From the IMG/VR virus record IMGVR_UViG_3300043449_000947, positions 6,921 through 70,920 of that record: 64,000 nucleotides of DNA. One strand, written 5' to 3'. Positions 1 to 64,000 of the stretch are shown piece after piece. Source of the stretch: a virus. A model generated the notes under the pieces. The model saw only the letters and a list, made by a program, of their open reading frames with translations. It was not told where the DNA came from and did not search any database. A program made the position numbers and the translations under genes. Within the stretch, counting starts at the first letter, position 1, and each line of letters starts with the position of its first letter.

Positions 1-87
1 ATCGACTGGATCAATTCAGACGAGTGGTTCGAAGAACGACTACAAGAGATAGGCTCAAACGTAACCAAACTGAAGACAGTCTCATGA
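1..87 (+). CDS. 3' end of a CDS truncated by the window edge (IDWINSDEWFEERLQEIGSNVTKLKTVS*)
   Basis: Open frame 1 from base 1 to TGA at 85-87, which overlaps the next ATG (ATGA). Function not assignable. Confidence 0.55.
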   Translation: MDWINSDEWFEERLQEIGSNVTKLKTVS

Positions 88-296
88 ACACTTTCGAAGA
101 GTGGTACGAACCCCGGAGGAATCTCTTGGACAATCGAGTAACTACCAAAGACCTGCAAGACTTATGGCTTGTAGCTCAAAAATCAGAAAGAGAACGGATT
201 ATAGCCATAATCAGCAACGTAGCCCTAGATTCGATGAGCGAACAATGGATGTGGTGCTGCAATGAAGTAAAAGATCGCATTGAGGGACATCAATGA
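84..296 (+). CDS. small phage early protein (FEEW...AQKSERER family)
   Basis: ATG at 84 coupled to the upstream stop. Paralogous motif to 293-499 and 18884-19102. Confidence 0.7.
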   Translation: MNTFEEWYEPRRNLLDNRVTTKDLQDLWLVAQKSERERIIAIISNVALDSMSEQWMWCCNEVKDRIEGHQ

Positions 297-499
297 ACCA
301 ACGTGAATTTGAAGAGTGGCTAGAAAAAACTCCGCTATGTGTCGGCAACGCCTACGACTGCAAATTAGCATGGCAAGCCGCACAGAAAGCAGAAAGAGAG
401 CGGACGACTGCGATTATCTTGAAGCACATGAATCGATACCCCATGCCTTGGGATTCATGTGCAAGCGAGGCATTGGAGGAAATCAATGAAGCCGTTTGA
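293..499 (+). CDS. small phage early protein (FEEW...AWQAAQKAERER family)
   Basis: ATGA overlap, GAGGG RBS, paralogous motif. Confidence 0.7.
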   Translation: MNQREFEEWLEKTPLCVGNAYDCKLAWQAAQKAERERTTAIILKHMNRYPMPWDSCASEALEEINEAV

Positions 500-839
500 T
501 CTCGAACAAGCCCTAGCAGGGCATCCAGTGCAGACCCGTGACGGAAGACCCGTGACGCAGTTGGTGAAGTTTGATTGTAAATATGATTATTGTGTATTTG
601 GGGTTTTAGATGACGCCCCGGCGAGCTGGATGGAATCAGGACAACATACTTGTGACGGAAATAACCCATACGACTTATTCATGGCCCCCGTCAAAAAGAC
701 CGGGTGGGTGGTTACGGACACAAATAGCCTTGGGGAAAGATTTATGAGAACTCGTATATACGAAAATCAGGAAGAAGCGCAGAAAGAATTTTTCGGTAGA
801 GCAATTAGATACCACGAGATTGAGTGGATGGAGGACTAA
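486..839 (+). CDS. hypothetical phage protein (FDLExAL.G..V.TRDGR family)
   Basis: GGAGG RBS before ATG 486. N-terminal motif shared with 15227-15598. Confidence 0.7.
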   Translation: MKPFDLEQALAGHPVQTRDGRPVTQLVKFDCKYDYCVFGVLDDAPASWMESGQHTCDGNNPYDLFMAPVKKTGWVVTDTNSLGERFMRTRIYENQEEAQKEFFGRAIRYHEIEWMED

Positions 840-1084
840 TGAGCCAACGTGAACTGCTTCAGCGGGCTATGGAGGCGCTGATTGCCTGTGACTACCTCAA
901 TTATGGTGGGGATATTGATGACTTAATTGAAGACATCCGAGCCGAACTTGAGAAGCCGGAGCCGATGACGTGTGGGTATGTGGGTGTAACTAATGGAGCT
1001 TTACTTGGTTTCAGATTCAACCTTTCAGAGAACGGCAACTACAAATTACTGGCAGTGAGGATTGATGATGAGCAAGCAACATGA
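839..1084 (+). CDS. hypothetical protein
   Basis: TAATG overlap and GGAGG RBS, in the early operon. Confidence 0.6.
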   Translation: MSQRELLQRAMEALIACDYLNYGGDIDDLIEDIRAELEKPEPMTCGYVGVTNGALLGFRFNLSENGNYKLLAVRIDDEQAT

Positions 1085-1214
1085 ACAAATCTATTGGGCC
1101 TTTACATTCCGCAAACCCGGAACAATCTTTAGACACGGCCCATTCCTTTACAAAGTAGAACGCAGAGCATTCGTCGGCAGCTGGGTATCGAGGTATACGA
1201 AATGGAGGACTTAG
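1065..1214 (+). CDS. small hypothetical protein (49 aa, not in ORF track)
   Basis: GAGG RBS, ATG 1065 to TAG 1212-1214. Fills the gap in the operon. Confidence 0.45.
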   Translation: MMSKQHEQIYWAFTFRKPGTIFRHGPFLYKVERRAFVGSWVSRYTKWRT

Positions 1215-1540
1215 AAGTACGTATCCTAGCCGTATTCAAAGAGCAGCCTACCAAGGCATTTACGAATACAGACCTGTGTTTACTGCTGAATGTAGCTGAA
1301 AGAAAGATGAGACGTACCACACAAGCCTTGGCTGAAGCAGCCAAAATATCCGTATCAGGTCGTAAGGGCTCATCGAATCTATATCAGCTACCACCCAAGC
1401 TGCTGTATGCACATCAGAAGTCTTATAACGAAGGCTATGAAGCTGGACTTAAAGCTTCAAACTTGGAAGCCTTCACTGAAGGTAAACGATCGGCTATACG
1501 ATCCATCGCTAGAAAAATAGGAGTATCCATACATGTCTAG
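1202..1540 (+). CDS. putative winged-helix DNA-binding protein
   Basis: ILAVF...FTNTDLCLLLNVAERKMRRTTQALAEAAKI...LYQL has a wHTH-like pattern. Confidence 0.55.
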   Translation: MEDLEVRILAVFKEQPTKAFTNTDLCLLLNVAERKMRRTTQALAEAAKISVSGRKGSSNLYQLPPKLLYAHQKSYNEGYEAGLKASNLEAFTEGKRSAIRSIARKIGVSIHV

Positions 1541-1841
1541 CTTCAATGAACTAGAGCTTAAAATCATTCGCTGGGCTGAAGTTCGTAACATCTTCAAACA
1601 CGCTACGCCCAACACTCAGTTTCTCAAAACAGTCTCTGAAATGGGTGAGCTGTCCGATGCCATACTCAAAAGAGATCACGACGGTATACGCGATGGCATA
1701 GGTGATGTGCTCGTCACGCTCATTCTCGTCGCAGAACTGGAGGGAACGCATTTGTTAGAATGCCTTGATCACGCCTATAACGAGATCAAAGATCGTACTG
1801 GCAGACTCAACGAAAACGGAGCGTTTATCAAAGATGGCTGA
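1533..1841 (+). CDS. MazG-like nucleotide pyrophosphohydrolase
   Basis: QFLKTVSEMGELSDA...DGIGDVLVTL...AYNEIKDR.G: ExxE/ExxD-type MazG-like signature. Confidence 0.88.
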   Translation: MSSFNELELKIIRWAEVRNIFKHATPNTQFLKTVSEMGELSDAILKRDHDGIRDGIGDVLVTLILVAELEGTHLLECLDHAYNEIKDRTGRLNENGAFIKDG

Positions 1842-2049
1842 TGATGTAGACAGAGCACAAGAAGCGAACGAGCTGTTTGATGCCATACGTATGAATCAAC
1901 ATAAACAACAATCAAACAAGAGAGAGTTAGAACCCGATGGATACTGCCACGTCTGCGGAGAACTATGTCCAAGTAATAGGCACATCTTCTGTACCTCCGA
2001 GTGTAGAGATGACTATGAACGTATCAAGCGAAGTCGATCCGTTTGGTAA
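1834..2049 (+). CDS. TraR/DksA-like C4 zinc-finger protein
   Basis: MADDVDRAQE N-terminus and CHVCGE...FCTSECRDD. Confidence 0.7.
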   Translation: MADDVDRAQEANELFDAIRMNQHKQQSNKRELEPDGYCHVCGELCPSNRHIFCTSECRDDYERIKRSRSVW

Positions 2050-2356
2050 GAATCCTCATCAGTCAGGAGCCAAACTCGATGCACATAAACTACAAGCTGA
2101 TCTTCTGCTAGACTTCCGCGACGCGTTGCTTGCTGTAGCCTCAATCTCTGATTTTGGTGCCAGAAAATATACGCGTCACGGATGGATCGATGTACCCAAC
2201 GGACAAGAAAGATATATGGCTGCTCTATTACGTCACTTGCTTCAAGAAGGCAACGACCCTGACTCAGGACTACCACACAAATGGCACGCTTTATGGAATC
2301 TACTAGCAGTAGTGCAACTGGATATAAACTCAGCCTCAGAGACACCTTCGCAATAA
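2009..2356 (+). CDS. dATP/dGTP diphosphohydrolase domain protein (DUF5664-like)
   Basis: GAKLD.HK...FGARKY...W...RYMAALLRHL...DPDSGLPH..HA.WN motif set. Confidence 0.82.
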   Translation: MTMNVSSEVDPFGKNPHQSGAKLDAHKLQADLLLDFRDALLAVASISDFGARKYTRHGWIDVPNGQERYMAALLRHLLQEGNDPDSGLPHKWHALWNLLAVVQLDINSASETPSQ

Positions 2357-2508
2357 AGGCATTTCAAGAGGTTTTAGCTGTTCATGACATTGAGTTCCTC
2401 GATGCTCACAAAGCAGAAAAAATAGCTCGATCAGCGTATGCGCTAGCAGACGAAATGCTACGAATACGAAAAGAGACAAAAAGAGATCCACACGAAATCG
2501 CCCGTTAG
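2281..2508 (+). CDS. hypothetical phage protein (SLRD.FA...AY.LADEML family)
   Basis: Common small-phage motif LRDTFAIKA...SAYALADEML. Start position uncertain. Confidence 0.65.
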   Translation: MARFMESTSSSATGYKLSLRDTFAIKAFQEVLAVHDIEFLDAHKAEKIARSAYALADEMLRIRKETKRDPHEIAR

Positions 2509-2521
2509 GGCGGTTTTTTTT
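2495..2521 (+). terminator. rho-independent terminator
   Basis: AAATCGCCC-GTTA-GGGCGGTTT hairpin followed by a T run. Confidence 0.8.
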
Positions 2522-2546
2522 ATCCCTCATAAATAGGTATGTATAT

Positions 2547-3527
2547 ATGAAACCATCACAAGCAGCTGAAGCTATCGCCAAATGTATTCAAGTTAAACAG
2601 CCTCTGTTCCTTTGGGGACAGCCGGGTGTAGGTAAATCAGCCATCACCAGAGATGTAGCTGCTGCACTCAATCTCGAGCTGATTGATCTACGCCTATCAC
2701 TACTTGATTCTGTTGATCTGCGGGGCTTTCCGCACATGGAGAACAAGCGTATGCACTTTGCTACGCCGATTTTCCTTCCAACTGATCCCAATTCATCAGG
2801 CATTCTGTTCCTTGATGAAATGAACGCTGCACCACCAGCTGTTCAGTCTGCTGCCTATCAGCTCGTACTCGATCGTCGTATCGGTGAATACAAGCTACCT
2901 GACGGTTGGGCCATCATTGCAGCAGGCAATCGTGAGACTGATCAGGGTGTGACTTACACCATGCCTGCACCGCTAGCCAACCGCTTCACTCATATCGACT
3001 TCGATGTAAACTATGACGACTGGCGTGCATGGGCTCTCAAGAATGGCATCAAGCCAGAAATCATCAACTTCATCTCGTTCCGACCCAATCTGCTCAATGA
3101 CTTTGACCCTGACAAGCGTGCATTTCCTACTCCTCGTTCATGGGAGTTTGTCAGTCGTATTATTGATGGCAAGCAGTCTATTGAAATAGAACGTGCGCTT
3201 ATCTCTGGCTCTGTTGGCGAAGGTGCTGCAGCTGAGCTAGCTGGCTTCCTCAAAATCTATAGAAATCTGCCCAATCCTGACGTAGTTCTCATGAACCCGT
3301 CCAAGGCAGATGTGCCTACCGATCCAGCTACTCTCTATGCTCTGTGCGGTGCGCTCTCAGCACGTGCCAGTCAGAACAACTTCGATCGTCTCATTGAGTA
3401 CTGCGAGCGCATCAAGCCTGAATTTCAGGTTCTGTGTATTCGTGATGCATTCACTCGTGACAATACGCTTGCTCATACGCAGGCATTCAGCAACTGGGCT
3501 GCTAAGAACAGCTCCGTAATCCTCTAG
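2547..3527 (+). CDS. MoxR-like AAA+ ATPase
   Basis: Walker A GQPGVGKS, Walker B ILFLDE, AAGNR sensor, LANRF, FPTPRSWE. Confidence 0.9.
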   Translation: MKPSQAAEAIAKCIQVKQPLFLWGQPGVGKSAITRDVAAALNLELIDLRLSLLDSVDLRGFPHMENKRMHFATPIFLPTDPNSSGILFLDEMNAAPPAVQSAAYQLVLDRRIGEYKLPDGWAIIAAGNRETDQGVTYTMPAPLANRFTHIDFDVNYDDWRAWALKNGIKPEIINFISFRPNLLNDFDPDKRAFPTPRSWEFVSRIIDGKQSIEIERALISGSVGEGAAAELAGFLKIYRNLPNPDVVLMNPSKADVPTDPATLYALCGALSARASQNNFDRLIEYCERIKPEFQVLCIRDAFTRDNTLAHTQAFSNWAAKNSSVIL

Positions 3528-3535
3528 GAGTATTT

Positions 3536-4132
3536 ATGTACGTAGGTAAATCTAAACAGCTTCATAGCGACATCGAAAGCAATATCGATAAACTGTTCGA
3601 GCCTCGACTCGAGCAGGCTGAAAACTGGTTCAACTACGGCATGGGTAAAGAACAGCTTGCACGAGCTGTACTCGATGCCGTCATTCCTCACGAAGATCAG
3701 CAAGCCATCAACAAGCTGGGCGATAAGTACTTCCATAAGTACACTGAGCTGCATGTGTATATAGGTAATGATACGTATACCTTCGATGTAGGATCTGTGT
3801 ATATCCCTCCGAAACTCACTCAACGATACAACACGCCCAACAAGATCACGGAGGGTCCAGTGTTCGACATCTTCACACGTAGACAAGCAGCCATCGACGC
3901 CATACGTAACGAGCGTATGAGTTTTAAAACAGCGTTCAACAAGGCATGGGAGGCTGTACCTAGTGTCAACGCTCTGCTCAAGGTATGGCCTGCAGCTGAA
4001 CACCTGATATCTAGCATAGTGATTCAGCGCATCAACACCAAGGGTAAGCGCTACGACAAGGCACAGATTGCTGAAGAGATTGACGTCGGCAATCTATCCA
4101 CTCAACTACTCAAAGCGAAGATGCAGTCATGA
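3536..4132 (+). CDS. Nmad5-like (nucleotide modification associated) protein
   Basis: ~200 aa with C-terminal SVNALLKVWPAAEHLI, resembling the Nmad5 family pattern from recall. Confidence 0.5.
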   Translation: MYVGKSKQLHSDIESNIDKLFEPRLEQAENWFNYGMGKEQLARAVLDAVIPHEDQQAINKLGDKYFHKYTELHVYIGNDTYTFDVGSVYIPPKLTQRYNTPNKITEGPVFDIFTRRQAAIDAIRNERMSFKTAFNKAWEAVPSVNALLKVWPAAEHLISSIVIQRINTKGKRYDKAQIAEEIDVGNLSTQLLKAKMQS

Positions 4133-4344
4133 ACTTGAACGATATCAGCGGCATAACTACCACTGAAGTGGCTACTGGCTTTCATCTGATCGAAACCTTC
4201 GATGGGTACAAGTTCTACATAGAGCATGTGCCCATCTCTTCCAGCTATCACTTCAAACAATTCGAAAATACTGACCCGTTCATAGCGGCGCATCTCACGC
4301 TCAGATATAAACTACATATGAGGTTGAATTGGCATGAGTATTGA
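4129..4344 (+). CDS. hypothetical protein
   Basis: ATGA overlap in the operon. Confidence 0.55.
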   Translation: MNLNDISGITTTEVATGFHLIETFDGYKFYIEHVPISSSYHFKQFENTDPFIAAHLTLRYKLHMRLNWHEY

Positions 4345-5158
4345 ATCCACGTGCATCCTAGTAAAGCTCAAGATCTCTTTCTGGGATGGCTTCAAGAAAG
4401 ATAAAGAAGCATCGAACAAGGTAGATCAGGTGTTTCTTACCGAAGGTAAAGTAGGCAATTACAACAAGCGCCTGTTTGCCAAGAACGTATTCAAACCCAT
4501 CCGAGAGGTGCTCACGACTGTACGTAATGAGCACCACAGAATGACCATGCCTTGGTGCTACAACGGTGTGTACATTCTGCCTAACGAGCTGTTCTTTCCG
4601 TACACCGAGACTATGCGTACGTGCAAAGATCGTCTCGATGCGGTAGTCGACAACTTCATTCTTCAGTATCCAGTGTATGTAGCAGCACAGCGCACCAAGC
4701 TAGGTGAACTGTTCAAGGGTGAAGACTATCCCGACCCTTCGTTTTTACGTGACAAATACAAGATTGAATTCAATTTTTTTCCGGTTCCTCAATCGGAGCA
4801 TTTCATTCTTGATTCACAAAAAGACCTACAAGAGCAGCTAAAGAAGACGCTTTACGATACGCAGAAATCAGCACTCACCAACCTATATAATAAGATCCTC
4901 GAGCTGGTAGAACGCCTGCACGATCGTCTCAATGATCCTGAAAGTGTTCTTCGTGAAAGCCTGCTGGAGAATCTTGATGCACTCGTATCAGTCCTTCCGG
5001 GATTGAACGTATTCGATGATGATGTACTGAACAAAGTTTATACGCAGCTGCGTGAGAAAGTGCTCATGTACGATACTCAAGAGCTTCGTAATGACATGAC
5101 CAAGCGTCGAGAAATCGTAGCTCATGCGTTCGACGTAGCAGCTCTGTTGCGTGGATAG
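4334..5158 (+). CDS. DUF3150-like phage protein
   Basis: LVKLKISFW.G.K.D...NKRLF...MPW...GVYILP...DYP pattern, typical of the family found beside AAA/VWA genes. Confidence 0.55.
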   Translation: MSIESTCILVKLKISFWDGFKKDKEASNKVDQVFLTEGKVGNYNKRLFAKNVFKPIREVLTTVRNEHHRMTMPWCYNGVYILPNELFFPYTETMRTCKDRLDAVVDNFILQYPVYVAAQRTKLGELFKGEDYPDPSFLRDKYKIEFNFFPVPQSEHFILDSQKDLQEQLKKTLYDTQKSALTNLYNKILELVERLHDRLNDPESVLRESLLENLDALVSVLPGLNVFDDDVLNKVYTQLREKVLMYDTQELRNDMTKRREIVAHAFDVAALLRG

Positions 5159-5159
5159 C

Positions 5160-5190
5160 ATCGACATAACTGAATAACATGTCGATTTTT
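5160..5190 (+). terminator. possible terminator hairpin
   Basis: ATCGACAT/ATGTCGAT inverted repeat followed by TTTT. Confidence 0.45.
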
Positions 5191-5240
5191 CTTCGTTTCG
5201 TCGACATATACCCTAGCGGATAGTGGGTTAAAACTTCCGA

Positions 5241-5312
5241 GGCAGAGACAGTGCGCAGGTTTTCCTCGTCCCTTACGTCGTGTTCCCCTGAATGCGTGGG
5301 CTCTGCCACCCC
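5241..5312 (+). ncRNA. candidate stem-closed small RNA (stem + ACCC tail)
   Basis: GGCAGAG (5241-47) pairs with CTCTGCC (5301-07), followed by ACCCC and an AT run. Same architecture as the 17233-17469 elements. Confidence 0.35.
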
Positions 5313-5334
5313 TATTTTTTAACCGAGAACTACT

Positions 5335-5529
5335 ATGCCTTTTATAGAAATCGTTCTACTGGCTGGTCTTTTAAGTTTCTTCTATGCCTATCTCGTAGAG
5401 AGGCACAAGAAGAGTGTGCTGGAAGACCACTTAACTAACCTAGTAGAGATACTCGCAGATGTAGCCGATAAAAAGGCTGTGTGTACTCGAACTCCTGAAG
5501 GACACGTCAATGTCGAAAAAGTCAGCTGA
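5335..5529 (+). CDS. small membrane protein
   Basis: N-terminal hydrophobic segment IEIVLLAGLLSFFYAYLV. Confidence 0.6.
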   Translation: MPFIEIVLLAGLLSFFYAYLVERHKKSVLEDHLTNLVEILADVADKKAVCTRTPEGHVNVEKVS

Positions 5530-6622
5530 ACTCATATCCAAAGCCGTCACTGCTATCGTTCTTGATGATCCGTTCTACGGCTATCTCTTGCTTCGTCAAG
5601 AGATCGAACCATCAGACGCTATACCTGTAGCAGCTACCAACGGCAAACGTATCATCTATAACCCCAAAGCTATTGAAGACTTTTCTCCCGCTCAAATTAA
5701 GGGTCTGCTCAAGCATGAGGTTATGCACATGGCGCACATGCACCACTTGCGTAGAGGTTCTCGTGATTCTCAGAAGTGGAACATGGCTGCTGACTATGTC
5801 ATCAACGCTGTACTTGTTGAAGCTGGCGTTACATTACCTGACAACGGTCTGGTCGATCCTCAGTACAAGGAATTTTCGACTGAACATGTCTACAACATGC
5901 TGCCCGATCCTCCTGAGGGCGGTTCTCCCAGCTGGGACTGGGGTGGTGTAGAAGACGCTCCGGGCTCAGACGATGAGCCCACTCGTCAGCAGATGGAGGA
6001 CGACTGCAAGGTTGATCTCATTCAAGCAGCCAATACTGCCAAGATGATGGGCAAGCTGCCTGCACATCTCGAACGTCTCGTTAATAAAGTACGTGAATCC
6101 AAGATGCCTTGGCGTCAGATTCTGGCTAGGTTCTTTCGAGCTACAGCCAAGACTGACTATTCATGGCTGCGCCCCAATCGTCGCTTTCTAGCTAGCGGTA
6201 TATACCTGCCTAGTCTATATAGCGAAGCGCTTGGTCCTGTAGTCATAGCTGTCGATACTTCGGGCTCAATCATGGGTGAAGAACTTGAACAGTTCTTCGG
6301 CTGTATCAACGGCATTCTTCGTCAGACCAAGCCAGAAGCAGTGCATGTCCTGTACTGCGACTCGGATGTAGCCAATGTTCAGGTATTTAAACCATCTGAC
6401 TATCCGCTCAAGTTGAACAAGTTCAAGCCTGCGGGTGGTGGTGGTACAGACTTCGTACCTGTCTTTGATTACGTCAAAGAAAAACGCCTTAACCCTGTAG
6501 CGCTTCTGTATCTCACAGATATGTATGGTCGTTTTCCAGAACGCGCTCCTTCATATCCTACGATCTGGTGTGCTACTTCAGATGTACAAGCTCCTTTCGG
6601 TAAAACATTATGCTTGAAGTAA
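5510..6622 (+). CDS. DUF2201-type metallopeptidase + VWA domain protein
   Basis: HEVMH (HExxH), WNMAADYVIN, MIDAS DTSGS, GGGGTDF, YLTDMYG. Confidence 0.88.
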   Translation: MSKKSAELISKAVTAIVLDDPFYGYLLLRQEIEPSDAIPVAATNGKRIIYNPKAIEDFSPAQIKGLLKHEVMHMAHMHHLRRGSRDSQKWNMAADYVINAVLVEAGVTLPDNGLVDPQYKEFSTEHVYNMLPDPPEGGSPSWDWGGVEDAPGSDDEPTRQQMEDDCKVDLIQAANTAKMMGKLPAHLERLVNKVRESKMPWRQILARFFRATAKTDYSWLRPNRRFLASGIYLPSLYSEALGPVVIAVDTSGSIMGEELEQFFGCINGILRQTKPEAVHVLYCDSDVANVQVFKPSDYPLKLNKFKPAGGGGTDFVPVFDYVKEKRLNPVALLYLTDMYGRFPERAPSYPTIWCATSDVQAPFGKTLCLK

Positions 6623-7398
6623 AATATAACAACCCTCCATACAACCGCGATTTTCACTCATACTATAATATGGCATTGCGCCAGTACGATAAACATGAAT
6701 TTGGTGTTCCTACATATCGTGGCGTGTTCTATCACAAGCTTCCTAATAATATTTATGTTGCTTCTTACAACGGCAACAGGATCATGGAGTGGCACCCTAA
6801 CGGTGACATCGTATTTATCTTTTCCGAGAACCACACGCCGTCTGTATCTACACGCATGAGCGTGCTGTTTACCATCTACTCAGTACTCAAGAAAAAAAAT
6901 GCCAGAGGTGATATTCATTACCTCGTATCTATCGGTACTGATGGTAATTCTCATCAGGTAAAAGTCCATAACAGATTAACCGTTCGTGTTTTTGACAGAA
7001 CTATTCAGCTTATTCCTGATGAAATTCCAGAAACTACCAAGGATAACGCTAAGTACAGAGCGTTCAACAAGCAGCTGAAAGAACTCAAAGTTGCTTTGGC
7101 AGCGCAGTGTATGTTCGGTGCCTATAAGCATATAGATTATAGAGGGCAGGCACGTACGCGATTAGCTGATCCATATATATCGCATGAAGCAGCCAAAAAG
7201 AAACTCTATGAGCTTTCGTTAGAATGGATAGAGACTAAAAATCCAAAACTTCTAGAACACGTGGCTACATTTTCGTTCTGTATCTCATCAGGCATTGCTT
7301 GGAACTCGCCCAGTAATCCAGAAGTTCAGAAAAAAGCTGTGCTTAATGCTATGCGTCAAGTGCAGCTGATGTACCTCAGAAGCGAATGCGTGATCTGA
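6610..7398 (+). CDS. hypothetical protein
   Basis: 262-aa ORF overlapping the upstream stop. Confidence 0.7.
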   Translation: MLEVKYNNPPYNRDFHSYYNMALRQYDKHEFGVPTYRGVFYHKLPNNIYVASYNGNRIMEWHPNGDIVFIFSENHTPSVSTRMSVLFTIYSVLKKKNARGDIHYLVSIGTDGNSHQVKVHNRLTVRVFDRTIQLIPDEIPETTKDNAKYRAFNKQLKELKVALAAQCMFGAYKHIDYRGQARTRLADPYISHEAAKKKLYELSLEWIETKNPKLLEHVATFSFCISSGIAWNSPSNPEVQKKAVLNAMRQVQLMYLRSECVI

Positions 7399-7435
7399 TA
7401 TAATTCCGGAGCCCTAACTCCATAAGGAAAGCTCC

Positions 7436-8194
7436 ATGATAAAAACAGTCTCGTACTCTCGTTTGATGGACTTCGAAAAGTGTAAATACTTAGCTAAACT
7501 CAAGTACTTAGATAAGGTTCCACAGCCTGCTCGCCCACTTCCTCCCGGTAAAACAGAACATGCCAATGATCGCGGTTCACGTGTTCATGAGGCAGGTGAG
7601 TTATATGTCCGTGGAGGAGTGGAGCTTGTTCATGAGCTTCATGGCTTTAGAGAAGATTTTGACGAACTCAAGAAGCTCTACAAGGAAGGTGTAGTAGAAC
7701 TCGAAGGCGAGTGGGCTGTAGATAAGGAATGGAATCCTGTCGCATGGGCTTCCGATACCGCATGGTGCCGCATGAAGCTAGATGCCTTCGTTAAGACATC
7801 ACCTACGACAGCTAGGGTTATCGATTACAAGACAGGAAGACGTATCGGTAACGAGATCAAGCATACAGAACAAGGCCAGATTTACCAACTGGCCACTTTT
7901 TTACGTCATCCAGAACTGGACCATATTCTTGTAGAGTTCTGGTACATCGACCAAGGTGAGAAGGATATCAAACAGTACACTCGTCAACAGGGTACCGGCT
8001 ACTTTGATAAATACCACAATCGGTTAAATAAAATAACCGACTGCACTGAATTCGATCCTAACCCCAACGCTTTTAGCTGTAAGTGGTGTCCGTACAAGGG
8101 TAACGCTTGTGAATACGGTGTTACTCCTGATCCCAACGCTCAAAAAGCTAAAGCTAAAATACGAGCTATTAAGAAAAACCATGGATTTGTTTAA
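7436..8194 (+). CDS. PD-(D/E)XK (RecB/Cas4-like) exonuclease
   Basis: SYSRL..FEKC, RGSRVH, KLD...VIDYKTG, QIYQL, C-terminal CKWCPY...C. Confidence 0.88.
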   Translation: MIKTVSYSRLMDFEKCKYLAKLKYLDKVPQPARPLPPGKTEHANDRGSRVHEAGELYVRGGVELVHELHGFREDFDELKKLYKEGVVELEGEWAVDKEWNPVAWASDTAWCRMKLDAFVKTSPTTARVIDYKTGRRIGNEIKHTEQGQIYQLATFLRHPELDHILVEFWYIDQGEKDIKQYTRQQGTGYFDKYHNRLNKITDCTEFDPNPNAFSCKWCPYKGNACEYGVTPDPNAQKAKAKIRAIKKNHGFV

Positions 8195-9521
8195 ACACCA
8201 ACGTGAAAGCCTTAAATTCATCAGAGAGCGACCGAGAGTATTTGATGCGAGCGACCCGGGTACTGGAAAAACTCGCGTCGCAATCGAGAGCTTTGCTGAG
8301 CGACGCGTGCGTGGAGGAGGTAAAGCGCTTGTTCTCGCACCCAAATCTCTACTTAGAGCAGCATGGGACGCCGATATTAAGAAATTTGCGCCGTCTCTCC
8401 GTACTTCTATCGCGTATGCAGAAAATCGAGCAGATGCTTTCGACGCGTTTGCAGACATCTACGTCACTAACCATGACGCCGCCAAGTGGCTCGCTAAGCA
8501 ACCCGCTAAATTTTTTGACGGCTTCGACACTCTCATCATTGACGAAGTCGGGGCTTTCAAGCACGCGACTAGTCAACGAAGCAAGTCTATTAGCAAGATC
8601 AAAAAGTTTTTTACGTATCGGTTGGTAATGAATGGAACACCGACGCCTAATTCCATCACGGAGTTATGGCATCAGATGTTCATCATCGATGACGGGGCCC
8701 GATTAGGGCCCAGTTTTTTCGCTTTCAGAAATGCGGTCTGTATTCCTAAACAGGTAGGACCGCTCGCTACCATGATGAAGTGGGAAGATCGCCCCGGTGC
8801 AGCTGATGCTGTAGCCAAGCTGGTGGAAGATGTAACCATCCGTCATGAGTTCGAAAAGTGCATCGACATTCCAGAGAACTTCGAGCATGCAGTGCCTTAC
8901 TATCTGACTCCTACGCAAATGAAGGTCTACGACGAGATGCGCAAGGATCAGCTAGCCATCCTCGACTCGATGGAGATGATCACCGCAGTCAATGCAGCTG
9001 CAGTCACTACCAAGCTGCTGCAGATTGCTTCAGGTGCTGTGTACTCAAGTGATGAAAAATATCATCTGGTAGACGAAGCTCGCTACGAACTGATCATGGA
9101 TCTGATCGAAGAACGTCAGCACTGCGTAGTATTTTTCCTTTGGAAACATCAACGTGAGCAGCTTGTGAAAAAAGCACTTGCTCGTGGAATTACGCACTGT
9201 ATCATCGACGGCTCTGTATCGGCCTCAGTCCGAAATCAGGACATCGACTACTACCAGAAAGGGCTCTACAAAGTAGCGTTCATTCATCCGCAGTCTGGTG
9301 CACATGGACTTACCTTAACACGAGGTACGTCCACAATATGGGCTAGTCCCACTTACAATCTTGAACATTATCAACAGGGAATCAAGCGAATCTATCGAGC
9401 AGGACAAACCCAAAAAACAGAAACAATAATGGTCGTCGCTCAGAATACGTTGGAAGACAAGGTCTGGCTGGCGCTGCAGAATAAAAGAATACAAATGAAT
9501 GAGCTGTTAAAACAACTATGA
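8181..9521 (+). CDS. SNF2-family helicase
   Basis: DPGTGKT, IIDE, MNGTPTPN, KLLQIASG, GAHGLTL, Q..KRIYRAGQ. Confidence 0.9.
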   Translation: MDLFKHQRESLKFIRERPRVFDASDPGTGKTRVAIESFAERRVRGGGKALVLAPKSLLRAAWDADIKKFAPSLRTSIAYAENRADAFDAFADIYVTNHDAAKWLAKQPAKFFDGFDTLIIDEVGAFKHATSQRSKSISKIKKFFTYRLVMNGTPTPNSITELWHQMFIIDDGARLGPSFFAFRNAVCIPKQVGPLATMMKWEDRPGAADAVAKLVEDVTIRHEFEKCIDIPENFEHAVPYYLTPTQMKVYDEMRKDQLAILDSMEMITAVNAAAVTTKLLQIASGAVYSSDEKYHLVDEARYELIMDLIEERQHCVVFFLWKHQREQLVKKALARGITHCIIDGSVSASVRNQDIDYYQKGLYKVAFIHPQSGAHGLTLTRGTSTIWASPTYNLEHYQQGIKRIYRAGQTQKTETIMVVAQNTLEDKVWLALQNKRIQMNELLKQL

Positions 9522-9718
9522 GTAAATTAGCTTCACTCACTACTCGTCATGGAACCCTCTATCGACATGACGACACTGTTATCGTTATGGAAGACGACGA
9601 TTTATGGGTAACAGTAACTATCTTGGACGGTAGTAGTTCAGTACTAATCGATAGAGAGGAATGGCCAGCTTTTGTTGAAATGGTAGAAGAAATAGATAGA
9701 GCAAGGAAGGATAAATGA
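9518..9718 (+). CDS. hypothetical protein
   Basis: ATGA overlaps at both ends. Confidence 0.6.
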   Translation: MSKLASLTTRHGTLYRHDDTVIVMEDDDLWVTVTILDGSSSVLIDREEWPAFVEMVEEIDRARKDK

Positions 9719-10344
9719 GTGTAAAACTAATCTGGATTACTCCAAACGCAGAAGATCTGATTGCTCACATGGCTCGTGTAAGCAATCCTAAAAATCAAAA
9801 TAGCGAAGACATCGAAGAACTTATCCGCTACATGATGAGACACAAGCATTGGTCACCTTTCGAGATGGCCAATGCAGTCTTTGAGATCAACACGACAAGA
9901 GATATTGCTCGTCAGATCCTTCGTCACAGAAGCTTTTCTTTTCAGGAATTCTCTCAAAGATATGCTTCGATTAAAGAGCTGCCTGCTACGATTCACAGAG
10001 AATGTCGGCTGCAGGGCATAACTAACAGGCAGAGCAGTATCGAGACTAGCAATAGCGACATGGTTTCGCTCTGGTCAGATATTCAGAAGACGGTGCATGA
10101 CATTACTCAAGAAGCATACTTCGCAGCACTTGATGCAGGTATTGCCAAGGAGCAAGCGCGTGCTCTTCTTCCTGAAGGATTGACGCCTACTCGTATGTAC
10201 ATGAACGGTACCATCCGCAGCTGGCTTCACTATCTTGATCTTCGTTGTAAAGAAGATACGCAGAAAGAACATAGGTTAATCGCAGAGCAGATCGCATCAA
10301 TACTTTCTCAGGAGCTCCCTACTATATATGCTGCTAACTCTTGA
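9715..10344 (+). CDS. thyX: flavin-dependent thymidylate synthase
   Basis: HWSPFE, RQILRHRSFSFQEFSQRY, AKEQARALLP, TQKEHR. Confidence 0.95.
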   Translation: MSVKLIWITPNAEDLIAHMARVSNPKNQNSEDIEELIRYMMRHKHWSPFEMANAVFEINTTRDIARQILRHRSFSFQEFSQRYASIKELPATIHRECRLQGITNRQSSIETSNSDMVSLWSDIQKTVHDITQEAYFAALDAGIAKEQARALLPEGLTPTRMYMNGTIRSWLHYLDLRCKEDTQKEHRLIAEQIASILSQELPTIYAANS

Positions 10345-12166
10345 TTTTGAAACTTATTTCAGCCAAACCTATTCATTACGCAACAAGAAGATAAACACTA
10401 GCGAGTATATTCGTCACCCAGAGTTTAAGGTTCAATGCGTAGGTATTAAAGTAAACGATGAAAAAACTGTATGGTTTCCTGATAGATTCGTTGACCGAGC
10501 TCTTAGTTCTTTTGACTGGAGTACTGTTGACCTTCTTTGTCATAATACCGCTTTCGATGGCTTTATTCTGTCTCATCACTATGGCATTGTGCCTAGATAT
10601 TATCTCGATACCTTATCGATGGCTCGAGCGCTCCACTCAACGAAGATCGGTGCGGGACTCGATGAAGTAGCTCGTTATTACAATCTTGGTAACAAGATTC
10701 CTGATGTTTTAGGCAAGACCAAAGGCGTACGTGATCTGGATCAAGAGCTAATGCTTGGTCTAGGTATGTACTGCGCTGAAGACGTTGAGCTGACTAAGCG
10801 CATCTACGACAAGATGATTCTGGGCTATCCCAAGAAAGAGCTAGACCTGATCGATCTGACAATCCGTATGTTCTGTGACCCGCTGCTTGAGGTAGACATA
10901 CCTCGAGTTGAGCGCGAGCTTGAGAATGAGGTTGAAGAGAAGAAACGCTTGATAGCTATGACCAAGTCATCGATCGATGATCTGTCATCAGCTAACAAAT
11001 TTGCAGAAGCGCTTGTCGCTCTAGGTGCTACTCCTCCCAAGAAAGAATCATTACGAACAGGCAAGCAGACGTGGGCGTTTGCCAAGAATGACATAGAGTT
11101 TCAGAAACTCCGTGATCATGAATTTGAAGCAGTTCGTGATCTAGTCAACGCGCGTCTAGCCGCTAAGTCTACAATCGGTGAGACACGCGCACTTCGCTTT
11201 CTTACCGCAGGTGAGAATGGCTGGAAGCTTCCCGTATTACTCAAATACTACGGAGCTCATACCGGCAGGTGGAGTGCTGGCAACTCAATGAACATGCAGA
11301 ATCTGAAACGAGGTGGTGAGCTTAGGCAATCTATCCTCGCTCCTGATGGACACTCGATCGTTGTAGTGGACTCAGGTCAGATTGAAGCTCGCGTAACTGC
11401 ATGGCTTGCTCAGGATAAGGAGCTGCTTGAGCTGTTCAGAGAAGGTCGAGATGTATACAAGTACATGGCCTCTCAGATCTATGACGTGCCTGTAGAAGAA
11501 GTTACTAAAGATCAACGCTTCATCGGCAAGATCGCTATTCTCGGTCTTGGCTATGGTATGGGTGGTCCCAAGTTCTTTACGACACTCGTATCAGGAGCGA
11601 TGGGTCCTGTAGTAGATATCGAGTTAGCTGAATGCTACCGAATCGTTAACTCCTATCGACTGGCTCGTAATAAGATTGTCGATCTCTGGGAGTATCTCGA
11701 TAGTACTGTCCTGCTCAATCTGTCTCTCGAGACTGAAGCTCCGTTTGGACCTAACGACTTTCTGTCTACCAAGAAAGAATTTCGTATAGCGCTACCCAAT
11801 GGTATGCACCTACAGTATCCGAATCTCTCAGGAGATGAAGGTAACTACACGCACTGTTCTGACAAAGAGAACAGAAAGGCAGAACCCAAGTTCAAGAAGA
11901 TCTATGGAGGTCTTCTTACAGAGAATATTGTTCAAGCGTTAGCTCGAATAATAATTGCGGATCAGCTCCTTAAGATTTCTGACAATCTTAAAGGTATTGG
12001 CCGCGTCGTTACGACTACTCACGATGAAATCGTGGTGGTTGTTCCAGATCATCTGGCAGAGAGTACTCTAGCCATGATGCATAAAGAAATGACGACTCCA
12101 TCCGAATGGTGCATGGATCTTCCTCTAGCAGCAGAAGGTGGTTTCGCTCATAACTACTCAAAATAA
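10328..12166 (+). CDS. polA: family A DNA polymerase with 3'-5' exonuclease
   Basis: Exo motifs DFET and HNTAFD; AHTGRWS; motif A DSGQIEAR; motif B R...K...LGLGYG; motif C HDE. Confidence 0.93.
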   Translation: MLLTLDFETYFSQTYSLRNKKINTSEYIRHPEFKVQCVGIKVNDEKTVWFPDRFVDRALSSFDWSTVDLLCHNTAFDGFILSHHYGIVPRYYLDTLSMARALHSTKIGAGLDEVARYYNLGNKIPDVLGKTKGVRDLDQELMLGLGMYCAEDVELTKRIYDKMILGYPKKELDLIDLTIRMFCDPLLEVDIPRVERELENEVEEKKRLIAMTKSSIDDLSSANKFAEALVALGATPPKKESLRTGKQTWAFAKNDIEFQKLRDHEFEAVRDLVNARLAAKSTIGETRALRFLTAGENGWKLPVLLKYYGAHTGRWSAGNSMNMQNLKRGGELRQSILAPDGHSIVVVDSGQIEARVTAWLAQDKELLELFREGRDVYKYMASQIYDVPVEEVTKDQRFIGKIAILGLGYGMGGPKFFTTLVSGAMGPVVDIELAECYRIVNSYRLARNKIVDLWEYLDSTVLLNLSLETEAPFGPNDFLSTKKEFRIALPNGMHLQYPNLSGDEGNYTHCSDKENRKAEPKFKKIYGGLLTENIVQALARIIIADQLLKISDNLKGIGRVVTTTHDEIVVVVPDHLAESTLAMMHKEMTTPSEWCMDLPLAAEGGFAHNYSK

Positions 12167-12177
12167 GGTATTCATCT

Positions 12178-12543
12178 ATGAAATTATCGACTCTTGTTGA
12201 GTCTCTGGGCACTCTTGTCCAGAGGAAAAAAGCTCTTGAGCGTCAGCTCAAGGAGATTACTGAAGGGATAGCGCTGGTTGAATCAGATATAATGCATGCT
12301 ATGGACGATGAAGGTATTCAGCAGTCCGTTAGCAATCATATGAAAGTAAAGATAAACGAAGCTACGTATCCGCATGTAGAAAACTGGGATCAGTTTTATG
12401 ACTTTATCTATGACAACCGTTACTTTCATCTTCTCGAGAAACGCCCAACTGTCGTTGCTTACAGAGAACTTCTAAGCCTCGGTAAAAAAGTTGATGGTGT
12501 AGTCCCTTTCGTAAAACGCAAACTTAGCTTCACTGAGGTATAA
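12178..12543 (+). CDS. conserved phage replication-region protein
   Basis: N-terminal coiled coil and V.NWDQFY.FI...LL.KR motif. Confidence 0.7.
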   Translation: MKLSTLVESLGTLVQRKKALERQLKEITEGIALVESDIMHAMDDEGIQQSVSNHMKVKINEATYPHVENWDQFYDFIYDNRYFHLLEKRPTVVAYRELLSLGKKVDGVVPFVKRKLSFTEV

Positions 12544-12545
12544 CC

Positions 12546-13253
12546 ATGTCTACTGATATTTCACTTATCCACTCTCAGCTGCCTGCTGAGCTTATTGAGC
12601 AGCTTAAAGTTCAAGCCGATCTTGAGCGTGCTCGTTTAGGTAACAATAGCGAGGCTGATGTTATCCGTGTTTCTCAGAATAAGAAATTTCAGTTTCCTAA
12701 ATCTGACGAATTAGTCGACGAGTTCGATGCAGTTATCGTCAACTTCGCTTTTCGCAATAACTATTATCTGGGTCGTTACAATCCTAAAGAAGTTGTACCG
12801 CCAGCGTGTTTCGCTATCTCTGAGAACTCGAGAGATCTGGTTCCATCAGTCAATTCTCCTAAAATTCAGGCTGATGACTGTGCGTCTTGTCAGCAGAATC
12901 AGTTTGGCTCTAGCCCGACAGGTGGTGGCAAGGCTTGTAAGAATACGGTGGTCATCGGTGTAGTTCCTGCTGACGATCAGGAGAATCATCCGATTATGGT
13001 TGTTAACGTCTCACCGACTTCTCTCACTGCGTTTAACAAGTATGTTAACCATGTGATGGACAAGACCAAGCTTACGGTCCAGACTGTCGTCACCAAGTTC
13101 TACTTTGATCCCAAATCAGACTATCCGTCCATACGATTCGAGATGGTTGCTCCCAATACCAAGATCATGGAGACTTTCGCTCGCAAGGACGAAGCTCTTC
13201 GTCGAGTCATGGCTGAGCCAGATGTATCTGGTTTTTCAGAAGGTAAGAAATAG
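12546..13253 (+). CDS. putative ssDNA-binding/annealing protein
   Basis: NYY...P.C.A...CASCQQNQFGS...GKACKN...V.PTS..AF..Y motif, next to polA. Function inferred. Confidence 0.55.
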   Translation: MSTDISLIHSQLPAELIEQLKVQADLERARLGNNSEADVIRVSQNKKFQFPKSDELVDEFDAVIVNFAFRNNYYLGRYNPKEVVPPACFAISENSRDLVPSVNSPKIQADDCASCQQNQFGSSPTGGGKACKNTVVIGVVPADDQENHPIMVVNVSPTSLTAFNKYVNHVMDKTKLTVQTVVTKFYFDPKSDYPSIRFEMVAPNTKIMETFARKDEALRRVMAEPDVSGFSEGKK

Positions 13254-13262
13254 ATGACCTTT

Positions 13263-13291
13263 TCCCCCGGTAACCCCGGGGGATTTTTTTT
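13263..13291 (+). terminator. rho-independent terminator
   Basis: TCCCCCGG-TAACC-CCGGGGGA followed by a T8 run. Confidence 0.85.
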
Positions 13292-13296
13292 CGCCT

Positions 13297-13509
13297 ATGA
13301 ACTCTACAGCCGCTTTAAAAATTCTGGATATATTGGTTCACGCCGATATCGCTTATCACCTTAAAGGCACTTCCTATCGAGAATTTCTAACGCCTTACTA
13401 CCATCGATCGATGGGTGAGTTACGTAAAGAATTAGGCAAAATCTTAGCATTGGGGACTGATATGCATAGATTTATCGATATTTTTATACAGGAGTTGAAT
13501 GATGAATGA
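13297..13509 (+). CDS. hypothetical protein
   Basis: 70-aa ORF coupled to the next gene. Confidence 0.5.
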   Translation: MNSTAALKILDILVHADIAYHLKGTSYREFLTPYYHRSMGELRKELGKILALGTDMHRFIDIFIQELNDE

Positions 13510-14041
13510 TGTCATGCTCGACATAGAGACTCTTGATGTATCCGCATCATCAGTCATTCTTTCTATAGGCGCTGTTCGTTTCGATATCGATCAAATCGAT
13601 TCATTCGGACCAGCCTTTTCTGCTCATCTCAGCATAGCTGATCAGATCAGGCTCGATAAGCGCACGATCTCTGAAGACACGTTGTTCTGGTGGTTAGGGC
13701 AAAGCGATGAAGCACGCAATGCACTTCTTTCTCAGACTAGAGAAGACCCATCGATAGTGCTGCGTGAACTAGCTCAGTTCATTTCTCCCACTGACTTTGT
13801 GTGGGGCAATGGCTCTGATTTCGATAACGCCATATTGGCTGATGCCTATCGATCGAAAAATTATCCACTTCCGTGGAGATATAGAAACAACCGCTGCTAC
13901 CGAACTATGAAGGCTGCATTTCCATATGTACCCAAACCAGCCTTTGTAGGCATTCCACACAATGCCGTAGACGATGCAAGAAATCAGGCATTACATCTAC
14001 AACATATCCGGGCACATATTAAGAATGAGCAGCAAGCCTGA
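13499..14041 (+). CDS. DnaQ-like 3'-5' exonuclease (DUF5051-like)
   Basis: MLDIETL, ILSIGAV, WGNGSDFDNAIL, RCYRT, HNAVDDA. Confidence 0.88.
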   Translation: MMNDVMLDIETLDVSASSVILSIGAVRFDIDQIDSFGPAFSAHLSIADQIRLDKRTISEDTLFWWLGQSDEARNALLSQTREDPSIVLRELAQFISPTDFVWGNGSDFDNAILADAYRSKNYPLPWRYRNNRCYRTMKAAFPYVPKPAFVGIPHNAVDDARNQALHLQHIRAHIKNEQQA

Positions 14042-14426
14042 AACCGTCTATTACAGATCAATCCTTAAACTCCTACCGAGAGGACTTTATGTTGAAAAGA
14101 TGTACAACCCGCTTAAAGGCGGAACACCTGATCTATGGCTATCTGGCACTGCTGATGATCTCTGGCTTGAAGTTAAGTTCGTTAACCCTATTCCCGTACA
14201 TGTACCCATCAGAATATACAAAATCCTCAGTCCTCTTCAGCGGAAGTGGCTCTCTGACAGATATACAGAAGGGCGCAACACGGCTGTTCTTCTCGGAACA
14301 CCCAAAGGTTCAATCATCATCGAAAACAAAGACTGGGAGGTGCTCGACGTGCTAGCTGCTGAAACTGAATGGCTAGACAAACAACAAATCGCCAATCATT
14401 TATCAGAGAGACTCATGTTTACATGA
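14025..14426 (+). CDS. VRR-NUC/Holliday-junction resolvase-like nuclease
   Basis: GTPDLW...WLEVK...LSPLQRKW: PD-(D/E)XK pattern. Confidence 0.75.
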   Translation: MSSKPETVYYRSILKLLPRGLYVEKMYNPLKGGTPDLWLSGTADDLWLEVKFVNPIPVHVPIRIYKILSPLQRKWLSDRYTEGRNTAVLLGTPKGSIIIENKDWEVLDVLAAETEWLDKQQIANHLSERLMFT

Positions 14427-14560
14427 AATTTTTGCGCTTCTTACGTTTCCTTAACCTAACTACGCGCCTCATCTACGGAACCGCTCTGGCTCTGTTCATG
14501 ACGTACGAAATAACTACTCATAGACCCAAGAGACTTACTCATGACCCAAGACCTGAATGA
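14423..14560 (+). CDS. small membrane protein
   Basis: ATGA overlap. Basic N-terminus followed by a hydrophobic stretch. Confidence 0.5.
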   Translation: MKFLRFLRFLNLTTRLIYGTALALFMTYEITTHRPKRLTHDPRPE

Positions 14561-14822
14561 AGTTCGCGATGAATTTTTTAGAAATCTTACAGAGAAGCAT
14601 GGTGAGCGCATCACCATGTACACCATAGCTGGTATAAATCTAATGGCGCTTAATTCATATGTGCCAGAAGAGCAGTTCGAAAGTGTAAAAGACTGTACGC
14701 AAGTGATCACTTCTTCGATCATTCAGCTTGCAGGCATCACTGAAGACGAGCACAGGCTCTCAGTAGAGCAGGCAGCTGTCTATTTCAAGCTATTTGAACC
14801 ACATGAATCCGAAGCATCGTAA
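14541..14822 (+). CDS. hypothetical protein
   Basis: 93-aa ORF in the operon. Confidence 0.6.
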   Translation: MTQDLNEVRDEFFRNLTEKHGERITMYTIAGINLMALNSYVPEEQFESVKDCTQVITSSIIQLAGITEDEHRLSVEQAAVYFKLFEPHESEAS

Positions 14823-15240
14823 ATTTATAGCCATCGCTCAGGCGGTGGCTTCTCTTTCCAAAGATGACAGCACAAAAGTTGGTGCCATTGCCTTGGGCCC
14901 CGCAGGGGAAATCCGTGCTATGGGATATAACGGAATGCCGAGGGGGTGCGACGATACGAACGCGGTTAAATGTGTCAGACCAGAAAAGTATTTTTGGTTT
15001 GAACACGCTGAGAGGAATCTCATCTATAACGCTGCTCGCATCGGAGTGCCTCTCGAAGGCTCAACTCTTATCCTATCGGGACTCTATCCTTGCATGGACT
15101 GTGCGAGAGCGATTGTTCAGTCCGGAATTCGAGAAGTTATTGCCCCTAGTATCCCTCAAGACTCGCGATGGACAGATCATGCTATCCGAGCTAATCAACT
15201 GTTTGCAGAATGTGGAGTCATAGTTCATGAATATATTTGA
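14803..15240 (+). CDS. dCMP deaminase
   Basis: SKD.STKVGA, GYNG.PRG, HAERN, PCMDC zinc motifs. Confidence 0.92.
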   Translation: MNPKHRKFIAIAQAVASLSKDDSTKVGAIALGPAGEIRAMGYNGMPRGCDDTNAVKCVRPEKYFWFEHAERNLIYNAARIGVPLEGSTLILSGLYPCMDCARAIVQSGIREVIAPSIPQDSRWTDHAIRANQLFAECGVIVHEYI

Positions 15241-15598
15241 TCTTGAATCAGCTCTTGACGGAGCTGATGTGTGTACTCGCAGCGGCTTGTGTGTATCTCA
15301 GCTGCGTACGTTCTCTGATGATGAAGAATCACTCATCGGAGTAATCCACACCTCTGGTGGACGATCGATTCTAGGTCGCTGGAATACAGACGGGCTCTCT
15401 GTAGCTAAAGAGTCTCTTGATCTGTTTATGGAGCCTACGCAAGAAGAGCTCTTCATCAATCTCTATAAGAAGGATGGAGTGATCAAGTCAGGAAAGGTCC
15501 ATACCTCACGAACCGAAGCACTTAACGCAGCTAACAGCTCGCCTATGTATTTCGGAACTCTAGCGTTTGATCCCAACGAGATAGACGCTCTAAGCTAA
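15227..15598 (+). CDS. hypothetical phage protein, paralog of 486-839
   Basis: FDLESALDGADVCTRSG..VSQL...DLFMEP. Confidence 0.7.
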   Translation: MNIFDLESALDGADVCTRSGLCVSQLRTFSDDEESLIGVIHTSGGRSILGRWNTDGLSVAKESLDLFMEPTQEELFINLYKKDGVIKSGKVHTSRTEALNAANSSPMYFGTLAFDPNEIDALS

Positions 15599-15603
15599 CA
15601 ACG

Positions 15604-15626
15604 AAGCCGCTGCAGAGCGGCTTTTT
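15604..15626 (+). terminator. rho-independent terminator
   Basis: AAGCCGCT-GCAG-AGCGGCTT followed by TTT. Confidence 0.75.
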
Positions 15627-15643
15627 CATATCCGGAGAATTTT

Positions 15644-15937
15644 ATGGGTTATCTATACACACTTAATAACGACACTGTGGAAGTTGAGTACAGCGGTACT
15701 CCATACATTCCAGCTTATATATCCGGACCTCCTGAGGACTGCTACCCAGAAGAGGGTGGCGAGATCGAAATCGAGTCTGTCGAATACGAAACCAGTGGTC
15801 GAGTCATGATCGACGGTAAATGGGTAGCTGTTAAGCGAGTAGTTGTGGATATCTCTCCGCTACTTAGCGAAGCTCAGCTTGAAGACATTACTGACAAAAT
15901 TGCTCATTTTAATCACGATGAATATCTTTGTCCTTGA
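15644..15937 (+). CDS. hypothetical acidic phage protein (GPPEDCYPEEGGE motif)
   Basis: GGAG RBS and a recurrent small-phage motif. Confidence 0.7.
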   Translation: MGYLYTLNNDTVEVEYSGTPYIPAYISGPPEDCYPEEGGEIEIESVEYETSGRVMIDGKWVAVKRVVVDISPLLSEAQLEDITDKIAHFNHDEYLCP

Positions 15938-16394
15938 TCAGAACCCACGTCTTGCAGGCATGATGCACTGCGACAAGCATGTCTCAAAAATGCTGCTCGA
16001 GAGTGCTCAGATGATCTGCACTACCATTAATCATATTGGTGGTGTATCTCCCTACAAGACTTCGCATCTGAACCATCCTTGTTCTGTATGGGCTAGGGCT
16101 AGTTCAGAAAATCTCAACTGGTTGAGCTACCTAGCCAAGGAGCTCAACAACCAGTACCGCGTTAGATATAACAAGGATCACAACCACAAATCGTGGGAAG
16201 TAATAAAACACGTAATAAAACACAATGAAACACTGATAACAGAAAAGATGCATCACATCGGTCCTACTCCGTTCGTATTGGCCATGCCTGAACAGTACAA
16301 GTGCTCTGATCCTGTACAGGCGTACAGGGCTTATTACAAATCCAAAGAATTCGCTCAGTGGAACAAAGGTGTTCCAACTCCTTACTGGTGGTGA
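15918..16394 (+). CDS. pyrimidine-dimer DNA glycosylase/endonuclease V-like protein
   Basis: MNIFVLD...HCDKHVSKMLLESAQM, H.NHPCSVW, AMPEQYK..DPVQAYRAYY. Confidence 0.85.
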   Translation: MNIFVLDQNPRLAGMMHCDKHVSKMLLESAQMICTTINHIGGVSPYKTSHLNHPCSVWARASSENLNWLSYLAKELNNQYRVRYNKDHNHKSWEVIKHVIKHNETLITEKMHHIGPTPFVLAMPEQYKCSDPVQAYRAYYKSKEFAQWNKGVPTPYWW

Positions 16395-16395
16395 C

Positions 16396-16998
16396 ATGAC
16401 TGGTTCTTTATCTAAACCGTCCAAGATGCCGGGCTTTGGCTACGGCCTACCAGCTCTTACGTCTTGTAAGGTTGGTAGTGAATTGGCTAAAATACCCGGG
16501 TCTGTTTGCAACAAGTGTTACGCGTTAAAGGGACGATATGTAATGCCTGTTGTACAACAGGCCCAAGCTCTTCGTCTTGCGTCCATAGAAGGTCCGAACT
16601 GGGTCGATGATATGGTTAAGCTGATAGGACGCAAACGAGAAAAACATTTTCGCTGGCATGATTCGGGAGACTTAGTCTCCCTTGTTCATTTAGTGAATAT
16701 TGTTTCTATTGCTCGACGCTTACCAGAATTTCTTTTCTGGCTTCCTACAAGAGAACGAAAGATAGTTAATTCATATGAACGTCTTTTCGGTGATTTTCCA
16801 GACAACCTTATCGTGCGTATCAGCGTAGCGATGGTTGATGGCAAACCTCCTCAAACTTCTTTGTGTACATCTACGGTCCATAAGGACAGCGTTCCTATCG
16901 GCTACATGTGTCCCGCTCATCTACAGAACAACAAGTGTGTTTCTTGTCGAGCCTGCTGGGACAAGACAATAAAGAACATTTCTTACTTGGAACACTGA
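16396..16998 (+). CDS. gp88-like Cys-rich (Fe-S/radical-SAM-like) protein
   Basis: SKPSKMPG, C...SVCNKCYA.KG.Y, FRWHDSGD, FWLPTRE, C-terminal CPA...CVSCRACW. Confidence 0.75.
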   Translation: MTGSLSKPSKMPGFGYGLPALTSCKVGSELAKIPGSVCNKCYALKGRYVMPVVQQAQALRLASIEGPNWVDDMVKLIGRKREKHFRWHDSGDLVSLVHLVNIVSIARRLPEFLFWLPTRERKIVNSYERLFGDFPDNLIVRISVAMVDGKPPQTSLCTSTVHKDSVPIGYMCPAHLQNNKCVSCRACWDKTIKNISYLEH

Positions 16999-17058
16999 TG
17001 GAATTGATAGCAGCAGCTGTTGTACTTCTTATCCTTATAGCAACGGTGGATTGTTAGT

Positions 17059-17232
17059 ATGATCGCGAATATCGAAGAAATTTTAGTTAATTCAAGACGT
17101 GCTCTCATAAAAAATCCAACAAATGACGAAGCTAAATCGGCGTTGTCATGGTGTATCTTTAATCTTCTGCAGATTCGAGCAGAAGTCCCAAAAGAGATAG
17201 AACATATAGTCAGAAAATGTTCGCAAGCTTAA
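17059..17232 (+). CDS. small hypothetical protein (57 aa, not in ORF track)
   Basis: ATG 17059 to TAA 17230-17232. Confidence 0.45.
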   Translation: MIANIEEILVNSRRALIKNPTNDEAKSALSWCIFNLLQIRAEVPKEIEHIVRKCSQA

Positions 17233-17469
17233 TGGGCGGCGGAAATCCTTTTAACCAAGGGTTCACAAAACGACTGTCGCCCACCCTTTACGGAGTAGCA
17301 CTGCGTATGACGATACGAAATCCTGTTGCGATGGCGGTATAAAAACCGGACTCGGATTGACGAGTTAAGTCGGGTAGCTACTCCACCCTTTAATGACCCT
17401 CGGCCTTACTTTCTATCTTATTTTTTGGGATGGACAGTTCGATCAAAATCTCCGAGGGTCACCCATTTA
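17233..17469 (+). ncRNA. three tandem stem-closed RNA-like elements, each ending A-CCC(A)TTTA
   Basis: Stems: TGGGCGGCGG/CTGTCGCCCA (17233-42/17274-83), GGAGTAGC/GCTACTCC (17292-99/17367-74), TGACCCTCGG/CCGAGGGTCA (17384-93/17452-61). Each is followed by CCCTTTA or CCCATTTA. Confidence 0.55.
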
Positions 17470-17758
17470 CAGCGCAAAATAGCGAACAGAAGGCCAGAGC
17501 TGCACATCGTAGCGCAATGCAATTAAAGAAAACGCGCTGAGAATTCAGCCAATACAGGCCCATTTATGGGCCTTATTTGGGTGGGTTTTCCCATCAGATG
17601 CAAGATAGTGCAAATACAAGAACCGCAAAACATAGCATCGAAAGCAAGTGAGCTGAGAATTCAGCCAGTGCGAGACTCTCTGAGTCTCCATCTGGGTGAG
17701 CTTTCAATAATTGATTTGCTCCGCCATGCATCGCATCGATAGTAAATTAAATGCAATG
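17470..17758 (+). ncRNA. array of three 5-nt-periodic tracts separated by two conserved hairpins (candidate guide-RNA array)
   Basis: Tracts at 17470-17534, 17596-17650 and 17709-17758, with consensus pentamer [C/A]ANNG. Identical 16-mer GCTGAGAATTCAGCCA at 17536 and 17652. Confidence 0.7.
17536..17705 (+). repeat. two ~55-nt structured repeats (17536-17590, 17652-17705)
   Basis: GCTGAGAATTCAGCCA-RTRC-[variable perfect stem]-YATY-TGGGTGRGYTTTC, spaced 116 nt apart. Confidence 0.85.
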
Positions 17759-17787
17759 TCTTTATCACTTCAACTCAGGAAATCATC

Positions 17788-18384
17788 ATGTCTATTGAAT
17801 CTATTAACGTAAAAATTTCCGGTATCCAACCTCTGCTGATGAGTAATCCGCAGACGGTGGATCGTTTCAATCCCTTTGCTAAAGAGATAGCCAAGATTAA
17901 CGCCAAGAAAACTCGTCGTACTGACGAAGATTACAGGCATCTGGCTGATCTTGAAGTTCGTTCCAAAGTCCATTGGTCTGACGATCATGGCGTGTTCGTT
18001 CCTAGCACTTGGTTGTTAGCAGCTCTGTGCAAGAACGGCTTTAATCTTAAGAAGCTCGCGAAAGATAAGATTCGCGGCTCGGTATTCACTACCGCTCCAA
18101 AGATCAAGCTTAACTACGAAGGACAGGATGTTGTTCAGACGCTTGATGATGTCGTAGGCAATCCTCGCTTTCGTTATCAGATGAACGTGAAGCAAGGACA
18201 GGTACGCATCATGAAGTCCATGCCTATCTTCAAAGACTGGTCTTTTGAGACTGAACTTGAATTTGAAAACACTCAGATCGATCCATCTGACCTCAAGGCT
18301 TTGCTTGAATACTCGGCCAAGTACGGTGGTTTCGGTGACTTCCGTCCTACCTTCGGTCGTTCTGTTGCAGAGGTAACCATCTGA
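17788..18384 (+). CDS. stand-alone Cas7/RAMP-like RNA-binding protein
   Basis: N-terminal strand INVKISGIQPLLM; VFVPSTWLLAAL at the position of the RAMP IPGSSLKGAL motif; W.F..ELEF strand; C-terminal Gly loop YGGFGDFRPTFGR. AGGA RBS. Confidence 0.75.
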   Translation: MSIESINVKISGIQPLLMSNPQTVDRFNPFAKEIAKINAKKTRRTDEDYRHLADLEVRSKVHWSDDHGVFVPSTWLLAALCKNGFNLKKLAKDKIRGSVFTTAPKIKLNYEGQDVVQTLDDVVGNPRFRYQMNVKQGQVRIMKSMPIFKDWSFETELEFENTQIDPSDLKALLEYSAKYGGFGDFRPTFGRSVAEVTI

Positions 18385-18812
18385 TGAAAACTAGAGAAGA
18401 CATCGTCTCTTGGTTCAGAGCAAATAAACTGGACCAGTATGGAGCTGTAATCAGAAGAACAGACATCCTTTCATTTGCCGATATAGAGGTTCCCGCAGTC
18501 GGTACGATGAAGGAGTTCGAACAGATTGCTCTGCTTGAAGTAGGTATCACTCAGTATCTGCGTGATCTTCTACTCAAGGAGGGCAAATACCTGAAAAAAG
18601 ATGGAGACTTCTATAGAATTCTCCTTCCATCCCAAAACCTTCAGCAGATCCAGTCGTACATGCGCTCCGCAGATAAGAAGCTACGTAGAGCTCGTATATT
18701 GAGCGTCAACACTCCTGTGCAGCATCAAGACATCGCTGACAATCTTAAGGTGCGCATTCACATGAAAGAACAGTCGACACGCCATGCACGTGCATACGGT
18801 CATGCTGTTTAA
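18384..18812 (+). CDS. hypothetical protein translationally coupled to the RAMP-like gene
   Basis: TGATG stop/start overlap. Basic helical C-terminus. Confidence 0.75.
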   Translation: MKTREDIVSWFRANKLDQYGAVIRRTDILSFADIEVPAVGTMKEFEQIALLEVGITQYLRDLLLKEGKYLKKDGDFYRILLPSQNLQQIQSYMRSADKKLRRARILSVNTPVQHQDIADNLKVRIHMKEQSTRHARAYGHAV

Positions 18813-18883
18813 GATCACCTCCTGAGGGTGAAGGACGCTTGCCGAGAGCGATATCTCGGCATCTATTCAATCAGGAGAGAACA

Positions 18884-19102
18884 ATGATCGATTTCGATGA
18901 GTGGTATGCAGAGAACTACCAGCTCTACACTTCAAAGAATGGGCTAGCTCTAGCGGCATGGCAAGCTGCAGCCAAGATGGAACGAGATCGATTGGTTCAG
19001 ACTCTCCTCAACAATCTAGAAGCTGAAAAGTGCTGGTGTGAAGGCATTCAGAAGTCTCTGAACGAAATCGACATAGTGCTCAAACAGAACAGATGGCTTT
19101 AA
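18884..19102 (+). CDS. small phage protein (FDEW...AWQAAAKMER family)
   Basis: AGGAG RBS. Paralog of 84-296 and 293-499. Confidence 0.7.
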   Translation: MIDFDEWYAENYQLYTSKNGLALAAWQAAAKMERDRLVQTLLNNLEAEKCWCEGIQKSLNEIDIVLKQNRWL

Positions 19103-19113
19103 CGGAGAAAACA

Positions 19114-19254
19114 ATGACTGCGCAAGAAAAACTGAACTACATAATCGAAGCAATCAAGACAATCAACCAGACGATCGACAACGAAGCGCCAGACCTCGCT
19201 TACAGACGTCTGTCGTTACTGCTCGAAGAGATAGAGGGATGGACCAATGAATGA
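19114..19254 (+). CDS. small hypothetical protein (46 aa, not in ORF track)
   Basis: GGAG RBS, ATG 19114 to TGA 19252-19254. Confidence 0.5.
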   Translation: MTAQEKLNYIIEAIKTINQTIDNEAPDLAYRRLSLLLEEIEGWTNE

Positions 19255-19456
19255 AGAAGAGAACTGGGTCATCATAAACACAGGCTGGAACGAAGGTATA
19301 GCGCTGCCGTTCTCAGACTTTGCAACCATGGCTGATCGTCTGATCCATGTCGGCGTCGACAATGACGCCATCACCGTCAAAGACGCTCTCAAGTTCACTC
19401 TCGTAAGAGGTGAAGTCATCAACGCTGCCCGCGTAAGGGCCAGAATCACCCAGTAG
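19247..19456 (+). CDS. hypothetical protein
   Basis: Last ORF of the + arm before the terminator. Confidence 0.6.
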   Translation: MNEEENWVIINTGWNEGIALPFSDFATMADRLIHVGVDNDAITVKDALKFTLVRGEVINAARVRARITQ

Positions 19457-19469
19457 GGTGATTTTTTTT
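19444..19469 (+). terminator. rho-independent terminator ending the + arm
   Basis: AATCACCC-AGTA-GGGTGATT followed by a T run. Confidence 0.8.
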
Positions 19470-19514
19470 GCTCAAAGAGCTGCGAATAGCCCCTTTTTCT
19501 GCTGTCTTTGAAAA

Positions 19515-19830
19515 AACCACAACAGACCTAACACACCCGAAATCGCTAAAAAGTGTTGTGATGTTGTGATTTTCAGCTGGCGAAAATAAGAATCACAACA
19601 GAATCACAACACCCTCAAACCCTTACCATCTCTAGCTTTCTTATATATTTGTTGTATGTTGTACTTTTTTTAGCTTACTCACTATAGAAATACAAAAATG
19701 TAAAAAAATAGAAAAAATGTTTTTCTATATATGACTTAGCGAGTGAAAAAACCCCAACTTCACAACAAGCCATGTCGGGCCTGCTCTAGCGACTGTTGGG
19801 GTCCGTTTTAGAAACTACAACTTCACAACA
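19515..19830. repeat. ACAAC/GTTGT iteron-like repeats around an AT-rich core (candidate replication origin)
   Basis: About 10 copies in both orientations, mostly as tandem pairs. AT-rich core at ~19640-19735. Confidence 0.6.
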
Positions 19831-22800
19831 CTACAGCCATTGATCGTACAGCTTGTATGCTGGTAACGCTTCCACGATCCACTTGTGCATTGACTCCGGA
19901 TCATCACTGCCTACAGCCTTGAGTCCTTTACGCATCTGTCCCAGTGTAGGACCTGCGAAGCTTTCGTACCCACCACCGCCCCAATCAACATCCTGCTGCG
20001 AGTCGATGAAGAACTGACCTACACCGGTCAGACCTGACCGTTCTACGCCTCTCTTCATGTAATCGACTGCACCCCAGTCTTTCTTATAAGGTGGTTCCTC
20101 ACCTGAATTGGCGATCATGTCCTTCGCAAAGTCTGCAGCAATCATTCCCGGCACATACAGAGAAGCGATTAAAACCGGTTTGAAGTTGCCATGCGACATC
20201 TCGTGTGTCAGACGATCGATGATTACCGCCTGAAAGCTCCACACGAACTGTTTAAGGTGCGAAATGAGTGCGAGGTAGGGGTTACTAGCCCATGCAGGCA
20301 ATTCGGCGCTAGAGGGGTTCAGGAGGCTCTGGTGGACTATCTTCTCCATAGCGTTCCTCAACTTGGCTTCCGTGGCCTTAGCCTGCTTCATAGTCATCTT
20401 CGGATTCAGCGCCTTGATTTCATCAGCCGTAAGCGCTAACCGGTCCAGATTTTCATCAAACATGATGTCTGGTTTTTCTAGCCCCAGCTCCTCCAGATAA
20501 CGAGCACTCTGCTCCTTACCAAAGAAGTCTTCAGAACTTCTTTGCAGGAAGGTATTCGCCGCTCTGACTGCCATGATGGTGTTGTTACGTATCCATCCAC
20601 TCAGCAGGTTAACTTTGAAGAACTTGTCGTTGATATCCTTCAATTTGCCTGACATGGTGATGCCGTCATAGCGGTTGTAGGCGTTGATCACCGTACCTGA
20701 GTCAGCGATGATGCCCCAGTCCTGAGCGATCTGCTCCCACTGATCTCGTGTGTACTCTCCATGCCACTCCTTGAACATGTTCTTCAACGAGTAGGTAAAG
20801 GCGTCCCACCCAGCCGTCACGCTGTTAGTGCGGATAGCGATGCCCAGCGGATCAACGAGCGACGAGAAGATAGCCAGAGGTAGGAGACGGATATTCTGGT
20901 AAGTAGTCATCACTCCCATCAGATCCTTCATCTCTCTACTCATACCAATTTCCTTGTTGCCCATCAGGCCATCAAGATAATTCTTGGCTAGAGCCAGATC
21001 GTCTGGCGTAGCGCCGTAACGATCCTGCGCTTCTTTGATCAGTGCGTTGAATTTCTTACCACCGTTACCGAAAGTGCGTACGAATTCAGCCTGACGTACT
21101 GCCTGCTTGATGTAGCGCGTGGCGGTATGTACTGGATCATCCTCCATGAACTTGCGGCGATCGGCTGCGTCGAGAAAGCCCAGAGTACGCGTGCGAGTAT
21201 GAGCAGCCATGGGCTCATTTTCATCACCCATGACGTTAACCAGATCTTCTCCTCTCTCCAGATAAGAGACGATGGAGTTATAGAGCTCATCCGGAGTCTT
21301 CATCAGCGTATCCATGTACTGCTTGTACTTGGGCTGATTGAGCATCTTGAGAAAACCTTCCTTGTCTGCAGCCACCTTCTCCGGATCGAAAGCTAGCGGG
21401 TAGTAGTTCTTGATCTCTCCAAGAATCACACCTGCGTCTTTCTGGTACGCCAGCACTTGGCTGTAGAACGTACGCAGCGCCTTGGCTCTGTTTGCTACGA
21501 GCGGATCGTTTGTAGGAATGCGCCCAGCAATCAGTGCATCGTGTACTGCCAGCTGCTGTTCTTCAGTCAAGTCGCCCAGAATCTTGCTGATTCTGTTCTG
21601 AAACGCTTGCGTCTCGTTACGCATGCGCTGAACCATACCGCTTTCGTTCCCATCCATACCTGTAGCCTGATAGCCCAGCTGAGCTATACGGGCTAGAGGA
21701 GGGATGGTTGAGTTATTCAGACGGTTGTACACCGAGGTGAAGATCACATCGTAGAGTTTCTCCAGAGCTAACAGAGCGTCCTTACCGACTTTGAGAGCCT
21801 TCTCTCCAGAGGTCATATTCCTGTCCAACACCCTCTGCAATGGAGTGGCTCCTCGCTTGGCTCTTTCACCACTAGCGAAGTCCTGCATGATCATCTCAGC
21901 CTTCATGTTGTTGTCCATGATGCTGAGGATGCTGTAGATCCAGTCTTTGATCTTCTGAAAGAGCCCTTCAGTCTTCGGACCTACCTTCAGTATCGAAGGA
22001 TCAGCTACCCACAACTGAAAACCATAAGCTGCAGCCTCTTCACCATTCTCCAACTGCTTCAGAACAGCCTTGTCGTTCTTGAAGTAATCGCGCAGCTTCT
22101 TAGCTACCGGTCCTTGTGTGAAGGCAGTAGCCAGAATCCTTCTTTCATCAGTGCTGAAGAAGAACTGGAAGGCAGCATGAACTGGTTCATGATCAGCTAA
22201 CGCGATGTTTTTCTCCGCACCCGCAGCCAGCTTGATTACACCGAGCAGTGCCTGATCTTTGGTAAGCCGCTCTTCTTCATTAAGCAGGCGATCGATCCCT
22301 GCCTTAAGCTGAGCGTCAGTTAGCTTGGATTCACGATCTTCAGGTTTCTGTTTGAGTTCTTTTACAAGATTTCTTCTTTCGTTAGTTACGTTTTCTATCG
22401 CTTCCTTGATATTGACGTACTCACCTTTAGCCTGATTCTCGAGCACTTGCTCGAACTGCACGGCTACTCTATGTCCTAGCAGTTTTTCTACTCTGGCAAT
22501 GAAAGCCTTCTGAGCTTTGCTGTACTCCCACGGCCCTTTTTTCGAACCCTTTTTAGGAGACTTCGGAGGCTTTGGAGGTTCGTTACCGAATAGATCAGTA
22601 GGCTCACCCCCACCGGGAGGAGCTTCCTCTCCCTCTTCTTCTCCTTCTCCCTGCTCTCCAAAGAGATTAGTAGGCTCACCTCCTCCGGGAGGAGCTTGTT
22701 CATTCTGATCGTTTGCTGCAGCCAGACTATCTACCCACTGTTTGAAAGTAGTAGATGGCTGCATCACCGCGATCACGTCATCAAAGAACTGCCGCATCTT

Positions 22801-25800
22801 TGCGGTGACTTTGTTCCAGAAACCGGCTTCTTTTACAGAAACCTTACCCGCAACTTTCTCTTGTACCGCATGTTTAGCGAACTGATTAGCAAACCACTCG
22901 CTGAAAGATAGGGTGTACCCCGGTTTGTTACGGGCGTCGTTTGCTTCAGCGAATTTTTTACCAGACCCAACCTCATCCATCTTGCTGCTATTCATGATGT
23001 CCTGCATAGCAGCTGGGTTTGAGAACTTCTCACCCAGTTCGAATAGCGTCTGAGAACCGCTGTTGAAAGCAGCCAAATCTGCTTCGTACTGAGCGTAGAT
23101 AGCATCCTTCACAGACTGATCTGCTGACAGATATATGTGGTACATCAGAGCATGGCCGAATTCATGCGCTAACGTAGTGGCGGTACGAAGGCCACGCAGC
23201 CTAGTAGGGTTTAGCTCGATGTAGTTCTTATTGGTATCGACATCAAAACGCTGCTGCCCATATCCTTGAATCTCACGATTGATAGAAATCGTAAGGTCCA
23301 TGTTTGGCGCGTATTTAGCGATCCATTCCTTGACGATTTCCTTAGCCTTTGCGAGATAGCGCCGATCTGTCAGCTCCATCTTGGCGATCTTTTTATCGGC
23401 CATACTAAGCAGCTGCTGCATCGTTCCCTTACGCAGCTGGGTAGTCTTCTTGATGTTCTCAATTACCGCCTGTACTTCTTGTACAGTTTTGGCTTTAGCT
23501 AGCTCTTCTCTAGCTTTCTTCGCGGGAACGACTTCAGCTTCGGAGTTCTGCTCTTGTTTCTCTTCCTGAGCAGGAGCCTTAGGCTGTCTTCTAGCCTGTG
23601 CTGCCCTTAGCGCCTCTAATCTAGCAGTATCTCCGTTTTTGATTGCTTCAGCTATCTCGAATAAGAGCCCTTCATCGTCCAGTTCGTCCAGCTGGAAAGG
23701 GTTGAAGAATGGTTTCTGCTCTTGCTTCTGTTTCTGAGTACCGCCTAGTTCTTTCTTCTTATCGGTCAGAGCCTTCAGCAGCTCCTTCCTCTCTTCTGGA
23801 ATAAGCTTGCTTTCATTACTCAGCTTTATGCCCGACAAGTCTTTAAGTGTTTTAGCCTCGCTGATCTGCTTACGTAACTCATCTACTCGTTCCAGCTGGA
23901 TCGGATAGATCTTCTCGCCCTTGGTATTTTTTCTATTGGCTCTAGCACGCGCAGCAGTCTCCTTGTGCATAGGAGTCTTTCTATACTCCTCCATTTCTCC
24001 TGCAGCACGCTCGTCAGCAGTGGGGTCTTGTCCAGCAGCAGTATCTACTGAGTCACTACCAGAGCCCAGTTCAGCTACGTCTTTTTCTGATAGCAGCCCG
24101 TCTAGATCGAAATTCCTCCGACCTTCGATCATGGGTATTCCAAGATCTTTTAGTATCTGGCGTCCGGTAGCAGCTTCTTTGGAATCGATGGCTTTAGTAT
24201 CGTATTCCTTCTTCGCATCTTTGAGTTTCGCTTTCTTGAACGCAGCTTCTATCTGTTCAGGAGATTTCTTCCTAGCATTCTTCTTTCTGGTAGCGAGCTC
24301 TTCGCGTTCTTCGTCTGTATATTTTCCTGCCTCAATACGCGCCTTCTCTCTCGCTAATATTTCAGAAGACTCGAGATTAGCGTCCTGAATGTTGTAAGCA
24401 TGTCCGATGAGCTGAAGACCTTGTTCAGAGATAGCTCCGCTACGGAAAGCAGAATTCAGTATGCTGTCTTCTTCTCGAACACGAGTGTCTCTGATTTTCT
24501 TTGGGTAGTTCTTCTTGGCTTCTGCAAAAGCCTTCTCATCCTTGATCCCCTTCTTTAGAGAATTCAGATGATTCAACTGCCCAACAAGCTTCGCGTACTT
24601 TTTTGTACCCGCCCTACTTGAATTTACGGCTTTCTGAACATTTTTGATCTCAGCGTTGAGTGCGCTCAGAGTCTCGAACTTATCTGCAGTTTTAGACATC
24701 TGCGCCAGCTTGGCAGACGTAGGCCATCCACCTTTACGGCTTTCAGTAGCCTTGCGAATAGTGAAGGGATCACCGCCTTTGTTATTGATGACCTTACCGC
24801 CTAGAAAGGCGTCTTCAGGTACTTCGACTTTTAGACGATTACCGTTGTGGTCGATGCCCAGATCAGCAAGAGTAGCGACCAGACTGCCATAACGATTGAA
24901 CGCATTTTGGTCAGGCGATTGCTTTTCATTGTATTCGCTTAGATAACTGTGGAAGGCACCACGGTTGTCTTCGGTAGCTGCCATGTTGGTCAGAGACATT
25001 GGATTTATATCCAACGACAAAGACCCGTCTTCGTTCAGCTCTTTACCCAGCTCTTTAGCGAACTCTTCAACACCTTCACCAGAAACTCGTACAGGGAACT
25101 GCGTGTTTTTACTGTTGTTGTATTGAGGATCAGCGAGAGACTCGGTTATGGTTTTGGAATTGAATGGAGACAGCGCGGTTTCTTCCAGATCGACTTTGTT
25201 GCCGTCCTGATCGTACAGACCGTTAGTCTGGCCGGATTCATCGAGCAGCTCGTCACTTTCAGTTGGTTTGAAGAAACCCCCAGAGTTATCGAACCCGTCC
25301 GTATCGACAGAACTTTCGTCTGCGGCGGCAGAGTAATCTCTAGCATGCAGCTTACCGGCTTTAGCCTGTTCTGCTTGTTTCAGAGCGTCGTCGCTGGTTA
25401 CTGATAGATGCGCGTACAGCTCCTCAGGAGATAGATCGGTCTTGCTAGCTAACATCTCCAACAAACCGGCCTGATCGTCGGACATGTCTTCCAAACGAGT
25501 GCCAGCTAACTCCTGAAGAACAGGTACAGCTTCAGTGCCTAGTTTTTGGTCAACAGCCAGCGCTTCGATATTTGATTTAGTAATCTTGTGCGTAGCTACA
25601 TTGTTCTCTCTATTGTTATAGGCGTTGATTACAGAGAACAGATCGGTACCAGTGCTGTCTTCCCATGCCTTGGCGATATTGGCACTGGCTGGATTTCTCT
25701 CGAGAGCTTCTGGTGTGTATTGAGCGGGATCACTAGCGGCCATAGAGAACAGCTGAGCCAGATCTCTCTTATCGATAATCGTAGAACCCTTCTGCTCGAT

Positions 25801-27246
25801 GAGGTCTTTCAGAGCTGGGTGAACTGCCTTCAGCCCGTTAAGGATGGGCTCAGGTTTGAAACCCTCCATAGAGGCTTTCTGATCCGTATCATCCTTGAAG
25901 AGTCCCTTAACGGCGTCGCTCGTCCACTTAAAGATTCTGGGAGCTTCATTGGCTATACGGTTCTTGGCTACGCCAGCGGCCATACCGGCGTTTTCCATGA
26001 ACTCCTGACCAGTAGCCGACTTGAGCAGCAGCTTGTATGTAGCCCAATCCGTCGCAGTCTTAGCGCCAAGAGAGGCCGCGTCCTGCGTAAATTTCTCTCT
26101 GATTTCTGGGTCTTTAATGTGCTGAGCAACGAACGCGTTTACGTCCTCTGCAGTTTTGCCCAAGAACTTCTCGGCATTATCCAGACCTTCTCCACGAAGA
26201 TAACCCAGACCTTCACCCGCCTTGGATATGGCTCCAAGGGTCATGTTCTTTAGGTCTTCTCCCAGCTCTCCTGAATTCTGTAGTCTGCTGAACAGAGCGT
26301 CGAAAGAACGAGCGGTTTTATTTACCGGAGGTGCTACTGCTGCGAAGGTATTGTCTCTAGCGGCTTGTGCAGCACCGCCCATAGTGCCCATAGGAGCGCC
26401 ACCAATGGCACCACCAATCATCGCTTCCTTGGTTTGACCGAAGTCATACTGGCTCTGTGGATTTAGGGCTTTGAGCGCAGTCTGACCCGTCAGGTCCTGC
26501 AGACCTTCTTCCATACCTTCGCCAGCAGCCGAGCGAAGTGTAGCTAGACCCACGGTCTTGAAAGCGTTGCCCAGACCAGCGCCAGAGGTAATACCTTTAC
26601 CTAGCAGAGAGGGTAGAACGAGCGCCCGCTCGTTTATATTCTCTATGTATGCGTTACCAGCACCCACAGCTCCAGCCATAGCCGCTCGTTTCCAAGCAGG
26701 CTGCTGCATAGCAACAGGATCATTCAGCGTATCAAGAACCTGACCACCGGCTTCCATAGGAATAAGCGGAGCCGTACCGCCAACCAGTGCTCCTCTAGCA
26801 CCACCTAGAGCGCCGCCTAGAGCTGTACCAGCTAAGGCCATACCGGAAGTCATCGCACCTTCGCCTACTTTACCCGCAGCGTAATTGGCAAAATCTGCAA
26901 CGGAGTGCACGTCATCAGATTCAGCTACCTGCGGGGCCCATGCCTGAGGCATGTCTCGAATACTCTGAGCAGCAGCTCGTTGTGTACGAAGACCTTCCTC
27001 AGGATTGGATAGCTCTTGCAGCTGACCATAAGCTGCTTTGGTAGCCTCACCAGCACTGTATGCAGCGCGACGAAGCCCCTTAACGAACTCACCACCACTG
27101 AACTGATAATCACGGTCTGCTTGTGTCAGCTCTTCAGCTGAAACAGCTTCGCCAGCTCCAGTTCTGTTTATGATCCCTAATCTGTTTCTAAAGGCTTGCT
27201 CAAGAGGAGAAAGAGGGAGCGGTGCGCGAGGGTCGTTTATATCCAT
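19831..27246 (-). CDS. giant internal virion/ejection protein (2471 aa) with zincin-like motifs
   Basis: Last gene of the virion arm. Gly/Ala-rich N-terminus, HEFGH and HEPVH motifs, and a helical C-terminal region typical of podophage ejection proteins. Confidence 0.7.
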   Translation of the reverse strand: MDINDPRAPLPLSPLEQAFRNRLGIINRTGAGEAVSAEELTQADRDYQFSGGEFVKGLRRAAYSAGEATKAAYGQLQELSNPEEGLRTQRAAAQSIRDMPQAWAPQVAESDDVHSVADFANYAAGKVGEGAMTSGMALAGTALGGALGGARGALVGGTAPLIPMEAGGQVLDTLNDPVAMQQPAWKRAAMAGAVGAGNAYIENINERALVLPSLLGKGITSGAGLGNAFKTVGLATLRSAAGEGMEEGLQDLTGQTALKALNPQSQYDFGQTKEAMIGGAIGGAPMGTMGGAAQAARDNTFAAVAPPVNKTARSFDALFSRLQNSGELGEDLKNMTLGAISKAGEGLGYLRGEGLDNAEKFLGKTAEDVNAFVAQHIKDPEIREKFTQDAASLGAKTATDWATYKLLLKSATGQEFMENAGMAAGVAKNRIANEAPRIFKWTSDAVKGLFKDDTDQKASMEGFKPEPILNGLKAVHPALKDLIEQKGSTIIDKRDLAQLFSMAASDPAQYTPEALERNPASANIAKAWEDSTGTDLFSVINAYNNRENNVATHKITKSNIEALAVDQKLGTEAVPVLQELAGTRLEDMSDDQAGLLEMLASKTDLSPEELYAHLSVTSDDALKQAEQAKAGKLHARDYSAAADESSVDTDGFDNSGGFFKPTESDELLDESGQTNGLYDQDGNKVDLEETALSPFNSKTITESLADPQYNNSKNTQFPVRVSGEGVEEFAKELGKELNEDGSLSLDINPMSLTNMAATEDNRGAFHSYLSEYNEKQSPDQNAFNRYGSLVATLADLGIDHNGNRLKVEVPEDAFLGGKVINNKGGDPFTIRKATESRKGGWPTSAKLAQMSKTADKFETLSALNAEIKNVQKAVNSSRAGTKKYAKLVGQLNHLNSLKKGIKDEKAFAEAKKNYPKKIRDTRVREEDSILNSAFRSGAISEQGLQLIGHAYNIQDANLESSEILAREKARIEAGKYTDEEREELATRKKNARKKSPEQIEAAFKKAKLKDAKKEYDTKAIDSKEAATGRQILKDLGIPMIEGRRNFDLDGLLSEKDVAELGSGSDSVDTAAGQDPTADERAAGEMEEYRKTPMHKETAARARANRKNTKGEKIYPIQLERVDELRKQISEAKTLKDLSGIKLSNESKLIPEERKELLKALTDKKKELGGTQKQKQEQKPFFNPFQLDELDDEGLLFEIAEAIKNGDTARLEALRAAQARRQPKAPAQEEKQEQNSEAEVVPAKKAREELAKAKTVQEVQAVIENIKKTTQLRKGTMQQLLSMADKKIAKMELTDRRYLAKAKEIVKEWIAKYAPNMDLTISINREIQGYGQQRFDVDTNKNYIELNPTRLRGLRTATTLAHEFGHALMYHIYLSADQSVKDAIYAQYEADLAAFNSGSQTLFELGEKFSNPAAMQDIMNSSKMDEVGSGKKFAEANDARNKPGYTLSFSEWFANQFAKHAVQEKVAGKVSVKEAGFWNKVTAKMRQFFDDVIAVMQPSTTFKQWVDSLAAANDQNEQAPPGGGEPTNLFGEQGEGEEEGEEAPPGGGEPTDLFGNEPPKPPKSPKKGSKKGPWEYSKAQKAFIARVEKLLGHRVAVQFEQVLENQAKGEYVNIKEAIENVTNERRNLVKELKQKPEDRESKLTDAQLKAGIDRLLNEEERLTKDQALLGVIKLAAGAEKNIALADHEPVHAAFQFFFSTDERRILATAFTQGPVAKKLRDYFKNDKAVLKQLENGEEAAAYGFQLWVADPSILKVGPKTEGLFQKIKDWIYSILSIMDNNMKAEMIMQDFASGERAKRGATPLQRVLDRNMTSGEKALKVGKDALLALEKLYDVIFTSVYNRLNNSTIPPLARIAQLGYQATGMDGNESGMVQRMRNETQAFQNRISKILGDLTEEQQLAVHDALIAGRIPTNDPLVANRAKALRTFYSQVLAYQKDAGVILGEIKNYYPLAFDPEKVAADKEGFLKMLNQPKYKQYMDTLMKTPDELYNSIVSYLERGEDLVNVMGDENEPMAAHTRTRTLGFLDAADRRKFMEDDPVHTATRYIKQAVRQAEFVRTFGNGGKKFNALIKEAQDRYGATPDDLALAKNYLDGLMGNKEIGMSREMKDLMGVMTTYQNIRLLPLAIFSSLVDPLGIAIRTNSVTAGWDAFTYSLKNMFKEWHGEYTRDQWEQIAQDWGIIADSGTVINAYNRYDGITMSGKLKDINDKFFKVNLLSGWIRNNTIMAVRAANTFLQRSSEDFFGKEQSARYLEELGLEKPDIMFDENLDRLALTADEIKALNPKMTMKQAKATEAKLRNAMEKIVHQSLLNPSSAELPAWASNPYLALISHLKQFVWSFQAVIIDRLTHEMSHGNFKPVLIASLYVPGMIAADFAKDMIANSGEEPPYKKDWGAVDYMKRGVERSGLTGVGQFFIDSQQDVDWGGGGYESFAGPTLGQMRKGLKAVGSDDPESMHKWIVEALPAYKLYDQWL
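22591..22698 (-). repeat. intragenic tandem duplication (APPGGGEPTxLFG twice)
   Basis: 72-nt period repeat in the linker of the giant protein. Confidence 0.85.
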
Positions 27247-28874
27247 CAGTTAACCTTTGGTGGAGTTCTGAGGTTACCGTTTTCGTCGTAGAACTGTCTG
27301 ATGACGTCTTCATCCATCATATCGTCATCACCCTTGAACATATCTCTCCCCAGACCTATCAAGTTCCCCTTACCATCACGAATAGCTTGAGACCCTCTAG
27401 TTTTATTCCACGGCAATATGTCACCTAAACCCACATCATCCCTAGTTACAGCATCCATGACGCCCGGGCCTTTGCCTATGTAGTAGTTTCTAGCGTCGCG
27501 CAGACTGGAGGCACCTATGCCCTCACTACCAGATAGGTTTGAAGAAACCCGGTTTCTGTTTCTGTTGAGCTTGATAATAGGAGCTAGCATCGTCAGAGCT
27601 TCGCGTGTCTGTTCTGGTGACAGTTTGTCTAGGTCCAGACCTTTATCTTTAAGAAGAGGCTGAACCAGATTGTAAGCACGCTGAACAGAAGCTGGGTCTT
27701 TCTTACCATCTATAGCAAAAGCAGAAGCCAGAAGATCTTCCTTGGTAGCTCTAAGATCGTTCTTCTGCTCAAGCTGCTCTTTAGCTACATCGCGATCTCT
27801 ATCATCAAGCTTCAGCGCCATATCCAGCTCGTCTTTAGCTGGATTAGAACTCTTTCCGCCAGCCTTGCCGCGAAGACCACCCAATCCAGCTCGAGTAAGA
27901 CGTGTGTCGCCCAAAGCTTCATCACTTTCGTTATTCAGCTGAGTCTGATGCAGACTCATCTGCTTATCGTACACACTCAGATTGAACGCATCCGTTTCTT
28001 TATCGCCAGTAGGAGTAGGTGTTTTTGGAGTATCCAGATACTCGCGATTACGCCGCTGAAACGCTTCTTCTCTAGCAGCGCGCTGTTCTCTGGCATCAAT
28101 CAACGATTGAGGAGTCTTATACGCAGGTACCGTCATAAAGTTGTTGCTGACATAAGACTGCCCATCTTTAGGCTGAATGCCTCGCATACCTGCTTCAACT
28201 CGAGCCATACCTTCTTTATCGCTCGACTCGACATAACCGCCCATCGTATTCAGGCGATTACCCACACGATTGACGTTGGGAGAGAAACCAGACGATCTGT
28301 CCGGCCCCATTACGTCACCTTCACGTGCTGGCGTGTTTTGAGCAGCAGCATTCGCTTCAGTGGCTTTTTTGTTTAGATTTTTCCATTCATTAAAATCAGC
28401 GCCAGAGGCATAAGATTCCCGCACATCCTTAGGCATATTTACGAAGCGGTTAGCTTCATCGGGTTCCATCGGTCCTTGCCGCCTTAGAGCGACAGCGCCT
28501 CTGCCAACGATATCTCCGATTTCTCCTCCAGCGAACATACCTACAAGAGAACTTCCCGGCACCTTAGCTAGCCCTCCTAGCTTAGCGCCTCCACCTACAC
28601 CCATCACTTTATATGTAGAACGAAGCCCTTGATCTGCCGTATCTACGGGCAGTGCAGAAGGGTCTTGGGATACGTCATAGATATCTTTCCCTTCCATACC
28701 AGCAGCGACGACGGTACCTGCTGGCCCGCTCACTTTCTTTAAATTACTACCGACTCTACCCACGACACCTTTAGCGCCTTCTACAGCATCCGCAGTAGCG
28801 GTAGCACCACCACCTCTGAATTTATTACGAAAAGCGCTCGCTTTTTCGCGAAGAGAATCAAAATTAAAGTCCAT
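27246..28874 (-). CDS. putative internal virion protein
   Basis: 542 aa, Gly-rich N-terminus, coupled to the giant protein gene. Confidence 0.6.
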   Translation of the reverse strand: MDFNFDSLREKASAFRNKFRGGGATATADAVEGAKGVVGRVGSNLKKVSGPAGTVVAAGMEGKDIYDVSQDPSALPVDTADQGLRSTYKVMGVGGGAKLGGLAKVPGSSLVGMFAGGEIGDIVGRGAVALRRQGPMEPDEANRFVNMPKDVRESYASGADFNEWKNLNKKATEANAAAQNTPAREGDVMGPDRSSGFSPNVNRVGNRLNTMGGYVESSDKEGMARVEAGMRGIQPKDGQSYVSNNFMTVPAYKTPQSLIDAREQRAAREEAFQRRNREYLDTPKTPTPTGDKETDAFNLSVYDKQMSLHQTQLNNESDEALGDTRLTRAGLGGLRGKAGGKSSNPAKDELDMALKLDDRDRDVAKEQLEQKNDLRATKEDLLASAFAIDGKKDPASVQRAYNLVQPLLKDKGLDLDKLSPEQTREALTMLAPIIKLNRNRNRVSSNLSGSEGIGASSLRDARNYYIGKGPGVMDAVTRDDVGLGDILPWNKTRGSQAIRDGKGNLIGLGRDMFKGDDDMMDEDVIRQFYDENGNLRTPPKVN

Positions 28875-28890
28875 AGCAACCTCTTAATCG

Positions 28891-30918
28891 TTAAGCCGAT
28901 ACGTATTCAGTTTCAGATGTCGATCCGCCCCATTCAATACTGTGCGTCAAGCCAGTACCGAAGGTAGAGTTAACCGTACCACCACCCTGTGCTGAAGCCG
29001 ATACGTGCAACGCGCTCATAGCTCCTTGCGCTAGTCCTGCTAGAGCGGATGCTTTAGCTGCCAACGCTCCCGCGCTAACCTTCGCAGCCTCTGCTTTGGC
29101 TTGGTTAGTTAGCGATAAAGAGCGAGCTGCGTTTTCAGAAGACGACATACTATAACTCATAGTAGCGGCATTATGATCAGCTAACGCTCTGTTATATGTA
29201 GAGAAAGAACGTACCTGTTTGTCAAAAGCACTGGCTCTGGAAGAGAGTACATCAGCTTCGGCAGACACTCTAGCTGAATGGGCTCTGAGGTATCCTTCGT
29301 TCACATTGGCTGCGTCTTTGAATGTCTGCAGATTAGCCATGAGAATCTCTGCCTGCTCTGCCGAGAAAGTTCTGTAGACGGTGTTTCTCTTGGCGGCTTC
29401 CTGCACATAGGCAGCATAAGCCTGAGCATTGGTTTCACTAACTCCTACGCCAGAACTAGCCGCTTGTATCTGAGCAGCGTAGGCATCAATCTCAGACGTA
29501 GCCGCTTCAACTGCAGCAGCATAACCCGACACAGCATCACGATAAGCTTCAACGTTAGCCACGATGATATCGGCGTTGGCCTTTATACCAGTAACCTTGT
29601 CCTTGAACGCTTCAATAGGCGCGAGACTGGCTTTGACCTCTGAACTGAAAACATCAGACTGAGCTTTAACCAGTTTGGCTTGTGCTCCATATACCGATAC
29701 CTTCGCTTCGTTCGTTGTCGCGACGGCAGCAGCCCCTTCTACCGCTACGCTATAAGCACTGATGGATTCAAGCTTACCCTGCACATAAGTGTTATAGGCG
29801 TCGATATCTGCGTTTATGGCAGAGCTCTTGGCGTTGTACAGATCGAGCATAGCGTTGTACAAACCCATCTGCGCCTGTACTCGAATCTTCTCTTCAACCA
29901 GCAGCTGCTGCAGATAGAATACGTGCAGTTCGACGAAACACTGTTCGAGCCCCATATAGAACTCGACATCTCCAGCGAAGTCATCGGCAACCAGCTTGGC
30001 GACGGTCTTGTTTACTTCAGAAGAGACTTCTCGAAGCTTTCTACCTACTTCTTCCTCCAGCGTATTGTTCTGACCTACAGCCATACCGGGAGCGATGGAG
30101 AAGTTACGAGATGCCCACAGCGAGAAGATGTTACTCATCTCACCCATCATCTTGCGGTCAAGCTCGACACCAGCAATATCCATCAAACGGCTGCGGTAGA
30201 GAGCTAGTTTCTCTCTGTAATTCTCGAAGATCGTATCCTCGTAGTACGAGGTGATCTCTAAATAACTAGCCTCCGTATTGGCTTTAGCGACACGAAATCT
30301 ACTTTCTGCTGCAGCAATAAGAGCTTCAGCTTTAGCCAGAAAAGAATTCAGTGCACTCTCGTCGGGATTGGGTACGTCTTTACCGAACGGAACAATCACC
30401 GGCAGTACCAGTGGAGGCGGGGCTATGGGTAGGTATGTAGGCTCTATAGGCAGCGCCAGTACAGGCCCGCTTCCTATAGTTAGCGGAGGTGGCTCAGGAA
30501 TCTCCAGCGTAGCTGCCGTAGGGTAGTTAGTAGGAGGTGCTTCCAGAGACGGTGACGGTCTGCCGGGAACAGATACAGGCGAGCCATAAACAGGATTCGG
30601 TATAGCTCTAGACGTAGCAAGCGCTATATTTCCCGTAGGAGTAAACGTCACTGCCGTCGGGTTTACAGAGATCGGTGTATCAGGAGCAGCGCCTGAATCA
30701 GGAGATATAGGCGCAACAAAAGTTGTTTCTGACGGGAAGACAATACCTATCTCTATAGGAGCTAACTGACCGATACCCGTAATAGTAGTGTTCGCAGCTG
30801 TAGTAGCTGCTGTCCCCCACCCCTTAATGGCCCCCATATGCTCGGTGATGATCTTATCGACATCGTCGATATGAGTTGTAGCTAAGGGGTCACCCGTTCC
30901 GTTAGATCCGGTTGGCAT
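28891..30918 (-). CDS. virion structural protein (Pro-rich N-terminus, Ala-rich coiled coil)
   Basis: 675 aa. Paralog of 30926-32956. Confidence 0.65.
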   Translation of the reverse strand: MPTGSNGTGDPLATTHIDDVDKIITEHMGAIKGWGTAATTAANTTITGIGQLAPIEIGIVFPSETTFVAPISPDSGAAPDTPISVNPTAVTFTPTGNIALATSRAIPNPVYGSPVSVPGRPSPSLEAPPTNYPTAATLEIPEPPPLTIGSGPVLALPIEPTYLPIAPPPLVLPVIVPFGKDVPNPDESALNSFLAKAEALIAAAESRFRVAKANTEASYLEITSYYEDTIFENYREKLALYRSRLMDIAGVELDRKMMGEMSNIFSLWASRNFSIAPGMAVGQNNTLEEEVGRKLREVSSEVNKTVAKLVADDFAGDVEFYMGLEQCFVELHVFYLQQLLVEEKIRVQAQMGLYNAMLDLYNAKSSAINADIDAYNTYVQGKLESISAYSVAVEGAAAVATTNEAKVSVYGAQAKLVKAQSDVFSSEVKASLAPIEAFKDKVTGIKANADIIVANVEAYRDAVSGYAAAVEAATSEIDAYAAQIQAASSGVGVSETNAQAYAAYVQEAAKRNTVYRTFSAEQAEILMANLQTFKDAANVNEGYLRAHSARVSAEADVLSSRASAFDKQVRSFSTYNRALADHNAATMSYSMSSSENAARSLSLTNQAKAEAAKVSAGALAAKASALAGLAQGAMSALHVSASAQGGGTVNSTFGTGLTHSIEWGGSTSETEYVSA

Positions 30919-30925
30919 AAATCAC

Positions 30926-32956
30926 CTACGTCGCAGAGGGTTTGTGAGATTTGGAGTAATTCAGATGATCTGAAATAGCTAGCGTAACGCCTGCGTGCTC
31001 TGTTTCACCCGCCGTGATATGTCCAGAACCCTGCATGTTAGCGTTCACATGTACTGCAGAATAAGCACCCACCGCTACCGACGCAGCAGATTGTCCAGCA
31101 GCATTCTGCGCTATCTTCGATGATTCAACAGCAGCCGACATTGCACGAAACGCTTGCTCCGACGCTCTGAACGAGGAGTCAGACGCCAGCGCGAAGTATC
31201 TGGCCGCAGCTTGATTTTCCGCAGCAATGGCCTCGTTCTGTGCATCCTTTACCTGAATATTGGATGACCAAACGACACTGCTCTGTCTACCAATATTCGC
31301 TTGTATCTGCGCATTGATAGCTTCGATAGAGTTTCTAAGAGCCTGATTCTCATATTCAGCTCCTCGCTGGCGTGCCTGCAGTTTCAGTTGTTCAGATTCT
31401 ACCTGCATTTTTATGGCAGCAGAGTCTGCTTCAGAACCAGCAGCCTGCATGTCTGCCATAGAGATTTTAGTTTTGGCTTCTTCTACCTGATTCAGAGAAG
31501 AGACAGCTCTTACCGAAGCAGTGAAGGCCTGAAACTCAGCCTTGTATCCAGCTAACGAAGCACTGTATCCAGCGACAACTCCTTTGTACTGACGAAGAGC
31601 CGCCTGAGCTACATCAGCCTGTGCAGCAAAAGCCTGCATACGAGCTGAGTAGGCAGAGACTTTAGCCATCAACGCCTGCACCTTAGCTTCATATACATCA
31701 GCTTTGGTACCTTCAGCCTGTACAGCAATCTCGTAATTACGCCCAAGCTGCTGATTGACTTTAGCCTTGCTCATCTCAGCGCTGACTCTAGCCTTCCATG
31801 CTTCAAGATTGGCCAGCTCGGCTTTAATACCTACTTTATACAGCTCCGCTTCCAGCTTGAACTGAACCAGCAGACCGTTATAGAGAGCCGCAGAGGATTT
31901 AAGTAGTTCACCAAACGCTCCTGCATAGAACTCGTCTTTCTCCAGCTCAGTCTTCAGATAAGTCATCGTGTTCACTTTGAACAGAACGTCTTTAAACTGA
32001 CTGAGGTTCTGCTTCGCTTCAGTCCACGCAGCGTCACGAGCTATAACGAAGCGGTCAACATCCTGCTGCAGGCGCTCTCTGTTATTGAGCAGCGAGCTTC
32101 TGTCTCTTACATAAGTTGTCTGAGCTTCCAGAACATCATCACTTAACGTCTGTCCGCGAGAGGACCATATATTTTCGGACATCCACAGTTCACGCTCAAC
32201 GAGTCGCGGATAGAACAGAACCAGACACTCGTTGATAGCCTCTCTGAACGTTCTGGCTGCAGCTTTTTGATCGAATTTAATAGCATATGCGCTAGCTTCC
32301 GGCCCTCGATCGAAGTCAATAGGAGCAGGCAAGCTAGGCATAGACCCGAGGATGTACTGCGCTATCTCTACGACGGGCATGTCAGGTAGAGAGATATCTT
32401 CAAGCGTAGGAGCTACCAGCTGAAAATCCGGAGGAGATTCAGGAGATACGTAGTCAGGACTCGACGGAACAGTAATCGTTTCAGTTGGCGGAGCTCCGGG
32501 CTTACCACCTACGTTCATCGATGGAGACGAGAACGACTGAATAGGCCGCAGCGTAGGCACCTGACCTGATATAGCGTCAGGCATAGCTGACGTTATATTG
32601 AAGGAAAACGATCCCGTATCAGGAGCTGACGGAAGATTTCCGCTAGTATTTCCGGAAAAACTTCCGGGCAAAGTTGGACTCGTTGCTGTATAGGTGGGGA
32701 TCGTATACGCGAACGTAATATCACCGGGCTTGAACGCACTTAAAGCTTCAATAGCTCCCGTAGCGTTACCAAGCGCAGTTCCAGCATCTACTTTTAGGTC
32801 ACCTAAATGTGTCCTGACCTTAGAGATGGTACCGTTAGCAGCCGAAGTAGCTTTATCTATACCTGCAGAAAGGTTGGACGATATCGACCGCGTCGCAAAC
32901 GACGTCGAGATTGTGGGAGGGCTCTCCGGATTAAAGGCGTCAGTAACACTGGTCAT
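30926..32956 (-). CDS. virion structural protein (Pro-rich N-terminus, Ala-rich coiled coil)
   Basis: 676 aa. Paralog of 28891-30918. Confidence 0.65.
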   Translation of the reverse strand: MTSVTDAFNPESPPTISTSFATRSISSNLSAGIDKATSAANGTISKVRTHLGDLKVDAGTALGNATGAIEALSAFKPGDITFAYTIPTYTATSPTLPGSFSGNTSGNLPSAPDTGSFSFNITSAMPDAISGQVPTLRPIQSFSSPSMNVGGKPGAPPTETITVPSSPDYVSPESPPDFQLVAPTLEDISLPDMPVVEIAQYILGSMPSLPAPIDFDRGPEASAYAIKFDQKAAARTFREAINECLVLFYPRLVERELWMSENIWSSRGQTLSDDVLEAQTTYVRDRSSLLNNRERLQQDVDRFVIARDAAWTEAKQNLSQFKDVLFKVNTMTYLKTELEKDEFYAGAFGELLKSSAALYNGLLVQFKLEAELYKVGIKAELANLEAWKARVSAEMSKAKVNQQLGRNYEIAVQAEGTKADVYEAKVQALMAKVSAYSARMQAFAAQADVAQAALRQYKGVVAGYSASLAGYKAEFQAFTASVRAVSSLNQVEEAKTKISMADMQAAGSEADSAAIKMQVESEQLKLQARQRGAEYENQALRNSIEAINAQIQANIGRQSSVVWSSNIQVKDAQNEAIAAENQAAARYFALASDSSFRASEQAFRAMSAAVESSKIAQNAAGQSAASVAVGAYSAVHVNANMQGSGHITAGETEHAGVTLAISDHLNYSKSHKPSAT

Positions 32957-32958
32957 CT

Positions 32959-34113
32959 CTATACTCTCCGCTGAGAAACTGCGATGTCGATATCAGCTGC
33001 CAGCAGCTTGTACTTAACATCCGTAGCACCGATTTTGAACTGAACATACCGCCCTCGAAGACCTTTGCCTATCAGCGTACGGTTGTTTCTGTAATCAGAC
33101 TGATCTCTCAACTCGAGATCATAGTCGTATGATTCTTTCTGCCCATTAAGATCAGCGGTGACTGTAACATTCAGGGGTGCGTCGGAATAGCCTGCTGCAT
33201 ACAGAGCAGACACGCGTTTCATCTGAGCAGCACCCATATCTTTCACACCCATCAATATGTGAGAGTCGATAGGAGTACCAGCATCGTTGATAGCGTCTAG
33301 TTTCCAGAGGTTGTTTCCTGAACCGTACTTACCCGCTATGGTAGTAAAGGCGTAGTTCGAGAACGTACTCATACCCCACGTCACAATCGAGCAGGTGTAC
33401 GCTCGTCCATACGAGGGAGGTGTAGCGCTACCGTATATGTACGCTCTGTCCAGCAGCACACCACCAGACTGAAGTGTCATCGAGAGACTGTCAGATACTC
33501 TGGCTTTCTCTCTCAATATGTTGCGGTAGCTTACGTCTGGGTGGACCAGCGTAGACAGCAGAGCTACTTCACGGTTATTTATTCGTACGTGCAGGCGGGT
33601 TGTAGCTGTACCCAGTACCGTCGCCGTTTCAGATACGTTGGTATAAGCCGCAGCTCTAACACGGCTGTATAGCTTGGCTGTCTCTTTAAGTGAGCGACGA
33701 ATTTTGAACGATGGGAGGATGATGTCGTTGAGCTTGGCTGTATCTCTTAGAGCGACATCTGTATTCGAAACGACGGTATCAGCCACCAGAGCGATTTCTG
33801 ACAGGATGTTTTCAGAACGAACTCCTGCACGGACTCTGGTCTTTAATAGAGCTACCTCTCGTAAAGAGCGCACACGAATGAGGTGTGGGTAGGCAGTAGA
33901 AGAGATCAGCGCCTCATCTATCAACAGCGAGCTAACGTCTTCGTAGTACGCGTCGTTTAATTGAGCTACTTCAGCCAGCCAAGCAACTGGAACAGGAGTG
34001 GTTGCTTCGATGATTACAGCTGTTTCACGCAGCGGAGCGATGACCCACACACTATGCGGTTCAAGCTCTACTAAAAGAGCTGTTTCGCGAACAGTTTCGG
34101 TGACGGTACTCAT
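32959..34113 (-). CDS. virion structural/tail protein
   Basis: Repeated L.E.A.L motifs and C-terminal RTLIGKGLRGRYVQF, typical of tail proteins. Confidence 0.6.
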   Translation of the reverse strand: MSTVTETVRETALLVELEPHSVWVIAPLRETAVIIEATTPVPVAWLAEVAQLNDAYYEDVSSLLIDEALISSTAYPHLIRVRSLREVALLKTRVRAGVRSENILSEIALVADTVVSNTDVALRDTAKLNDIILPSFKIRRSLKETAKLYSRVRAAAYTNVSETATVLGTATTRLHVRINNREVALLSTLVHPDVSYRNILREKARVSDSLSMTLQSGGVLLDRAYIYGSATPPSYGRAYTCSIVTWGMSTFSNYAFTTIAGKYGSGNNLWKLDAINDAGTPIDSHILMGVKDMGAAQMKRVSALYAAGYSDAPLNVTVTADLNGQKESYDYDLELRDQSDYRNNRTLIGKGLRGRYVQFKIGATDVKYKLLAADIDIAVSQRRV

Positions 34114-36725
34114 TCAATGACTCCGGTATAGCAGGTCATAACGCCTGCGTGCATGGATGAAGGACCGCCGTAATACTCCACTACATAGCCGTCCATATCG
34201 GTATGATAATTCACAATAGTATTCCCTAGACAGGATTCTGTAACTCCCATCCAAGGCATGGCTCCTGAGTCAGGGTCTGGTGAGAACTTAAACCACCAGA
34301 TACTCAAATCCAGATCATAGATTTCCGCATTCGGAGCCGTCACTGAGTCTTTTTTAGTACGTATGGGACCGCTATTACCGGTGACCATCCAGATTTCAGA
34401 GGCATGAGTGATAGAGGGTGATCCCAGCACTTCTAAATACGTCGAAGGCATCTTTATATTAGGCCATTTGGCAGACCCGAGTATTCCGTTACCCCACGGA
34501 GCCATAACAACCGTAGGCTCTGTATGACTAGGGTACATAGGAGTTACGGCGTAGTAGAACGCTGGAATCTGATCCGCTACGCAAGACTCACTCAGATACT
34601 CGCCAAATTTTTTCGCTATTGGTCCTATAGTCCCTGCGTCGATGTTGGCTTCACCGCCACAACGGCCTACCCAGTGAAAAACGAAGTTGTATAGTCTCCA
34701 GAGCTGCGAGTGCGGGCCAGTGGCTGACTGAATACCAGAACCGGCCGTTTCGGGAGTGTTAAATTTTGAATCGTGGCGAACCATGTAGTAACAGTCGCGA
34801 GCATGGAACGGAATAGCGGCGGCTATACCTGTACTTCTCCCTGAGTACCCTGATGACCTAGAAGAGACATTAAAAGATGTTTCTGATCCTACGGTTATAC
34901 ATTGTGAAAAGAAATCCTGTGCTGCCGCTACACCTTGTACGCCCAGCTTCACGCCGCTGAACGCCGTAGTGCGTACCTCTGGAACGATTTCCTCTCGCCA
35001 GTCCCAGCGAGCGCTGTAAAAATTACCTGCTATGAAGGGCTCTCCTCCATAAGTCGTAGACGTCCATCCACCGGTAAACTGGCACTCAACTCTGTCGTTT
35101 TCAGGAGGAGGAGTTGTTCTCGGTCGAGCGTCATAGAAGTAATTGATAACTTCTAAATCATCGTCGATATGGCACACGAACATCGGCGCATCACATCTAT
35201 CGATACCAACACCTGTTTCGTACGGACCAAAATCAAACGAAACCAGACCACCCATGAGTGGTTCAGGAAACTTGATCTGCGGCTGGCCCTTTGGCCGCGC
35301 TGGGTGGTAGAGGAAGCCAGAACGTACTAACTGAAGTGAGGCTATCCCGGTCATAGACGGAGTAACAGACACAGCCTTAAATTCTGTCATTCCCGCTTCT
35401 ACACCAGCGCTGGTAATGAGTTTGAGTATGGATGTAGCCACTGCTTCAGCCATGCGTTTGGCTTTATTTATCTGCCACGTCTTAGTCAGAGACAATGCGC
35501 TGATTAGACTCGCACCCGGGCCGCTGGTTTTTAACGGCGCTTCCTTACCTAGTTTTATACGTACTCTGTAATGGTTACCGGTGGATTTAAAATCCTCGGT
35601 TCCAACAGCGCAGTTATGTGCTTCGCTTCCACGATTGTTAAACGACCAGCCGATATCGGAACTGAACATCCCTTTGGAATAGAAGTCGCTCATCTGGCCA
35701 GCACTAAGCAGTTCTACGATCTCACCGGCTTTTTTGTAGTCTTCGAATTCGACAGTAGTCGGAAAGCCAGTACCTATCGGTATGCCCTTAAACTCATCTA
35801 TGAAATCCGCCAATTCTGGACTAGCTGCTTTGTAGCGCTCCTGACCGTCTTTAGTAGTAGATACAGGATCGAGGTGCAGGCGCATAGCATGCACACCCCG
35901 CGTAGATATCTCTATCACCCACGGTTTTCCATCTCCGTCGAATGAAATCCCATGTGTTCTGGCAAAGCGATAATCCCATTTCAGAGTCACAACGCCATCT
36001 GTCTTGGAGCCGTACAGCCCAAAAGCGCTGGTCATAGCAGGATCAGGTTCGTCCTCACCAGTAGGGATATCAGTCAAAAAACTCTCTAAGGTTTTGTTTT
36101 TGATCTGAGTCTCTTCCCATGTGGGGCGCACTAGCTGCCCGATGCCCAGTACGAGCTGAACAACTCTACGCATAGCCCCAGAGTATTGAGAGGGTTTTAC
36201 GTGAGCGTGTTCGGAATAAATGAGTTCTGGGTTTGCGTCGATCGCAGAGAAGGCTGCGTCCTCTTTTACACCCAGACGATATCTACGCTGAACGTCAGTG
36301 TAGCGTTCCTCCGTGTACTCACATGGAACGAACCCATTGAGCAGTAGTTTTTTTACGGTACCCTTTTTACCGGGAGTAATCGCGCTAGCTGATATCTCCT
36401 CTTCTACCAGAGTAGGAGAGTAGACGATCCCGCTGACTACATCGATTACACCAGTAGTAGGAGGTTCTTCAGTATCAAACTCAGGAAGCGTTACTTCGCT
36501 ACTGAAGGTAGGCGGGCAGACAACGAGAAGACTGCGGATATTCTGTAGGTCAGCAACTACACAGTAGCTGCCATCACCAAGATCAAAAGCTTTACTGACT
36601 GCAGGGATGTTCTGTGCGGTTTTCCATGCGTTTAGCTGATTAGCTATGTCGAGTGCTTTGGGGAGGAGTTGTTCTGCTCCTCCCCTATCACCTTCTAGGA
36701 GTACGCGCCCAGAAAATCCAGCCAT
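34110..36725 (-). CDS. virion structural protein
   Basis: 871-aa ORF coupled within the tail operon. Confidence 0.65.
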   Translation of the reverse strand: MAGFSGRVLLEGDRGGAEQLLPKALDIANQLNAWKTAQNIPAVSKAFDLGDGSYCVVADLQNIRSLLVVCPPTFSSEVTLPEFDTEEPPTTGVIDVVSGIVYSPTLVEEEISASAITPGKKGTVKKLLLNGFVPCEYTEERYTDVQRRYRLGVKEDAAFSAIDANPELIYSEHAHVKPSQYSGAMRRVVQLVLGIGQLVRPTWEETQIKNKTLESFLTDIPTGEDEPDPAMTSAFGLYGSKTDGVVTLKWDYRFARTHGISFDGDGKPWVIEISTRGVHAMRLHLDPVSTTKDGQERYKAASPELADFIDEFKGIPIGTGFPTTVEFEDYKKAGEIVELLSAGQMSDFYSKGMFSSDIGWSFNNRGSEAHNCAVGTEDFKSTGNHYRVRIKLGKEAPLKTSGPGASLISALSLTKTWQINKAKRMAEAVATSILKLITSAGVEAGMTEFKAVSVTPSMTGIASLQLVRSGFLYHPARPKGQPQIKFPEPLMGGLVSFDFGPYETGVGIDRCDAPMFVCHIDDDLEVINYFYDARPRTTPPPENDRVECQFTGGWTSTTYGGEPFIAGNFYSARWDWREEIVPEVRTTAFSGVKLGVQGVAAAQDFFSQCITVGSETSFNVSSRSSGYSGRSTGIAAAIPFHARDCYYMVRHDSKFNTPETAGSGIQSATGPHSQLWRLYNFVFHWVGRCGGEANIDAGTIGPIAKKFGEYLSESCVADQIPAFYYAVTPMYPSHTEPTVVMAPWGNGILGSAKWPNIKMPSTYLEVLGSPSITHASEIWMVTGNSGPIRTKKDSVTAPNAEIYDLDLSIWWFKFSPDPDSGAMPWMGVTESCLGNTIVNYHTDMDGYVVEYYGGPSSMHAGVMTCYTGVIE

Positions 36726-37300
36726 TACGAGTCTTGAAGTTCTACTTCATAGCCTAGTTCAAACGCATCGCCAGAATAGACCTGACGAACAGTAGTGAAG
36801 CGTGAAGCAGATGCAAGCACACCAGCCGTACCGCCACGAACATTGCTGGACAACAGAGCTGCACCAGAGATATTAACGCTGGTAGTACAGACGATGTTGA
36901 ACACAGCCTTGGAGCTCAGGTTACCAATGACACCTGCGGTAGCATTGCCCGGAGTCCATGCAGGGCGAGTGACGTTGGAATAACCTTCAGTCGTGCTGGT
37001 AATCTCAGTTGCCTGAGTAGCGAAATTGGCAGCAGTCCAGTTAGAAGCTGGGCTAACATTGCCAGAGAACGCAGCCAGATACCACGCGCTGATCTTGGCA
37101 GTAGAGCCCAGAGCAGAGTCGAGGATGTAGGCAATACCTTCGGCGGGGATCAGGTTGAAGTCAATCTGTTCGTCTTTACCGTTGACTGAGTGGGTATATT
37201 TACCACGAGCCATGATGGAGCGATGGATGAGCAGACCTTCGGAGGTCTTTTCAAAATCACCATTCTTTAAAAAATCAGCAATCTCATTAGCATGTTTCAT
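36725..37300 (-). CDS. virion structural protein
   Basis: NLIP.EG..Y.L...WYLA.F...TE...Y...TRP.W...GAAL pattern seen in phage tail proteins. Confidence 0.65.
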   Translation of the reverse strand: MKHANEIADFLKNGDFEKTSEGLLIHRSIMARGKYTHSVNGKDEQIDFNLIPAEGIAYILDSALGSTAKISAWYLAAFSGNVSPASNWTAANFATQATEITSTTEGYSNVTRPAWTPGNATAGVIGNLSSKAVFNIVCTTSVNISGAALLSSNVRGGTAGVLASASRFTTVRQVYSGDAFELGYEVELQDS

Positions 37301-37311
37301 AGGAAAACTCC

Positions 37312-38442
37312 TTATTGTGACAGAGCAATTAAGCGGTCACCCTCGAAAGAGAGGGAACCAGTTCCGAGCGGGAGACCGCTCAATAGATCAGCCTGAGGGT
37401 AAAGGATATTTCCCGACGGTAGACCTAAAGCAAATCCCTTGTGAGTAAGCCATACAGCTACCCACTCAGGTTTGGACTGCAGTTCTAGCTTCATCTGAGC
37501 AGTTGGAACCAATAGAGAAGAACCAGCCTGCGCCGGTATTATATCTGCTATCTTACGTTCCCACTTTTCAGGCATCTCTCCAGCTAGAAAGTGCACTCCC
37601 GAATCCCTTAGAGCGACAAACACGCCGCCTTCTACAGGTTCGATAAAATCAATACGTGATTCAAAAGTAACAAACCCACTACTACGATCATACATGCCAT
37701 AGCGCATCGGGTCTGAGAAAAATAGTGTACGTCCGCGAGCCACGAGCAGACGACCTCTCCAGTACCGTACGTAATCTCCTCCGGGCATACGAGCCTTGTT
37801 CAGAGTATCAGCCGGTTTGCCAAACAAGTCTGTGCGAATGTCGGGTACAGTCGTACTGACTGTAATTTCCTTAACCATATAAAGAACATCACTGCGTGGC
37901 TTGTATATACGCATACGAGCTACGGTGTTCTCACTCGGAGGAGCTATGGTGTTCCCCACAAAGACTGGTGACAACGGTCCTTCTTCTCCATCGAAGTTCA
38001 CGAAAGCGACAGCGGTGCTGTCTTCCGTTAACTCCTGAGTCCCCAGACTGGGAACTACAGGTAACTCAACTCCGATTTTCTTCACACCGTCTGAGGTCAA
38101 CCGAGCCAGAATGGAGTGATTGGTAAAGACGGGTTCTTCGTTAAGAAGACTCCAAGTGACTTTACCTTCTATATCGAATGAGCTTAATACCGTAGCTCCA
38201 CTGTCGTGGAATTCGCAGACGCGTTTGTTGTAAATACCGAAGACGCGGCCTGCATGTGTAAAAAGGCTGTGCCCCCCGGTGGATACTAGCGAATACCCAG
38301 CGCGAGGCACAATCGAGCCATCTGAGGTAATCAAAACATTATTGGCCTCCAGCACGCTTCCAGAAGGGCACGCAGCCGGGTCATTCACATTTTGAATTCC
38401 TCTAGCCCAAGGCCCTAAGGAGACGGATGAATCTTGTTTCAT
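37312..38442 (-). CDS. tail structural protein (beta-rich)
   Basis: A.NV.I..DG....R.GY and GRLLVA.G..L.FSDP motifs, like tail stabilization/tubular proteins. Confidence 0.6.
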   Translation of the reverse strand: MKQDSSVSLGPWARGIQNVNDPAACPSGSVLEANNVLITSDGSIVPRAGYSLVSTGGHSLFTHAGRVFGIYNKRVCEFHDSGATVLSSFDIEGKVTWSLLNEEPVFTNHSILARLTSDGVKKIGVELPVVPSLGTQELTEDSTAVAFVNFDGEEGPLSPVFVGNTIAPPSENTVARMRIYKPRSDVLYMVKEITVSTTVPDIRTDLFGKPADTLNKARMPGGDYVRYWRGRLLVARGRTLFFSDPMRYGMYDRSSGFVTFESRIDFIEPVEGGVFVALRDSGVHFLAGEMPEKWERKIADIIPAQAGSSLLVPTAQMKLELQSKPEWVAVWLTHKGFALGLPSGNILYPQADLLSGLPLGTGSLSFEGDRLIALSQ

Positions 38443-38466
38443 AACGTAGGATTGTAAATCAATATG

Positions 38467-41406
38467 TTACCCCGTGATAGTCGCTCTACCGAAGCATCTA
38501 GGTGCTGGAATCTGGTAGGGGCGCATCGCCTGTATCTTCAGAGTTACCTCCGTCTTACCAAAAGAAGAAGTGTCGCCTAGAGAAGCTTGTACGGGAGGAT
38601 TTTTCTTTCTAACACGCATCCGCTGATTGAAATACATCGGCGTGTAGTCGCACTCGAACGAATCAAACCCTACCGGATATATCTGCCGAATCTTATATTC
38701 AACACGTGCTGTTCCCCAATCAAGGAAATCAGTACCCCCCATATTACTCACTACGCGAGGGAAATGAATCATCGGCTGATTGTTACCGTACACATCCATG
38801 CGGCTACCGACCGGATAGATCGTTCGATTGAACAGCTCTACGAACTGTTTATCCGAGGCAAAGAAATTCGTACCTTCAGGATAGATAGTTCTGGTAAACG
38901 GTTCTACGTACCCAAGCGTTACTTCTGGTTTACCCCAGAGCGTGAAATTCTCATCGCCGATATAGACGAAAGATATCGAAGGTATGTCAGGAATGCCCGC
39001 ACGCTTTGGCGGTATTCCGTCCAGATAGAGGCGTCGATTCTTGAGCTGAAGTTCCAGATCTTCACTGACCACCTCACCCATCGTGCTGTCTCCAGCGAGG
39101 ACGTTGTGATAGTGGTAGAGCACGCGGTTTGATTTACACGTAACGAGCGGCCTGCCCCACTGCACATCAGGCGTACGTATCGGGACTATCAATCCTCCGG
39201 GATAGTTGATCGGGTTAGATACGTCATCCAGCTCTAGGAACGTATGAGATTCTGGATGGTTATCCACCGCCTGTTGCGGCGTATCCAGACGACACCAGAC
39301 TGTATGTGGAGATATGCGCGGCTTGCCCCATTGAATTAACGGCGTAGGGTCAGCTTCTCCAGACGCTTCCGGATTACCGGGACCCACACCATTTACTACA
39401 ACTGGCTGAACGGTAGCGTTCTTGATCTCCTGAGCATGAGGGATGAAGGGGATACCAAACACACTGTCTGGCCAATCCCATAACGGACTACAGCCTTGTA
39501 TATGAACTTCTACCGTACCGAACCTAGAGCTCTCCCAGTCGTCGGGGGATACGCGATTGCCTCTGAGAACTGGTCTGCCAACATTAGAGTTATTTGTAGA
39601 CGTTTCCTCTGTGGAATATCCGGCAGGCACTACCGTCTGAGGAGCGGGAATCTGCGGCTCGTCTATACGTACATCGTGCAGGCGCGAAATGAGTGACGCG
39701 TCAAAGCCAACGATCGGTAGCGTCTTGGTCCGAAACTCGACGTGTGGGCGGGGCAGGAATTCAAGCGCTGGCGGAATTGACTGCCCAGACACACTGACTG
39801 TACGAGTGTACAGACCTACGTAGTGTTTAGTAGACGGCTCAAACTCAATCCACGGCCATGCTTTTATCTCCGGAGTAACGTTCTGAACAGAGGGCGTACC
39901 CCACTCGTCAGTCTGCGGCCCCCACGGCTTGAAGATCGTGAACTTGACCTCGAAGACATGACCACCAATACCCAGAGGAGGTATACCCTCCGCAACAGTC
40001 AGCTGTCTGAATAGACCTACATAGTGAGTGAGCGGTACGTTGAAGTCAGGAGGAGGGATGCCATTACTGAGCAACGCACCCGGCTGCTTGTCCAGTGAGA
40101 CAGTGCGCACGCCATGAGCGACGAACTGATCACCCCAGCGTATGTGCAGATTGTTCGAGCCAAACAGATCAATCCACTGAGTGTTGCTCCAGACGTAGGG
40201 AACGCCTGCATACAAACGTGGAATACCTGACGGAGCAATTACCTGCGCGTAGTTGTAAATCTCGGTCCAGCGGAAGACCGTCGATGATTCCCAGCCAGCA
40301 GGATTGAGGGTGCGGATCGCAGCAGAGACGAACGCCGTACCGTACTCAGCATGATCGTAGCCGTGCTGCTCGAGCACACGAGCATTGTTATAGACGTAAG
40401 TGCCGCTACCGAACCGTGAGGAGCTCCACCCGTAGTTGGTGACGGTCTTATTGCCGTTCTCGACACCCCACGGGATACCAACGACTATCGGAGTATCCAG
40501 ACCTTCTGGATAGACGTATCGAGGAGATTGAGAAACCCACGTAGAACCCCACTCGGTGAAGTTCTCGATAGTCTGTGGAGTTACGTAGCGGGTTAGAAGC
40601 TGTACATCAGGCTGACCTGCCTCACCTTCGATAGACGGCGGGTATACAACGACCTCGTTGCGAGCGACGCCTGCAGTACCAAACTGCAAGCTATCCCAGC
40701 CATCGAGTGCAAAGGTTCTGGTAGCGTATTCGACCTTACCGAAACGTCCAGTCTGCTCCCAGTCATATGTATATGGCCAGACACTAGGAGGAGTGACGTA
40801 ACGAATACTGAACCAGACAGTAGGTGTGCCCGGAGTCGGCGGGTTGATCTGGTGGGTGCTGAGATCGACCGTGCGGATCGTGCTCTCAACGACTGCCGTA
40901 CCGTAGGCAGAAGTGCTGAGTCCACCGACATTGGTCAGGTAGCGCGTGCGGTTGTAGACCTCCGCAGTACCAGACGCGAAGCCGATGATGCTGCGGTTGA
41001 CCAGATCTACATACTGGTTCTCCGGGATGTAGACGTGCCCGTAGCCGAAACTACCGAAGGACGTGCCTTCGGGATAGATCGTCTGGAGAACACCGGCAAT
41101 GTAGGTAAACGGAGTGCCGAACAGCGCGGCATCCCAACCATGAGTGACGACCCTTCGGCCTACAACAACAGAGCCGAAGTCCGCTTGGTCGGAGAGCGTT
41201 ACACCTAGGAGAGTGTTTGTGGAAGGAGGGGCAAACTCAAGGATGACTGACGCACCGGATGGCGCGGTGTAGGCATCACCAAAGTTTAGAACTACGGAGC
41301 TACCACTAGGCGGTATGTAGCTCTGTACAGCAAACTGAAAATTTTGAGAAGGAGTATATTCACCGACAGCAGTGAATATAAAATCGCTATCGGGAGTGTA
41401 AGCCAC
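38467..41406 (-). CDS. large repetitive tail-associated protein
   Basis: 979 aa with recurrent (P.G.D...FG...V) units. Confidence 0.65.
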   Translation of the reverse strand: MAYTPDSDFIFTAVGEYTPSQNFQFAVQSYIPPSGSSVVLNFGDAYTAPSGASVILEFAPPSTNTLLGVTLSDQADFGSVVVGRRVVTHGWDAALFGTPFTYIAGVLQTIYPEGTSFGSFGYGHVYIPENQYVDLVNRSIIGFASGTAEVYNRTRYLTNVGGLSTSAYGTAVVESTIRTVDLSTHQINPPTPGTPTVWFSIRYVTPPSVWPYTYDWEQTGRFGKVEYATRTFALDGWDSLQFGTAGVARNEVVVYPPSIEGEAGQPDVQLLTRYVTPQTIENFTEWGSTWVSQSPRYVYPEGLDTPIVVGIPWGVENGNKTVTNYGWSSSRFGSGTYVYNNARVLEQHGYDHAEYGTAFVSAAIRTLNPAGWESSTVFRWTEIYNYAQVIAPSGIPRLYAGVPYVWSNTQWIDLFGSNNLHIRWGDQFVAHGVRTVSLDKQPGALLSNGIPPPDFNVPLTHYVGLFRQLTVAEGIPPLGIGGHVFEVKFTIFKPWGPQTDEWGTPSVQNVTPEIKAWPWIEFEPSTKHYVGLYTRTVSVSGQSIPPALEFLPRPHVEFRTKTLPIVGFDASLISRLHDVRIDEPQIPAPQTVVPAGYSTEETSTNNSNVGRPVLRGNRVSPDDWESSRFGTVEVHIQGCSPLWDWPDSVFGIPFIPHAQEIKNATVQPVVVNGVGPGNPEASGEADPTPLIQWGKPRISPHTVWCRLDTPQQAVDNHPESHTFLELDDVSNPINYPGGLIVPIRTPDVQWGRPLVTCKSNRVLYHYHNVLAGDSTMGEVVSEDLELQLKNRRLYLDGIPPKRAGIPDIPSISFVYIGDENFTLWGKPEVTLGYVEPFTRTIYPEGTNFFASDKQFVELFNRTIYPVGSRMDVYGNNQPMIHFPRVVSNMGGTDFLDWGTARVEYKIRQIYPVGFDSFECDYTPMYFNQRMRVRKKNPPVQASLGDTSSFGKTEVTLKIQAMRPYQIPAPRCFGRATITG

Positions 41407-41410
41407 GCCC

Positions 41411-42493
41411 TTACACCGCGATCAAAGGGCCGTGCATCAGCGGACGAATGAACCGCCCTTTGTTGGTCCATATGACATCGCCATCAGCTACGGTAGCGCC
41501 TAGTGTGGTTGGCCAGATTGGTTCCGACGATCCTGTTAGTGCATTTAGCGTAAACTCGCTGGCTGGCTCGGTAAAATCTGCCGTATATCGAGCGGCCTTT
41601 GTGATACGTATGCTATCCATATACCCTTTAAGCGCGTAAGTGTATCCGGTATAAAGATGCGCACCGACGGTGAGTGCAGTGGCGACGTCCGCAATAGTGG
41701 TGTTATGAGTCTGGTTTGCGCCAGCCTGAGTACCATTTACGAAAAACCGAAGCGTTGTTCCTGACTTGCACACCGCAAGGTGATACCACGTATCAAGGCT
41801 GAAAGTATAATTTACGGTGAGTTCTGTGCCTGCTGTCGAAAACACGATAGCCGTGTAACTATTACTCGTTCCGGTTATTTTCCAGTGGAAGGCGCGAGCG
41901 CCTATCTGATCCTTCCCGACCAAGACAGCCGCGTAAAAACCGCCAAAACTGTTTGAATACCCGGTGAATCGCACCCACGACTCTAGAGTGAAATCACCGC
42001 TACCCAGCTCAAAATCAGCAGAATCTCCACAATCCAGATAATCGCCAGTACCGTCCAACAAACAGGACGCACCACCGAATTTGCTTTGCGCGGTACTGAT
42101 CTTCGCATCTCCAGCAGGAGTGATGGCGTGACCCTTGGCGTCAGTGAATGCTGTCGCTCCGTTGTTTCCATTACAGTTCAGTAACAGCACGGTGTTACCT
42201 GAGAAACTCTCTCCCGAAGCTGTGGTAGCTTTGAAAATGTATGGCGTGGTCGCTGGCGAGGTTGGCACGCTGTAATCATTAAGTAGGGTTTCGTGGCCTG
42301 CCGACCACGCTGGGCCTGTTTTCGGCCTGCAACTCACCACATACGCCTTCCCTGCCGCCAACCCTGTGATCGTATAGCTGTTCAGCACCACAGCTGCTGC
42401 ACCAGCAAAGGCGTGAGTGTCTGCATCGAAGGCAGTAGCAATCCAGTCGGTGGGGTCACCGATGGTAGTTACTGTTCCGGTAATAGACGCCAT
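41411..42493 (-). CDS. tail protein with LamG/concanavalin A-like domain
   Basis: SKFGG.S..DG.GDY, GDFTLE.W, WYHLAV, FFVNG, GYMDSIRITKAARY. Confidence 0.85.
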   Translation of the reverse strand: MASITGTVTTIGDPTDWIATAFDADTHAFAGAAAVVLNSYTITGLAAGKAYVVSCRPKTGPAWSAGHETLLNDYSVPTSPATTPYIFKATTASGESFSGNTVLLLNCNGNNGATAFTDAKGHAITPAGDAKISTAQSKFGGASCLLDGTGDYLDCGDSADFELGSGDFTLESWVRFTGYSNSFGGFYAAVLVGKDQIGARAFHWKITGTSNSYTAIVFSTAGTELTVNYTFSLDTWYHLAVCKSGTTLRFFVNGTQAGANQTHNTTIADVATALTVGAHLYTGYTYALKGYMDSIRITKAARYTADFTEPASEFTLNALTGSSEPIWPTTLGATVADGDVIWTNKGRFIRPLMHGPLIAV

Positions 42494-42494
42494 G

Positions 42495-43313
42495 CTAGTA
42501 CGTCATGAGAATAGGATTAACGTGTGCGTAGATTACGCTATTTCGGCTTGCAGATTCATCTACGCCGATTACAGACCATGGCCCGGCCCCAATGTTTTCA
42601 AATAAGAAGACTCCATCCTCTCCAGAATAGATAGACCTCGCAAGCAGACCTGATTTTTGTTCAACAAGATCAACCCTTCGCGAATAAGGTTCTCCTAGAA
42701 CAGTAGTAGATCCAGCTATGTAATACGGTCCTGAGAAAGGCGTATTGTTGGTGAATCTCTCTGGGCAATGCCATAAAAAACCTGTAGTTACAGCACCTGC
42801 GTTGTATCTGTACTGAAGATCATGAACTACGTGCCCAGTGGAATTAAATACCGTAACGTCGTAAGTCTTAGTCTCTCCGTCAGTAAAGACTTGATTAGAC
42901 CACGAACATTTGTGCGTGAAGGTAGTTCCATTATCGCTATAGAAAAGCGAGAAATCACGAGGGTTACCGATTTGTGAGTTGTTTGAGTGCTCGTAGAGAC
43001 GCATCTCAACAACATCGATAGCGTTTCCGGCACCCATGTCGTACTGAAGCCACCCTTGACCTTGGTAATAGCCGTTGGCTAATACGTATTCAGTACTGGA
43101 ATACCACCAATTGGTAGCTGAAAAAACCCCGTCAAAAGCTGCGGATGGCGGGTTTGTAGTGATGTAAGCGGTACTGCTGGCCGTAGCCGTCCCGCCTACA
43201 GCAGCCTGTGCGCCACCGGGAGTAGTGGCGAGGATTATTTCGTTTATACGAGTCTTGTTATCGTTACTGTATGGCCTCCATACTACGAGTCGCCAATAGC
43301 GATGCGCAGCCAT
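42495..43313 (-). CDS. tail protein with discoidin/F5-8C-like domain
   Basis: HRYWRL, TATASS...AFDG...W, WLQYD, P.DF.L.YSDNG. Confidence 0.75.
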   Translation of the reverse strand: MAAHRYWRLVVWRPYSNDNKTRINEIILATTPGGAQAAVGGTATASSTAYITTNPPSAAFDGVFSATNWWYSSTEYVLANGYYQGQGWLQYDMGAGNAIDVVEMRLYEHSNNSQIGNPRDFSLFYSDNGTTFTHKCSWSNQVFTDGETKTYDVTVFNSTGHVVHDLQYRYNAGAVTTGFLWHCPERFTNNTPFSGPYYIAGSTTVLGEPYSRRVDLVEQKSGLLARSIYSGEDGVFLFENIGAGPWSVIGVDESASRNSVIYAHVNPILMTY

Positions 43314-43314
43314 A

Positions 43315-44490
43315 TTAAGTGTCCCATGGGCCCGTGATATCTATGACGCAGGAGCACTCACCGGAACCTGTTTGGCCGCGCATGAATAGGAATCTCCTAC
43401 CAGTGTAGCCAACTATATTTTCTATAAGTGTCGCGTTAGGTAATGCGGGGCCATGCATCCCTTCAAAAAATCCCGGCAACCTTCCACGAATAATATTAGC
43501 TTGTGTCAGGAATGCCGGAACCATATAAAAACCATTGTCTGGGGCATTCGGGAAATTGACGTAGGAAGTAAAACCAAGCGAAGTGCTGAGGCCAGAAGCA
43601 AAAACCTGCGCAATCTTTGATCCTGATATCCCCGAATAGTCCCGAGCTGTTGCAAGCAGGGGTGTGGTAGTCCCCGGAGTGCCTGCAGTTACGCTGTTAG
43701 CTGAATTAAACAATCCACAATATTGGGTTGTGCTGGACTGGCCAGATATAGAACTACCAGTACAAAACGCGCTGTACGCATCTCCCGGTTTATAGGACAG
43801 ATACTCACCAAACGCAAAAGCGTTTTTATATAGACCCGGCGATTCTATAGCAGCGCCGTTAAAGTAAGTGAAGCCGTATACCGTCTTACCATCCGTGATG
43901 ATCAGCCAGTTGCGTGCGGATGTATTCAGCGCGTCTGACTTCATAATGATGAAGCCGCTAGCGTACTGCGCTGCTGTGGGAAAGATATCTGTGCCAGTGT
44001 CTATATCGCTCATAGACATGTAGCACGTGAGGAGTCCTTCGCGTTGAGTGGTTGCCGCGTTATCAACAATACGTACATACGGGCGCGAACCAGTCAGGTT
44101 GTTTGTACGATAGACTCCTTTGCCCGTAGCTGTATAGATTTTAGTGAATCCAGCTGGAGCACGTTTACTTGTAATCGTGCCGGTAGCAGGAGACGTTGGG
44201 CTATTAGCTACTATATAAGTAAACGAAGTACTACTTACGAAGGTGATTAGAAATTCACCGTTGTAATCCACCTCGGTGGCTCCTGCTATGAGGACGGTAT
44301 CTCCCGTCGCCAATCCATGCGACGTAGCTGTAGTGACGGTGGCAGTACCGCTTGATTGTGTAATCGAAGACACACTGACGGACCCATACCCATCAACGAG
44401 TACGGCATCGAGAACAGTGTTAAGAGCTCCAGCTGAACCGCTAAGTGTTGGAGCTCCTAACTGATCAGAGCGGTATACCTTGACCGTCAT
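43315..44490 (-). CDS. tail structural protein
   Basis: GAPTLSG.AG.L..VL.A.LVDGYG and the ATVTTATSHGL..GD.V.I.GA....YNG domain. Confidence 0.75.
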   Translation of the reverse strand: MTVKVYRSDQLGAPTLSGSAGALNTVLDAVLVDGYGSVSVSSITQSSGTATVTTATSHGLATGDTVLIAGATEVDYNGEFLITFVSSTSFTYIVANSPTSPATGTITSKRAPAGFTKIYTATGKGVYRTNNLTGSRPYVRIVDNAATTQREGLLTCYMSMSDIDTGTDIFPTAAQYASGFIIMKSDALNTSARNWLIITDGKTVYGFTYFNGAAIESPGLYKNAFAFGEYLSYKPGDAYSAFCTGSSISGQSSTTQYCGLFNSANSVTAGTPGTTTPLLATARDYSGISGSKIAQVFASGLSTSLGFTSYVNFPNAPDNGFYMVPAFLTQANIIRGRLPGFFEGMHGPALPNATLIENIVGYTGRRFLFMRGQTGSGECSCVIDITGPWDT

Positions 44491-44495
44491 GGTGA

Positions 44496-44903
44496 TTACA
44501 GCTTAAAGATCTTGTTCGTGCCGTTGTCCCACGTGACGATGATGTCACCACCGTTGGGAGTGATTGGCAGACCAGTTGCCGTGTCGATGTAGGCAATCAG
44601 CGGGGAGGTAGCTTCTACACCAGTGTCCTTGTAAATGATCAGAGCTTCAATCGACGGACCTGATACAGCAGAGAACGTCACGTCTGCGGCGTCTGCAGCA
44701 CCGCCAGTCGTAGACTTACCAGTCAGAGTGACGGGCGTAGTGATACGAGCGGAGTTAGAAACGTCAGAGAGGAATTCGTGAGAAGCCAGAACCGGTGTGT
44801 ACGCTCCAGTGTCGACCATCAGAACCTTGATGGTATCGGTCAGCCAGTTGAATTGACCTTCGAGGAAGCGCTGACGACCTTTATCATATAAAGCGTTTGC
44901 CAT
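44496..44903 (-). CDS. virion structural protein
   Basis: MANALYDKG...DAADVTF...LIAYID...PNGGDI.VTWD pattern. Confidence 0.75.
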   Translation of the reverse strand: MANALYDKGRQRFLEGQFNWLTDTIKVLMVDTGAYTPVLASHEFLSDVSNSARITTPVTLTGKSTTGGAADAADVTFSAVSGPSIEALIIYKDTGVEATSPLIAYIDTATGLPITPNGGDIIVTWDNGTNKIFKL

Positions 44904-45220
44904 GGAAATAACTCCTGAAATGAAGTGGTTAGGTTAAACGATCGAATCGTACTTGGAAAGAATTATCGCCGCCCATTAAGAGCTTCCTCAACCTGCCAGA
45001 TACAGAACGGGCATAACACCCATTCTGTTTTGGGAGGAAGGGGTTGAGCGCAGAGTTTGCACAGCTGCTCATGAGTGACAGGCGGCGCTGCAGTTGGCGT
45101 ATTTGGTGTGGACTGCATGAGCCATAAACCGTCCGGAGTTAAAAACCATATCGCCTGCGAATGTTATGACTATCCCGATAGCGATACCGAACAGGGCTAT
45201 ACACACTCGTGTGTACAGGC

Positions 45221-45475
45221 TCATTTTATGTGAGTGCGTATCCATTCCCATGCACCCGCAGCTACAGTAATAAAGGAAACTGTACCTATAATAAAGATTC
45301 TGAACCACTTGGCGCCCATCTCCCACTCGGTAACTTTCTGTTCGAGTTTGAGTTGAGCTTCACGCATTTCATATTGCTTCTGCTGGATGGGCTGTAATTC
45401 TTCGCGAATCACCGCACGGAACTCATAATCGTAAAGACGAGTGCGTCTTTCTTCTCCACTCCAGTCATCACTCAT
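45221..45475 (-). CDS. coiled-coil + C-terminal TM protein (holin/antiholin-like)
   Basis: W.G.ERR N-terminus, coiled coil, single TM. Lies in the lysis region. Confidence 0.55.
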   Translation of the reverse strand: MSDDWSGEERRTRLYDYEFRAVIREELQPIQQKQYEMREAQLKLEQKVTEWEMGAKWFRIFIIGTVSFITVAAGAWEWIRTHIK

Positions 45476-45604
45476 TCTTGAGTCTCCCATCCAAGTCGTA
45501 AATACAGTTTGTCACTGCTTTGGCATTATGCCAGTCTTCGAGACATCTAGTGTCTTGAAATTGAACACCAATTTTACACTGAACAAACGGTAATGCGTGT
45601 TTAT

Positions 45605-45889
45605 TTAAGGAGCATCCGGTTTGAGTAACGTACGCGCACGCACATAACCACGCAGCAAGGTGTCTCCGCAATCGTTTGCGGTGACTTTGTCCCCCTGAAT
45701 GTCCAGCAGACAATCCGTCCCAACCGGCGGCATGATTAGCTTTGGGCAGGATTGGGCTGGTTTTTCGGGCACAGAAATGTCCACCAACTTGGGGGAACAG
45801 CCGGTCAAAAAAATGAAGCCCGCCACTACGAAAACGGCGAGGGTCAAGCTGACGAATTCTGCCAGCAGGTCTTCGTGTGGGTCTCTCAT
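45605..45889 (-). CDS. putative lipoprotein (o-spanin-like)
   Basis: Hydrophobic segment ending in lipobox LTGC, Pro/Cys-rich mature part, downstream of the endolysin. Confidence 0.55.
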   Translation of the reverse strand: MRDPHEDLLAEFVSLTLAVFVVAGFIFLTGCSPKLVDISVPEKPAQSCPKLIMPPVGTDCLLDIQGDKVTANDCGDTLLRGYVRARTLLKPDAP

Positions 45890-45984
45890 ACGAGTGCCGC
45901 GTAGAGCACAGACGTGAGAGCGGTAGCGATGCCGAACACAATCAGCACGCCTATCATCACCTGTTTCATGAATTCGTCTTTCAT
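45886..45984 (-). CDS. 32-aa single-TM protein (not in ORF track)
   Basis: ATGA overlaps on both sides. MKDEFMKQVMIGVLIVFGIATALTSVLYAALV. Confidence 0.55.
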   Translation of the reverse strand: MKDEFMKQVMIGVLIVFGIATALTSVLYAALV

Positions 45985-46511
45985 TTCATTGCCCTCAGAC
46001 GTCTTACTGCGATTGCTGCGATCTTCGCTGCCTTATCCTTTCCATTGATGCACCTGCGCGCACCGATGTAGTCGGTATGTTTAGCGTTGATATAGTCCGT
46101 GATCTTCTTGCCCGTGAAGACGCCGTACTTGAAACCGTGGACGAGAATGAAGTTCGCAATCGCTGGCTCCATAGCCCGGTCTGGCTCTTTTACTAGATCG
46201 ATACCGAGAAGTTCAGTATACCGAGCATAGTTATACTTCCAAGTCAGCTGGACGAATCCGCGTCCATAATAAGGAAAATATCGGAGGTTCCTTCTGCGCC
46301 AGCTCTCGGACAGCCAGTAGGCTTCCTTGACCGGCCTGAACGTATCGTTCGTTTCCCACTCGGTAGTGGCAAGAACGTACGCAATCTGAGTCTTGAGTAC
46401 GAGCCCTTGGCGCTTGCACTCATCCTCAATCGCTGCCACCGTCCCTGCTCGCGTTGTGTAGTCACGTCCTTCTGACAGCGAGTCTAGGAGCGGTGTCAGC
46501 GACTCAGTCAT
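45981..46511 (-). CDS. endolysin, GH19 (chitinase/lysozyme-like)
   Basis: AYVLAT..WET...PVKE, YYGRGFVQLTWKYNY, ARRCING.DKA. Confidence 0.9.
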   Translation of the reverse strand: MTESLTPLLDSLSEGRDYTTRAGTVAAIEDECKRQGLVLKTQIAYVLATTEWETNDTFRPVKEAYWLSESWRRRNLRYFPYYGRGFVQLTWKYNYARYTELLGIDLVKEPDRAMEPAIANFILVHGFKYGVFTGKKITDYINAKHTDYIGARRCINGKDKAAKIAAIAVRRLRAMK

Positions 46512-46752
46512 CGTCGCGACCCTCTCTGAGAACGTCCCTCAGGTCTTTCTCGACCATGAGTTCTTCAGCCGCTTCGGGCGGGATATTGCCGACCGTCAGC
46601 CAGCTAATGACCATCATCGTGATCATGAACAATCCCAGCAGGAAGGTCTTATCCCAGCCGGGTTCCATAATGACGATGGCCCCAGAGATGCCGTAGACAG
46701 CCGCTTTTAGATCACCGGCTTTGTCTGTCGTAAGTCCGAACATCTGTTTCAT
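46504..46752 (-). CDS. putative holin
   Basis: Two hydrophobic segments and a charged C-terminus, overlapping the endolysin start. Confidence 0.55.
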   Translation of the reverse strand: MKQMFGLTTDKAGDLKAAVYGISGAIVIMEPGWDKTFLLGLFMITMMVISWLTVGNIPPEAAEELMVEKDLRDVLREGRDDD

Positions 46753-46754
46753 AG

Positions 46755-47024
46755 CTACACCTTCTCTAAAGATTTACCTTGTTCAACACGCAGTGCTGCC
46801 ACTGCCAGACCAATCAAAAGAAAGCTGGTGAATTGAGCCAACTTAATACCAATGAGCTCAAGCTCCTGCTGTACGTTGGCTCGTTTCTCATCACCCGAAT
46901 AAGGGACCCCATCTGGATCAACTTTGTCATCCCAACGCTCTACAGCACCTCTAATACGGTCAAACAGATTGTCAGGAATAAGCTGAGCTATAGCAGCCAT
47001 AGCAGTGATCCAGAAGGGGCTCAT
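46755..47024 (-). CDS. membrane-associated protein of the lysis region
   Basis: SGDEKR motif with hydrophobic ends. Confidence 0.55.
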   Translation of the reverse strand: MSPFWITAMAAIAQLIPDNLFDRIRGAVERWDDKVDPDGVPYSGDEKRANVQQELELIGIKLAQFTSFLLIGLAVAALRVEQGKSLEKV

Positions 47025-47026
47025 AT

Positions 47027-47203
47027 CTATTCTCCGGTTTCTTCGTTAACTTCGACTTCTTCGATCGGCAGAGAAGCGCGTGCCTCCTGCTGGATTGCGT
47101 GGATAAGACCTGCGGTCTGCTCATACGGCTGCTTGGCGAGATAGCCGATGACAGCGTCGGTCAGTTTGAGAGAAAGCACTACGGTCTGAATCTGGTCTTC
47201 CAT
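47027..47203 (-). CDS. small hypothetical protein (58 aa, YLAKQPYEQ..LI..IQ family; not in ORF track)
   Basis: ATG 47203 to TAG 47027. Motif commonly found after tail fibre genes. Confidence 0.65.
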   Translation of the reverse strand: MEDQIQTVVLSLKLTDAVIGYLAKQPYEQTAGLIHAIQQEARASLPIEEVEVNEETGE

Positions 47204-47241
47204 TCTTGGTTCTCGTTGGTTAGAAAAGCGCAGATAGTTTA

Positions 47242-47886
47242 TCAGACGGTTTGTGATAGCGCCTTTACTTCAGCTTCTTGGGCCAGCAAATTCTTCAGGA
47301 TTGGTACGTTTTCGGGGAGCAGTCTGTCCTGAATACGCCCTTGTTCAATACACTCTTTGATATGTGTAATCTCGGGCAAGATACTCGCGGCGAAATCAGG
47401 GTGCATGCGCATCGTATTGAACTCGTCGATGGGGATCGTCCCTGAAGTCATCAGGCAGTTCTCTGCACGATGGATCAGCTCCAGCCTCCACTCTTCTCTC
47501 TGAGATGCTTCATGTGCTTCAGGAAGTGAGAGATGTGCGTGCTTGCGGTATGGTTGCAACTTCTCCATACACTGCTCGAGGAAGGCCAGTTCCTTATACG
47601 CCGCCGCTACACACCGTTTTTTCGTATCTTCAAAGGCCTCCATTTCTTCCAGATCAGCTTCGCCATTCAGACGATCAACCTCGTCGGCACTGTCGGTAAG
47701 CCTTTCTGCAACCAGTCGTTTAGCACGCGCTCTCAGCTCGTCTGCCTTAAGCTTCTTAACTACGTTCGACCTCTCTTCCCAGAGATCACAGAGAAGAGAA
47801 TAAGCGCCGTCAGGCGTATGGCACGAGCCAACAAGGAAGTAGAGAATCTGGAAGTCTGTATTTCTGCGGTTGTTTTGAGTAAGCAT
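47242..47886 (-). CDS. hypothetical helical protein downstream of the adhesin (possible chaperone)
   Basis: NSDFQ-like N-terminus and MR.HPDF motif. 214 aa. Confidence 0.65.
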   Translation of the reverse strand: MLTQNNRRNTDFQILYFLVGSCHTPDGAYSLLCDLWEERSNVVKKLKADELRARAKRLVAERLTDSADEVDRLNGEADLEEMEAFEDTKKRCVAAAYKELAFLEQCMEKLQPYRKHAHLSLPEAHEASQREEWRLELIHRAENCLMTSGTIPIDEFNTMRMHPDFAASILPEITHIKECIEQGRIQDRLLPENVPILKNLLAQEAEVKALSQTV

Positions 47887-47889
47887 GTT

Positions 47890-48903
47890 TTAGAAACCAC
47901 CCGGAGGATTTGATACGCCGCATCCGTAGGTCCCCCCAACTGAGAAACTTATCGTAAACGATGCGACGGTGTTATTAGAGTATGTGTATTTGCTTCTACC
48001 GCCACTGTCTCCCCCGCCCCAAAGACCTACGGTGGGGTTGCCTGCGTATATACCGTAGCATAGACCATATGTTATAGCGGTTCCGTTGGTCTTTGTATTT
48101 GCAGAGAAAGACACGATAGCGGTTGTACCGCCGTCACTGAAGTAGCCATTAGTAGTAGTGCTACAAGCACCGCCCCACTGACTGTAAGTCTGAGTTAGCG
48201 CAACGCCAGCAGCTTTTGTATTGGAAGAATATGTCCACCTGTCATCAGTATGGATATTACCGTAATAGCAAAAATGTCCATACGTCGCATTGCCGCAGGC
48301 ATAACCCATTTCGTGAACACCTGCAGATGCTGTACCAGTAGTACAACTGGTTCCGTAAGTGTAGATGTTCGTAGCGCTGCCAATGCTGTTAGTGCTGTTA
48401 TATCCACCTGTCGAGATAGCTTTGGTAGCGTTACCAGCAGTACAGGACCTATTCGACGCATTGGTCAGCGACACGCCTGATTGCGCCGAGGTATTTCCAG
48501 AGAAAGTAAACGTGCGAACAGAAGCAACCGAATTTGCATAGGGATCTGTAGTCCCGCCGAAGAAATATCCGACGGTTGAAGTGCTAGTGCCTCGCGCTCC
48601 CGCTGTATCTTCGCCTGATACGACAACTAACGAAGTAGTTTGTTTGTACGCGTTAGTGCTGAATTCATTCTTCCACATCAACAGAGCGCCGTCGTGATAC
48701 AGCGCGTAGTTCGAGGTGATGTCGTTAGATTTGCCGTAGAAACTACTGATCGATATCTGACCTGACGCTACGCCAGCGAGTGTGCGAAGCGCAGATTCGT
48801 TGAGGTTAGAAGATGTTGTCGCGGTACGCCCAAGCTCAAGGTTGATCGACTGACCAGCAGTCGACCCGCCTATGCTGAGCGTACCTGAAGCATTAAGTGC
48901 CAT
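47890..48903 (-). CDS. putative adhesin/receptor-binding protein with beta-propeller-like repeats
   Basis: MAL..SG.LS...INLELG...LR.LAG...G.IS...FYGKS N-terminus, then ~40-aa G-Y-F-x-GG repeats. Confidence 0.7.
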   Translation of the reverse strand: MALNASGTLSIGGSTAGQSINLELGRTATTSSNLNESALRTLAGVASGQISISSFYGKSNDITSNYALYHDGALLMWKNEFSTNAYKQTTSLVVVSGEDTAGARGTSTSTVGYFFGGTTDPYANSVASVRTFTFSGNTSAQSGVSLTNASNRSCTAGNATKAISTGGYNSTNSIGSATNIYTYGTSCTTGTASAGVHEMGYACGNATYGHFCYYGNIHTDDRWTYSSNTKAAGVALTQTYSQWGGACSTTTNGYFSDGGTTAIVSFSANTKTNGTAITYGLCYGIYAGNPTVGLWGGGDSGGRSKYTYSNNTVASFTISFSVGGTYGCGVSNPPGGF

Positions 48904-48906
48904 AGA

Positions 48907-49368
48907 TTACGCAGGCGCAGACGGAGTAACGTCGTACCACTCCTGATTAGCCTCATCCCATTCCCACATACCAGTTTCTGGTTTAGGAACCGGAGCTTCC
49001 CATTGCTGCGACATTTCGTTGTACGTCCAGCTAGGATACGGTTGCGGCCCCATGTCACGCTCTTTTGCGAGGTGGAAATAGAGCGAGTGGATCAGGACGA
49101 ACAAGTCCTGATACTTGGCATAGGCGTCGATGTACTCGTCGGTTTCTGGATTGCGGAGCTGAAACTCTGTCAGAGCATTCTCTGCTGTAAGAAGAGTAGC
49201 GACAGAGCTGCCAGTGCGGGAGTTGGCGACTTTCCCGCCCGATAGGGCGATGACATCTTCTTCGTCGAAGCGGATAGACGGTGTAGCCCCATACTCGTTA
49301 GAACCGACGATCTGAAACGATCGTGTCCATGATTCGCCCTGTACCGTAGATTCGTTGTACTTAGCCAT
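48907..49368 (-). CDS. tail-fibre associated protein
   Basis: C-terminal PQPYPSW...WEAPVPKP...WDE...W motif. Confidence 0.65.
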   Translation of the reverse strand: MAKYNESTVQGESWTRSFQIVGSNEYGATPSIRFDEEDVIALSGGKVANSRTGSSVATLLTAENALTEFQLRNPETDEYIDAYAKYQDLFVLIHSLYFHLAKERDMGPQPYPSWTYNEMSQQWEAPVPKPETGMWEWDEANQEWYDVTPSAPA

Positions 49369-51874
49369 TTGCTTTGCTCTCCAGATTTTTTACTTTCGCA
49401 GACAGTTCTTTGATTGCTTGCAGTAGCACAGGCACGAGCTTGTCGTACTGCACGGTCAGATATTCATCCCCACTGATCGAATACTCCTCGCCGTCCTCAG
49501 TGTAGGCAGAATCAAACGGAGCTCGCTTGACGACCTCCGGTAGTTCTTTCTGTACCTGCTGGGCGATAACACCGACCTGACGATTCTTCTTGGTGTATCC
49601 AAACTGTTCAGCCAGCTTGTTGCTGGTGTAGTAGACCCCAGACATGCGCTCGACCTTGCCGAGGGCGTCAGTGATCTCGCCTTCGATGTCTTTGAGACGC
49701 TGGTCGGAGTAGTACGCGGTGACGTTGTTGGTGGCGCGGATTTCACCTGCTACTGCCGAACCGGCAGTACCGACACCTACTGAGTTGAACTGTGAGTTCT
49801 GCGTGGTGCTGGTGAACGTGGCTGAGGAGCCATCGATCGACGTGATGCCCGTCAGAGCGAGCGACGCGCTGGCGCGGTTAATAACAACAGCAGTCGTACC
49901 GATGTACATCGTCTGGTTGGTAGCAGCCCTTGTCGTGTCCGTAGGGTGGACATGATCTTGTCGCGCAGCAAGCGTGGAAGTACCTACCGCCGCCGTCCCG
50001 TTTGCTGCCGGGGCAGCAGACGCCAGCCCTGTAATGCCATTGAAGCTTGTAGCGGTACACGCTGCCCCTAGATAGCTATTGCCTGAAGCAATGTAGAGCG
50101 AATAAGGGGTTGTTACTGTTACGTTGGTCGAGGCTACTGGGGCACCGGCAATATACACTGAGGATGCCCTTGTGTAGGTGGATGCTCCTACAGCTTGTAG
50201 TGTTTTAATGCCTACTGAATTGACTACAAAATCAGCAACCCCGCCTGTTTCATACAAAACGGTTTCTGTGTCAGTTGTGATGTCAGTCCCCACCCCTGTC
50301 ACCGGCACTGGACCAAACCTACTGGACATGACGTCGACCACCCTGCTCCAGTGCATACGGGTAGTATTTAGCGTATGTGTCCCAGCAAATCTTGTCTGAT
50401 AGGTTTTACCAAAGTTTGATGTACCTACACTTACATTAACGATGGCGCTATCAATGTCCCCGGAAACGTCGGCATCAGTAGCTCTAGTTAACGTCCAGAC
50501 AACGGACGTAGATCCTGTGGCTGAGACATAGTAAATGCCGTTGTATTTAGCCGCATCCGCCACAACGAGGCCACCCAAGGTACTTTGGTCTTTAACAAGA
50601 ACACGGTCATTGACTGCCAGAGTTACGCCGTCGATAGCAAGTGCGGCGATAGTCTGGGTGAACGTGGTTGTCACCGCAGACGCTGCGGCGGTAGCCGCTG
50701 CCGACATCACGAAAGTAGTGGCGTTAGTGATGGAAGTAACTGTTGTACTCGCCGGTATGTTGGCATTGCCGGAAATCACCGCGCCGACTTTGATTCCGGC
50801 TGTGGATGTTGTCGTGGCTGTCGTGCTGCTTGCCGTAGTGGTGACTGCTAAGGATTGAGTGTTCGAATAGCCTGTTAGTACGTTGGATACAAATGTAGAT
50901 GCGGCCAAATCTGCAACAGTAGCCACCCGTACAATCTTCTTGTAGCTCGAGTCAGGTAAGTGAACAGAAAGATCAAGTATCGGGATATCGGCTGCGACGA
51001 TAGCTCTAAAAGTAGGCACTCCCGCCGTTCCGCTGGGTGCCGCCAAAATCGTGTTGGCTGTCTGAGAGGCAAAATTACTAGCTGTAACGGCCAGTGTTCC
51101 GCCCAGTGTCAGGCTGCCTGTGCTAGTGACCGTGCCAGAGAGGGTTAGCCCTGAGACAGTACCTGTGCCGCCTACGGAGGTGACGGTGCCACCAGAGTTG
51201 GTATCGGTCCAAGGGACATTCACCAGCATCTGCCCCGCCGCATTAAGCTGCACGGCATATGAGCGGGATGCTGTGGTGGTTACGGCATTGGCGGCTACGG
51301 TCTGCGCGGTGTCGGAACCAAGTTCGACCAGACCCGGTACGGTAGATGTGGCTAGAGAGTATGTGGTGTTGGTGCTACTGATCGTGAAGTTGGGGTACGT
51401 ACCTGTGATGGTTGTAGCACCACCCTGTGTCAGCGTGACCGTCTGATCCGGAGCCGTGTTAGTTACAGTGATCGTGCCGCTGCCGGTGATCGGTGATCCA
51501 GCTACTGAAATACCAGTCCCGTTGGCGATTGCTACGCTAGTAACCGTACCGAGGTTAGTCGTGTAGGCCGTGGTATCCAGCGTCCACGTATCCGCAGCTG
51601 TCTTCTTCAGCAGCCCCGTCGTACCAGACAGCGCAGCGATGGCGCTCAGGTCTGCGTCGTACGCCTGAACATCGACGCCAATCTCGGCAGGCGAGAGGTA
51701 GTCAGTCCCAGCGACGGCTGCGGTGATTTCTCCGGTGCCGTTCCCCATCAGCAGGCCGGTGACCGTCACTGGGTTGGAAGTTAACCAGCTCGTACCATTC
51801 CATATCCATGTCTTGCCATTAGCGGTATACGCTTGGCCGACGGTAGGGGATGATGGGAAATTAAGTGCAGCCAT
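49361..51874 (-). CDS. tail fibre with C-terminal intramolecular chaperone (peptidase S74)
   Basis: GTVTSV repeats; YYSDQRLK...GVIAQQV...V.YDKLVPVLLQAIKEL. Confidence 0.88.
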   Translation of the reverse strand: MAALNFPSSPTVGQAYTANGKTWIWNGTSWLTSNPVTVTGLLMGNGTGEITAAVAGTDYLSPAEIGVDVQAYDADLSAIAALSGTTGLLKKTAADTWTLDTTAYTTNLGTVTSVAIANGTGISVAGSPITGSGTITVTNTAPDQTVTLTQGGATTITGTYPNFTISSTNTTYSLATSTVPGLVELGSDTAQTVAANAVTTTASRSYAVQLNAAGQMLVNVPWTDTNSGGTVTSVGGTGTVSGLTLSGTVTSTGSLTLGGTLAVTASNFASQTANTILAAPSGTAGVPTFRAIVAADIPILDLSVHLPDSSYKKIVRVATVADLAASTFVSNVLTGYSNTQSLAVTTTASSTTATTTSTAGIKVGAVISGNANIPASTTVTSITNATTFVMSAAATAAASAVTTTFTQTIAALAIDGVTLAVNDRVLVKDQSTLGGLVVADAAKYNGIYYVSATGSTSVVWTLTRATDADVSGDIDSAIVNVSVGTSNFGKTYQTRFAGTHTLNTTRMHWSRVVDVMSSRFGPVPVTGVGTDITTDTETVLYETGGVADFVVNSVGIKTLQAVGASTYTRASSVYIAGAPVASTNVTVTTPYSLYIASGNSYLGAACTATSFNGITGLASAAPAANGTAAVGTSTLAARQDHVHPTDTTRAATNQTMYIGTTAVVINRASASLALTGITSIDGSSATFTSTTQNSQFNSVGVGTAGSAVAGEIRATNNVTAYYSDQRLKDIEGEITDALGKVERMSGVYYTSNKLAEQFGYTKKNRQVGVIAQQVQKELPEVVKRAPFDSAYTEDGEEYSISGDEYLTVQYDKLVPVLLQAIKELSAKVKNLESKANG

Positions 51875-54015
51875 TATGCAACCCTGATTGCGGTGATCTG
51901 TGAAGCGTTGTTACCTGCGCTGTTGGCGGTCATCGCGGCCTTGATGAGACTGTTGGCATTACCGGCGCTAGTAGCCATCTGCGCTCTGATCGTGGTCGTA
52001 CTGCCCAGCGTGATGACGGCGGTCATCGTCATCGGAACGCCTGTGCCCGACACCGAGGCGTGATAGCCCTGCTGTGAGGCGTAATGATTGGTGCCGTCCG
52101 AGATACGTCCGTAGATGGTTTCCGCCGTGGTCGCAGCTCTGACTTGCGTCAGGTGTGCAGTAACCAACCAAGTGCCCGCGTCCAGACTGACACTAGGCCC
52201 GTTGTACCAAGTATTGCTGCTGGGCATCTGCACATCGGCAGACAGGGACGCCTCGGCGTGGGTCAGCGTCGCGCCACTCGAAGGGGTTTGCCAGCTATAG
52301 TCGTGGTCGGTGTTGGTGTCCTTGGTCAGCACCTGCCCCGTCGTACCGCCTGATGGAGGTTCATTGATCGGGATATCGCCAGAGCCCAGTAGAGAGGTGG
52401 ACTTCACAGTTTTGATGCTGGTGCCGGAAACAAGATCGTCCTGCTTGGCATCCAGAGCAGTCTGCAGTCCGGTGATAGCCCCGATGGTGTGCTGATCTGG
52501 GTCTTGTCGGTCAGTCAGTGAGTCGTGGCTGGTTGCAGAGAAAGTGCTGCTCGAGGCCGCTACACGATCTTGAATCGTCCGCACGGCAGCGATGACTACG
52601 TGCGGTGTGTTGGCTGTGTACGCCGTGCTGGTCTGCAGCACGATCTGGTACATGGCGACAATCTCAGCCACAGAAACGCCGTAGCCTTCGAAATTCTCCT
52701 GATAGGCAGCATCTACCGTGTCATGTGCCAGACGGCCCATGACGAGCCGCACAGGGTTCACTTGGCTATTGGTCGCTACCAGCCAGTAGCTGATGTATTT
52801 TCCTTCGCCTGCGTCGGCCAGTGAACCACTGCCGCCTGAGATGGGGTTGTAGCGGGCTGTCGTGGTTCCTGCCACCCAAGGAGTGGTCGACGCGGTCGTC
52901 ATGACGTACGTCGTACCGTTCAGGTACATGACCGGCAGTGAAGCCGCTCCGGTCAGAATCTGCTCGAACGGATTCGTAGGCGAAGCCGCATGAGTGATTG
53001 TGTGCTCAAGGTCTTCGTCTGCGATGACCAGCGGAGCTGCTACCGCCACCGAAACCGCAGAGGCATTATTGAGGGTATAGGTCAGTGATCCGCCAGACCG
53101 CCAGATGGTGCCGACATTCCTGTGATGGACGTAGTGCCATTCCGGGTCACCTGTGACCGAGTGCCGTTCATCCCCTATGATGAGTGCCTTGCTGTTCGTC
53201 GCGTCCCACATGACATAGGCCGCGTTGATGCTGTTCTTGATGTCCCCGAAAGTACCTGCGTCATAGAGCGCCCATGTGGTCGGGTTGATGCTGTAATACT
53301 TGCCCTGCGAGGTGTCTGGAACGGTGAACGTCAGCGCACTGGAGTAAGTGTGCTTCTCGCCGCGATAGTAGACGTCAAATGACGCACCTGTCGGTGCAAT
53401 CGACAGAACGCGAGTGCTCTCGTTGAAAGTGATCGTAGAGGAGGTGCGATCGACGAAACCAGTGATCTGGCCGTTGATGCTACCTACTGCAGTGCGGGCT
53501 TTCGCGTCGAGGTTGGTCCACGATGTGTCGTAATTAGTGCTGCTGGACTTGAGCAGAATGTCGCCAGACACACCGCCCGTAGGGAACGGCTGGCTGGGGT
53601 TAGCCCATTGCGTGTCGTAATCAGTGCCAGAAACTTTGGCGAGTACCTGCCCGGTTGTGCCCCCAGAGATCACGCCTGCGCCGGGAACGCCTTGTGGGCC
53701 GATGGCCCCAGTGTTGGCGTCTACCCACTGGGTAGAAGTCCCGTCGTTATAGAAAACCTTGAGCACACCGTTGGTGCTGTCCCACCACAGATCGCCGTCA
53801 TTCGGCGAAGAAGGAGGAGTTGTGGAAACCGTTACGGATGCGCCACCAGCCGTGCCAGCAGACAGATCGACGATCGTGTCGACGCCACCTACGCTCTTCT
53901 TGGTGTAGAGCTTGCCGTCGTTAGTGTTGAGCGCGAGCTCACCTAACTGTAAATCGGAAGTCTGCGGTACTCTTCCGGGTACCGCAGATCTTTTGAGCTT
54001 GAGTGTGTTTGCCAT
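51874..54015 (-). CDS. tail fibre protein
   Basis: LKRSAVPG..P...L..GELALNT.DG.LY N-terminus and GG.TGQVL.K repeats. Confidence 0.82.
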   Translation of the reverse strand: MANTLKLKRSAVPGRVPQTSDLQLGELALNTNDGKLYTKKSVGGVDTIVDLSAGTAGGASVTVSTTPPSSPNDGDLWWDSTNGVLKVFYNDGTSTQWVDANTGAIGPQGVPGAGVISGGTTGQVLAKVSGTDYDTQWANPSQPFPTGGVSGDILLKSSSTNYDTSWTNLDAKARTAVGSINGQITGFVDRTSSTITFNESTRVLSIAPTGASFDVYYRGEKHTYSSALTFTVPDTSQGKYYSINPTTWALYDAGTFGDIKNSINAAYVMWDATNSKALIIGDERHSVTGDPEWHYVHHRNVGTIWRSGGSLTYTLNNASAVSVAVAAPLVIADEDLEHTITHAASPTNPFEQILTGAASLPVMYLNGTTYVMTTASTTPWVAGTTTARYNPISGGSGSLADAGEGKYISYWLVATNSQVNPVRLVMGRLAHDTVDAAYQENFEGYGVSVAEIVAMYQIVLQTSTAYTANTPHVVIAAVRTIQDRVAASSSTFSATSHDSLTDRQDPDQHTIGAITGLQTALDAKQDDLVSGTSIKTVKSTSLLGSGDIPINEPPSGGTTGQVLTKDTNTDHDYSWQTPSSGATLTHAEASLSADVQMPSSNTWYNGPSVSLDAGTWLVTAHLTQVRAATTAETIYGRISDGTNHYASQQGYHASVSGTGVPMTMTAVITLGSTTTIRAQMATSAGNANSLIKAAMTANSAGNNASQITAIRVA

Positions 54016-54058
54016 GTGGCTCCCTGTTAACGCCTATATAGGCAGGGGTTTACAAAAC

Positions 54059-55489
54059 TTAGAACGTACCGCCGTCGATCGTAGATGCGTCGCTCAGAAT
54101 CGTACCGCTGGTCGGCAGGGTGACTGACGTCGCTGCAGTCAGCGCGATAGAGCCGGTGAACGCTCCGGTGAACGACAGCGCTGCTGCAGTGCTCAGGTTG
54201 CCGCCGACAGTGATCGTGCTCGCACCGTTGTTGACGCCAGTACCGCCGTAGGTGCCGCCGATGACGGAGCCCTGCCAAGTACCAGTACCGATCGTACCCA
54301 GCGTCGTGATGCTGGACTGACCGACGTAGGTGGAAGCGATGTCGATTGAGTCAGCATTGACCGTGATGCGGTTGCTGGTACCGATGACGTCGAGGGTGTT
54401 ACCGGTCTTGGTAAGACCCGCACCAGCAGTGACCTGACCTGCACCGGAGAACTGAACAAAAGTCAGAGCAGTGGTGTTCAGGACGATCGTATCGTTGGTG
54501 GACAGTACCCAGCCGCTGTCGGCGTTGGTCGTACCTTCAGCAACGAAGGTGAACATGCCTGCGGTGACTTCAGCGCTGGAGTCTGCATCCGTCGAACGAG
54601 ACCATGCACCGGCAGCAACGACGTAGATACCGTTGGTAGAAGCTGTGGACTGATCCTTGACCAGCACACGATCGCCAGCAATCAGAACGACGCCATCGAT
54701 TGTCTGCGTACCAGTCAAGCTGATGTTGGCAGTGGTGGCTGCGCGAACACTGGCTTTGACATCGAGGCCGGAACGAGCTGCATCGACGTATGCCTTGGTA
54801 GCTGCGTCCTGATCACCGACCGGGTCTGCCAGATTAGTCAGTTTGAAGCCGCCAATAGACAGATCGGCAGTCGGCGCGCTCAGATCACTCAGAGAGGCAG
54901 TAGCTGTGCTGGTGACGCGACCGTAGGTGTCGACCGTGACCTTGGTGAAGGTGCCAACGCCAGAGCCACCGATCGTCAGAGAAGTCAGATCAACTGTCGG
55001 ATTGCCTGCGACGCCATCGCCATTGGTCAGAGTGATGCGACCGGAAGTGCCAGTAATAGAACGCTGGGCCCATGTGTCAGAACCAGTACGTACTGCCAGA
55101 CCAGTGCTAGACAGTCCTTCCAGAGCAGACAGGTCGTTGGCCAGAGCCAGCGTAGGATTGCCAGAGACGCCGTCGCCATTGGTGACCGTGATACCTGCCG
55201 CAGGCTGAGTAAGAGTACGAGTGGCGACACTACCAGTTGCCGTACGCGCCACAATACCGTTGGTGGCAAGGTTAGCGAACGCAGTTAGATCGCTGTCTAG
55301 CGGCTGGAATGCACCAGAGCCGCCAATGGCAATTACAGAGGTAGCTGAACCACCCGCTCCACCAGTACCAGTACCGTAGTAAAGCGTATTGTCCTGTTCG
55401 TTGAACGCCAGCTCTGCGTTCTGCAGACTGGCAGGAGCGCCTGCAGCACCGCCTGCAGCACGCCGTTTGATTCGAATGATGTTAGCCAT
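54059..55489 (-). CDS. tail fibre protein
   Basis: IRIKRR...P..L..AELA.N, DAATKAYVD, IDGV.L..GDRVLVKDQ, ends DGGTF. Confidence 0.85.
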   Translation of the reverse strand: MANIIRIKRRAAGGAAGAPASLQNAELAFNEQDNTLYYGTGTGGAGGSATSVIAIGGSGAFQPLDSDLTAFANLATNGIVARTATGSVATRTLTQPAAGITVTNGDGVSGNPTLALANDLSALEGLSSTGLAVRTGSDTWAQRSITGTSGRITLTNGDGVAGNPTVDLTSLTIGGSGVGTFTKVTVDTYGRVTSTATASLSDLSAPTADLSIGGFKLTNLADPVGDQDAATKAYVDAARSGLDVKASVRAATTANISLTGTQTIDGVVLIAGDRVLVKDQSTASTNGIYVVAAGAWSRSTDADSSAEVTAGMFTFVAEGTTNADSGWVLSTNDTIVLNTTALTFVQFSGAGQVTAGAGLTKTGNTLDVIGTSNRITVNADSIDIASTYVGQSSITTLGTIGTGTWQGSVIGGTYGGTGVNNGASTITVGGNLSTAAALSFTGAFTGSIALTAATSVTLPTSGTILSDASTIDGGTF

Positions 55490-55500
55490 CGCAAAGACTC

Positions 55501-55815
55501 CTAAAAATTACCGCCGTCAGACAGCGTGGTTTTGTGTACATTTACCCAGCTACTACCGCTGAATTCCAGATGATCTCCTGTCGATAGATTTACCGGCGCG
55601 ACGATAGCCCCGCCTAGATAGTTATCGCCCGGAGGTCCCTGAATTCCTTGCTCGCCTTGAACTCCTTGAATCCCTTGGATTCCTTGGGGCCCGATCGGAC
55701 CTTGTTCACCGACAGAAACTACGGAGTGTTCAGAATCAATCGTAACGACGCTGCTGTCATTTTCGACGACAGTTACAGTGATGTCGTTTTCAATGACAGC
55801 AATGTTGTCGCTCAC
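55501..55815 (-). CDS. short collagen-like fibre protein
   Basis: About nine G-X-Y repeats, ends DGGNF. Confidence 0.8.
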   Translation of the reverse strand: MSDNIAVIENDITVTVVENDSSVVTIDSEHSVVSVGEQGPIGPQGIQGIQGVQGEQGIQGPPGDNYLGGAIVAPVNLSTGDHLEFSGSSWVNVHKTTLSDGGNF

Positions 55816-56408
55816 GTCGTGATTTCCTTCACCACCGTTACTGCTCCGGACAGGAGTGTGGATACACGGTCGTCTGTCGTTACCATCTCTAATTCATAAA
55901 CGCCTTTAGTCCACGTAAATGCTTCAGTGTCTTCGGCGCTGATAAACAGCTGGATAGTCTTGGCAGCATCATCGAGGATGATTCGATCGTTAGCCGTCGT
56001 AAGAGAAAACAGGACCGTGCCTCCTACTTTGTCCTTGATGGACATACGCGCTTGGAAGTCGGTCAAGTCTACGGGAGTGTTGTACTGGACATAGCCGCCA
56101 GACTGATACGGTTTGTAATCAGCGGCGTTTATGGAATTCAATTCCAATGTATCGGAGTCGATTACCGTCGCTTTGTGAAAGTCTTTAGTCTTAGGGGGTA
56201 TATTTTCAGAGTTGATCTGCGTCATGCCCTTGACGGATACGATGGCTACACGCCATCCGTCAGGAACACCGTGATCGGGACAGGTTATTTGTGCGGGAGC
56301 CGCTTTGGTTATGCCTGTAATTGCCTTATAGACAATAGGGCCTGCCTCCCAGCGCAGTGTCTTGGAGTAGGTCTTGCCTTGAGCAATTACTAGATCAGAT
56401 GCCGCCAT
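55812..56408 (-). CDS. tail/fibre anchor protein
   Basis: I.QG.T...L.W, an ITGITKA.P..IT...HG insert domain, PVDLT...ARM.I, G.YELE...G.VTV..EIT. Confidence 0.7.
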   Translation of the reverse strand: MAASDLVIAQGKTYSKTLRWEAGPIVYKAITGITKAAPAQITCPDHGVPDGWRVAIVSVKGMTQINSENIPPKTKDFHKATVIDSDTLELNSINAADYKPYQSGGYVQYNTPVDLTDFQARMSIKDKVGGTVLFSLTTANDRIILDDAAKTIQLFISAEDTEAFTWTKGVYELEMVTTDDRVSTLLSGAVTVVKEITT

Positions 56409-57075
56409 ATCGAACTACTCGCACTTTGTGTTTTGCCCGGTCCTTCTCTCGCCTTACAAAGTCGCAGTAGCTGGTGAAAGCCGCCGCGTCTTCCGCTGCC
56501 TTTATCTTATTAAAGGTTTCAGCGTCTTGCTTATTATACGCGAGAGAACGCATCCATTTAAGCAAATGTATATGGTGATGGCTAGGAACATCAACGAGTT
56601 CCTGACCGCCGTCCGTTATATCAACAAGTGGGAGTCGTTCGACAAGCAGTCTTACTGAATAGTCACGATCTGGTATGGCCACCCACTCGACTAATCCGGG
56701 CTGCATACCAATCACGATGTAGCGCACTTTACCGATGGTGGTAGTACTGTTCAGATGACGGAGAATTCCGTAGTCGATATCTGAAAGAGTGCTGACATCC
56801 TGTGCGTTAATTACTTTAACCTCGTCACCCGTATCTTCTAGGGTGGCGGTACGGACTAACAAGATTTTCTGACTGATCTCTCCATTACGCTCGCCTTCAG
56901 CTGCAGTGAGCTGACAGACGTCAGAGAGATAATCAGGAATTCCGCCGACGAGGCGCACGAACATGTAGTACGCATCGTTCATGTATGCGTACACCTCTTC
57001 GTCGGACCAGAGATACGGTCTAGCTGTATCTACTACGTCCTTACGGAACAAATCATGCAGTTCGTCACTGGTCAT
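56395..57075 (-). CDS. head-tail adaptor protein
   Basis: FR..V.D...PYLWSD.E...Y.NDA motif, downstream of the capsid genes. Confidence 0.7.
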   Translation of the reverse strand: MTSDELHDLFRKDVVDTARPYLWSDEEVYAYMNDAYYMFVRLVGGIPDYLSDVCQLTAAEGERNGEISQKILLVRTATLEDTGDEVKVINAQDVSTLSDIDYGILRHLNSTTTIGKVRYIVIGMQPGLVEWVAIPDRDYSVRLLVERLPLVDITDGGQELVDVPSHHHIHLLKWMRSLAYNKQDAETFNKIKAAEDAAAFTSYCDFVRREKDRAKHKVRVVRYGGI

Positions 57076-57448
57076 CGTTGCGGTGGCTGTATTCTTGCCA
57101 TGCAGTATCGCGCTCGCGGTTGCTTACTTCGAAACCACAAAGGCTCTCTAGTTTACGATTAGCAGGCAGACCATTAGCACCAAAATCGCCTCGTACATTA
57201 CGGGACAGCATGGTGTGGAAAGCCTCGAAAAGCTTAGCTTTACGCTGTTCTGGACTGATTTCCTGAACAACAACAGCTGAATCATCTCCCAATACATCAA
57301 CTTCTTTATCCTGCGGAATTGCTCCAATCGCTATAGCATCAGGGACTCCTGCAGGTGGTACCCAAGCTGGTTCGTCTTTCACAAAGGTAACAGAAAAACC
57401 TTTGGTTGTACGTAACGTATGATTTCTATGAAGCGTAAAGAAGGGCAT
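57065..57448 (-). CDS. hypothetical head-associated protein
   Basis: DF.A.G.P....L..L.GF.V...ERD.AW motif. Confidence 0.65.
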   Translation of the reverse strand: MPFFTLHRNHTLRTTKGFSVTFVKDEPAWVPPAGVPDAIAIGAIPQDKEVDVLGDDSAVVVQEISPEQRKAKLFEAFHTMLSRNVRGDFGANGLPANRKLESLCGFEVSNRERDTAWQEYSHRNDDQ

Positions 57449-57507
57449 TTATCATTCTCCTTAGTTAATAGTAGAAGGGGGCTTTCGCCCCCTCCACTTT
57501 ATCACTA

Positions 57508-57951
57508 TCAGGTGATCTGTACTTCGCTGGTACGACCAGTAACGATGTACTGAACACGCAGGGTCAGAGTGCCTGCGGTGCAAGCATCGTCGGAGCTGAA
57601 GCTTAGAACGATGTTCTCACCAATACCGCGATAGCCAGTCGGGACCAGCGCTACGCGAGCAGCACCTTTGACATCGGTAGATGCCAGATAACGGTTGGCT
57701 ACGTTGGCATCACCAATGGTGACGTCGAGGCCAGCGGTATCAAACGCGGTTTCAGTTACCAGCTCACCACCGATAACCACTGCGCCCGGAGGCAGAGGGA
57801 TTACGGAGAAGATACCAGCAGCTCCACCGAGGTTGGTTTTACCAAAGTCGACGGTGTTGCCTACGGAATTAACCATAGTGTCGTCGAAGTTGATGGAAAA
57901 CTCGGCGACCAGAGGCCACTGAGCAGTACGAGATGCAATCTTTTTAGACAT
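57508..57951 (-). CDS. capsid decoration/cement-like protein
   Basis: LPPGAVV.GG...TETAF....V.IGD.....RY, immediately after the capsid gene. Confidence 0.7.
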   Translation of the reverse strand: MSKKIASRTAQWPLVAEFSINFDDTMVNSVGNTVDFGKTNLGGAAGIFSVIPLPPGAVVIGGELVTETAFDTAGLDVTIGDANVANRYLASTDVKGAARVALVPTGYRGIGENIVLSFSSDDACTAGTLTLRVQYIVTGRTSEVQIT

Positions 57952-57972
57952 TTCTTTAACCTCTTGTCTGAA

Positions 57973-59085
57973 TTACTGCGCGCAGTAGACAGAGATAACG
58001 CCGTGATCTTCCACGGTATTACCTGAGTACTGGGTGTAGAACTGCGGCTTCAGGAAGCCAAGGATCTTCTGTACGGAGATACCCTGTTGGTTCTCGTAGT
58101 CGAAGCCTTTTTCAACCCATTCCGGAGCACCGATGTCAGCCATACCCATGGCTTGAGCGCCACAGAACAGAAGCTGGCAACCATCCACTGCACCCACTGC
58201 ACCGTACTTGCTGCCAGCAGCAGCCAAACGGGTATTAGGTACGTGACGGAACTCATGGAAGTAGATGCCGTCGATCTTGACGCTGGAGCCGGTGAACAGG
58301 TTGTTGCCATCACCACGCGGCTGAGCGTGACGCAGGTTCAACAGGTAGGTCTGGTCGAGCTTCAGACGAGCCATCGCAGTCGGAGACAGGAACACATGGT
58401 AGGTTTCCTCGCCGCCTGCTTCCTTTACACCACGGATATAGTTGTCCTTGGCGTAGGCTTTCAGCTGAACGAACAGTTCCCACATCGGCAGGTCGGCAGT
58501 GGTGATGGAGCTAGAAGCGCCGCCAATTTCCAGAGCCTTGTTAGTACCGTTCCAACGAGCAACGCGCTTGGAGGTAGGAGCCTTAACGTCTGCTGCGAAC
58601 TCCAGATAAGACAGATCGGAACCGGTACGAGTACCGCCGCTGTTCTTTACGCTGTAGCCGATACCAGCAAGGGTCAGGAACGCCAACTGGTCGATACGAT
58701 CAGCCAACCAGTAAGCCAGAACATCGCGAGAGTTGTTACGGAACTCAACGATGGACTTCTGATCAGCCATACGGCCTTCGTGGCGGTTAGCGTGACGCAG
58801 CTGATCCAGACGGATCACCTGATCAAAGCTCTTCATCGCCTCTTCGTTGCCTTCCAGAGTACGATCACCTGCGATACCGTCTCCTTCGAGGTCGGTCAAC
58901 AGGGTCAGTACAGCGCGAGCGCCCTTTTCACTCTTCTTCAGCTCGGTGACGTGCTGAATAATAGAGTTGGAATCCTTTCCAAGGAACTGATTGACGAATG
59001 AATAGTTACGGGCCTGCTTCCACAGGTCCATGGACCATACAGTTTTCTGCTCTTGAGTGAGCAAACCAAAATTGGTTAATGCCAT
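57973..59085 (-). CDS. major capsid protein (N4-gp56/DUF4043 type)
   Basis: GD..LEGNEE...IDQLRHA-type motif, LFTG....DG...HE, GAQA...A, DY.NQ.G, EDHGVI. Confidence 0.9.
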   Translation of the reverse strand: MALTNFGLLTQEQKTVWSMDLWKQARNYSFVNQFLGKDSNSIIQHVTELKKSEKGARAVLTLLTDLEGDGIAGDRTLEGNEEAMKSFDQVIRLDQLRHANRHEGRMADQKSIVEFRNNSRDVLAYWLADRIDQLAFLTLAGIGYSVKNSGGTRTGSDLSYLEFAADVKAPTSKRVARWNGTNKALEIGGASSSITTADLPMWELFVQLKAYAKDNYIRGVKEAGGEETYHVFLSPTAMARLKLDQTYLLNLRHAQPRGDGNNLFTGSSVKIDGIYFHEFRHVPNTRLAAAGSKYGAVGAVDGCQLLFCGAQAMGMADIGAPEWVEKGFDYENQQGISVQKILGFLKPQFYTQYSGNTVEDHGVISVYCAQ

Positions 59086-59219
59086 AGCGGCGTCTCCTAT
59101 TAAGAAAAACGAAAAGTGAAATTACGATTTTTCGTAGCACTATCGCCGCTACCGCGAAAATCATCCTTACGTGGATGAATCGGAGCCCAATACGCTTGGG
59201 CTCGGTGCGAATGATGAGA

Positions 59220-59248
59220 TTATTAACAGATAGATTTTATATAGTCAA
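59220..59248 (-). promoter_or_regulatory. sigma70-like promoter upstream of the capsid gene
   Basis: Minus strand TTGACT-17 nt-TAATAA, with TG at the extended -10 position. Confidence 0.5.
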
Positions 59249-60123
59249 ACAAAATCTCCTCGCATTTCAGCGAGTTTGGTATCTGGTAACTTAACAAACT
59301 CATCGTAACTCATCTTCATGACGGCTGAGGCATCCAAAGCCCCACCGACTTTGTCAGAATCAATCCCGACTTCTTTTGTACTGGCAGGCTGCTTTTTCTG
59401 AGCATCCATAGCTTTCGCTACAGCGGCTTCTTTACGACGCACTCCAGTATCATCAGCTTTTTTGGAATCCACGGCGGGTTTTCCAAGAATAGTCTCGACT
59501 GCCTCTTTCAAAGCCTGCGTCGCAGACATACGTTCTGTCTGCATCAGCCCCGACATATACGCCTGCACTCTGCGAACAGCACCTTTATCGAATTCCTCAG
59601 CATCAGGATTGATCTGTGGGAAATCCGACTCCAGCTTCGCAACTAATGCGTCGTAACGGACTTCTTCTTTAGCTGCAGTCTTGGTCTGTTCAGCCCGGGC
59701 AGCAGCTTTACGCTCAGTAATCTCTTCCTTAATCTCAAGAATCTGTTCCATCAGATCGGAAGCTTTATCAAGCTCTCCGTCTGCAAGCAGGCTGGTGTGC
59801 TGTTTAATCAGCTCCTTTACCTGCTTATTAGCTTCAGCCAGATCAACCGATACGTTTCTCTGGGCTTCTTTATCCTCGTATTCTTTCAGTCTACGAGCAT
59901 ATTCTTCTTTCTCTGAGCGTTCTTTACGTACTGCTTCATCGAAGCGGTCTTTAGGAATAAATCGACCTTTTTCATCACGGGCTGCATCATCGGTTTCTGC
60001 ATCCGCTTTGACTTCAACTTCGACTTCAGCTTCGACTTCGGGCTCTTTAGTTACCTCTACCTCGGGTTCAGCCTCGGTATTCAATACTTCCAAGTTATCG
60101 CCTCTGTCATCTACTTCACTCAT
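59245..60123 (-). CDS. scaffolding protein
   Basis: Acidic coiled coil with IPKDRFDE, between portal and capsid. Confidence 0.8.
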   Translation of the reverse strand: MSEVDDRGDNLEVLNTEAEPEVEVTKEPEVEAEVEVEVKADAETDDAARDEKGRFIPKDRFDEAVRKERSEKEEYARRLKEYEDKEAQRNVSVDLAEANKQVKELIKQHTSLLADGELDKASDLMEQILEIKEEITERKAAARAEQTKTAAKEEVRYDALVAKLESDFPQINPDAEEFDKGAVRRVQAYMSGLMQTERMSATQALKEAVETILGKPAVDSKKADDTGVRRKEAAVAKAMDAQKKQPASTKEVGIDSDKVGGALDASAVMKMSYDEFVKLPDTKLAEMRGDFV

Positions 60124-62369
60124 TTTGCCTTCTCCTTAGTTGTGGATTTTGCTTTTTGTGCAGTCTGCTGCATGTTCATCTTATGACTCTGCTCAGCCTG
60201 CTTCATACCTAACTTATGATTCTGCTCAGCCTGCTCCATACCCATGGAGTGTTGTGCTTCATTCTGCTCCATCTGCATGGCGGCATTTTCACGCTGTACA
60301 TGACTCTGGATCTGCGTCGCTTCAATCTTGGCAGCAGTCTGTGCCTGCTGAGACTGCAGCTTCATGTCCATCTCCTGACGCTTCAGTGCCAGCTCTTCGC
60401 GCTTGAACTGGAGCTCCATCTCCATCTCCTGCTTCTTGAGTTCCATCTCCTGCTGCATCATGTGAAGCTCCATCTGCATCTTCTGCATGTCAGCTGGATC
60501 ACCCTGCATTTCCTTCTGCGCCTTGGCCTGCTTGAGATTAGCGTCAGACTCCATCTGCGACGCCTTGGCTTTCAGGTTGGCAATCTCCAGCTCGGCGGAC
60601 ATCTTCTGTATCTGCTGCTGATACTGCTGTTCCGGAGACTGCTGAGCATCACGCATCTGCTTGATGATCTCGCTACGCTTATTCAAGCGCGAGTTTTCAA
60701 TCAATGTCTCGTCAGGAATCTGTATACCCAGTTCTCTGAGAGAGATGGCCTGTTCAAACTGACTGTCTTCCAGAGTTTCACGATGCGGTGTGCTAGAGAC
60801 GATTACGTCGTACTCGCCCAGCGTCAAATCGTTAAGAATAGCTCCAGTGGCTGGATCAGGCTGGTTGATCTGTACCTGTTCAGCGTCGCCTGTAACTCTG
60901 TTGCTGATTACATTCAGAATACGCGGCTCGGTGTAGTACTCCTGCACAATATCCAGAATGTTTCTGGCCAGAATGTAGTCAGTACGAGCAATCGAATCCA
61001 TCGGCTTGCTCATGGATACAGAACCACGGCTCTGATTCATGGCAACGGCTTTAGCTGATACATCTTCACGAGCGTTGCCCGTCATGTAGTCAGTTACGCC
61101 AGAAATTGACTTGATGTGCTCTTCAGCCTTGTACGAGAAGCGGTCCAGACCAGACGGAGTCTGATTCGGGTTAATTTTCGTAACAACATCGCCCGGAGAA
61201 CCGTCGACTTCAAGAACGAGACCCGTTTCAGCTCCGCGCTGCTCCAGTTCTTCGATGGTGATGTTGCGCAGCTTGCCAGTCTGTACGATCCAGCCTGAAT
61301 TAGCCGTCGTATTGATGACGTGCAGCTCTTGGCTGGTGACTTTGTTCAGGTACTCCTGCGGTCCGAGGAGATTTTCGACCAGACCAACGGTCTTGCCACG
61401 CCGGAAATAGGGGAAATACGGGACAACCGTGAAATGTTTGTATGGACTCCAGTCATCGTGCAGCACGATGTTGTCTGCAGTCACTACCCACCGAATTCTC
61501 TTGACCTGCTTCTTGGTAATACCCAGTCCAAACTGCTGAGCGACCATTTCGGTCTTCTTTTTGTCCCAAGAATCGGGAATTGGACGCATATCACCTGTCT
61601 GTAGATCGACAAAATGAGCCTGCACGTCCAGCTTCTTGTACTGACGTTCGATTACTCGAATATTTCTAATAACTTCGGCCTGATCCCACGGCCCGAGGTA
61701 ATAGCCCTTGTTGTAATAGAACCCGAAGCGATCTCTTTCACGCTCGATAGAGTCATATCCGTAAGGGAAGAAGCTAGTACCTCTCGTTTTAAGATGCTCG
61801 GCATCAGCCTTGTTGTAAAGCAAGGCAATATCCTGCCAAGTCATCCACTTGGTAACAAAAACATCGTTCCAAGTGTCGGGATCATAATCTTCTGCATCAG
61901 GATCGATGAGAACATTCTTCGGATTCAGGTTGTCGATCCTGACTTCACCCATCATTGAGTCGGTAAAGTCGAGACGTACGTCCAAAAATCCACGGCTGGT
62001 GATCACGCCGTCGCAAAACATGTCTGACCGCTTCCAATCGAGCTGATTGGTGTCGGCAATCTGCCTAAAAACCTTTGTTAGGGCTTCTGCAGTCTCTACA
62101 GGAGCGCCCGAACGAGGCTGAAAGGCAATATCTGTACGATTCTGTATCTGTTCGCCCAGAACATTGCCCACTGTGCTGATAATTTTGTTAATTGTCAGCG
62201 CTGGACGTCTCTGAGCCTGCAGTAGCGCCATGTCATTGGCGTCCCACTGCGTGCCGATAAAGTAGTTATTGCACTTATCGGCCTTTTTTACGAAATCAGC
62301 GTGCCCATTGTCGCGCACAAACTGGTAGCGCATCCATTGGTGAAGGGATTTTTGGGAATCAATGGGCAT
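60120..62369 (-). CDS. portal protein (P22-like)
   Basis: G.QW...RPALTINKI, DPDA..YD, PQ..LNK..S, DLT.G.YDV, and a long Q/M/E-rich C-terminal barrel. Confidence 0.9.
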   Translation of the reverse strand: MPIDSQKSLHQWMRYQFVRDNGHADFVKKADKCNNYFIGTQWDANDMALLQAQRRPALTINKIISTVGNVLGEQIQNRTDIAFQPRSGAPVETAEALTKVFRQIADTNQLDWKRSDMFCDGVITSRGFLDVRLDFTDSMMGEVRIDNLNPKNVLIDPDAEDYDPDTWNDVFVTKWMTWQDIALLYNKADAEHLKTRGTSFFPYGYDSIERERDRFGFYYNKGYYLGPWDQAEVIRNIRVIERQYKKLDVQAHFVDLQTGDMRPIPDSWDKKKTEMVAQQFGLGITKKQVKRIRWVVTADNIVLHDDWSPYKHFTVVPYFPYFRRGKTVGLVENLLGPQEYLNKVTSQELHVINTTANSGWIVQTGKLRNITIEELEQRGAETGLVLEVDGSPGDVVTKINPNQTPSGLDRFSYKAEEHIKSISGVTDYMTGNAREDVSAKAVAMNQSRGSVSMSKPMDSIARTDYILARNILDIVQEYYTEPRILNVISNRVTGDAEQVQINQPDPATGAILNDLTLGEYDVIVSSTPHRETLEDSQFEQAISLRELGIQIPDETLIENSRLNKRSEIIKQMRDAQQSPEQQYQQQIQKMSAELEIANLKAKASQMESDANLKQAKAQKEMQGDPADMQKMQMELHMMQQEMELKKQEMEMELQFKREELALKRQEMDMKLQSQQAQTAAKIEATQIQSHVQRENAAMQMEQNEAQHSMGMEQAEQNHKLGMKQAEQSHKMNMQQTAQKAKSTTKEKAK

Positions 62370-62425
62370 TGGCGTGCTCTAGCGAGGGCGTGGAGTAGGG
62401 GTAGGACGCTTCGGCTTACAACCTT

Positions 62426-62785
62426 TCATTTCAGGAACCTCAATTTGTACTCGGTTTGTCGAATCAGAGCCATAATCTCATCAATTATGTTCTGCAGGTA
62501 GGTATCGTCTTCATCACAACACTCATTGCGGTGAGCAGTGATCCATGTACCCAGCTCTTTCAGCATATCCAACGGGTCGGATGCAACGGTATATTTGGAT
62601 GGGTAGTCTTCGATCAACCCGTAATCGCCCTGATAAGCTTCAGCAAACGAATCGGTGACGTCGACAATATTATCGTAGAACTCATTCAGCGCCTTGTGCG
62701 CTGCATAGGACCGTGTCTTTAGGTGAAGTACATGCGCGTTGGTACGTGCATGGAAACATCTCATTACCAGTTCGCCAGCACTCAT
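62426..62785 (-). CDS. Dps/ferritin-like protein (DUF5856-like)
   Basis: H..HL.T.SYAAHKAL.EFYD.....D.FAEAYQG...LQNI.DEI......YKL. Confidence 0.75.
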   Translation of the reverse strand: MSAGELVMRCFHARTNAHVLHLKTRSYAAHKALNEFYDNIVDVTDSFAEAYQGDYGLIEDYPSKYTVASDPLDMLKELGTWITAHRNECCDEDDTYLQNIIDEIMALIRQTEYKLRFLK

Positions 62786-63522
62786 CTGAACCAACTCCTC
62801 ATTCCTTCACCAATACCAGTAAACCCTTGACGCACTTGCTCCAAAGACGGCTCTGACCGGGATTTATTCCCTGTCCATCCTTTAGGCAGCGACTTCTGTA
62901 CCGCATAAGCAGGGACCGCTACACCTAACATAGGGGCCATCCATGGATCTTTCGCCACGCTTTCTCTCGCAAAGGCTCTATGTTCGTAATTAGCCAGTCT
63001 ATTCTGTTCTGCCTGATCCGTAGCACCCTTTCTCATAGCCAAAAGGCGATCCTGTGACGTGTTCGCAAGCTCGAAATCCGTAGGGGGTGTAGTTCTGGGG
63101 TTATAGAACGGTGACTGCCCACGCCCGACACGCTCGTTAGCCCATGCCTGCGACTTACTCCAAACAGAATCATCTAAAGCACGCAGATTGGTAGGTATGG
63201 GAGGGCGTCCTTGAGGAGCAGTGAGCTGATACTCCGTCTCCTGTCTATTCAGGGTAGGAACGAATGTAGGGAAGTCGCGGCTACCATTAAGCGATCCGGA
63301 GTACTCCGACATGATGCCGTATTTAGGATTCGATGGTTTCAACGGCCCTAACCACCCAGTAGACTTAGGCCCGTCTCTCAGATCGTATCGCTGACCGTAA
63401 TTTGTCGAGGGTTCTTTGGAAAATTGTCTCGGTAAGTCAGGCCGATACATAGACGTTTCTGGAAAAACGTCTGTCATCGTCGCTGCCAGAGCGGCTTCTT
63501 TCTGGAGATTCTTTCTAGCCAT
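62782..63522 (-). CDS. hypothetical protein
   Basis: 246-aa ORF between TerL and portal. Confidence 0.65.
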   Translation of the reverse strand: MARKNLQKEAALAATMTDVFPETSMYRPDLPRQFSKEPSTNYGQRYDLRDGPKSTGWLGPLKPSNPKYGIMSEYSGSLNGSRDFPTFVPTLNRQETEYQLTAPQGRPPIPTNLRALDDSVWSKSQAWANERVGRGQSPFYNPRTTPPTDFELANTSQDRLLAMRKGATDQAEQNRLANYEHRAFARESVAKDPWMAPMLGVAVPAYAVQKSLPKGWTGNKSRSEPSLEQVRQGFTGIGEGMRSWFR

Positions 63523-64000
63523 CTATGCTGCCATCCACGAGCCGTTACCGCCCTCAACAAACTGAGGGAGTTTATCCTTCCAGCTCTTGGGTGGTTTGAT
63601 CTCGAGTTTCTTTCGTGGATTTCTTCCGACACACAGATTTACAGCCCACGCCATCGCGTCGACCATATCGTCGTGAGCACCAGCTGGAAATCGTAGAAAT
63701 TCCGTCATTAACTCGTTGACCCACGGAGCATTTTGAGGAAAGTATACTCTACCCTGCTGCATACGGCCCTGCAAGCTTCGTGCACGAGCAATCTTATCGG
63801 TTAATGGCTTTAACGTTTCATAGGGCGGATACATATTCCGCTCAGTCATACGCTTCTCAAGCAACGGTTTTATAGCCTTCCAAATCTGTGATTCTTCAAA
63901 GCCCAGAGTCAATGGAGCGGTCGGTTCACTGCCCCACCTCTCTGCCGCATTGAGAATCTCCTCCACGATCGTGAAGCTGTCTCCACGAAAGCGAACAATC
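63523..64000 (-). CDS. terL: terminase large subunit, C-terminal nuclease domain (truncated by window edge)
   Basis: DKIARA...Q.G.V.FP....W...E...FP.GAHDD.VDA.AW. Confidence 0.9.
   Translation of the reverse strand, partial: IVRFRGDSFTIVEEILNAAERWGSEPTAPLTLGFEESQIWKAIKPLLEKRMTERNMYPPYETLKPLTDKIARARSLQGRMQQGRVYFPQNAPWVNELMTEFLRFPAGAHDDMVDAMAWAVNLCVGRNPRKKLEIKPPKSWKDKLPQFVEGGNGSWMAA

What the first reader, a model, noticed from the sequence alone, without database searches (positions are those of the whole stretch)
17470..18812. Candidate compact RNA-guided system: stand-alone Cas7/RAMP-like gene behind a 5-nt-periodic, hairpin-punctuated non-coding array
Seen: three non-coding tracts lie immediately upstream of the RAMP-like gene and read in 5-nt phase. 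T1 (from 17470): CAGCG CAAAA TAGCG AACAG AAGGC CAGAG CTGCA CATCG TAGCG CAATG CAATT AAAGA AAACG. T2 (from 17596): AGATG CAAGA TAGTG CAAAT ACAAG AACCG CAAAA CATAG CATCG AAAGC AAGTG. T3 (from 17709): AATTG ATTTG CTCCG CCATG CATCG CATCG ATAGT AAATT AAATG CAATG. By hand count over 34 pentamers, position 2 is A in 27, position 5 is G in 23, and position 1 is C/A in 31 and never G, while positions 3-4 vary. This is a G-[C/A]-A constant triplet alternating with a variable dinucleotide. T1 and T2 run in the same phase into an identical 16-mer that begins a conserved hairpin. The 198-aa protein carries the RAMP/Cas7 hallmarks: first strand ending PLLM, a VPS..L.AAL helix and a C-terminal G-loop (GGFGDFRPTFGR). 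No cas1/cas2/cas3/cas10 or CRISPR array is in the window. Established: Cas7-family RAMPs polymerise along guide RNA with a fixed nucleotide step per subunit. Inference: each pentamer binds one subunit via the constant triplet and the variable dinucleotides spell a gapped target code (T1 GC AA GC CA GG GA GC TC GC AT AT AG AC; T2 AT AG GT AA AA CC AA TA TC AG GT; T3 TT TT CC AT TC TC AG AT AT AT). That would give three guides, possibly against competing phages or host genes. From memory, this matches the logic of recently reported viral VIPR-type systems (GGY/NN repeats). Here the constant bases are A-rich and degenerate, so this may be a divergent subtype. An alternative register (ARY constant, then NN) cannot be excluded.
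Basis: partly seen in the sequence, partly recalled or inferred. Interest (0 to 1): 0.95.

Follow-up and report, generated by a model that had tools for sequence, protein, structure and literature searches.

The report
Phage VIPR guide-RNA system, G(C/A)A type

Summary
Period 5 across 17470-17758 beats 500 of 500 shuffles. The shared 16-mer and the hairpins are real.

The 198-aa protein matches the solved SUSP1 Vipr protein over its full length (PDB 36pp, E 5.9e-24) and models as a Cas7-like RAMP. The next gene resembles SUSP1 vap1 (hhalign 91.7%). In 41 of 51 distinct relatives' loci a strong GCA/NN or GAA/NN tract lies beside the gene on its strand.

Scored with a GCA/NN model, T1 and T2 are the two best stretches in the whole 64 kb and exceed 20 of 20 shuffles. 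T3 is not above chance and has no tail.

Two relatives' guides fit the published one-base-skip code: one matches an integrative element in its own host chromosome, the other an integrase gene. No target was found for this phage's guides. Their fixed triplets are unusually degenerate.

VIPR is in print in 2026 preprints. This scan has already noted GCA-type VIPR loci on other DNA. Verdict: a new member of a known kind.

The parts
17233..17469 (+). Three stem-closed elements, each followed by CACCC(A)TTTA. The third abuts vrRNA1. Whether they belong to the system (as leader, processing or expression elements) is unknown.
   Evidence: The motif occurs only at 17282, 17384 and 17460 in the 64 kb. 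Fold z-scores are -2.8, -2.5 and -5.1. There is no Rfam match.
17469..17533 (+). vrRNA1 repeat tract. It holds 13 pentamers in the register [fixed triplet][NN]. The NN string is GC AA GC CA GG GA GC TC GC AT AT AG AC. The last two units run into the clade's conserved AACGCG tail junction, so they may not be guide.
   Evidence: Scores 24.0 bits, the best 10-unit stretch in the window and above 20 of 20 shuffles. Fixed triplets are GCA in 3 and GAA in 2 of 13 units. Position 3 is A in 12 of 13 and position 1 is G in 7 of 13.
17534..17594 (+). vrRNA1 3' tail. It comprises the junction CGCGC, the 16-mer at 17536-17551, and a long hairpin at 17539-17590.
   Evidence: Minimum free energy -28.4 kcal/mol, z -4.95, 0 of 200 shuffles as stable. 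Inverted repeat I1.
17595..17649 (+). vrRNA2 repeat tract of 11 pentamers. The NN string is AT AG GT AA AA CC AA TA TC AG GT.
   Evidence: Scores 18.0 bits, second best in the window. Fixed triplets are GCA in 4 and GAA in 2 of 11 units. Period 5 in this tract alone is not significant.
17650..17708 (+). vrRNA2 3' tail. It holds the same 16-mer (17652-17667) and a long hairpin at 17654-17706 whose apical stem differs entirely from that of tail 1.
   Evidence: Minimum free energy -27.2 kcal/mol, z -3.07. Repeats D1 and I2.
17713..17762 (+). T3, a tail-less pentamer tract in the 5' leader of vipr. It may be a remnant or a leader element and is not shown to be a guide.
   Evidence: Scores 8.2 bits, inside the shuffle range. 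No stable fold, z +0.57. It is 76% alike to part of T2 (repeat D2).
17788..18384 (+). vipr, encoding a 198-aa Vipr protein (RAMP, Cas7-like).
   Evidence: Matches PDB 36pp_D 'SUSP1 Vipr protein' at E 5.9e-24 over residues 5-196. Matches phrog_4652 at E 1.2e-56. AlphaFold2 model has pLDDT 90.2. The listed top Foldseek matches are Cas7, Csm3 or Cmr6 chains or complexes holding them.
18384..18812 (+). vap, encoding a 142-aa accessory protein. Its start overlaps the vipr stop codon. It is a likely vap1 homolog.
   Evidence: 52 homologous ORFs were found in relatives' loci (duplicate contigs counted; I did not tally positions). In the loci I read they lie downstream of vipr, directly or after an array. 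hhalign against SUSP1 and VpaE1 vap1 gives probability 91.7%, E 8e-7, over 89 columns. BLASTP alone sees nothing.

Best explanation
The stretch is a complete VIPR locus of a roughly 71-kb tailed freshwater phage. It holds two tail-bearing guide-RNA genes (vrRNA1 and vrRNA2), a tail-less third tract, the vipr gene and a vap1-like gene, all on the + strand.

Proposed mechanism, by analogy with the SUSP1 system. Each vrRNA is a transcript of about 115-125 nt. One Vipr subunit binds each pentamer. The subunits bury the fixed triplet, here G-(C/A)-A in place of GGY, and expose the two variable bases. The filament then pairs those dinucleotides with double-stranded DNA, skipping every third target base, and represses transcription of a rival mobile element. 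The vap protein assists.

Shown here:
- homology of both proteins to their SUSP1 counterparts;
- the Cas7-like fold;
- the periodic tracts and their structured tails;
- the same locus architecture in relatives;
- matches that fit the one-base-skip code for two relatives' guides.

Inferred:
- that the tracts are transcribed;
- that Vipr binds this phage's degenerate scaffolds;
- that the outcome is repression;
- the target, which is unknown.

The confidence given (0.85) is for the locus being a VIPR system of this kind. That vr1 and vr2 are working guides I put at about 0.7.
For: 1. Protein. It matches SUSP1 Vipr (PDB 36pp) at E 5.9e-24 over the full length. It is 32% identical to the SUSP1 genome copy. 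tblastn found 130 phage records, 129 of them covering at least 80% of the query. In one Felixounavirus hit that I opened, VpaE1, the gene sits among textbook GGT/NN arrays.

2. Fold. The model has pLDDT 90.2. The listed top Foldseek PDB matches are chains from type VII Cas7, Csm, Cmr6, Cas7-11 and type IV effector complexes, most with probability 0.9-1.0 and the best with TM about 0.5 (43 matches at E<=0.001).

3. Guide-contact residues (read against the Results of bioRxiv 10.64898/2026.04.26.720927).
- Kept: D177 and R179 of SUSP1 are D184 and R186 here.
- Changed contacts of the second and third fixed bases: R138 to M145, E71 to W75, M72 to L76, W178 to F185, C173 to G180.
- This fits a fixed triplet that keeps G1 but changes G2 and Y3.

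4. Relatives.
- 41 of 51 distinct loci have a tract of at least 20 bits on the vipr strand, against 8 of 51 on the other strand.
- 20 of 51 have 8 of 8 exact GCA units.
- Some arrays are mostly GAA/NN.
- Over 1,487 units the NN entropy is 1.93 and 1.99 bits.

5. Window. T1 and T2 are the top two stretches and exceed all shuffles. The tails fold well, with a swapped apical stem. The AACGCG junction is shared with relatives.

6. Accessory gene. The vap resembles vap1.

7. Code in the clade.
- An Azonexus prophage guide (12 NN) hits its own chromosome with 2 of 24 mismatches. My hand-calculated expectation is about 6.5e-5. The reversed control gave 0 in that genome and 0 of 201 genomes across the family.
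- That site lies at the 5' end of an HTH gene, between a P4-type integrase and a DnaB-like helicase.
- A provirus guide (L013) spells an integrase gene at 20 of 20 bases, with the skipped base on the wobble position.
Against: - The fixed triplets are far more degenerate here than in most relatives. Only 5 of 13 units in vr1 and 6 of 11 in vr2 are G(C/A)A. The best 8-unit stretch holds 2 exact GCA, whereas 20 of 51 relatives have 8.
- T2 alone shows no significant period 5.
- T3 is within chance and has no tail.
- No sigma-70-like promoter was found ahead of the tracts. The whole scan gave 3 sites against 3.5 expected.
- No target was found for this phage's guides.
  - Its own genome gave nothing above permuted guides under skips of 0-2 bases.
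  - Three exact IMG/VR scans gave one hit, in an intergenic stretch of a 160-kb contig. It does not extend (2 of 6 further bases) and is compatible with chance.
  - The scan of 401 genomes of one order gave one 2-mismatch hit, against about 0.4 expected by hand.
- The L013 hit has a chance expectation of about 0.06-0.09 per scan, so it is suggestive only.
- The second Azonexus guide and an L018 guide found nothing.
- The closest relatives (70-79% identity) could not be inspected as DNA.
Confidence: 0.85

Rival explanations
1. The protein genes are intact, but the guide genes are decaying. The tracts would then be worn vrRNAs that Vipr no longer loads well. The phage may instead use its Vipr with guides supplied in trans, or the system may be on its way out.
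For: Only 5 of 13 and 6 of 11 units carry G(C/A)A. The vr2 tail junction has diverged from AACGCG. T3 lacks a tail. No target was found. [quoted passage not shown]
Against: T1 and T2 are still the two strongest GCA/NN-like stretches in the genome. A at the third fixed position is kept in 12 of 13 and 9 of 11 units. Both tails keep stable hairpins through a complete exchange of the apical stem, which points to selection on structure. Other members with GAA-rich or mixed scaffolds exist.
Confidence: 0.17
2. The tracts are not guides. They would be Vipr-binding sites in a long 5' leader of the vipr-vap mRNA, serving autoregulation or as decoys.
For: All tracts lie directly upstream of vipr on its strand, and T3 runs to within 26 nt of the start codon. 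The Vibrio phage relative also has a short tail-less tract just before vipr.
Against: Relatives place the same kind of tract-plus-tail units downstream of vipr, or between vipr and vap, as well as upstream. This fits separate RNA genes. No window guide matches the phage's own genome above permuted controls.
Confidence: 0.08
3. The periodicity is a chance feature of an A-rich intergenic region with two terminator-like hairpins, next to an unrelated RAMP-fold gene.
For: T2 alone is not significantly periodic, and T3 is within the shuffle range.
Against: The whole-region period 5 beats 500 of 500 shuffles. T1 and T2 beat 20 of 20 shuffles under the GCA/NN model, whose weights I set by hand from the relatives' tracts and did not tune on the window. 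The same register, strand and tail junction recur beside the homologous gene in 41 of 51 relatives.
Confidence: 0.02

Closest known systems
Type II VIPR system of Escherichia phage SUSP1 (Vipr, vap1, vrRNAs). Sources: bioRxiv 10.64898/2026.04.26.720920 and 10.64898/2026.04.26.720927; PDB 36pp.
   Same: - The Vipr proteins are homologous (E 5.9e-24).
- The accessory gene is vap1-like.
- The vipr and vap genes are adjacent.
- The guides are built of pentamers with a fixed triplet and a variable NN, followed by a structured 3' tail.
- The system is phage-borne, with no cas genes or CRISPR array.
- The G-loop residues D and R that contact the fixed triplet are conserved.
   Different: - The fixed triplet is G-(C/A)-A, not GGY.
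- The residues that hold G2 and Y3 in SUSP1 are replaced: R138, E71, M72, W178 and C173.
- The tail here is a long hairpin, and I did not test it for the SUSP1 pseudoknot.
- All tracts lie upstream of vipr.
- The scaffolds are strongly degenerate.
- The target is unknown.
VIPR arrays with non-canonical repeat units. Sources: bioRxiv 10.64898/2026.10.21.760802, passages seen; 'NNNGG, YNNNG and NNNNG' repeats in the Methods of 10.64898/2026.04.26.720920.
   Same: These are five-base periodic arrays beside Vipr-like folds, with a fixed trinucleotide other than GGY.
   Different: The main texts I read name GAC, CAC, WGT and TGH. GCA and GAA are not named ('gca' 0 occurrences). The supplementary figures that list all motifs were not available to me, so this clade may already be included there.
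Class 1 CRISPR backbone proteins (Cas7 family: type VII Cas7, Csm3, Cmr4/6, Csf2).
   Same: The RRM/RAMP fold with a glycine-rich loop and a thumb is shared. The listed top Foldseek matches have probability up to 1.0. Both polymerise along a guide RNA with a fixed step, which is established knowledge for Cas7.
   Different: - Sequence identity in the listed Foldseek matches is 8-15%.
- There is no CRISPR array, Cas1 or Cas2.
- The step is 5 nt rather than 6 nt.
- The guide is non-contiguous.
GCA-type and G-N-A-type VIPR loci already noted by this scan in other genomes (e1-5348157, e1-6121492, e1-5804207).
   Same: They have the same fixed triplet family and the same reading as VIPR.
   Different: They lie on different DNA. 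I did not check those notes myself.

Membership tests
VIPR system (Vipr + vrRNA + vap) | The Vipr protein is homologous to a characterised Vipr. | tested here: met
   PDB 36pp_D 'SUSP1 Vipr protein', E 5.9e-24, residues 5-196 against 3-189. The SUSP1 genome copy matches at E 2.8e-26 with 32% identity.
VIPR system (Vipr + vrRNA + vap) | A minimal RAMP fold: RRM core, glycine-rich loop and thumb. | tested here: met
   The AlphaFold2 model has pLDDT 90.2. The listed top Foldseek matches are Cas7-family chains or complexes holding them. The loop GGFGDFRP aligns to SUSP1 GVGDWRP. I did not inspect the thumb residue by residue.
VIPR system (Vipr + vrRNA + vap) | Guides are tandem pentamers with the fixed triplet GGY and a variable NN. 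| tested here: not met
   The strict scan found no GGY/NN tract in the window. The fixed triplet here is G-(C/A)-A, and it is degenerate.
VIPR system (Vipr + vrRNA + vap) | Guides are tandem pentamers of 'a related consensus', 9-16 units long, with hypervariable NN. | tested here: met
   vr1 has 13 units and vr2 has 11. Both exceed all shuffles under the GCA/NN model. In relatives the NN entropy is 1.93 and 1.99 bits, against 0.78 to 1.09 bits at the fixed positions. That tract set was picked with a model that leans towards GCA.
VIPR system (Vipr + vrRNA + vap) | A conserved structured 3' tail follows the repeat tract. | tested here: met
   vr1 and vr2 share a 16-mer and form long hairpins with z -4.95 and -3.07. 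T3 has no tail. The pseudoknot was not tested.
VIPR system (Vipr + vrRNA + vap) | An accessory vap gene lies next to vipr. | tested here: met
   The 142-aa ORF overlaps the vipr stop codon. 52 homologous ORFs were found in relatives' loci, duplicates counted. hhalign to SUSP1 vap1 gives probability 91.7%, E 8e-7.
VIPR system (Vipr + vrRNA + vap) | The system is phage-borne and has no cas genes or CRISPR array. | tested here: met
   The record is a virus of 70,920 bp, rated 100% complete. It encodes a portal, tail fibres and a DNA polymerase. No tandem array of CRISPR period was found. There is no Cas1 or Cas2. Other cas families were not searched.
VIPR system (Vipr + vrRNA + vap) | RNAs of about 100 nt are expressed and co-purify with Vipr. 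| not testable with these tools
   No RNA run holding this DNA was listed.
VIPR system (Vipr + vrRNA + vap) | The NN string matches a DNA target under the one-base-skip rule. | tested here: inconclusive
   For the window's guides there was no hit above chance. For clade relatives there was one strong case (Azonexus) and one suggestive case (L013). Two other relatives' guides found nothing.
CRISPR-Cas class 1 effector (Cas7 as part of a cas operon) | An adjacent CRISPR array and other cas genes are present. | tested here: not met
   The neighbours are a GP88-family gene upstream and small unknown ORFs downstream.

The most novel reading that the evidence does not exclude
This locus may belong to a Vipr lineage that has re-specified the fixed part of its guide from GGY to G-(C/A)-A. 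Coordinated changes in the base-holding pocket would underlie this: the R138, E71, M72, W178 and C173 equivalents. In this phage the lineage would tolerate scaffolds in which fewer than half of the units match the consensus.

If so, loading would depend mainly on the third-position A and the tail, and the rules for what makes an RNA a vrRNA would be looser than published. The three hairpin-plus-CACCC(A)TTTA elements upstream could then be part of an undescribed expression or processing module.
Probability: 0.3. Interest if true: 0.55.

Novelty: new member of a known kind. Interest (0 to 1): 0.4.

Why it matters
VIPR is a months-old discovery: a CRISPR-related, phage-borne way to silence DNA with a non-contiguous guide. 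This locus adds a well-documented member from a lineage whose guides use G-(C/A)-A rather than GGY.

The comparison made here pairs that change with substitutions at the residues shown by cryo-EM to hold the second and third fixed bases. That gives a concrete hypothesis about how Vipr proteins choose their own guides, which bears on cross-talk between rival systems and on engineering orthogonal VIPRs.

The two target matches in relatives extend the one-base-skip code and the anti-mobile-element role to this lineage. One lies in an integrative element, the other in a prophage integrase. For this phage itself nothing unexpected was found beyond its worn scaffolds.

Tried and rejected
- Rfam on 16500-19500 at E<=1 gave only a chance-level sRNA hit at 18.6 bits against a gathering score of 172. 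No tRNA was found.
- Pfam gave nothing for Vipr or vap.
- Megablast of 15000-21000 against phages found no match.
- Self-targeting was tested with the NN strings of vr1-3 against the 70.9-kb genome under skips of 0-2 bases. The best scores (14-19) were reached by 7 to 100 of 100 permuted guides. The skip-3 'hits' are the guides themselves.
- Exact IMG/VR scans of the window's guides:
  - vr1 units 1-10 gave one hit (L063 5745-5773). It is intergenic, in a 160-kb contig whose ORFs did not look phage-like to me by eye. Units 11-13 match 2 of 6 bases. I read it as chance.
  - vr2 units 1-10 gave none.
  - vr1 units 4-13 gave none.
- The 16-mer of the tail, used as a probe and a calibrator, gave 24 loci. 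None holds Vipr, vap or a tract, and 10 come from one unrelated phage family.
- vr1 (11 units, up to 2 mismatches) in 401 genomes of the order of the Azonexus genome gave 1 hit, against about 0.4 expected by hand. I read it as chance.
- Relatives' guides without a hit: Azonexus vrB and L018.
- Sequencing runs: no RNA holder was listed. The two DNA holders are the likely source sample and a river sample that holds only a 370-nt piece of vipr. Laying them added nothing about the tracts.
- The sigma-70 and terminator scan gave nothing useful. The '-' strand terminator-like calls are the tail hairpins read backwards.
- Supplements of the four preprints are closed. Figures S17 and S10, which list repeat logos, may already show this motif.
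- Not tried: a pseudoknot test of the tails, a covariance model, complex prediction, and Cas3 or Cas10 searches.
Full report
**What is there**

The window is most of a 70,920-bp virus record rated complete. It encodes a portal, tail fibres, a DNA polymerase and a helicase. The portal is 49% identical to that of Pseudomonas phage KPP25. The only full holder among public runs is a freshwater metagenome, which may be its source.

Between a GP88-family gene (16369-16998) and the 198-aa ORF lies about 550 nt without a convincing ORF.

**Check of the observation**

Identity at lag 5 and lag 10 across 17470-17758 exceeds all 500 dinucleotide-preserving shuffles (z 3.4 and 3.2). T1 (p 0.01) and T3 (z 5.1) are periodic on their own. 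T2 is not (p 0.21). The 230 nt upstream are not periodic.

The 16-mer stands at 17536-17551 and 17652-17667, in the same phase relative to each tract. Each copy starts a long hairpin, at 17539-17590 and 17654-17706 (z -4.95 and -3.07). The outer arms are shared and the apical stem is completely exchanged.

**The protein**

Pfam finds nothing. PHROGs places the protein in phrog_4652, of unknown function (E 1.2e-56).

Against the sequences of solved structures the only match is 36pp chain D, 'SUSP1 Vipr protein', at E 5.9e-24 over residues 5-196. The gene in the SUSP1 genome matches at 32% identity.

An AlphaFold2 model built on 39 homologs has pLDDT 90.2. Its listed top Foldseek matches in the PDB are chains of type VII Cas7, Csm, Cmr6, Cas7-11 and type IV effector complexes. 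Most have probability 0.9-1.0, and the best have TM about 0.5. That fold library ends on 8 April 2026 and listed no Vipr entry.

**What VIPR is, as read in the papers**

I read the whole Results and Methods sections 18 and 20 of bioRxiv 10.64898/2026.04.26.720920. According to that paper:
- VIPR loci hold a vipr gene, a vap gene and vrRNAs.
- A vrRNA has 9-16 YNNGG units followed by an invariant structured tail.
- The NN bases pair with double-stranded DNA while one target base per unit is skipped.
- The outcome is repression of rival phages and satellites.
- Alternative repeats (NNNGG, YNNNG, NNNNG) and 'frequently observed internal degeneracy' are mentioned.

I read part 1 of the Results of 10.64898/2026.04.26.720927. 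It names the SUSP1 residues that hold the fixed bases:
- H17 and D177 hold G1.
- R138 and W178 hold G2.
- E71, M72, C173, T175 and R179 hold Y3.

**Relatives**

tblastn finds the protein in 130 phage records. One Felixounavirus hit that I opened, VpaE1, has the gene (33% identity) flanked by plain GGT/NN arrays, followed by a 146-aa gene.

The closest cultured relatives are Vibrio phage 1.266.O (51%) and phage phiHSIC (48%). Both carry clean GCA/NN arrays on the gene's strand.

I fetched 13 IMG/VR loci, 43 metagenome loci and 6 loci from the genome collection. With the two cultured phages, 64 loci had a Vipr match, giving 51 distinct sequences.
- 41 of 51 have a tract of at least 20 bits within -900 to +1500 nt on the gene's strand, against 8 of 51 on the other strand.
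- 20 of 51 have eight exact GCA units in a row.
- Of the ten below 20 bits, seven have under 200 nt of upstream flank. L029 and L030 have full flanks but weak tracts. L057 holds only part of the gene.
- Several members (L045, L050, L053, L026) use mostly GAA/NN.

Over 102 distinct tracts (1,487 units), position 1 is G in 87%, position 2 is C in 75% and A in 19%, and position 3 is A in 86%. The NN positions have entropy 1.93 and 1.99 bits. Those tracts were picked with a model that leans towards GCA, so the fixed positions are biased upwards.

Most tracts end in (A/C)AACGCGG, followed by a variable hairpin. vr1 of the window ends in AAAACGCG.

**The window's tracts under the clade model**

I scored the window with a soft GCA/NN model. 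Its weights were chosen by hand after seeing the relatives' tracts. They were not fitted, and they were not tuned on the window.
- T1 scores 24.0 bits and T2 scores 18.0 bits. They are the two best 10-unit stretches on either strand of the 64 kb.
- The next best elsewhere scores 8.0. Twenty shuffled windows reach at most 12.3.
- The first 7.2 kb of the genome, outside the window, hold nothing.
- T3 scores 8.2, inside the shuffle range. It has no AACGCG junction and no stable fold. I therefore do not count it as a guide.

The scaffolds are worn. G(C/A)A occurs in 5 of 13 units of vr1 and 6 of 11 of vr2. A at position 3 is kept in 12 of 13 and 9 of 11 units.

**Pocket residues**

In the alignment, D177 and R179 of SUSP1 are invariant (D184 and R186 here). 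The other contacts differ as follows.

| SUSP1 residue | Window | In the 14 GCA-clade rows of the alignment |
|---|---|---|
| H17 | S19 | N in 10 of 14 |
| R138 | M145 | A, M, L, V or F |
| E71 | W75 | W in all 14 |
| M72 | L76 | L, V or I |
| W178 | F185 | F |
| C173 | G180 | G |

The chain has V at position 175, where the paper writes T175. Here it is F182.

The contacts of the base that stays (G1) are thus partly kept, and the contacts of the bases that change are replaced. This is inference from alignment, not a structure.

**The accessory gene**

The 142-aa ORF starts on the vipr stop codon.
- phmmer found 52 homologous ORFs in the relatives' loci, duplicate contigs counted. In the loci I read they lie downstream of vipr, in some after an intervening array. 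I did not tally this.
- BLASTP to VpaE1's vap1 finds nothing.
- A profile of the clade's proteins aligns to SUSP1 and VpaE1 vap1 with probability 91.7% and E 8e-7 over 89 columns. The alignment includes the shared G-Y-R-V/I-x-x-P motif.

**Does the clade use the published code?**

An Azonexus prophage (Vipr 51% identical, L092) has two vrRNAs upstream of vipr.
- The 12 NN of the first, written NNx, hit the same chromosome 2.6 Mb away with 2 of 24 mismatches.
- By hand, about 6.5e-5 such hits are expected in 3.6 Mb. The reversed control gave none.
- Across 201 genomes of the family, 2 have a hit: this one and a homologous site with 3 mismatches. The reversed control gave 0 of 201.
- The site overlaps the first codons of the longest reading of an HTH_36 ORF. 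If that ORF starts at its internal Met, the site lies in the leader.
- It sits between a P4-type integrase and a DnaB-like helicase. This looks like a small integrative element.
- The second guide found nothing.

A provirus guide (L013, 10 units) matches one IMG/VR contig exactly. The match is in the last codons of a P4-type integrase gene, with every skipped base on the wobble position. The 16-mer calibrator implies about 0.06-0.09 chance hits per such scan, so this case is suggestive only. An L018 guide found nothing.

**Targets of the window's own guides**

None was found. Details are under Tried and rejected. The host is unknown, and the searchable collections allow only exact patterns or small genome samples. 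This says little either way.

**Comparison and novelty**

Protein homology, fold, vap, tail and locus type all place this locus in VIPR, nearest to type II. The published GGY consensus is not met. The 'related consensus' clause is.

Passages of a fourth preprint (10.64898/2026.10.21.760802) report 21 clusters of Vipr-linked arrays with non-canonical triplets. GAC, CAC, WGT and TGH are named.

GCA is not named in the main text of the three preprints I searched for the word. I did not search the structure preprint for it. Two literature searches found no other VIPR paper. Supplementary figures that list the motifs were not open to me.

This scan has itself already noted GCA-type and G-N-A-type VIPR loci in other genomes (unchecked by me). 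I therefore file this as a new member of a known kind. Its own peculiarities are degenerate scaffolds, a tail-less third tract, and three hairpin-plus-CACCC(A)TTTA elements upstream.

**Verdict**

- Confidence that this is a VIPR locus is about 0.85 to 0.9.
- Confidence that vr1 and vr2 are working guides is about 0.7.
- Interest is 0.4. The system is real and topical, but a specialist would not be surprised.

Noticed in passing
window 17233-17469: Three back-to-back stem-closed elements, each followed by CACCC(A)TTTA. The motif occurs nowhere else in the 64 kb. Fold z-scores are -2.8, -2.5 and -5.1, and there is no Rfam family. The third element ends where vrRNA1 begins.
   Followed up: partly
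L002 3114-3395 (phage phiHSIC, AY772740): The annotated ORF21 on the minus strand lies on three GCA/NN tracts (3136-3389) between vipr and vap. It is probably not a gene.
   Followed up: no
L096 9951-9985 (= L094 1501-1535; Azonexus chromosome): A prophage vrRNA of the same bacterium matches this site with 22 of 24 bases under the one-base-skip code. The site is at the 5' end of an HTH gene in a small element that carries a P4-type integrase and a DnaB-like helicase.
   Followed up: partly
L098 1084-1112: The 10-unit guide of provirus L013 spells the last codons of a P4-type integrase gene exactly. The skipped bases fall on wobble positions.
   Followed up: partly
L045, L050, L053, L026 (upstream of vipr): Arrays in these relatives are mostly GAA/NN rather than GCA/NN. 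The middle fixed base of this clade is therefore C or A.
   Followed up: partly
window 19831-27246 (- strand): A 2,471-aa ORF lies directly downstream of the VIPR neighbourhood. I did not analyse it.
   Followed up: no
window 17721-18090: A river metagenome from another study holds a 370-nt contig of this stretch with one differing letter. Near-identical phages therefore occur elsewhere.
   Followed up: no

Follow-up and report, generated by a model that had tools for sequence, protein, structure and literature searches.

Two hairpin-forming units of 54-55 nt lie upstream of a gene for a small RAMP protein in a phage genome of about 71 kb; their outer arms are nearly identical and their central 20 nt wholly different. 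The question raised by this locus is which kind of element these units are, and to which system they belong. A window of 64 kb of the phage genome was analyzed (full virus record, 70,920 bases), and all positions refer to this window. Early genes, among them those for DNA polymerase and helicase, occupy the + strand as far as about 19.4 kb; the genes for the portal, major head and tail-fibre proteins and for a 2471-aa virion protein are located on the - strand. Between 17233 and 17787, upstream of the gene for a 198-aa protein, there is a gap of 555 nt with no convincing open reading frame, and both units are located in it. The elements follow each other in the order leader hairpin, array 1, tail 1, array 2, tail 2, array 3, vipr and vap1-like gene, all on the + strand (Table 1). 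The locus is very probably a type II-like VIPR system in which the two units are the structured 3' tails of vrRNA 1 and vrRNA 2; it was assigned to VIPR because its Vipr protein is homologous to that of Escherichia phage SUSP1, the model VIPR system, and the next gene is a distant homologue of the SUSP1 accessory gene.

Table 1. Positions of the elements of the putative VIPR-type locus in the 64-kb window
Feature	Position	Strand	Remarks
Leader hairpin	17394..17461	+	Directly upstream of array 1; inverted repeat I8; kept in the centroid fold of 17233-17790
Repeat array 1 (putative vrRNA guide tract)	17469..17538	+	14 pentamers, triplet plus NN; period-5 z 5.83
Tail hairpin 1 (unit 1)	17536..17590	+	Inverted repeat I1; predicted fold -28.4 kcal/mol, z -4.37
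Repeat array 2 (putative vrRNA guide tract)	17595..17654	+	12 pentamers; period-5 z 2.34
Tail hairpin 2 (unit 2)	17652..17705	+	Inverted repeat I2; predicted fold -27.2 kcal/mol, z -3.74
Repeat array 3	17713..17767	+	11 pentamers; period-5 z 5.12
vipr	17788..18384	+	198-aa single-domain Cas7-like RAMP; G-loop GFGDFRPTFGR
vap1-like accessory gene	18384..18812	+	142 aa; overlaps the vipr stop codon

Reads of the phage were found in freshwater and riverine metagenomes, one of which is probably the source sample, and all listed runs that contain the phage are DNA. A second DNA run covers 17721-18090 and a short piece near 18310-18356 only, with the hairpins outside its coverage. Near and distant nucleotide searches of the phage collection with the region gave no match, and a tRNA scan found none. 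No Rfam family matched the window at the gathering score; for 17150-17850 there were sub-threshold rows only (best E 0.39). The locus contains no Cas6, Cas5, Cas1 or Cas2 gene, its genes being vipr and the vap1-like gene only.

VIPR is a CRISPR-related, RNA-guided DNA-silencing system described in preprints of 2026 (10.64898/2026.04.26.720920). According to the same source, its parts are an ancestral RAMP protein of about 20 kDa (Vipr), vrRNAs and an accessory vap gene; a vrRNA consists of 9-16 YNNGG repeats and a conserved structured 3' tail, which is a pseudoknot in the SUSP1 clade. The vrRNAs co-purify with Vipr, and it is through the NN dinucleotides, with a skip of one nucleotide, that double-stranded DNA is read (10.64898/2026.04.26.720920). 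Vipr proteins are characterized by a single RRM core together with a G-loop and a thumb, and vrRNAs by expression as discrete RNAs of about 100 nt. One Vipr protomer per repeat was observed by cryo-EM; the pseudoknot caps the 3' end, and the subunits near it were always resolved (10.64898/2026.04.26.720927). In a further preprint, the shared consensus tail is treated as giving a vrRNA its competence for Vipr complex formation (10.64898/2026.10.15.759431).

The 198-aa product falls in phrog_4652 (E 1.2e-56), a family of unknown function, and has no match in Pfam. Its AlphaFold2 model, built from 56 sequences, reached a pLDDT of 91.0. A Foldseek search of the PDB with this model returned 66 matches at E <= 0.001, and those listed were all CRISPR RAMPs (type VII Cas7, Csm3, Cmr6, Cas7-11), the best being type VII Cas7 (E 3.8e-6, probability 1.0, TM 0.54). 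The neighbouring RAMP protein, assumed in the preliminary description, was thus confirmed by fold, and also by homology to SUSP1 Vipr (BLASTP, 33% identity, E 5e-31; tblastn in the SUSP1 record, E 2.8e-26). The G-loop GDF/WRP.FGR is aligned between the two proteins. In the pairwise alignment, the window residues D184, F185 and R186 correspond to D177, W178 and R179, which are key G-loop residues of SUSP1 Vipr (10.64898/2026.04.26.720927). Of two further residues characterized there, R138 of the thumb contacts G2, and E71 belongs to the pyrimidine pocket (10.64898/2026.04.26.720927); they align with M145 and W75, respectively, of the window protein, and both exchanges would fit the changed triplet of the window arrays described below. 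The database search with Vipr yielded 847 relatives at E <= 0.001 among 1026 candidates, and the best 120 of these 847 included none with a Pfam domain or an informative name. Relatives were found by tblastn in 130 phage records, mostly Felix O1-like phages of enterobacteria. The closest proteins (P0002-P0015) are 63-79% identical to the window Vipr, and the best locus recovered in protein-guided scans of viral, metagenome and genome collections has a Vipr 60% identical to it.

The 142-aa product of the next gene is 32-44% identical to open reading frames located directly downstream of vipr in 17 related loci. Comparison of its profile with the gene downstream of SUSP1 vipr by hhalign gave a probability of 88% (E 3.2e-6, 107 columns), and BLASTP against the VpaE1 counterpart gave no match. 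Since the gene matches the downstream genes of both the relatives and SUSP1, vipr and its neighbour were taken as a type II-like gene pair. The AlphaFold2 model of the 142-aa protein (pLDDT 85.8) had no fold match at E <= 0.001; the weak matches obtained were to winged-helix regulators (best E 0.047), by which a DNA-binding fold is weakly suggested.

Upstream of vipr, three tracts of pentamers were recognized, each pentamer being composed of a triplet and two variable positions. The arrays gave a signal at period 5 only and none at periods 3, 4, 6, 7 and 8; further upstream, at 17233-17400, the period-5 signal is absent (z 0.75). The leader hairpin, with a 10-bp outer stem TGACCCTCGG/CCGAGGGTCA around an inner U-rich hairpin, is unrelated in sequence to both tails, and no repeat array precedes it. 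No period-5 tile in the 64 kb scores higher than array 3 (z 5.7). This array extends into the ribosome-binding region of vipr, has neither the conserved end motif nor a tail hairpin, and perhaps represents a guide in decay or a piece of the 5' UTR. Period-5 tiles also occur in the window at 9681-9740, 16201-16260 and 19671-19750; the first and the last of these were rejected as further arrays, being purine- or A-rich and without tails.

Among the 37 pentamers of the window, the first column is G in 23 (62%), the second A or C in 33 (89%) and the third A in 26 (70%), and columns 4 and 5 are variable. The fixed triplet is therefore a degenerate G-M-A, present exactly in only 14 of the 37. In 58 arrays of related loci with 638 pentamers in total, the corresponding counts are G 516 (81%), C 324 plus A 235 (A/C 88%), and A 440 (69%), the triplets GCA and GAA occurring 228 and 102 times. 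Judged by these column compositions, the window code appears as a more degenerate version of the relatives' G-M-A plus NN. Other repeats deviating from GGY have been reported, namely NNNGG, YNNNG and NNNNG in the Methods of one preprint (10.64898/2026.04.26.720920), and non-canonical units GAC/NN, CAC/NN, WGT/NN and TGH/NN, in 21 clusters, in another (10.64898/2026.10.21.760802). GCA is not named in the running text of either preprint, logos in figures and supplements aside, and the G-M-A repeat type may perhaps already be catalogued, e.g. as YNNNG. Target searches with a one-nucleotide skip, performed with the exact 10-NN patterns of the three arrays, gave 0 matches in IMG/VR viral contigs, published searches allowing an NN match of 80%; with as many as 3 mismatches allowed, array 1 found no match within the window.

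The last three pentamers of array 1 (TAAAG AAAAC GCGCT) and of array 2 (GAAAG CAAGT GAGCT) are conserved between the two arrays, and those of array 1 continue into the tail. They form the end-of-array motifs AAAGAAAACGCG and AAAGCAAGTGAG with the pattern AAAG.AA..G.G, which resemble the motif AAAGCAACGCGG of related loci. As both units come after such a motif, they were assigned as vrRNA tails. Related loci of the G-M-A clade were drawn from IMG/VR, JGI metagenomes and MAGs. In the flanks of three annotated phages and 38 metagenomic loci, most relatives carry an array adjoining vipr, made up of 8 to 16 pentamers of fixed triplet; beyond it lie the conserved motif, one hairpin and, in most cases, another small one. 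In these loci, a tail comes after every array, the last one included, and none stands before the first; the hairpin therefore belongs to the 3' end of each guide. In Felix O1-like phages the triplet is GGT, and the arrays end in a pseudoknot-like element with two stems that covary between units.

Both units of the window were found letter for letter as given in the preliminary description (Table 1). They are two direct copies 116 nt apart, with 61 nt between them, and form inverted repeats whose 25-nt arms are 72% complementary, the loops measuring 2 nt in unit 1 and 3 nt in unit 2. At seed 8, nine local inverted repeats were found in the 64-kb window, with unit 1 exceeding the others in length; unit 2, equal to it in size, is missing from this list as it offers a 7-bp seed only. 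In unit 1, the outer arms GAGAATTCA-G-CCAA and TTGG-G-TGGGTTTTC flank the apical stem AGGCCCA(T)/(A)TGGGCCT; unit 2 shares this 5' arm, with GAGACTC/GAGTCTC as its apical stem and TGGGTGAGCTTTC as its 3' arm. The apical stems are unrelated yet both perfectly inverted, as had been claimed, and complementarity is the sole trait that AGGCCCAT/ATGGGCCT of unit 1 has in common with its counterpart in unit 2. The swap of these 7-8 pairs is fully compensated; beyond the apical stem, compensation is complete in a 3-bp flank only. The flank (ATA/TAT versus GTG/CAT) does show the compensatory change described earlier, but in the minimum-energy fold of unit 1 it is left as an internal loop. The shared 5' part reaches further upstream as a direct repeat (D1) of 27 nt with 85% identity. 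The full record of 70,920 bases contains its 15-mer GCTGAGAATTCAGCC at two places only. A search of IMG/VR for a third copy of exactly this type of tail gave none among the 15-mer matches listed: these comprise at least 119 loci, all unrelated, none with the 3' arm or a similar context. A gapped pattern of both arms matched 12 loci in IMG/VR, none of them hairpin-like or adjoining a vipr gene.

Folded as RNA of the + strand, both units gave long hairpins in the folding check suggested at the outset; none of 200 shuffles was as good as unit 1, and one of 200 was as good as unit 2. Base pairs read from the predicted folds numbered 20 in unit 1 (three G-U) and 22 in unit 2 (two G-U), the helices being interrupted by bulges and a 3x3 loop. 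The - strand folds were weaker (-23.0 and -21.0 kcal/mol), i.e., 5-6 kcal/mol worse than those of the + strand, in agreement with the earlier proposal that the G-U wobbles favour the + strand as RNA. In the outer helix of the long hairpin, the 5' arm GAGAATTCAGCCA stands opposite the 3' element TGGGTGRGYTTTC. Pairing of the outer arms, also part of the preliminary description, is predicted in the long hairpin but is without covariation: the 5' arms are identical between the units, and of the two differences between the 3' arms one preserves a pair (U-G to U-A) and the other breaks one (A-U to an A-C mismatch).

The evidence for selection on structure comes from the related loci. With a covariance model built from nine relatives' tails, 25 of 66 sources yielded matches, 74 altogether at E <= 0.01, and each of these lay on the same strand as vipr. 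In the alignment of these 74 tails, which was fitted to the model structure and includes several near-duplicate loci so that the counts lean towards the structure and are not independent, pairing is seen in 92.2% of the cells (shuffles, 70.0 +/- 1.0), two-sided changes in 14 of 15 pairs, and double changes in 200 cells (shuffles, 66.8 +/- 6.0). Slid controls of the alignment pair at 16-52%. G-U cells are frequent, about 77 as summed over the table of pairs, in keeping with an RNA on the vipr strand. When tails of one array are compared, identity is 52% in stem columns and 89% in anchor columns (120 pairs from 15 loci). A private apical stem in a shared frame is thus the rule in the G-M-A clade, and the claim that the structure is under selection was borne out both by the covariation and by the stems differing within one array. 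The covariance-model check succeeded for the relatives, but their model did not match the window units even at E <= 1. The likeness between the tails of the window and those of the relatives lies in position and short motifs only, which suggest homology.

The relatives' tails consist of AAGCAACGCGG, a variable hairpin and a second hairpin of the kind GGGTC-GTTT-GACCC. Their loci share with the window the repeat code, the gene pair and the end-of-array motif (Vipr 44-60% identical), and in both the stem sequence is free and the pairing and flanks are kept. The window tails differ in that GCTGAGAATTCAGCCA is inserted before the variable hairpin as an extra 5' element able to pair with the 3' element TGGGTGRGYTTTC, by which one long hairpin is predicted. 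The true tail might instead be composed of three small hairpins (GCTGA-GAAT-TCAGC, the variable hairpin, and GGTGGG-TTTT-CCCATC), resembling the two-hairpin tails of the relatives, with the complementarity of the outer arms being secondary. The 3' element does resemble the relatives' second hairpin, for example GGTGG-GCTTA-CCACC at the equivalent place in L183, the nearest relative locus found (Vipr 60% identical), and the small 3' hairpin of the relatives covaries (98.6% of cells paired, 5 of 5 pairs changed on both sides). In unit 1, the three-hairpin alternative including GGTGGG-TTTT-CCCATC is only 1.8 kcal/mol worse than the long hairpin, and it is the one taken in a fold of 558 nt, in which unit 2 keeps the long hairpin. 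In unit 2, however, the small 3' hairpin cannot form and the alternative is 7.6 kcal/mol less stable; folded in local context, units 1 and 2 adopt the long hairpin with probabilities of about 0.88 and 0.99, respectively. The alternative pairing GCTGA-GAAT-TCAGC noted earlier amounts to about 11% of the ensemble in unit 1 but to about 0% in unit 2. Three small hairpins are accordingly a possible but somewhat unlikely form of the tail.

The predicted helices of 20 and 22 bp are about as long as RNase III requires and would suit a rather different reading, in which the three arrays form one precursor and an RNase III-like host RNase cuts each hairpin, so that mature vrRNAs keep half-hairpins and not an intact cap. 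A scan of the + strand detected no sigma-70-like promoter within the units or in the stretch separating them, in line with a single precursor. Hammerhead ribozymes are located between vrRNAs in other VIPR types, so that arrays need a processing device, and the text of the same preprint names no RNase or maturation pathway for type II arrays (10.64898/2026.04.26.720920). Against cleavage stand the tails of most relatives, with a shorter hairpin of 10 model pairs and a 5-bp hairpin after it, lengths insufficient for RNase III, as well as the bulges and the 3x3 loop that break the window helices. The mature SUSP1 complex, moreover, shows an intact pseudoknot (10.64898/2026.04.26.720927). Cleavage within the hairpins was rated as unlikely.

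It is improbable that the hairpins are intrinsic transcription terminators or insulators between separately transcribed small RNAs and not protein-bound handles. Their GC-rich stems are followed by U-containing stretches (TATTT, GGGTTTTC), and several relatives have a terminator-like hairpin with a T-run after the last tail; but a consensus scan of 16900-18000 found no terminator on the + strand, its four matches all being on the - strand, which is geneless here, the U-runs lie inside the 3' arm and not after the stem, and unit 2 has only two T in the eight bases after the apical stem. A DNA element, be it a mini-CRISPR whose repeats measure 55 nt and whose spacers measure 61 nt, a mobile element of palindromic structure or an origin with palindromes that bind protein, is suggested by two direct copies next to a RAMP gene but is highly improbable, as the copies are wholly different in the middle, unlike CRISPR repeats, enclose a 5-nt-period array and not a unique spacer, number only two in the genome, fold better as + strand RNA through G-U pairs, have all 74 related tails on the vipr strand and lack an Rfam match at the gathering score.

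The assignment of the units as vrRNA tails is further illustrated by comparison with known systems. The type II VIPR system of SUSP1 (Vipr, Vap1, four vrRNAs) and the window locus have in common a small single-domain RAMP of homologous sequence, an accessory gene directly downstream of vipr, and guide tracts of tandem pentamers (fixed triplet plus variable NN) that are each followed by a structured element. In both, several vrRNAs are arrayed on the gene strand, and the phage-borne locus lies among replication genes. The triplet is a degenerate G-M-A in the window and GGY in SUSP1; the tail is a predicted hairpin of 20-22 bp with an individual apical stem in the window and a pseudoknot of about 40 nt, described as invariable in the preprints, in SUSP1. 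All arrays of the window are located upstream of vipr, whereas SUSP1 has one upstream and three downstream. The window locus is known from sequence and that of SUSP1 from experiment. To our knowledge, bench work on VIPR has so far been limited to the SUSP1 and P. fulva clades. Arrays with non-canonical units share with the window the 5-nt period, a non-GGY triplet and an adjoining Vipr-like fold (10.64898/2026.10.21.760802; 10.64898/2026.04.26.720920).

The crRNA handles and Cas6 hairpins of class 1 CRISPR-Cas systems are comparable in that a RAMP filament on a guide is bounded by a structured, repeat-derived element, and in that a hairpin lies between successive guides of one array. In class 1 CRISPR, the repeats of an array keep their sequence and the guide is one uninterrupted stretch; the window has a gapped pentamer code, and its apical stems differ between neighbours. 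A CRISPR array in the strict sense (near-identical repeats of 23-47 nt, unique spacers, adaptation genes) was rejected on the size of the units, their different centres and the pentamer array between them. The earlier remark that the units, unlike a CRISPR repeat, are conserved in structure and not in full sequence was therefore justified.

By homology to SUSP1, the arrays would be transcribed as vrRNAs, each pentamer being bound by one Vipr protomer that grips the fixed triplet, G-M-A here where GGY is canonical, and leaves the NN dinucleotides exposed for the reading of double-stranded DNA. Each tail would come after the conserved last pentamers of its array, fold into an irregular hairpin of 20-22 bp, and stand in place of the pseudoknot of SUSP1 vrRNA. 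The outer part, conserved in sequence, is a candidate protein contact or a clade signature. The apical stem would need pairing only, so that each tail can have a stem sequence of its own, and individual stems may also limit mispairing and recombination between tandem units. Two, perhaps three, vrRNAs would guide Vipr filaments to the DNA of competitors. Since capping is the published role of the equivalent SUSP1 element (10.64898/2026.04.26.720927), the handle capping the protein filament that was proposed in the preliminary description corresponds to that role. Its reading was essentially right in substance; for the window phage, transcription, Vipr binding, capping by the tail and any processing would be expected by analogy with SUSP1.

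More speculatively, and with rather little confidence, the tail may be regarded as a single long hairpin of two modules peculiar to this sub-lineage. A clade-specific outer helix would be recognized by shape, either by Vipr or by host RNase III, and the private apical stem of each guide would be kept different so that tandem guides fold independently and avoid recombination; the relaxed G-M-A would be read by an altered pocket (thumb Arg to Met, Glu to Trp). If true, this would be a second, shape-based solution for the capping and processing of VIPR guides.

VIPR is a very recent member of the RNA-guided systems, of a kind known from the preprints of 2026, and the picture of its working is unchanged by this locus, which adds a non-canonical triplet and an unusual tail. 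The comparison may be of use in annotating VIPR loci, for which Pfam and Rfam models are lacking, in choosing minimal tails in vrRNA engineering, and in asking how VIPR arrays become single guides. For the family, the locus and its relatives indicate that a G-M-A triplet is able to replace GGY in VIPR loci, and that the end-piece of a guide is selected for its shape while its sequence is free, even between neighbouring guides of one array.

The highest-scoring period-5 tile of the whole window was the third pentamer array (array 3). It has neither the conserved end motif nor a tail hairpin, and it continues into the ribosome-binding site of vipr; possible readings are a guide that has decayed or one that has no tail. 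The first third of the gap upstream of vipr showed no 5-nt period (z 0.75). Strong secondary structure was predicted there (example stem GGGCGGCGG...CUGUCGCCC), and the decamer CCACCCTTTA was present twice. A promoter scan of the gap region, this first third included, gave no sigma-70-like site on the + strand.

Coordinates of features in the window and in related metagenomic VIPR loci (L-numbers)
Feature	Source	Position	Remark
First third of gap	window	17233-17393	
Decamer	window	17281, 17383	start positions
Array 3	window	17713-17767	
vipr	window	17788-18384	
Hairpin plus T-run	window	19450-19470	in intergenic region between convergent + and - gene blocks
Intergenic region	window	19456-19831	between convergent + and - gene blocks
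Weaker tail-model match	L019	1578-1863	downstream of vap-like gene
Weaker tail-model match	L020	2601-2731	downstream of vap-like gene
Weaker tail-model match	L184	2785-2950	downstream of vap-like gene

In many relatives (L004, L005, L019, L022, L023, L028), a terminator-like hairpin with a T-run follows the last tail and precedes the start of vipr. The window has no such hairpin. In several relatives (L005, L028, L031, L195), the fixed triplet was nearly gone from whole guide tracts with intact tails, in agreement with what the discovery preprint (10.64898/2026.04.26.720920) calls 'internal degeneracy' in its Methods.

Weaker matches to the tail covariance model (E 0.003-0.73) 3' of the vap-like gene suggest a second array in some relatives (L019, L020, L184), a position at which Escherichia phage SUSP1 likewise has an array. 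Downstream of the vap1-like gene of the window, this position is occupied by small ORFs, and no array was seen there. The intergenic region farther downstream contains several copies of a CACAAC-containing motif (AATCACAAC, ACTTCACAAC), A/T-rich runs and the hairpin plus T-run; it probably serves as a terminator and in regulation.

In SUSP1 Vipr, thumb residue R138 is reported to hold G2, and E71 to shape the pyrimidine pocket (10.64898/2026.04.26.720927). The corresponding residues of the window Vipr in the alignment were Met145 and Trp75, respectively; the D/aromatic/R triad of the G-loop was retained. As judged from sequence, the Met145 and Trp75 replacements correlate with the occurrence of G-M-A in place of the GGY triplet.
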